A DNA stretch of 5,570 bases from IMG/VR virus record IMGVR_UViG_2703718840_000002, positions 1 through 5,570 of that record; one strand, 5' to 3'. Below the pieces are notes generated by a model. That model had not been told where the DNA came from. It ran no database searches and saw only the letters and a program-made list of their open reading frames with translations. This DNA is from a virus. Lineage: Duplodnaviria > Heunggongvirae > Uroviricota > Caudoviricetes. Within the stretch, counting starts at the first letter, position 1, and each line of letters opens with the position of its first letter. Positions 1-5,570 of this stretch are shown in pieces. The position numbers and the translations under genes were made by a program.

Positions 1-303
1 GTCACTGACCTTGAGCATATCAGCCAGAGTATCGGCGATATCCTGCGCACACCGGTCGGCTCACGGGTGATGCGTCGTGATTACGGCTCGTTGCTGGCGT
101 CAATGATTGACCAGCCGCAGACCCCGGCGCTTGAGTTGCAGATTAAGGTCGCCTGTTACATGGCGGTGCTGAAATGGGAACCCCGCGTCACCCTGTCATC
201 CGTCACCACGGCGCGCAGTTTTGACGGGCGAATAACGGTCACGTTAACCGGTCAGCACAACGACACCGGCCAGCCACTTTCGTTAACCATCCCTGTGAGT
301 TGA
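1..303 (+). CDS. W: Baseplate wedge protein, P2 gpW / T4 gp25-like; 5' end lies outside the window
   Basis: Frame 1 is open from base 1 to TGA at 301-303. Translation (VTDLEHISQSIGDILRTPVGSRVMRRDYGSLLASMIDQPQTPALELQIKVACYMAVLKWEPRVTLSS...) matches my recollection of P2 gpW. The next gene starts 5 nt after the stop. Confidence 0.85.
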   Translation, partial: VTDLEHISQSIGDILRTPVGSRVMRRDYGSLLASMIDQPQTPALELQIKVACYMAVLKWEPRVTLSSVTTARSFDGRITVTLTGQHNDTGQPLSLTIPVS

Positions 304-307
304 AACC

Positions 308-1216
308 ATGCCGATTATCGACCTGAACCAGCTACCCGCACCGGATGTGGTTGAGGAGCTGGACTTTGAAACCATTCTTGCCGAACGCAAGGCGACACTG
401 ATTTCCCTTTACCCGGAAGACCAGCAGGAGGCGGTCGCCCGTACCCTGACGCTGGAATCTGAGCCTCTCGTCAAACTGCTGGAGGAAAATGCTTATCGTG
501 AGCTTATCTGGCGTCAGCGTGTGAATGAGGCTGCACGGGCGGTGATGCTGGCCTGTGCCGCCGGTAATGACCTTGATGTGATTGGTGCCAATTACAACAC
601 CACACGCCTGATTATCACCCCGGCAGATGATTCGACCCTCCCGCCGACACCGGCCGTGATGGAATCTGACACCGATTATCGTCTGCGTATTCAGCAGGCG
701 TTTGAAGGTTTAAGCGTCGCCGGGTCGGTGGGGGCCTATCAGTATCATGGTCGAAGTGCCGACGGGCGTGTCGCAGATATCTCTGTCACCAGTCCTTCTC
801 CGGCCTGCGTCACCATCTCTGTGCTGTCACGTGAAAATAACGGTGTGGCATCCGAAGACCTGCTGGCGGTGGTGCGCAACGCCCTTAATGGTGAGGACGT
901 CAGACCGGTGGCCGACCGTGTGACCGTGCAGTCTGCCGTCATCGTTGAATACCAGATAAATGCCACGCTTTACCTTTACCCTGGCCCCGAAAGCGAACCC
1001 ATTCGCGCTGCCGCCGTGAAAAAACTGGAAGCGTATATCACGGCACAGCACCGGCTGGGGCGCGACATCCGACTGTCTGCCATTTATGCCGCTTTGCATG
1101 TGGAAGGCGTGCAGCGTGTCGAACTGGCTGCACCGCTGGCCGACATCGTGCTCAACAATACGCAGGCGTCTTTCTGTACCGAATACAGCGTCGTGACAGG
1201 AGGCTCGGATGAGTGA
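308..1216 (+). CDS. J: Baseplate assembly protein J (P2 gpJ family)
   Basis: 302-aa ORF, the same length I recall for P2 gpJ. It sits directly after W and before I in the conserved W-J-I-H-G order. Antisense ORFs across it are shadows. Confidence 0.88.
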   Translation: MPIIDLNQLPAPDVVEELDFETILAERKATLISLYPEDQQEAVARTLTLESEPLVKLLEENAYRELIWRQRVNEAARAVMLACAAGNDLDVIGANYNTTRLIITPADDSTLPPTPAVMESDTDYRLRIQQAFEGLSVAGSVGAYQYHGRSADGRVADISVTSPSPACVTISVLSRENNGVASEDLLAVVRNALNGEDVRPVADRVTVQSAVIVEYQINATLYLYPGPESEPIRAAAVKKLEAYITAQHRLGRDIRLSAIYAALHVEGVQRVELAAPLADIVLNNTQASFCTEYSVVTGGSDE

Positions 1217-1820
1217 TTCGCGACTGCTGCCGACCGGCTCATCACCGCTTGAAGTCGCTGCCGCAAAAGCCTGTGCGGAAATTGAAAAAACGCCGGTCAG
1301 TATTCGTGAGCTGTGGAACCCGGACACCTGCCCGGCAAATCTGCTGCCGTGGCTGGCGTGGTCATTTTCGGTTGACCGCTGGGATGATAAGTGGCCGGAA
1401 GCGACAAAACGCGCTGTTATCCGCGATGCGTATTTCATTCACTGCCATAAGGGCACTATAGGCGCAATCCGGCGTGTGGTGGAGCCGCTCGGCTATCTGA
1501 TTGAGGTGAGGGAGTGGTGGCAGCTCAACGAGGAGCCGGGGACGTTCCGCATCGTTGTTGGCGTGCTTGAGCAGGGTATTACCGAGGAAATGTATCAGGA
1601 GCTGGAGCGCCTCGTTGCTGATGCAAAACCGGCAAGCCGCCATCTGACGGGACTGGCTATCAGTTTAAGTACAACCGGCAACATTTTTGCCGGTGCGGGA
1701 TGCTATCACGGTGACGCCCTGACGGTTTATCCCTACACCCCGGAGGCCATTATTGTCGGAGGGGATTATTTCCCGGCCTCGGCCATTCATTTAATTGATA
1801 ACCTGAGAGTAAACGCATGA
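1209..1820 (+). CDS. I: Baseplate protein I (P2 gpI family)
   Basis: 203-aa ORF. GGAGG at 1198-1202 lies 6 nt upstream of ATG 1209, which overlaps the J stop (ATGAGTGA). The N-terminus MSDSRLLPTGSSPLEVAAAKA... is as I recall for P2 gpI, and the stop overlaps the H start (ATGA). Confidence 0.85.
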   Translation: MSDSRLLPTGSSPLEVAAAKACAEIEKTPVSIRELWNPDTCPANLLPWLAWSFSVDRWDDKWPEATKRAVIRDAYFIHCHKGTIGAIRRVVEPLGYLIEVREWWQLNEEPGTFRIVVGVLEQGITEEMYQELERLVADAKPASRHLTGLAISLSTTGNIFAGAGCYHGDALTVYPYTPEAIIVGGDYFPASAIHLIDNLRVNA

Positions 1821-3124
1821 CAGTGAAATACTACGCCATTCTGACTAATCAGGGCGCAGCACGGCTGGCTAACGCGACGATGCTCGGCAGTAAGCTGAAT
1901 CTGACGCAAATGGCCGTTGGTGATGCGAATGGTGTCTTGCCGACACCAGACCCGGCACAGACAAAACTGATTAATCAGAAACGCATCGCGCCGCTGAATC
2001 TTCTGAGTGTTGACCCGAACAACCAGAGCCAGATTATTGCGGAGCAAATCATCCCTGAGAACGAGGGCGGATTCTGGATCCGTGAGATTGGGCTTTATGA
2101 TGATGAAGGCGTACTCATTGCGGTGGCGAACTGCCCGGAAACGTACAAACCGCAGTTGCAGGAAGGCAGTGGTCGTACCCAGACTATCCGCATGATTCTG
2201 GTTGTCACGAATACCGAAGCTATTACGCTGAAAATCGACCCGTCGGTGGTACTGGCGACCCGTAAATACGTGGATGATAAAGTCCTGGAATTAAAGCTGT
2301 ATGTGGATGACCAGATGAGAAACCACATTGCCGCACAAGATCCTCATACCCAGTATGCGCAGAAACATAATCCGACATTTACCGGAGAACCAAAAGCGCC
2401 GACGCCTGCAGCAGGAAATAACACCACGCGGATTGCGACCACTGAGTTTGTTCAGGCCGCTATTACTGCTCTGATTAACGGTGCGCCAGCCACGCTGGAC
2501 ACACTGAAAGAAATTGCCGCAGCCATTAACAATGACCCGAAATTCAGTACCACCATTAACAATGCGCTGTCAGGTAAGCAGCCACTGGATGAGACGCTGA
2601 CTCATTTGAGTGGAAAGGATGTTGCCGGTCTTCTCGCATACCTTGGTTTGGGAGAAGGCTCTGCATTACCTGTTGGTGTCCCTGTTCCGTGGCCTTCAGC
2701 CACTCCGCCAACAGGCTGGCTGAAATGCAACGGAGCAGCTTTTTCTGCTGAAGAATACCCGGAACTGGCAAAGGCTTACCCGACAAATAAATTGCCAGAT
2801 TTACGTGGTGAGTTTATTCGTGGCTGGGATGACGGGCGTGGTATTGATGCTGGACGTGCTTTATTGAGCCTTCAGGCTGGGATGCTGGAAAAACACCGCC
2901 ATATTGTTGTTGCCAATGATGGTTACGACACAAAAGATGAATGGGAACTGGCTACGATTTTCAAAAAAACATACACACAAGGACGGGGACTTGATGCCAC
3001 AAATACAGGAGGGAGTCTGATCCCATCACCGACACTTCATTCACGAGGGAGTATCGGTAATACTGGCGGGAGTGAGACCCGTCCACGAAATATTGCATTT
3101 AACTTTATCGTAAGGGCTGCATAA
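1817..3124 (+). CDS. H: Tail fiber protein H: conserved N-terminal and shaft region plus a C-terminal tail-collar-type receptor-binding tip
   Basis: 435-aa ORF. The N-terminus (MTVKYYAILTNQGAARLANATMLGSKLNLTQMAVGDANGVLPTPDPAQTKLINQKRIAPLNLL...) is the conserved P2 H / Mu S / P1 S fiber N-terminal domain. The C-terminal part (WLKCNGAAFSAEEYPELAKAYPTNKLPDLRGEFIRGWDDGRG) resembles the phage tail collar domain as in T4 gp12. Start overlaps the I stop. It is shorter than P2 gpH (about 669 aa, from memory). Confidence 0.9.
   Translation: MTVKYYAILTNQGAARLANATMLGSKLNLTQMAVGDANGVLPTPDPAQTKLINQKRIAPLNLLSVDPNNQSQIIAEQIIPENEGGFWIREIGLYDDEGVLIAVANCPETYKPQLQEGSGRTQTIRMILVVTNTEAITLKIDPSVVLATRKYVDDKVLELKLYVDDQMRNHIAAQDPHTQYAQKHNPTFTGEPKAPTPAAGNNTTRIATTEFVQAAITALINGAPATLDTLKEIAAAINNDPKFSTTINNALSGKQPLDETLTHLSGKDVAGLLAYLGLGEGSALPVGVPVPWPSATPPTGWLKCNGAAFSAEEYPELAKAYPTNKLPDLRGEFIRGWDDGRGIDAGRALLSLQAGMLEKHRHIVVANDGYDTKDEWELATIFKKTYTQGRGLDATNTGGSLIPSPTLHSRGSIGNTGGSETRPRNIAFNFIVRAA
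2631..2656. other. Candidate crossover site for a Din-family serine invertase (hix/gix/cix/pix-like), at the constant/variable junction of H
   Basis: TTCTCGCATACC-TT-GGTTTGGGAGAA has 12-2-12 architecture. The two half-sites agree at 10 of 12 positions when one is reverse-complemented. The inner ACC/GGT and outer TTCTC/GAGAA arms resemble hixL (TTCTTGAAAACC AA GGTTTTTGATAA, recalled from memory). It encodes LAYLGLGE, about 156 codons before the H stop. Confidence 0.55.
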
Positions 3125-3732
3125 TGGATAACGCAGTATTAAATAGCGAGTTTATTGCCACGAAGGCGGGGAATATTACCGTCTATAACTACGATGGTGA
3201 AACTCGGGAATATATTTCTGCATCAACTGAATATCTTGCAGTGGGTGTCGGTATTCCAGCATATTCCTGTTTAGACGCTCCTGGTACATATAAGGCTGGT
3301 TATACAATTTGCCGTTCTGTAGATTTAAATTCATGGGAATATGTGCCAGACCATCGCGGTGAAATCGTCTATAACACCGAGACGGGAGATGCCAAAGAAA
3401 TCACAGCACCGGGTGATTACCCCGAAAATACAACCACTATCGCCCCATTAACGCCATACGATAAATGGGATGGTGAGAAATGGGTGACCGATACTGAGGC
3501 ACAGCATAGCGCCGCAGTAGACGCGGCAGAAGCACAGCGTCAGTCACTGATTGATACTGCAATGGCTTCCATTAGTCTGATTCAGCTGAAATTACAGGCC
3601 GGACGGAATCTGACGCAGTCAGAAACCAGCCGACTTAACACGGTGTTGGATTACATTGACGCGGTGACGGCAACAGATACCAGCACCGCGCCGGATGTTA
3701 TCTGGCCTGAACTGCCGGAGACTGCGCAATAA
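3124..3732 (+). CDS. G: Tail fiber assembly protein / chaperone (P2 gpG, lambda Tfa, Mu U family)
   Basis: 202-aa ORF whose ATG overlaps the H stop (TAATG). The C-terminus (...RLNTVLDYIDAVTATDTSTAPDVIWPELPETAQ) carries the conserved Tfa motif (RVDTSTAPDIEWP-like). The central DHRGEIVYNTETG...WDGEKWVTDTEAQ segment also matches the family pattern as I recall it. Confidence 0.85.
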   Translation: MDNAVLNSEFIATKAGNITVYNYDGETREYISASTEYLAVGVGIPAYSCLDAPGTYKAGYTICRSVDLNSWEYVPDHRGEIVYNTETGDAKEITAPGDYPENTTTIAPLTPYDKWDGEKWVTDTEAQHSAAVDAAEAQRQSLIDTAMASISLIQLKLQAGRNLTQSETSRLNTVLDYIDAVTATDTSTAPDVIWPELPETAQ

Positions 3733-3868
3733 ACTCACCATCAATATATAAATCCCCCTGCTGTGTGTCAGCAGGGCATTCTTTCCATATTAATGATGGA
3801 TGGAATCTTCCTTCAGGATTAATTTCCGTTATCTCTTCTACTTTATTTTCTTCAATTCTTGCCCACAT
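3698..3868 (-). CDS. Small hypothetical protein (56 aa) coupled to the glycine-rich ORF; possible remnant or short form of an alternative tail-fiber chaperone (Tfa'/U'-like position)
   Basis: On the minus strand the ATG at 3868-3866 is preceded by GGTGAGGT, 5 nt upstream, and this SD overlaps the TGA of the glycine-rich ORF. Translation is MWARIEENKVEEITEINPEGRFHPSLIWKECPADTQQGDLYIDGEFIAQSPAVQAR. Its 3' end overlaps the G 3' end by 35 nt, convergently. It is far too short for a full Tfa and contains the hairpin, so it is uncertain. Confidence 0.3.
   Translation of the reverse strand: MWARIEENKVEEITEINPEGRFHPSLIWKECPADTQQGDLYIDGEFIAQSPAVQAR
3756..3776. terminator. GC-rich hairpin (8-bp stem, 5-nt loop) between the convergent G gene and the minus-strand cassette; possible bidirectional intrinsic terminator
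   Basis: CCCTGCTG (3756-3763), loop TGTGT, CAGCAGGG (3769-3776) form a perfect inverted repeat 24 nt after the G stop. It is followed by CATTCTTTCC on the + strand and by ATTTATATATT on the minus strand. Caveat: it lies inside the candidate small minus-strand ORF. Confidence 0.35.
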
Positions 3869-3875
3869 ATGAACC

Positions 3876-4316
3876 TCACCAGTAAATATAAACTGCGCCA
3901 TCTGCTCCGGCACCCGACTGACCCGTTGATGAATTAGGACATAATCCAGCTCCGCCACCTCCAGGCCCAACTGCTGATACCGCTTTTCCGTTAGCTGTAT
4001 CTCTGAATGAACCTGCTCCTCCGGGGCCACCACCAGAACCACCATTACCAGCTCCCGATGCGGCAGAAGCAATGGAACCTGGAGAACCTGGCCCAAGCGA
4101 TGTATTAATTGTTCCCCCGACACCAACTGCTCCTAACCCTCCGGAAGGCTGGCCTCCGCTATAGCCTCCGGAAGCTGACATGTAAGTCCCGAAACTGCTC
4201 GAGCCACCATTTTTACCGTTTACAGAAATACCAGACACAGGCGCACCACCGGTACTGGAAAAACTCGGTGTTATCAACAAAGAGTCAGACACACTTGACC
4301 AGACCGCCGCCAGAAC
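3876..4316 (-). CDS. Start-less glycine-rich tail-fiber tip domain on the opposite strand (putative alternative variable C-terminal region of H, H'v); likely a gene fragment
   Basis: Minus-strand frame is open from 4316 to TGA at 3878-3876, with no ATG near its 5' end (only GTG at 4292). Translation is rich in poly-Gly/Ser motifs (...GGYSGGQPSGGLGAVGVGG...GAGNGGSGGGPGGAGS...VGPGGGGAG...GADGAVYIYW), as in fiber or adhesin receptor-binding tips. Position and orientation match the S'v half of a Mu G-type invertible segment. The 5' boundary is uncertain because it overlaps the open + frame of the T remnant at 4186-4316. Confidence 0.5.
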   Translation of the reverse strand, partial: VLAAVWSSVSDSLLITPSFSSTGGAPVSGISVNGKNGGSSSFGTYMSASGGYSGGQPSGGLGAVGVGGTINTSLGPGSPGSIASAASGAGNGGSGGGPGGAGSFRDTANGKAVSAVGPGGGGAGLCPNSSTGQSGAGADGAVYIYW

Positions 4317-4569
4317 TCAAGCCGCCACGTATGGCCGCGGTGGTTATATTCCGGCGACCAGCTCTTATGCAGGCTATCAGGCTTATCAGCCGGTCACGGT
4401 ACCGGCTGGTCGCTCTTATGTGGACCAGAGTAAAAACGAATATCACATCAGTCTGACGGGCGGTACTGCGCCGGGGACACAGCTTGACCGCCAGTTACAG
4501 GATGCACTCGAAAAATACGAGCGGGATAAACGTGCGCGCGCCCGTGCCAGCATGATGCATGACGGTTAA
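4186..4569 (+). pseudogene. T: Tail tape measure protein T, C-terminal fragment only (N-terminal bulk of the gene absent)
   Basis: Frame 1 is open from 4186 (after TAA at 4183-4185) to TAA at 4567-4569, with no start codon. It ends ...LDRQLQDALEKYERDKRARARASMMHDG immediately before the U SD and start, where P2 synteny (T-U-D) places the end of T. The true 5' junction lies somewhere between about 4186 and 4320. Confidence 0.6.
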
Positions 4570-4583
4570 GGAGGTGACGAAAA

Positions 4584-5063
4584 ATGATGCTCGCGTTAGG
4601 TATGTTTGTTTTTATGCGCCAGACGCTGCCACACCAGACCATGCAGCGTGAATCAGATTATCGCTGGCCGTCAAATTCCCGTATCGGTAAACGGGATGCC
4701 TTTCAGTTTCTCGGTGTGGGTGAGGAAAACATCACGCTTGCCGGCGTGCTTTATCCCGAACTGACCGGCGGGAAGCTGACGATGACCACGCTCAGACTGA
4801 TGGCAGAGGAAGGCCGGGCGTGGCCGTTGCTGGATGGCACCGGCATGATTTACGGCATGTATGTCATCAGCAGGGTGAGTGAAACAGGGAGTATTTTCTT
4901 TGCAGACGGCACACCCCGGAAAATTGATTTTACGCTGTCGCTCACCCGCGTTGATGAATCACTGGCCGCGCTTTATGGCGATATCGGTAAACAGGCGGAA
5001 TCGCTCATCGGTAAGGCTGGCAGTATGGCGACCAGATTCACGGGTATGACGGGGGTGGGATAA
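4584..5063 (+). CDS. U: Tail protein U (P2 gpU family)
   Basis: 159-aa ORF (MMLALGMFVFMRQTLPHQTMQRESDYRWPSNSRIGKRDAFQFLGVGEENITLAGVLYPELTGG...), the same length I recall for P2 gpU. GGAGG at 4570-4574 lies 9 nt upstream of the ATG. Its stop overlaps the D start (TAATG). Confidence 0.82.
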   Translation: MMLALGMFVFMRQTLPHQTMQRESDYRWPSNSRIGKRDAFQFLGVGEENITLAGVLYPELTGGKLTMTTLRLMAEEGRAWPLLDGTGMIYGMYVISRVSETGSIFFADGTPRKIDFTLSLTRVDESLAALYGDIGKQAESLIGKAGSMATRFTGMTGVG

Positions 5064-5570
5064 TGCTGGATGCGCTGACATTTGATGCAGGCAGTACGCT
5101 GACGCCGGATTACATGCTGATGCTCGACAGCAGGGATATTACCGGCAATATCAGCGACCGTCTGATGAGTATGACCCTGACGGATAACCGGGGCTTTGAG
5201 GCTGACCAGCTTGATATTGAACTGAACGATGCCGACGGGCAGGTCGGGCTGCCGGTTCGTGGCGCTGTCCTGACGGTGTATATCGGCTGGAAAGGTTTTG
5301 CTCTGGTATGCAAAGGGAAATTTACCGTTGATGAGGTTGAACACCGGGGCGCGCCGGATGTGGTCACCATCCGCGCCCGGAGTGCAGATTTCCGCGGGAC
5401 GCTCAATTCCCGCCGTGAAGGTTCATGGCATGACACCACGCTCGGTGCGATTGTTGAGGCGATAGCCTCCCGTAACAGGCTGGAAGCCAGAGTCGCTCCG
5501 TCACTGGCCGGAATTAAAATCCCACACATCGACCAGTCGCAGGAGTCCGACGCGAAATTCCTGACCCGTC
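5063..5570 (+). CDS. D: Tail protein D (P2 gpD family); 3' end lies outside the window
   Basis: ATG at 5063 overlaps the U stop. Frame 2 stays open to the window end (169 codons, no stop). Translation MLDALTFDAGSTLTPDYMLMLDSRDITGNISDRLMSMTLTDNRGFEADQLDIELNDADGQVGLPVRG... matches my recollection of P2 gpD. The two antisense ORFs (4973..5344, 5110..5529) are shadows. Confidence 0.85.
   Translation, partial: MLDALTFDAGSTLTPDYMLMLDSRDITGNISDRLMSMTLTDNRGFEADQLDIELNDADGQVGLPVRGAVLTVYIGWKGFALVCKGKFTVDEVEHRGAPDVVTIRARSADFRGTLNSRREGSWHDTTLGAIVEAIASRNRLEARVAPSLAGIKIPHIDQSQESDAKFLTR

Follow-up and report, generated by a model that had tools for sequence, protein, structure and literature searches.

A 26-bp dyad inside a phage tail-fibre gene raises two questions: whether it is a crossover site of the Din family of DNA invertases, and how it came to stand alone. 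The DNA analysed here (the window) is the whole draft contig LOOF01000044.1 of assembly GCA_001576305.1, 5,570 bases long; it comes from a P2-like (Peduovirus) prophage, of which it contains the late tail region. Very probably, the site is the H-proximal half of a Pin/Cin-type switch in a P2-like E. coli prophage and was orphaned by a 5,303-bp deletion at GGTAC, leaving H frozen and the prophage tail-defective.

The order W-J-I-H-G ... T-U-D of the P2-like late tail operon is present in the window with matching Pfam families. The 3' end of W (1–303), J (308–1216) and I (1209–1820) are followed by H (1817–3124, plus strand), which encodes a protein of 435 aa with a Phage_tail_fib N-terminal domain and a Tail-Collar domain. 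The constant part of H (Hc) covers 1817–2630 on the plus strand (Phage_tail_fib PF12571, E = 1.4e-62 for the ORF 1817–3124), and the expressed variable tip (Hv), a Tail-Collar tip of the stfE type, covers 2657–3124 on the same strand (PF07484 Collar, residues 287–334). The expressed cassette is completed by a tail-fibre assembly gene of the G/tfaE type (3124–3732, plus strand; PF02413 Caudo_TAP, E = 3.7e-32; phrog_105). Further downstream, all on the plus strand, are a 3' remnant of the tape-measure gene T comprising its last ~105 codons (4256–4568), U (4584–5063; PF06995 Phage_P2_GpU, E = 3.7e-44) and, from gene calls, the start of D (5063–5570), which is cut by the contig end. The remnant of T lies in window 4251–5570, which aligns to positions 5077–6396 of another contig (L003), a stretch inside the tape-measure gene annotated there and the genes that follow it. 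Missing from the window are FI, FII, E, E' and the greater part of T. A sister scaffold with the window's sequence runs on into ogr and then into pflB-focA-ycaO at 99.8% identity to E. coli, so the prophage host is E. coli, and intact P2-like prophages occupy the same chromosomal position in other E. coli strains.

The dyad lies at 2631–2656 on the plus strand, as a pixL-like site on the Hc side, and is present as a single copy in the window. It consists of an outer half-site TTCTCGCATACC (2631–2642), a core TT (2643–2644) and an inner half-site GGTTTGGGAGAA (2645–2656), the whole 26-mer being TTCTCGCATACCTTGGTTTGGGAGAA; on the opposite strand it reads TTCTCCCAAACC AA GGTATGCGAGAA. A previous sequence-only reading of this DNA had proposed a 12-2-12 dyad resembling the sites of Hin, Gin, Cin and Pin, and this was borne out: the half-sites are symmetric about the core at 10 of 12 positions, and a weight matrix for half-sites, derived solely from published Din sites and used to score 5,545 window positions, gives the site 31.2 bits and the next best position 4.3. 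None of 200 shuffles gave a match at three mismatches or fewer. The site departs from the Din consensus once (GGTAT for GGTTT), and the functional sites cixR and bixL share this departure.

Experimentally defined Din sites are listed in Table 3 of PMC3241671, and the sites re-read from P7 (annotated cix), Mu (G-segment boundaries) and e14 of K-12 agree with that listing. Alignment to the known sites, which the same reading had recommended, gives the window site 23/26 identity to pixL of e14, 22/26 to one p15B mix site, and 21/26 to both cixR and pixR. The inner (segment-proximal) half-site together with the core is identical to both pixL and pixR (14/14). For scale, published Din sites are just 13–25/26 identical among themselves.

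The site is in frame within H, encodes LLAYLGLGE (codons 272–280), and lies seven codons before the Collar domain, which starts at residue 287; the dyad had been correctly placed at the border between the fibre shaft and the Tail-Collar tip. A fall in base composition after the site had also been claimed. The drop itself is found (G+C from ~0.52 to 0.42–0.47), but it extends only from ~2800 to 3400 and does not begin at the site. The coding position allows another explanation, that the site is a mere coding palindrome whose peptide motif LLAYLGLGE resembles Din sites by chance or through protein constraint. The P7, Mu, e14 and window sites share one tail-fibre reading frame and encode (Y/N)-L-G-L-x-E, and since this motif is encoded at P7 cix and Mu gix as well, protein constraint contributes to the conservation of the site. 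However, a gap of 31 bits against 4 for the next best position in the window is hard to reconcile with a chance palindrome.

A degenerate consensus allowing up to three mismatches detected no second Din site in the whole window besides 2631–2656, and no inverted partner was found in the window by a repeat search, the degenerate consensus or the half-site matrix. Among the window's ORFs, none encoding a serine recombinase (Resolvase + HTH_7) was found; every ORF of at least 50 aa is a P2-type tail gene or a cassette remnant, and thus the window is without an invertase gene. The enhancer region internal to the invertase gene is also absent from the window and falls in deleted DNA. The lack of a partner site and of an invertase gene in the window had both been stated before, and both statements hold. 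Two half-site-like stretches had been considered as partners and discounted, rightly in both cases: 4203–4228 is native alternative-tip sequence with a matrix score of -6.6, and 4255–4280 is native tape-measure sequence, identical in the intact T of the relative L009, with a score of -7.0. The window does hold inverted material, although no partner site: a truncated minus-strand alternative cassette at 3698–4252 had been overlooked.

Relatives of the window carry the complete arrangement, which can be read directly from their contigs. In a contig from SRR11451197 (L009), the H protein of 435 aa is identical to that of the window, and the DNA is 98.97% identical across window 1–4255. Its order is the left site, the Tail-Collar tip with its assembly gene, a small ORF and a glycine-rich tip on the opposite strand, and an inverted right site ~1.87 kb from the left one; beyond the right site come a 197-aa Resolvase + HTH_7 protein and then FI, FII, E, T, U and D. 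This layout recurs in E. coli strain 2196 (L002), where the right site, TTCTCCCAAACCAACGTTTATGAAAA, is identical to the published pixR (26/26). An inverted partner with a matching TT core is located ~1.87 kb from the site in L002 and L009 and in three further contigs (L005, L007 and L008). The relatives' recombinase, whose gene adjoins the right site, shares 86% identity with PinE and 77% with each of Cin and Gin, and matches the Gin structure 3UJ3 at E = 6e-95. In L009, a candidate enhancer of 68 nt corresponds to the enhancer annotated in P7 cin and is identical to it at 53 of 68 positions. A partner identical to pixR and a Pin-like invertase next to it argue against a coding palindrome.

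In such an intact element, the invertase would pair the site with its inverted partner ~1.87 kb downstream, cut both at the central TT and exchange strands, a chemistry that is inferred from the Gin, Hin and Cin literature. The flipped segment would comprise two convergent cassettes, each with a tip and an assembly gene, and depending on orientation, Hc would be fused in frame to the Tail-Collar tip or to the glycine-rich tip. The constant and variable parts of H meet at the site, and both cassettes are in frame with Hc after inversion.

Inversion is directly observed between two sister E. coli isolates of a horse study, SWYHX138.33gt and SWYHX138.261ft (L007/L008). Their flanks are 99.98% and 99.96% identical and the segment between them is flipped, with Hc joined to the glycine-rich tip in one isolate and to the Collar tip in the other. 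A SNP in the inner half-site (GGTTTGAGAGAA vs GGTTTGGGAGAA) moves with the cassette and the distinct outer half-sites remain with the flanks, which places the exchange within site positions 13–19, the core TT included. The interior of the segment aligns poorly between these isolates (81–89% identity, with many gaps), probably as consensus noise from mixed-orientation reads, and the evidence from this pair is therefore limited to the junctions. The flipped junction of Hc and glycine-rich tip is also present in strain PEC395 (100% coverage, 98.1% identity), where it reads in frame into a complete alternative fibre.

A coding palindrome would have to account for a segment whose orientation switches exactly at the site between near-identical isolates, for a half-site SNP that moves with the cassette, and for unrelated cassettes that abut an identical 26-mer. 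As far as comparative data allow, that explanation is refuted by the inversion in the horse isolates, and we regard it as highly improbable. On these comparisons, 2631–2656 is to be taken as a genuine Din-family crossover site of the pix/cix type at the constant/variable boundary of H. In the window's own lineage, the contigs of four assemblies have a single orientation at the site, and we infer that no inversion occurs in the window's own strain.

The loss that separates the window from its intact relatives is seen directly in the alignment to L009. Window 1–4255 corresponds to L009 8185–12439 and window 4251–5570 to L009 17742–19061, so that the breakpoints lie at L009 12439 and 17742 and 5,303 bp are lost. 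The junction, at 4251–4255, is a 5-bp microhomology, GGTAC, which is present at both L009 breakpoints and once in the window. The losses comprise 241 nt from the start of the silent glycine-rich tip, the right site, the invertase gene together with the enhancer inside it, FI and FII (sheath and tube), E/E' and, of the 2,448 nt of T, the initial 2,129 (87%). The site was orphaned because this deletion took both its partner site and the invertase gene.

Since the window spans a draft contig of 5,570 bp from end to end, and a run of 299 N interrupts a sister scaffold precisely at the window's end, the deletion might be thought an assembly artefact that hides an intact switch in the real genome. 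However, the identical junction (100%) exists in three further assemblies (LOOG, JYHP and the Logan assembly of SRR3492230), one of which comes from an independent project. An overlap of 5 bp is also too short for k-mer assemblers to join contigs, so junction-spanning reads must exist. Moreover, a Logan contig from the sister sample SRR3492230 (L013) passes 4255 without a break or branch and ends at window 4280, which is the last base of the last 31-mer that contains the junction base 4250. In a k = 31 graph, this pattern would be expected if the T sequence right of the junction occurred in a second context and if the sample had no undeleted continuation of the alternative tip. The pattern hints at another P2-like prophage in the lineage, possibly with an invertase of its own. 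An artefact is very unlikely from the above; as the junction is common to four assemblies, the deletion is real and shared by a lineage. It was found in no complete E. coli genome of RefSeq, where none of 5,426 genomes covers at least 80% of the window.

We also considered whether the invertase itself could have made the deletion, by recombining the right crossover site with a quasi-site in T. The T sequence at 4253–4278 by the junction ranks 7th among the 5,545 positions on the Din matrix, and the half-site likeness of this region had already been noticed in the previous reading. Against this, the quasi-site scores only -1.7 bits, and 241 nt separate the left breakpoint from the true right site. 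The junction itself has the form of a GGTAC microhomology rather than a hybrid 12-2-12 site, and it is offset by ~10 bp from the would-be core. An invertase-made deletion is almost certainly the wrong explanation. Because the left breakpoint falls within tip coding sequence and no hybrid site was formed, the deletion is, as its junction indicates, an illegitimate event of the microhomology type and not an invertase product.

What is left of the alternative cassette lies on the minus strand. The truncated alternative tip (Hv'), of the glycine-rich type (Gly_rich_2), occupies 3876–4252; its alignment with L002 and L009 extends to window 4255, and it lacks the 5' 241 nt as well as the crossover site. 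The full-length glycine-rich tip from a relative matches PF21722 at E = 1.4e-11. After the alternative tip, an ORF of 56 aa (3698–3868, minus strand) begins with an ATG 7 nt past the tip's stop codon, preceded by GAGG. It has no match in Pfam, PHROGs or NCBIfam, and may serve the alternative tip as a partner or chaperone. The assemblies call an overlapping ORF of 115 aa at 3698–4045, which is out of frame over the tip. The truncated cassette at 3698–4252 can no longer be expressed. An invertible segment ending at 4316 had been proposed, but its natural right boundary fell within the deleted DNA, ~270 bp past 4252.

In this lineage, the deletion between two GGTAC pentamers would thus have left an intact-looking site without function in cis, with H frozen in the Tail-Collar configuration and the prophage tail-defective. 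The claim that the fibre is locked in one orientation stands: in cis it is fixed in the Tail-Collar form, but this has little phenotypic meaning in a tail-defective prophage. With its genes for sheath, tube and tape measure lost, the prophage cannot build tails by itself.

The site is also a boundary of mosaicism. Matches of the phages pro483 and vB_EcoM-640R3 to the window end at 2656 or 2657, and many BLAST matches in a sample spread over E. coli genomes end at 2655–2657 or start at 2632–2646; with genomes and phages taken together, the starts fall at 2631–2646. In e14-type stfP genes, the match to the alternative tip starts exactly at the first base of the site. Homologous H genes had been named as a check, and this comparison favours the site as well: similarity stops at 2655–2657 in many E. 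coli genomes and unrelated cassettes follow the 26-mer. The exact 26-mer is present in at least 119 IMG/VR contigs, with at least four unrelated cassette classes downstream; among GTDB species representatives, Escherichia sp. MOD1-EC7003 alone has it, on two contigs.

Of the IMG/VR contigs that contain the 26-mer, 39 have at least 3.5 kb downstream of it. An inverted partner, mostly 1.5–1.95 kb away, and an invertase gene are both found in 31 of the 39, a partner only in 5, an invertase gene only in 1 and neither in 2. One of the two contigs with neither (L073) has H-G and then directly sheath-size and tube-size ORFs, without an alternative cassette; the other is L074. Orphan copies in tail-fibre genes are therefore recurrent and ordinary.

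An orphan copy could still be active if a Din invertase acting in trans (Pin of e14, or that of a second P2-like prophage) recombined it with another, compatible site on the chromosome; the outcome would be inversion or deletion on a large scale, or the import of new tip cassettes. Gin, Cin, Pin and Hin complement one another, the window site is identical to functional copies (26/26), and the contig-end pattern described above hints at a second P2-like element in the lineage. Identical cassettes bounded exactly at the site also occur in lambdoid e14 and in P2-like prophages. However, the 5.6-kb window lacks a partner, the site is crossed in a single orientation by the contigs of four assemblies, and Din inversion requires both sites and a Fis-bound enhancer in one supercoiled domain and is inefficient over long distance. 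Activity of this kind is very unlikely. On a related reading, the orphan site would be a live substrate for Pin-type invertases from e14 or a co-resident P2-like prophage, with rare recombination at distant pix-type sites swapping tip cassettes between unrelated prophages or inverting large chromosomal segments; this too we consider very unlikely.

The preferred reading, a Pin/Cin-type switch orphaned by deletion, was compared with the known invertible systems. The P-segment of e14 in E. coli K-12 (pixL/pixR, PinE, stfP-tfaP / stfE-tfaE) resembles it in the inner half-site and core (14/14, within 23/26 for the whole of pixL), in the right site of the window's relative L002, which is pixR itself (26/26), and in the relatives' invertase (86% identical to PinE). 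Window 2643–2848 is 96% identical to stfE of K-12, where that gene is in the silent orientation, and the window's assembly gene is 89.5% identical to tfaE over the aligned part. The two differ in that e14 is lambdoid whereas the window element is a P2-like myovirus prophage, in the outer half-site (CTCTCGAAAACC in e14 vs TTCTCGCATACC in the window), and in the deletion of partner site and invertase gene from the window. The C-segment of P1/P7 (cix, Cin) shares the 12-2-12 site with a TT core at the Sc/Sv tail-fibre boundary in the same frame (YLGLxE), and the window site is 21/26 identical to the Sc-side cix; in that system too, the invertase gene adjoins the segment and has the enhancer within. 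Unlike the window's relatives, the C-segment is 4.2 kb long with long inverted repeats in P1, carries other cassettes, and has an invertase, Cin, 77% identical to theirs. The G-segment of Mu (gix, Gin) agrees in architecture and frame (NLGLQE), and Gin shares 77% identity with the relative's invertase, which matches the Gin structures 3UJ3 and 4M6F. However, the gix core is TC, that of the window is TT, and the sites are only 17/26 identical; with these cores, Mu gix and the window site would not be compatible.

The same arrangement (H, G, inverted G', inverted Hv', invertase, FI) is found in the invertible segments of P2-like prophages and phages, such as those of EPEC E2348/69, pro483 and the P2 element of O157:H43 T22. 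For example, phage pro483 carries the identical 26-mer, and its annotated DNA invertase is 96% identical to the recombinase of the window's relatives. Inversion in P2-like prophages of EPEC was demonstrated by sequencing and PCR (PMC4272514), and invertases at this P2 locus were noted to be frequent (bioRxiv 10.1101/2024.10.15.618418). The window differs from these segments as a decayed copy without partner site, invertase and tail genes. The switch type is already known from P2-like prophages and from the well-studied segments of e14, P1 and Mu, and the window is a decayed copy of it, the outcome of ordinary prophage decay.

In P2-like and e14-type prophages, the boundaries of tail-fibre cassettes are reliably marked by the exact 26-mer. 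Its recognition would aid gene callers, since the silent cassettes are now labelled "hypothetical protein", "integrase (partial)" or "glycine-rich domain protein (partial)". If recombination in trans were true, it would provide a site-specific route by which e14 and P2 elements share cassettes. For the P2-like prophages, the window offers a case of how a phase-variable host-range switch decays, with one microhomology deletion taking the partner site, the invertase and tail genes together.

Compared with the intact relative contig L009, which encodes the same H protein, the window has lost 5,303 bp, and the deletion junction lies at a GGTAC microhomology (window 4251-4255; L009 breakpoints 12435-12439 and 17742-17746). 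The lost genes are the invertase, sheath, tube and E/E', and the junction product joins the tail-fibre tip, in antisense, to the final 105 codons of the tape-measure gene T. The prophage of the window is tail-defective. The right end of the Logan contig L013 (SRR3492230) is at window 4280, the final junction-specific 31-mer, and the sister scaffold L010 has a 299-N gap (13755-14053) just past window 5570, at the end of the window. Both contig ends fit a repeat, which suggests a second P2-like prophage with common T and D sequence in the lineage of the window.

The opposite decay pattern is found in E. coli ECJXMCRH7 (L001; 991-1459 and 6671-7243), where another decayed P2-like prophage contains an S-V fusion and a junction between U and a truncated sheath gene, but retains the invertase and both crossover sites. 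Two IMG/VR contigs, L073 (5012-5037) and L074 (6571-6596), contain the exact 26-mer with neither an inverted partner nor an invertase inside 6 kb of it, and so provide further, independent cases of an orphan crossover site. In L073, ORFs of sheath and tube size come immediately after genes H and G. In five IMG/VR contigs the partner site is present while the invertase is absent inside 6 kb. Among contigs L025, L030, L060 and L070, some elements have the exact 26-mer at both segment ends, as perfect inverted sites of the kind seen in Mu gix. One contig contains the 26-mer three times, suggesting that several segments are arranged as in a shufflon.

Between the sister E. coli isolates L007 (sites at 4973-4998 and 6853-6878) and L008 (5131-5156 and 6991-7016), which come from a single horse study, the tail-fibre segment is inverted, and the interval of crossover is marked by a half-site SNP. 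Inside the segment both assemblies are noisy: frameshifts and an internal stop are annotated there, and reads of mixed orientation are the probable cause.

What this P2-like prophage expresses as its tip and assembly gene is the stfE/tfaE cassette of the lambdoid element e14 in K-12. In the aligned parts of window 2657-3732 and L006 (e14) 4524-5619, the identity is 96% for the tip and 89.5% for the assembly gene. The stfP genes of other E. coli match the alternative tip at 98-99% identity. The point where similarity begins is precisely the crossover site. The annotation pipeline gives silent tip cassettes the wrong label, either 'integrase, partial' or 'glycine-rich domain-containing protein, partial', as in E. 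coli WCHEC005784 (L015; 7684-8145) and E. coli strain 2196 (L002; 7969-8580).

Beside the glycine-rich tip, a 56-aa ORF (MWARIEENKVEEITEINPEGRF...; 3698-3868, minus strand) starts 7 nt past the tip's stop, with GAGG ahead of it. Public annotations place an overlapping 115-aa 'hypothetical protein' here (3698-4045, minus strand), which crosses the tip out of frame. Searches of the 56-aa ORF against Pfam, PHROGs and NCBIfam returned zero matches. Its product may act as a partner or chaperone of Gly_rich_2 tips that has not been described before.

Follow-up and report, generated by a model that had tools for sequence, protein, structure and literature searches.

The minus-strand reading frames that lie downstream of the tail fibre gene in a defective P2-like prophage very probably represent one half, now decayed, of an invertible tail-fibre segment of the Pin/Gin type. 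The window that we analysed, a stretch of 5,570 nucleotides, is the tail-gene block of this prophage, as judged from its Pfam and PHROG matches and its gene order. A sequence-only reading had taken 3698-4316 for an inverted, start-less fibre-tip cassette convergent with gene G and comparable to one half of the Mu G segment. The features placed in the window are as follows.

67-303: gene W
308-1216: gene J
1209-1820: gene I
1817-3124, plus strand: tail fibre gene H, 435 aa (Pfam Phage_tail_fib, 1e-62; Collar, 4.5e-15); constant part to about 2644, variable collar-type tip at 2645-3124, currently fused to it (the ON orientation)
2631-2656, plus strand: the sole surviving 26-bp Gin/Cin/Pin-type crossover site, TTCTCGCATACC-TT-GGTTTGGGAGAA, inside H, located by pattern search
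3124-3732, plus strand: gene G, tail fibre assembly protein (Tfa) for the collar-type tip, 202 aa (Pfam Caudo_TAP, 3.7e-32; PHROG 105)
3698-3868, minus strand: 56-aa ORF (MWARIEENKV...), ATG at 3868, stop at 3698, with the Shine-Dalgarno (SD) sequence GGTGAGG
3876-4255, minus strand: start-less variable fibre tip, truncated at its 5' end, comprising the C-terminal 125 codons plus stop of a Gly_rich_2 tip of about 210 codons
4251-4255: deletion junction, a 5-bp microhomology (GGTAC) common to the cassette on the left and the tape-measure gene on the right
4251-4569, plus strand: tape-measure gene T, C-terminal ~105 codons (~319 nt), 98-99% identical to the T-U-D region of P2-like prophages
4584-5063, plus strand: tail gene U (Pfam Phage_P2_GpU, 3.7e-44), with ordinary P2 tail DNA right of the junction
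After U: the start of gene D

Gene order and the deletion junction

In complete P2-type prophages (L002, L006 and P2-like loci), G and U are separated by genes FI, FII, E, E' and T. The distance from G to U in the window is 850 bases, and both minus-strand ORFs fall within it. The longer of the two, an open frame running from 4316 to 3876, consists of 146 sense codons and a stop and is very glycine-rich. As originally described, the frame has no ATG at its 5' end; an internal Met codon and a GTG at 4292 are present. Frame length alone is no proof of coding, because antisense ORFs of 203 aa (827-1438) and 139 aa (5110-5529) also occur in the window, and the evidence must come from homology.

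When complete E. coli genomes were searched with Megablast, positions 3600-4255 of the window were matched at up to 99.8% identity and the match then ended, and a query starting at 4200 matched the T-U-D region of P2-like prophages from 4251 onward, at 98-99%. The BLAST end points are thus 4255 on the cassette side and 4251 on the tape-measure side, and in a three-way alignment the window tracks the cassette through ...CACCACCGGTAC and then the T gene from GGTACTGGAAAAAC... The proposal that the frame was truncated at its 5' side by a deletion was correct as to the truncation, but the junction lies at 4251-4255 and not at the top of the open frame. Likewise, the fibre cassette assigned to 3698-4316 holds up to 4255, but the remaining 61 nt (4256-4316), which supply the top 20 codons of the open frame, are antisense T, and only 4255..3876 of the frame is fibre-derived.

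These end points bear directly on the possibility that the frame arose by chance, antisense to tape-measure or other coding DNA of the plus strand. Long ORFs on antisense strands are frequent in the window, and the top 61 nt of the frame are truly antisense T, as this explanation would have it. However, tape-measure homology does not continue through 4186-4316 to lower coordinates, as it should if the frame were antisense throughout, but ends at 4251, and no plus-strand gene covers 3733-4250. The remainder of the frame matches the tips of complete fibres at 379 of 380 nt and belongs to PF21722 and to the fold of the Pam3 fibre. We regard the chance-ORF explanation as refuted, with practically no probability left to it.

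Compared with the complete prophage L006, about 5.3 kb of DNA has been lost. The deletion removed ~85 N-terminal codons of the tip (about 253 nt), the distal crossover site and the invertase gene, together with FI, FII, E, E' and all of T but its last ~105 codons. The prophage has neither sheath nor tube and has lost most of its tape measure; it is no longer able to build tails, and even the fibre in the ON orientation is useless. Searches of 5,426 complete E. coli genomes and 185,579 species-representative genomes gave no second instance of this junction, and the deletion appears to be private to the source strain. Since this exact deletion turned up in no other genome searched, the ancestral state is reconstructed rather than observed in a sister strain.

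Intact cassettes and the crossover site

Positions 2640-4255 of the window are 99.75% identical to positions 6041-7656 of L001, an e14-type prophage with pinE next to the cassette, which upholds the comparison with half of a Mu G-like segment convergent with G. Two P2-type prophages provide further intact examples. In L002, a recombinase gene lies between the fibre segment and FI; this locus also shows a mini-inversion of ~90 bp that might stem from invertase action at a quasi-site. L006 is the complete P2-type prophage of E. coli PEC395, and its gene order is W, J, I, H (486 aa) and a small ORF, facing tfa' and a collar tip' on the opposite strand, followed by the recombinase, FI, FII, E, E', T, U, D and ogr. 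All three prophages share the layout that had been anticipated for intact relatives (Hc, then Hv-G facing G'-H'v, then invertase): the constant part Hc is followed by tip A and chaperone A, by the oppositely oriented chaperone B' and tip B', and by the invertase. The recombinases of L006 and L001 are Resolvase plus HTH_7 proteins, 88% identical to each other, and that of L001 is annotated as pinE. One cassette, over 99% identical, is present on both P2-type and e14-type constant parts, and it is common to unrelated tail types.

The window aligns with L006 in four blocks.

Window 1-2658: L006 6501-9158, same orientation, 97.7% identity
Window 2643-2848: L006 11040-10835, inverted
Window 3079-4255: L006 10574-9398, inverted
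Window 4251-5570: L006 16088-17407, same orientation

The window therefore corresponds to L006 with the segment flipped and ~5.3 kb gone. Both orientations of the segment are seen across genomes, the window and L001 having it one way and L002 and L006 the other. When H of the window up to 2644 was joined in silico to the intact tip of L001, the result was an open fibre of 486 aa (...GKDVAGLLAYLGLREGSFGFRNLVAFTTAGVTSWTVPEELRKGRKCYVKVIGGG...YIYW), and a 295-nt chimeric query spanning the fusion junction had a one-piece match at 99% in PEC395, where H is annotated with 486 aa (WP_483542339). The predicted fusion of H, at the crossover site, to the minus-strand tip is thus found in a complete prophage.

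The crossover site in the window has one mismatch from the Gin/Cin/Pin consensus used, and was the single match found where 0-0.04 were expected by chance. The published repeat of the e14 P segment, TTGGTTTGGGAGAAGG (taken from PMC12529663), occurs verbatim at 2643-2658. The central TT of the site is at 2643-2644, and homology to the cassettes switches at the crossover site. The site codes for LLAYLGLGE within H, so that exchange of tips stays in frame, as in the open 486-aa fusion. Inside the segment, the window retains two convergent modules of a start-less tip and an accessory gene, the collar tip with G on the plus strand and the Gly-rich tip remnant with the 56-aa ORF on the minus strand. 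L001 has two crossover sites, at 6032-6057 and 7898-7923. In the window, no second site was detected on either strand with up to three mismatches, nor any suitable inverted repeat, and no serine invertase ORF (Resolvase plus HTH_7) was present, this gene falling in the deleted interval. Having a single site and lacking an invertase gene, the segment is unable to invert, and the designation of the locus as invertible comes wholly from its relatives.

Inversion might be imagined to persist by means of a distal site outside the window or a Pin recombinase supplied by another prophage, given that the H-side crossover site is intact and that the e14 P segment is a substrate for Pin recombinases working in trans (PMC12529663). 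Two inverted flanking sites are required, however, and none exists in 2657-5570 when three mismatches are allowed; the DNA right of the junction is contiguous T-U-D. A trans-acting Pin that has no second substrate site yields no inversion, and even after inversion the 5'-truncated tip could not join in frame as a complete domain. Continued inversion of this copy is scarcely credible. In EPEC, experiments have demonstrated that fibre segments of P2-like prophages invert (PMC4272514).

The glycine-rich tip remnant and its small partner

The suggestion that the minus-strand frame encodes a fibre or adhesin tip was borne out by its intact relatives. The L001-type tip matched Pfam PF21722 (Gly_rich_2) over profile positions 1-225 of 226, with 43.4 bits and an E value of 5e-11. 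The remnant in the window, 379/380 nt identical to L001, matched profile positions 67-225 only and, at 11.8 bits, stayed below the gathering cut-off of 24.3 bits; it has lost the first ~70 of ~195 residues of the domain (about 36%), several core strands included. By descent, this remnant is best classed as a truncated member of Gly_rich_2. Near-identical tips are found on complete fibres (P0017, P0018, P0020, P0022 and P0030), and the constant parts carrying them include the e14 type (P0022, 98 member sequences), the Mu/P1-S type (P0020) and others. Exhaustive HMMER and profile searches were needed to collect these homologues, a word-indexed search having returned 9 matches. Similar start-less cassettes bear the PGAP label 'glycine-rich domain-containing protein'.

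An AlphaFold2 model of a near-identical cassette tip (P0023), built from a 42-sequence alignment, had a pLDDT of 88.6 and a pTM of 0.83. Its best match in the PDB was the fibre of cyanophage Pam3 (7ypx_A, E 8e-7, TM 0.62), followed by tail-tip chains of mycobacteriophage Bxb1 and, more weakly, the glycine-rich domain of ALK/LTK. A direct sequence search of the PDB with the intact tip gave nothing useful, and Pam3 gp24 was reached only by the family profile, whose two significant matches in the PDB were both Pam3 fibre chains (E ~3e-4), and by fold comparison. In Pam3, the unit made of a TNF-like and a glycine-rich part has been proposed as the end that binds the receptor (PMC9608196). Profile and model evidence together support a fibre domain of receptor-binding type for the glycine-rich frame (4255..3876). 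Membership in the gp38-type adhesins was considered and dropped, as neither S16 nor T-even gp38 was matched by sequence or by fold.

With no start codon at its 5' end and no promoter-like site upstream on the minus strand, this half of the segment is silent, as had been proposed, and the tip remnant is a pseudogene fragment. The truncated frame could instead be expressed alone, from the GTG at 4292 or an internal ATG, and serve the host by masking receptors or blocking adsorption in the manner of StfE2 of e14. The frame is still open, cryptic prophages are able to block phage adsorption through expressed fibre fragments (PMC12529663), and PGAP annotates similar cassettes as proteins. However, the missing promoter and the missing ~70 residues with their core strands argue against this, and the GTG at 4292 sits in antisense tape-measure DNA brought in by the deletion. 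Moreover, the remnant differs from L001 at only 1 of 380 nt, so that its openness reflects a recent event and not selection. We consider stand-alone expression very improbable. The loss of about 36% of the domain, of the second site and of the invertase also means that the cryptic second specificity ascribed to this half is not recoverable.

The small ORF begins immediately after the tip. As first noted, its SD sequence, GGTGAGG, overlaps the TGA of the Gly-rich frame, and its ATG at 3868 is five bases further; the 56 codons extend to 3698, and the last 35 nt overlap the 3' end of the convergent gene G in antisense. Neither the 56-aa version nor a 67-aa version had Pfam, PHROG or NCBIfam-type matches, the Caudo_TAP domain (PF02413) included, and a direct sequence search of the PDB gave nothing useful, Pam3 gp25 being reached only by profiles and fold comparison. 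A word-indexed search returned 6 homologues. An exhaustive HMMER and profile search was needed, and it gave 272 representative clusters containing a module of ~50 residues, nearly always N-terminal, in proteins of 49-215 aa. The longer carriers also contain DUF4376 or Phage_tail_APC domains, and their PHROGs bear the labels tail fibre or fibre assembly; several of these proteins end in a GFP..V.WP..P motif similar to the end of G. Some very long proteins contain the same module 4-7 times over.

Stand-alone forms of 49-70 aa recur in many 50%-identity clusters, including a sequenced Yersinia phage isolate and a Pseudomonas phage. In divergent phages the conserved start is MWARIE, corresponding to the ATG at 3868, and the SD is conserved as well; the 67-aa PGAP call from an ATG at 3901 in relatives is probably too long. 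The conserved start also led us to reject a 142-aa ORF beginning with TTG (3698-4126) in the same frame, which has no Pfam match and lies where the frame of the small ORF is open through G+C-rich tip DNA. In a survey of neighbours on contigs with enough context (L009 came without upstream gene information), the gene directly followed a Gly_rich_2 fibre gene in L007, L012, L013/L014 and L015 and lay one gene away in L008. The homologue in Pseudomonas phage Amjad_SA follows a deacetylase-domain protein, not a Gly_rich_2 fibre.

The AlphaFold2 model of the 56-aa ORF (pLDDT 87.4) has five strands and no helix. In Pam3 gp25, residues 1-55 form a beta-sandwich that grips the fibre at its TNF-like as well as its glycine-rich domains, and residues 64-162 form a helical bundle that trimerises the chaperone (PMC9608196). 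The 56-aa ORF has the N-terminal beta-sandwich of ~55 residues of the gp25 type. The C-terminal alpha-helical trimerisation domain of gp25 and TfaMu is absent from it, the protein ending at residue 56. The ORF is a stand-alone homologue of the gp25 N-terminal gripping domain and the partner of the Gly-rich tip, and the two together are a fibre/chaperone pair homologous to Pam3 gp24/gp25. Its proposed identity as a U'/Tfa-type partner thus stands as to a chaperone-type homologue, but by sequence it is not a member of the Caudo_TAP/Mu U family. It has neither a Pfam or PHROG match nor a trimerisation domain, and its chaperone role, in which it would assist folding of the Gly-rich tip, is putative.

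It could be argued that the ORF is only the meaningless stump of a once full-length Tfa-like chaperone. The helical domain of gp25 is missing, many family members are longer and have DUF4376 or Phage_tail_APC domains, and the last ~9 codons read through into the antisense strand of G, with residues 53-56 below a pLDDT of 50 and predicted to be disordered. Against this are the recurrence of the stand-alone forms in many clusters, phages among them, the conservation of SD and start codon, and a dN/dS of 0.09-0.21 for stand-alone forms, measured against Yersinia-phage and metagenomic homologues; compared with the Pseudomonas homologue, synonymous sites are saturated and the protein is still conserved. 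These substitution patterns indicate that the stand-alone forms are under purifying selection, and we think the stump explanation unlikely.

In current models based on TfaMu and Pam3 gp25, the helical trimerisation domain is the conserved, essential half of the chaperone. We raise, as a tentative and still doubtful possibility, that the 56-aa MWARIE protein is a functional 'headless' fibre chaperone, a beta-sandwich acting without that domain. The neighbouring Tfa (G), or else the constant part of the fibre itself, might then lend it that function. If this were true, Gly_rich_2 tips of enterobacterial invertible cassettes would use an undescribed minimal chaperone class, and the four- to sevenfold repeats of the module in very long proteins would also need explaining. 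In this window, such a chaperone would be inactive, its client tip being truncated.

Known systems and the history of the locus

The window shares its type of crossover site with the e14 P segment and pinE, and with Mu G/gin, P1 C/cin and p15B Min. It also shares the e14-type architecture, in which the constant fibre part lies outside the segment, two convergent modules of tip and accessory gene lie inside, and a serine invertase adjoins. In contrast to these systems, it has lost its invertase and distal site and carries one truncated tip, and one module consists of a Gly_rich_2 tip and a 56-aa protein instead of a second collar tip with a Caudo_TAP Tfa. Its constant part is that of P2 H, and not StfP or Mu S.

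A further comparison is with the invertible fibre loci of P2-like prophages, seen in EPEC E2348/69 (Goldberg et al., 2014; PMC4272514), L002 and L006, which belong to the same phage family and are likewise placed between G and FI. Apart from the deletion and the way the segment faces, L006 and the window are collinear, at 94-98% identity. All of these P2-like loci are complete, and the EPEC segment has been shown to invert, whereas the window is a locked, deleted derivative in a tail-less prophage. A second frozen half-cassette is found in an isolated, sequenced phage, Yersinia phage vB_YpM_MLG42 (Peduoviridae), where the same convergent layout follows G, with a start-less Gly-rich frame of 209 codons and a 55-aa MWARIE ORF, and where no invertase gene is annotated. 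In contrast to the window, its Gly-rich frame is full length and FI through T are kept.

The likeness to Pam3 gp24/gp25 (PDB 7YPX; PMC9608196) is one of low sequence identity, 24-26%; gp25 has 162 aa with the C-terminal helical trimerisation domain that the 56-aa ORF is without, and the Pam3 fibre is fixed, with no inversion. The glycine-rich, distal receptor-binding architecture of the tip is also that of gp38 in T-even phages and S16, and the Pam3 study relates gp24 to S16 gp38 (PMC9608196). However, gp38 caps gp37 as a protein of its own; the Gly-rich domain here is instead joined to the fibre by inversion.

These comparisons suggest the following history. In the intact state, as seen in relatives, a serine invertase gene would have lain between the fibre segment and FI, and the enzyme would have recombined, at the central TT, a pair of inverted 26-bp sites, of which one was in H and the other beside the invertase gene. 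Each event would flip a segment of ~1.9 kb with two convergent modules, the first a collar-type tip with its Tfa (G) and the second a Gly_rich_2 tip with the 56-aa chaperone-like protein. Whichever tip faced the constant part of H would be translated as the receptor-binding end of the fibre, and the other would have neither start codon nor promoter. By analogy with the EPEC P2-like prophages, the ancestral locus would have been an active switch of the kind shown there. As to the order of events, we infer that the collar tip was ON when an illegitimate deletion of ~5.3 kb took place between two GGTAC pentamers; the Gly-rich fragment (4255..3876) and its partner gene (3868..3698) are now locked, unexpressed and incomplete.

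Systems of this type are well known, and the copy in the window is a dead one, the product of ordinary prophage decay; what would be new, and only mildly so, is the pairing of a putative stand-alone chaperone domain with Gly_rich_2 tips. In annotations, 3876-4255 is to be recorded as a fibre-tip pseudogene fragment, 4256-4316 should be excluded, and the small ORF should start at the ATG at 3868 (56 aa), not at the start of the 67-aa PGAP call. Because ~1.6 kb of the window is nearly identical to live cassettes, the remnant could still donate sequence to incoming phages by homologous recombination. The locus provides an example of how an invertible host-range switch dies, through one microhomology-mediated deletion.

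Boundaries of the small ORF and the hairpin beside G

In relatives of the window, the small ORF that partners the Gly-rich fibre tip is called by RefSeq/PGAP as a 67-aa protein starting at an ATG within the tip gene (7099-7302 in L001, an e14-type prophage with pinE; 9752-9955 in L006, the P2-type prophage of E. coli PEC395), and in the window the coordinates at issue for this start are 3868-3901. Since all divergent homologues, from Yersinia phages, Pseudomonas phages and metagenomes, begin with MWARIE, comparison of these proteins makes the 56-aa call the more likely one. Separately, the ~50-residue MWARIE module, a putative chaperone-type fibre-binding domain, was also observed as 4-7 tandem stretches within a few very long proteins:

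P0132, 1681 aa
P0159, 877 aa
P0183, 625 aa
P0205, 954 aa

The small ORF also contains a hairpin, which begins 24 nt past the G stop and encodes CPADTQQG in this frame:

Window 3756-3776, perfect hairpin with an 8-bp stem, CCCTGCTG-TGTGT-CAGCAGGG

This hairpin could be a bidirectional terminator separating the two convergent modules; its T tail is weak.

Variation within the two fibre tips

The middle of the collar-type (ON) tip, window 2849-3078, could not be aligned with L006 10575-10834 although the flanks align; the window matches L001 throughout (99.75% identity). On these alignments, the ON tip is thus itself mosaic across P2-like prophages.

A ~90-bp mini-segment immediately inside the H-side crossover site was inverted in the P2-type prophage L002 (7830-7900) and in the e14-type fibre P0057, taking as reference the orientation in L001 (compare 7820-7910), L006 and the complete fibre P0022. 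The exchange points are one good site and one poor quasi-site (CGTAACATTTTC-TT-CCTTTGCGCAAC), and inversion changes the junction peptide from GLREGSFGFRNLVAFTTAGVTSWTVPEELRKG to PLRNSSGTVQLVTPAVVK.TRFLNPNEPSLKP, with the reading frame open in both orientations. Because the Gly_rich_2 domain lacks its initial strands in the inverted form, the resulting fibre may be non-functional. The arrangement recalls the multi-segment shufflon described in a P2-like prophage of EPEC (PMC4272514).

Half-cassettes and cargo in other genomes

In L007 (4172-4553), a metagenomic e14/Mu-type element, a Gly_rich_2 fibre and a 56-aa ORF stand in a fixed arrangement from which G', the second tip and the invertase are all absent. 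About 20 nt of the antisense G end persist past the small-ORF stop, suggesting derivation from an invertible cassette; the DNA beyond this remnant resembles, and may be, a tRNA 3' end.

Between G and FI, another P2-like prophage (L003, 3161-4387) carries a Shedu immune nuclease gene, and the same inter-operon position is occupied by the invertible cassette and invertase in L002 and L006, which suggests a hot spot for cargo at this point.

A half-cassette was also found in the isolated and sequenced P2-like Yersinia phage vB_YpM_MLG42 (L005):

L005 3364-4168, convergent with G, Gly-rich tip frame of 209 codons, full length but start-less, and 55-aa MWARIE ORF

No invertase gene is annotated in this phage, and the sole crossover site left is degenerate. 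Thus, otherwise complete phage genomes also retain frozen half-cassettes.

Follow-up and report, generated by a model that had tools for sequence, protein, structure and literature searches.

How does a P2-type tail gene cluster come to have the 3′ end of its tape measure gene T only a few hundred bases past G? This is what we find in the window analyzed here, a stretch of 5,570 bp that is the whole of contig LOOF01000044.1 (assembly GCA_001576305.1; 100% identical to the locus that we list as L005). A reading of the DNA letters by themselves, hereafter the sequence-only reading, had already called the arrangement an internal deletion. The comparisons reported below indicate that a single loss of 5,307 bp from a P2-like Escherichia coli prophage very probably accounts for it, by a recent deletion at a short microhomology, and that the result is a decaying prophage rather than a domesticated module.

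RESULTS

Gene order and identity of the element

Homologs of W, J, I, H, G, U, and D, recognized from open reading frames and Pfam matches, keep the order and orientation of P2 in the window (Table 1), and megablast searches give it 94 to 97% DNA identity both with P2-type phages and with hundreds of E. coli prophages. Scanned against Rfam, the window had zero matches. By gene content and similarity, the element is classed as a P2-like (Peduoviridae) prophage of E. coli, of the defective (cryptic) kind. The intact references used for alignment were L002, from E. coli strain 2196, and L003, a Logan contig that is 99% identical. A sister scaffold, L004 (LOOG01000007.1, 164 kb), differs from the window by 4 mismatches over 5,570 positions; in it, ogr (Ogr_Delta) and then the pflB-focA-ycaO host junction are found 3′ of D.

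The H protein has an identical copy in the intact prophage L003, and the U protein has one in at least nine intact prophages. A strong Shine-Dalgarno sequence, AAGGAGGT, lies upstream of U. The sequence-only reading had taken both U and D to be intact with Shine-Dalgarno sequences; this is correct for the full-length U, but the contig end cuts D after 169 codons.

Table 1. Features of the 5,570-bp window (coordinates are those of the window)
Feature	Coordinates	Strand	Basis or remark
W, baseplate gene, 3′ part, cut by contig end	1..303	+	GPW_gp25; L005 gene list; 94-97% nt identity to P2-type phages
J, baseplate gene, 302 aa	308..1216	+	Baseplate_J_N/M/C
I, tail gene, 203 aa	1209..1820	+	Tail_P2_I
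H, tail fiber gene, 435 aa	1817..3124	+	Pfam Phage_tail_fib 1-150, Collar 287-334
Sole surviving 26-bp crossover site, inside H	2631..2656		Inverted-repeat partner of L003 12681-12706
G, tail fiber assembly gene, 202 aa	3124..3732	+	Pfam Caudo_TAP 3.7e-32
Accessory gene of silent cassette, complete, 56 aa	3698..3868	-	GAGG Shine-Dalgarno 5 nt upstream
Terminator-like GC-rich hairpin, 8-bp stem, T-rich tail on + strand	3756..3776		Consensus match only; putative terminator
Alternative H C-terminal cassette remnant, glycine-rich tip, last 124 codons + stop	3876..4251	-	First ~90 codons deleted
Deletion junction, 5-bp microhomology GGTAC	4251..4255		Three-way alignment with L003 left and right parental sequences
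T (tape measure) 3′ remnant, codons 711-815 + stop	4252..4569	+	Alignment to relatives
U, tail gene, 159 aa, intact, full length	4584..5063	+	Pfam Phage_P2_GpU 3.7e-44
D, 5′ 169 codons of 387 (complete D, 387 aa), cut by contig end	5063..5570	+	Pfam Phage_GPD

A silent fiber cassette follows G

The end of T does not follow G directly, as the sequence-only reading had it; 519 bp lie between them (3733 to 4251). That reading had seen only a fragment of a fiber tip on the minus strand in this interval. The fragment is there, as a truncated fiber-tip cassette, but a complete 56-aa gene is present as well. Intact relatives carry in their G-FI interval a small gene and an alternative H C-terminal cassette on the minus strand, then a 197-aa recombinase gene on the plus strand, just upstream of FI. 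The interval 3733 to 4251 is recognizable from this organization as the remnant of a Mu-G-like, Gin-type invertible host-range (tail fiber) switch, and it is best annotated as such.

The full alternative cassette, as preserved in L003, is an uninterrupted 214-codon frame that begins, in frame, at the right crossover site, and once inverted it would extend the constant part of H in frame (GLGEGS versus GLREGS). It matches tail fiber PHROGs (phrog_863, 3.6e-28), and its PGAP label in L002 is “glycine-rich domain-containing protein.” Pfam and NCBIfam searches with the glycine-rich cassette were empty, and its identity comes from the alignment to relatives.

The 56-aa accessory gene is a real gene. 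It overlaps, by its final 35 nt, the 3′ end of G, which is on the other strand. The product is 51% identical over its full length to that of a 59-aa gene of Pseudomonas phage Amjad_SA, which there comes after a gene for a 419-aa hypothetical protein, and a stretch that lies past a fiber fragment in the same hotspot of Yersinia phage vB_YpM_MLG42 matches it at 74% identity; searches of Pfam, NCBIfam, and PHROG gave no match. Other open reading frames near the junction, of 138, 115, and 49 aa, are deletion artifacts or over-extended calls. The frames of 115 aa (3698 to 4045) and 142 aa (3698 to 4126) are over-extensions into the glycine-rich region and not genes, and the 138-aa frame (3876 to 4292) is a chimera made by the deletion, with a GTG start borrowed from T-derived sequence. 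The terminator-like hairpin of Table 1 begins 24 nt after the G stop codon.

The fiber switch is locked

The recombinase of the intact relatives is a serine invertase (Resolvase plus HTH_7) that matches Mu Gin (PDB ID 3UJ3) over its full length at 6e-95 and phrog_125, “DNA invertase,” at 1.7e-100. It is absent from the window, while the homologous place is occupied in L002, L003, L009, L013, and L015 to L018. The single crossover site that survives, TTCTCGCATACC-TT-GGTTTGGGAGAA, lies inside H. The second site of the intact relatives, in reverse complement, reads TTTTCATAAACG-TT-GGTTTGAGAGAA and adjoins the invertase; no inverted partner of the site at 2631 to 2656 was found in the window, and the partner sits in the interval of L003 that is deleted here. 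H is constant up to about codon 275; past the crossover site, its C-terminal part is the variable cassette that is expressed at present.

Both orientations of the segment occur in nature, which is true of the element family and not of the locked copy in the window. L013 has the block of the H variable end and G flipped: its homology to the window breaks exactly at 2643, in the central dinucleotide of the site, and its invertase-proximal site is the predicted half-site hybrid, TTTTCATAAACG-TT-GGTTTGGGAGAA. The alternative C terminus and its accessory gene stand on the opposite strand, the window having a complete accessory gene and a truncated cassette and L003 having the cassette complete and in frame. 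Because one crossover site and the invertase are gone, the fiber of the window is irreversibly locked in the H-G orientation. Since only one site is left, with no partner in the window, it is locked even with another Din-family invertase in the cell. Invertase and inversion site were lost in the same deletion, and neither loss had been foreseen in the sequence-only reading.

The deletion junction and the missing 5,307 bp

Aligned to L002 and L003, the window falls into two collinear blocks, 1 to 4255 and 4251 to 5570, which lie 5.3 kb apart in the reference; the missing stretch is 5,307 bp (L003 12440 to 17746). The left parental sequence across the breakpoint reads GGTACCAACCG, and the three-way alignment with L003 shows neither filler bases nor an IS scar at 4251 to 4255. 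The right-hand homology begins at 4251 in 9 of the 9 intact prophages compared. With the more distant L002 as the reference, the microhomology is reduced to 2 bp from the 5 bp seen with L003; the undeleted parent would combine a left part that is 99.85% identical to L003 with a right part that is 100% identical to L009 and others. By our own calculation, the chance of a microhomology of at least 5 bp at a random junction is about 0.005. Short-homology illegitimate recombination is indicated because so long a match is expected in only about 0.5% of random junctions.

The lost stretch comprises the first ~90 codons of the alternative fiber cassette, the right crossover site, the Gin-type invertase, the region upstream of FI, FI itself (sheath), FII (tube), E/E′ (chaperones), and codons 1 to 710 of T, or 87% of that gene. 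The corresponding genes of intact relatives match Resolvase/HTH_7 recombinase, sheath, tube, TAC_7, GpE, and PhageMin_Tail. Neither the window nor the corresponding locus of L004 has FI, FII, E/E′, or T codons 1 to 710, which leaves the FI-FII-E-E′-T-U-D operon incomplete at both.

The remaining 3′ end of T is 105 codons long and begins at 4252. Over these 105 residues, 102 match residues 711 to 815 of the 815-aa T of L003, and the remnant is 100% identical to the C terminus of the intact T of E. coli S1-CAM-02-A; Pfam and NCBIfam searches returned nothing for it, and its identity comes from alignment to relatives. It has no usable start, the sole in-frame one being a GTG at 4420 with no Shine-Dalgarno sequence. 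We considered whether the three amino acid differences from L003 might reflect relaxed selection and rejected this, as the same residues are found in intact T genes.

These alignments bear out much of the sequence-only reading. It had placed some 80 to 125 codons of the T 3′ end after the end of G at 3732, and it had held sheath, tube, E/E′, and most of T to be missing; the length is as estimated, and the genes are indeed absent by comparison with intact prophages that are 99 to 100% identical. An alignment of the kind that it proposed, here to intact P2-like prophages, located the breakpoints at 4251 to 4255. A non-canonical gene order conserved in intact relatives, which would have spoken against a deletion, was not what we found: the order there is canonical. 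Nor is the product of 4186 to 4569 a complete small protein, the part from 4252 onward being the C terminus of the tape measure. The search for microhomology or IS scars turned up the former, GGTAC, and none of the latter.

The ancestor very probably had a Mu-G-type invertible fiber switch in the G-FI hotspot, as in many P2 relatives. The variable end of H lay with G on one strand and, on the other, a glycine-rich H tip with the 56-aa accessory gene; a pair of inverted crossover sites of 26 bp and a serine invertase of the Gin family, encoded immediately before FI, completed the switch. A GGTAC pentamer within the silent alternative cassette was then joined to a second one at T codon 710/711 by illegitimate recombination of a RecA-independent type (e.g., replication slippage). 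The invertible segment holds one of the breakpoints, in a stretch that adjoins the invertase gene, a short core is common to both sides of the junction, and serine recombinases are able to use pseudo-sites, all of which might instead suggest that the invertase made the deletion itself, by site-specific recombination of the segment with pseudo-sites in direct orientation. We regard this as extremely unlikely. Neither breakpoint is at a crossover site, and when the flanks are scored against the 26-bp sites, the best matches are 14/26 and 13/26, with a background of 12.7 ± 1.8. True sites recombine at their central TT, but the two sides of this junction have GGTAC in common, and an unrelated second deletion in L004, described below, likewise has a 5-bp microhomology although it is distant from every site.

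Illegitimate recombination between the pentamers also removed the region upstream of FI, where P2 has the late promoter P_F. P2 has four late operons, and U and D belong to the P_F operon. The strict P2 late-promoter motif, TGT-N12-ACA, was found neither upstream of FI in L003 nor in the window at 3600 to 4700. Presumably left without their operon promoter, and behind the terminator-like hairpin, U and D are probably poorly expressed, and read-through into them from the V operon is probably weak, given the hairpin at 3756 to 3776. The element by itself should be unable to make a contractile tail, although another P2-like prophage in the same genome may complement it in trans.

The junction in other assemblies

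The same junction, base for base, is present in four assemblies, which stem from no fewer than two projects and two pipelines. Besides the window and L004, these are L006 (JYHP01000087.1), from E. coli MPEC4839, a phylogroup A strain from bovine mastitis, and L007, a Logan contig assembled at k=31 directly from the SRR3492230 reads. MPEC4839 is an ST10 strain (PMC4966475). We located the deletion allele only through a look-up of the exact H protein. The exact 28-nt junction is absent from GTDB representative genomes, JGI metagenomes, and IMG/VR, and none of the complete E. coli RefSeq genomes spans it; the deletion allele is therefore rare.

The window is a short whole contig with both ends inside phage genes, as are the ends of L006 and L007. 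Such ends suggest that repeats broke the assembly graph and that these genomes contain a second P2-like prophage, and a chimeric contig could in principle have joined the invertible segment wrongly to the end of T, for example via repeats of two P2-like prophages. We see next to no chance of this. The junction recurs in four assemblies, one of them a k=31 contig from raw reads; the parental sequences share only 5 bp at the join, far too short for a de Bruijn or overlap mis-join; and in L004 it lies inside the 164-kb scaffold, whose sequence from the portal gene to D is free of Ns. The run of Ns in L004 starts at the exact base where D of the window ends. On the misassembly that the sequence-only reading wanted excluded, these assemblies come out in favor of a real junction.

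The contig ends carry some information of their own. L007 ends at 4280, 30 bases past the last junction-specific base (4250), where a k=31 graph would break if the 3′ end of T were also present in an intact context in the sample; the left side of the junction in L007 has no comparable branch. We take this pattern as a hint of a second P2-like prophage in these strains rather than of a mixed population. L006 ends at 4368, 30 bases past the last of seven single-nucleotide polymorphisms (4289 to 4338) that mark the L003-type T, which is consistent with a second P2-like prophage as well, if more weakly than the end of L007.

Age of the deletion, and decay versus domestication

Window positions 4251 to 5570 (T′-U-D′) are identical at 1,320 of 1,320 bases to the intact prophages L009, L013, L016, L017, and L018, several of which are at the same ogr-pflB(-focA-ycaO) chromosomal site as L004. 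The deletion is judged to be recent because this retained segment is unchanged, with the dead T remnant as well kept as U and D, and the intactness of U and D consequently needs no selective explanation.

Relative to L002, L004 has a second deletion, of ~2.26 kb, with a 5-bp microhomology of CGAAC. It removes the N-terminal two thirds of terminase P, the scaffold gene O, and the first ~17 codons of the capsid gene N. L004 still has M, L, X, holin, endolysin, LysA/LysB/LysC, R, S, and most of N. The element is defective by its tail deletion and, in L004, by the deletion of terminase, scaffold, and capsid start too. The prophage L001 of an unrelated strain, E. coli ECJXMCRH7, has independently lost FI(3′)-FII-E-T-U(5′), lacks a part of S/V, and carries a frameshift in its terminase gene; prophage erosion usually takes this form.

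The host might, on the other hand, be keeping baseplate, fiber, U, and D for a function, as parts or fibers for a co-resident P2-like phage or as a defense decoy, with the deletion as a streamlined, selected state. All of the retained genes are full length in L004, the deletion allele is present in several isolates, and the end positions of L007 and L006 suggest a co-resident P2-like prophage able to interact. Domestication or selective retention of this sort is nevertheless very unlikely in our estimation. Over 1,320 bp, not one base differs from intact prophages; this leaves no time for selection to become visible, so that intactness is expected by default, and the nonfunctional T remnant has been kept just as perfectly as U and D. 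The deletion takes the stretch ahead of FI from which U and D would be driven, and the second deletion kills terminase, scaffold, and capsid start, as random decay predicts. The element is not a tailocin of the R type either, sheath, tube, and most of T being the missing genes. The evidence points to a prophage in early mutational decay, not a domesticated one. The sequence-only reading had offered pairs of options here, a decaying or domesticated prophage and a recent deletion or selective retention; the second L004 deletion and the lack of sequence divergence favor the first member of each pair and weigh against the other.

DISCUSSION

The element is closest to phage P2 and the P2-like prophages of E. 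coli, with 94 to 97% nucleotide identity over W-J-I-H (N-terminal part) and G and with the same Pfam families in the same order. Unlike P2, the window lacks the 5,307 bp between G and the end of T, and where P2 has Z/fun in the G-FI hotspot, the lineage of the window had an invertible fiber segment with its invertase. Invertible fiber loci have been described in P2-like prophages of enteropathogenic E. coli (EPEC) (PMC4272514), and DNA invertases are reported to be common as cargo at the G-FI (Z/fun) hotspot in P2-like phages (bioRxiv 10.1101/2024.10.15.618418). In L008, a Shedu nuclease is found at the hotspot position instead.

The intact relatives resemble the Mu G segment with Gin, the P1 C segment with Cin, and the e14 P segment with Pin. 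They share with them a Gin-like serine invertase, a pair of inverted 26-bp dyad sites that recombine at their central dinucleotide, a constant fiber N terminus, and two convergent sets of a variable C terminus plus accessory gene. In contrast to these Din-family segments, the switch of the window is dead: it has no invertase, one site, and an alternative cassette without its 5′ part. The alternative accessory protein also differs from Mu U/U′, having 56 aa and no Caudo_TAP domain.

Deleted P2 remnants are classical in E. coli, and K-12 has a cryptic one, D′-ogrK, next to yegQ. Our element is like the K-12 remnant and L001 in that a P2-type prophage is decaying by internal deletions, but it stands at a much earlier stage, with most genes intact and identical to those of functional relatives, and its breakpoints are not the ones seen in L001. 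All of this stays within known kinds; the element is an ordinary defective P2-like prophage of E. coli.

A more far-reaching role can be imagined from the hints of a second prophage. The deleted prophage would persist together with an intact P2-like prophage, in bovine and other ST10-type E. coli, as a tail fiber donor remnant that supplies it, by phenotypic mixing, with an alternative set of phase-locked baseplate and fiber parts (V-W-J-I-H-G) and extra U/D. We consider this highly improbable; if it were true, the donor remnant would alter the host range of the helper prophage's progeny.

A recent deletion in a decaying prophage is of little importance beyond annotation, where the prophage is to be scored as defective. 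It does provide a clean and datable example of early prophage decay, with two deletions at 5-bp microhomologies and no decay by point mutation, and an example of a host-range switch frozen by the loss of its invertase, neither of which would surprise a phage specialist.

Inversion and small-scale mosaicism

In the intact prophage relative L013, a natural isolate, the block made up of the variable part of H and G lies in the flipped orientation (L013 214-1291 against window 2643-3720). Within the 26-bp site, the central TT marks the point where homology between the two breaks, and L013 carries a hybrid half-site beside its invertase. At the level of sequence comparison, the flipped block is direct comparative evidence for Gin-type inversion.

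After the tail-deletion junction, the 1,320-bp right block of the window differs from the intact relative L003 at seven positions, all of them confined to 50 bp of T (window 4289-4338) and amounting to three amino-acid changes. Decay was considered as the cause of these differences and rejected, since the window's allele is shared with intact T genes; the segment is a small mosaic patch.

A putative accessory gene and a cargo gene

Coordinates of a 56-aa gene, of a 251-aa cargo gene and of a second deletion junction are listed in the table. The 56-aa gene and G converge and share sequence over the last 35 nt of the former, at the 3' end of G; a terminator-like hairpin (3756-3776) is located within the 56-aa gene. 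Searches of Pfam, NCBIfam and PHROG returned no family for its product, which is conserved over its full length, at 51% identity, in Pseudomonas phage Amjad_SA, where the homologue is placed downstream of a gene for a 419-aa hypothetical protein. The 56-aa product may be a small accessory protein of the fibre tip, or a chaperone, not described before. The 251-aa cargo gene, missing from the intact relative L002, had no match in Pfam or NCBIfam, and its PHROG family is one of unknown function.

Features of the window and of related prophages
Feature	Location	Strand	Details
251-aa cargo gene	L003/L004 6675-7430		between S and V; phrog_10503, 1.6e-181
56-aa gene	window 3698-3868	minus	downstream of glycine-rich fibre tip
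Second deletion junction	~L004 1435-1440		5-bp microhomology CGAAC

Contig ends and further deletions

The window contig (5570) and a constituent contig of the sister scaffold L004 end at the identical base within D; in L004 this shared end is followed by 299 Ns (13754-14053), and the sequence resumes 486 bp further on. The shared end is probably a collapsed repeat common to a second P2-like prophage. Only four mismatches separate the window from L004 (window 165, 234, 252 and 352), grouped near the 5' contig end in W/J; these may represent genuine differences between the strains or consensus bleed-through from a second prophage copy.

Relative to L002, L004 (LOOG01000007.1, 1-1460) shows a second internal loss, of ~2.26 kb, in which terminase P loses its N-terminal two thirds, capsid gene N its first ~17 codons, and scaffold gene O is removed as well. 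Gene callers still predict a "capsid" of 357 aa here, its start being chimeric. A related prophage in E. coli ECJXMCRH7 (L001 11491-11959 and 17171-18210) is decaying independently: a truncated sheath gene is fused next to a shortened U, an S/V deletion is present, the terminase is frameshifted, and the invertase is kept.

Cargo of the G-FI hotspot

In E. coli S1-CAM-02-A (L008 3156-4382), a Shedu immune nuclease replaces the invertible segment between G and FI, which illustrates cargo turnover at this hotspot. The same interval of Yersinia phage vB_YpM_MLG42 (L019 2478-3138) holds a 171-aa fibre fragment and a homologue of the 56-aa gene; no invertase is annotated. Because vB_YpM_MLG42 is an isolated and presumably functional P2-like phage, frozen remnants of fibre switches occur in viable phages too.

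Follow-up and report, generated by a model that had tools for sequence, protein, structure and literature searches.

A 5.3-kb deletion leaves tail genes U and D of a P2-like Escherichia coli prophage behind a truncated T gene

In a short stretch of P2-like prophage DNA, the tail genes U and D follow a truncated tape measure gene T. Their frames are open and U has a strong Shine-Dalgarno sequence, which raises the question of whether the two genes have merely survived a very recent deletion or have been kept for a new use. We consider it highly probable (roughly 0.88) that a deletion has recently scarred the P2-like prophage at this locus, leaving U and D as promoterless orphans that owe their intactness to recency and not to a new use.

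Gene layout of the contig and extent of the deletion

The window, that is, the whole stretch of 5,570 bp that was analyzed, is the entire draft contig LOOF01000044.1 of assembly GCA_001576305.1 (locus L005, identical). The source contig and the relatives encoding H were found by a look-up of the H protein. The sister assembly, GCA_001575455.1, carries the locus (L004) on the 163-kb scaffold LOOG01000007.1, where the chromosome flanking the prophage is 100% identical to E. coli pflB-focA, indicating that the prophage host is E. coli. An intact relative with an identical H protein, L003 (Logan assembly of SRR11451197), served as the reference. The ORF list, Pfam, megablast, and gene calls identified the P2-type late genes of a P2-like (Peduovirus) prophage on the contig; Rfam gave zero matches for the window. 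The features are as follows, with position 1 as the first base of the window.

1-303, plus strand: 3' part of W
308-1216, plus strand: J
1209-1820, plus strand: I
1817-3124, plus strand: H
2631-2661, plus strand: left crossover site within H, one arm of the 31-nt inverted repeat of L003
3124-3732, plus strand: G-type tail fibre assembly gene (Pfam PF02413, E = 3.7e-32)
3698-4255, minus strand: convergent alternative cassette
3698-3901, minus strand: small cassette gene, presumed assembly/chaperone gene (RefSeq WP_071556292.1 at L001 8979-9182)
3756-3776, no strand assigned: GC-rich 8-bp hairpin between the convergent assembly genes (terminator scan)
3876-4255, minus strand: Hv2', the 3' 380 nt of a glycine-rich tail-fibre C-terminal cassette (alignment to the H end of L001)
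4251-4255, no strand assigned: deletion junction with GGTAC microhomology (overlap of the two alignments to L003)
4251-4569, plus strand: T', what is left of the tape measure gene T at its 3' end (the final 105 codons and the stop codon)
4568-4577, plus strand: native Shine-Dalgarno sequence of U, AAGGAGGTGA, the same as in intact relatives
4584-5063, plus strand: U, full length, 159 aa (PF06995, E = 3.7e-44)
5063-5570, plus strand: D codons 1-169 of 387, running off the contig end (PF05954)

Sequence homologous to T is present from 4251 onward; it aligns with P2 21979-22297, so that the final 319 nt of a 2,448-nt gene are left. The first-pass annotation, made from the letters of this DNA, had set the start at 4186; translation revealed that the codon at this position simply follows a stop in the reading frame of T, and the stretch 4186-4250 is antisense tail-fibre cassette instead of T. 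The truncation itself was borne out, with the last 105 of 815 codons remaining, and the full-length T found upstream of U in a P2-like T-U-D cluster is absent. The first possible start in the T frame is a GTG at 4420, and T' is therefore a dead fragment. U was correctly described as intact: its match to PF06995 spans the whole profile (positions 1-120 of 120), many intact prophages encode exactly the same 159-aa protein, and it differs from P2 gpU by 1 amino acid. The strong Shine-Dalgarno sequence attributed to U is the native one, retained at its place. The claim that D is intact can be made only for codons 1-169 of 387, which are open; approximately 486 nt beyond the contig end are absent from both draft assemblies. 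In the sister scaffold, a 299-N gap opens exactly at the window end and is followed by the last 170 nt of D and by ogr, which is identical to P2 ogr. The 3' end of D in the sister scaffold is intact, and the segment missing from both drafts is probably a collapsed or filtered repeat contig.

Alignment to L003 placed window 1-4255 at L003 8185-12439 and window 4251-5570 at L003 17742-19061, with 5,307 bp of L003 missing between window 4255 and 4256. The order running between the blocks in L003 is invertase, sheath, tube, TAC, T (815 aa), U, D (387 aa), and ogr. The two endpoints read CACC-GGTAC-CAAC and CTGG-GGTAC-TGGA, and the 5-bp GGTAC is common to both. Deleted from the window are approximately 267 nt of the 5' part of the Hv2 cassette including the right crossover site (L003 12676-12706), a Din-type DNA invertase gene (resolvase/HTH_7 in L003), the Ogr-dependent PF promoter region, FI (sheath), FII (tube), E/E', and T codons 1-710 (87% of T). 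Hv2 homology stops at 4255. The loss of FI through the 5' part of T, as proposed from the letters, was confirmed relative to both L003 and P2. The loss of the invertase gene and of one crossover site had no part in that first account.

Compared with the P2 F operon (AF063097.1), the T'-U-D' block is 97.0% identical to P2 21979-23298 (P2 D lies at 22791-23954), and the sister assembly has the same T-U-D-ogr order with an identical ogr protein; the window differs from P2 in being without PF, FI, FII, E/E', and 87% of T. In the intact relatives, an invertible fibre cassette and an invertase take the place of the Z/fun region of P2. Of these intact E. coli P2-like prophages (among them L003; L001; L008, GCA_039604075.1), L003 shares the identical H and the same cassettes with the window, whereas the intact prophages retain the 5.3 kb with the invertase, PF, sheath, tube, E/E', and full T.

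The 31-nt inverted repeat of L003 pairs 10815-10845 with 12676-12706. The window keeps only its left arm within H; the right arm is deleted, and no partner arm was found anywhere in the window. The invertase gene (resolvase/HTH_7) is present in L003, L008, and L001 and is absent from the window. Two opposed C-terminal cassettes are present, Hv1 with G on the plus strand and Hv2' with the small gene on the minus strand, and in the present orientation of the segment the G-type gene closes the V-W-J-I-H-G operon. The stretch 3876-4255 and the end of H in L001 (E. coli 2018-11-3CC) share 99.8% identity; in L001 the segment lies in the other orientation and the glycine-rich cassette is joined to H. 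In L002 the Hv2 cassette is annotated as 'glycine-rich domain-containing protein'. Since the invertase and one crossover site are lost, the tail-fibre switch is frozen in the orientation that attaches the collar-domain cassette to H (H-Hv1/G). The constant 5' part of H followed by alternative C-terminal cassettes, each with an assembly gene, is also the plan of Mu G/gin, P1 C/cin, and e14 P/pin, and the crossover sites are of the TTCTC..ACC..GGTTT..GAGAA type of the Din-family switches; unlike those switches, the window is without an invertase gene and one crossover site. The small cassette gene presumably encodes a chaperone or assembly factor of the glycine-rich fibre tip; Pfam returned no family for it or for its longer ORF. 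A 115-aa gene call at 3698-4045 on the minus strand overlaps the end of Hv2 by 170 nt in another frame, and RefSeq has just a 67-aa hypothetical protein at 3698-3901.

Distribution and origin of the junction

Short draft contigs such as this one, from genomes in which repeated P2-like sequence is probable, could carry a chimeric join of two prophage regions, and the junction was weighed as such an assembly artefact. It is almost certainly not one. The identical junction lies in the 163-kb scaffold of the sister assembly and is spanned at 100% identity by a contig of GCA_000954045.1 (JYHP; L006, window 677-4368) and by the Logan assembly of run SRR3492230 (L007, window 1469-4280). The 5-bp overlap is much too short for a de Bruijn mis-join, and L007 crosses the junction with no branching on the cassette side. 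As several isolates share the junction, the deletion has been in existence for some time within a lineage.

Outside these records the junction was not found in the collections searched. By megablast, none of 5,426 complete E. coli genomes covered at least 80% of window 3600-5570, and no phage or plasmid record spanned the junction; exact junction patterns had zero matches in GTDB species representatives and JGI metagenomes; and an exact-protein look-up of the junction-spanning ORF (3876-4292, minus strand) returned no record. The feature is real but ordinary: a defective P2-like prophage has recently undergone a deletion that is specific to its lineage.

The contigs break inside conserved P2 genes, at window 5570, at L004 13755-14053, and at the ends of L006 (window 4368) and L007 (window 4280), which suggests a second P2-like prophage or T-U-D copy in these genomes. 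The end of L007, a Logan unitig, lies 30 nt past 4250, the last unique base; a second copy of the 3' sequence of T with another left context would give this distance at k = 31.

With respect to mechanism, one illegitimate recombination at the GGTAC microhomology would remove the 5,307 bp, and we infer slippage or illegitimate recombination. A site-specific alternative, in which the phage's own Din-family invertase acted on pseudo-crossover sites, has in its favor that the deletion begins inside the invertible segment and takes with it the invertase gene and one crossover site. The endpoints, however, match the 26-bp crossover core at only 12-13 of 26 positions, which is background for random 71-mers of L003 (mean 12.0, 95th percentile 14), and the true site lies approximately 240 nt from the left endpoint. 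Moreover, the sister-assembly prophage (L004, 1-1500) contains an unrelated second deletion with the same signature, 2,275 bp (P2 1855-4129) lost at a 5-bp CGAAC microhomology. Invertase-mediated deletion was rejected on the endpoint scoring and is very unlikely as an origin; endpoint scores at background together with the 5-bp signature of the second deletion make microhomology-mediated illegitimate recombination the best explanation.

The second deletion, known from the sister assembly, joins the 3' third of the terminase gene P to codon ~17 of the capsid gene N, removing two-thirds of P, the PP/PO promoters, O, and the start of N, and is consistent with ongoing, progressive decay. Because the sheath, the tube, E/E', and most of the tape measure are lost, the prophage cannot build a tail. 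Its annotation should state that it is defective, that sheath, tube, and tape measure are lacking, and that the fibre switch is frozen; T' and Hv2' should be labelled pseudogene fragments.

An R-type tailocin or co-opted contractile tail cluster was also considered and rejected: the sheath, the tube, and 87% of T are deleted. The ogrK/D' remnant of K-12 and the defective P2-like prophage of E. coli B are likewise reduced by deletion, with the D-ogr end beside the attachment site; the K-12 remnant is far more eroded, whereas the prophage of the window keeps most late genes unmutated. The literature on P2 late operons and defective prophages offered only general context.

Promoters and possible expression of U and D

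In P2, the promoter PF drives FI-FII-E-E'-T-U-D under Ogr (PMC3931495). The region upstream of FI in L003 (13324-13415) is orthologous to the GenBank-annotated P2 PF activator site and F-operon transcription start, and this PF orthologue falls within the deleted interval. The native late promoter of U and D is lost, as the first-pass annotation had anticipated, and the window contains neither PF nor the FI, FII, and E/E' genes of a functional P2 F operon.

A replacement promoter was sought in two ways. The exact Ogr-type dyad TGT-N12-ACA, the pattern initially proposed, had zero matches in the window, but this is an insensitive test that also misses the genuine late promoters of the intact relative, which read TTGTGTCA-N-(C/A)(C/G)A. 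With one mismatch allowed, the dyad had four matches on the plus strand of 3700-4600, approximately the number expected by chance, and none of them had a TTGTGTCA left arm or a plausible -10. The sigma-70 search, likewise proposed at the outset, gave a single plus-strand site upstream of U (CTGACC-16-CATAAT, 3918-3945), which is weak at 9 of 12 positions, and the total of sigma-70 sites in the region was within shuffle expectation. Judged by these signals, nothing points to a dedicated promoter for U and D, although they may be transcribed incidentally at a low level. From the sequence, we infer that the two genes are transcriptionally silent.

The obstacles placed earlier on the read-through path, a convergent cassette and a hairpin, are both present. 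The RNA fold of 3725-3800 had an energy of -20.8 kcal/mol (z = -3.4), and the hairpin at 3756-3776 is a candidate bidirectional terminator. PV in the sister scaffold is identical to that of L003; expression of U and D would be incidental at most, by PV read-through past this hairpin and approximately 480 nt of antisense cassette. Within the loop and stem of the hairpin (3762-3771), GTGTGTCA agrees at 7 of 8 positions with TTGTGTCA, the left arm common to the activator sites of the late promoters in the intact relative. It has no matching right arm or convincing -10 and also occurs in intact relatives, and the likeness is probably a coincidence.

We consider it very unlikely that U and D are still expressed and used, whether through PV read-through or a fortuitous promoter in the antisense cassette, and whether their products supplement, or exchange with, those of a co-resident P2-like prophage or serve the host after co-option. 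Several observations are compatible with such use: the Shine-Dalgarno sequence of U is strong and its translation independent, the sister assembly retains both PV and ogr in intact form, the plus-strand tail of the hairpin is T-poor (CATTCTTTCC) so that termination may leak, and the contig breaks (the end of L007 at 4280 and the N gap in D of L004) suggest a second T-U-D copy. However, the Shine-Dalgarno sequence and the reading frames are 100% ancestral and say nothing on selection, the promoter signals are no higher than chance, a co-resident intact phage would supply its own U and D, and a further deletion that inactivates the prophage is present in the sister assembly. In addition, from what is established on P2 tail assembly, gpU and gpD are not known to have a role in the absence of tube and sheath, which counts against their use. 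A narrower form, in which Ogr-dependent PV read-through crosses the hairpin and U and D are kept because they provide a P2-like prophage or satellite in the same cell with tail-hub proteins in trans, is very improbable; if it were true, the derivative would be a helper-dependent, semi-domesticated element and not simple debris.

Sequence identity to intact prophages and mosaicism

The recent-deletion reading is carried by the T'-U-D' block (4251-5570, 1,320 nt), which is 100% identical to that of five intact prophages, L008, L012, L015, L016, and L017. The pflB-adjacent site is also that of three of them (L008, L012, and L016), whose flanks are 99.9% identical, and of L017. Of the two explanations that had been offered for the intact genes, the very recent deletion is supported by the zero substitutions over 1,320 nt, which are consistent with a short time span despite the several isolates that share the junction. 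Co-option gains nothing from the Shine-Dalgarno sequence and the open frames, which are unchanged ancestral sequence and carry no information on selection. The comparison of dN/dS for U and D with intact relatives, proposed as a check, is uninformative because of the 100% identity: with zero differences the ratio is undefined for the deletion lineage, and the values of 0 to 0.08 obtained against P2, L011, and L013 reflect the functional-phage history before the deletion. Intact ORFs and a strong ribosome-binding site beside a deletion do not indicate selection when the sequence is identical to that of functional relatives. The locus is a dated, well-defined example of prophage decay via microhomology-mediated deletion, and it has little weight beyond annotation.

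Within the T'-U-D' block the window differs from L003 at seven positions, all of them in a 50-nt stretch of T' (4289-4338). P2 matches the window at 100% over 4251-4300 and the five intact prophages match it throughout, so these positions reflect ordinary polymorphism among T alleles; they are not a sign of post-deletion decay.

The remainder of the window is not uniform in its relation to L003. In window 706-1634 there are 38 differences from L003 in J and I, nearly all synonymous, whereas window 1635-4255 (H, G, and the cassette) has two differences in 2.6 kb; the contrast looks like a mosaic recombination boundary, which is typical of P2-like phages. The window and the sister scaffold differ at only four positions (165, 234, 252, and 352), in W and the start of J, and are identical over 353-5570; at all four positions the sister scaffold agrees with L003. 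These differences possibly represent a recombination patch or an effect of a second prophage copy near the contig end. Near-identical prophages occupy two sites, with L004, L008, and L012 beside pflB and L003, L009, and L015 beside a U32 peptidase gene followed by a two-component system.
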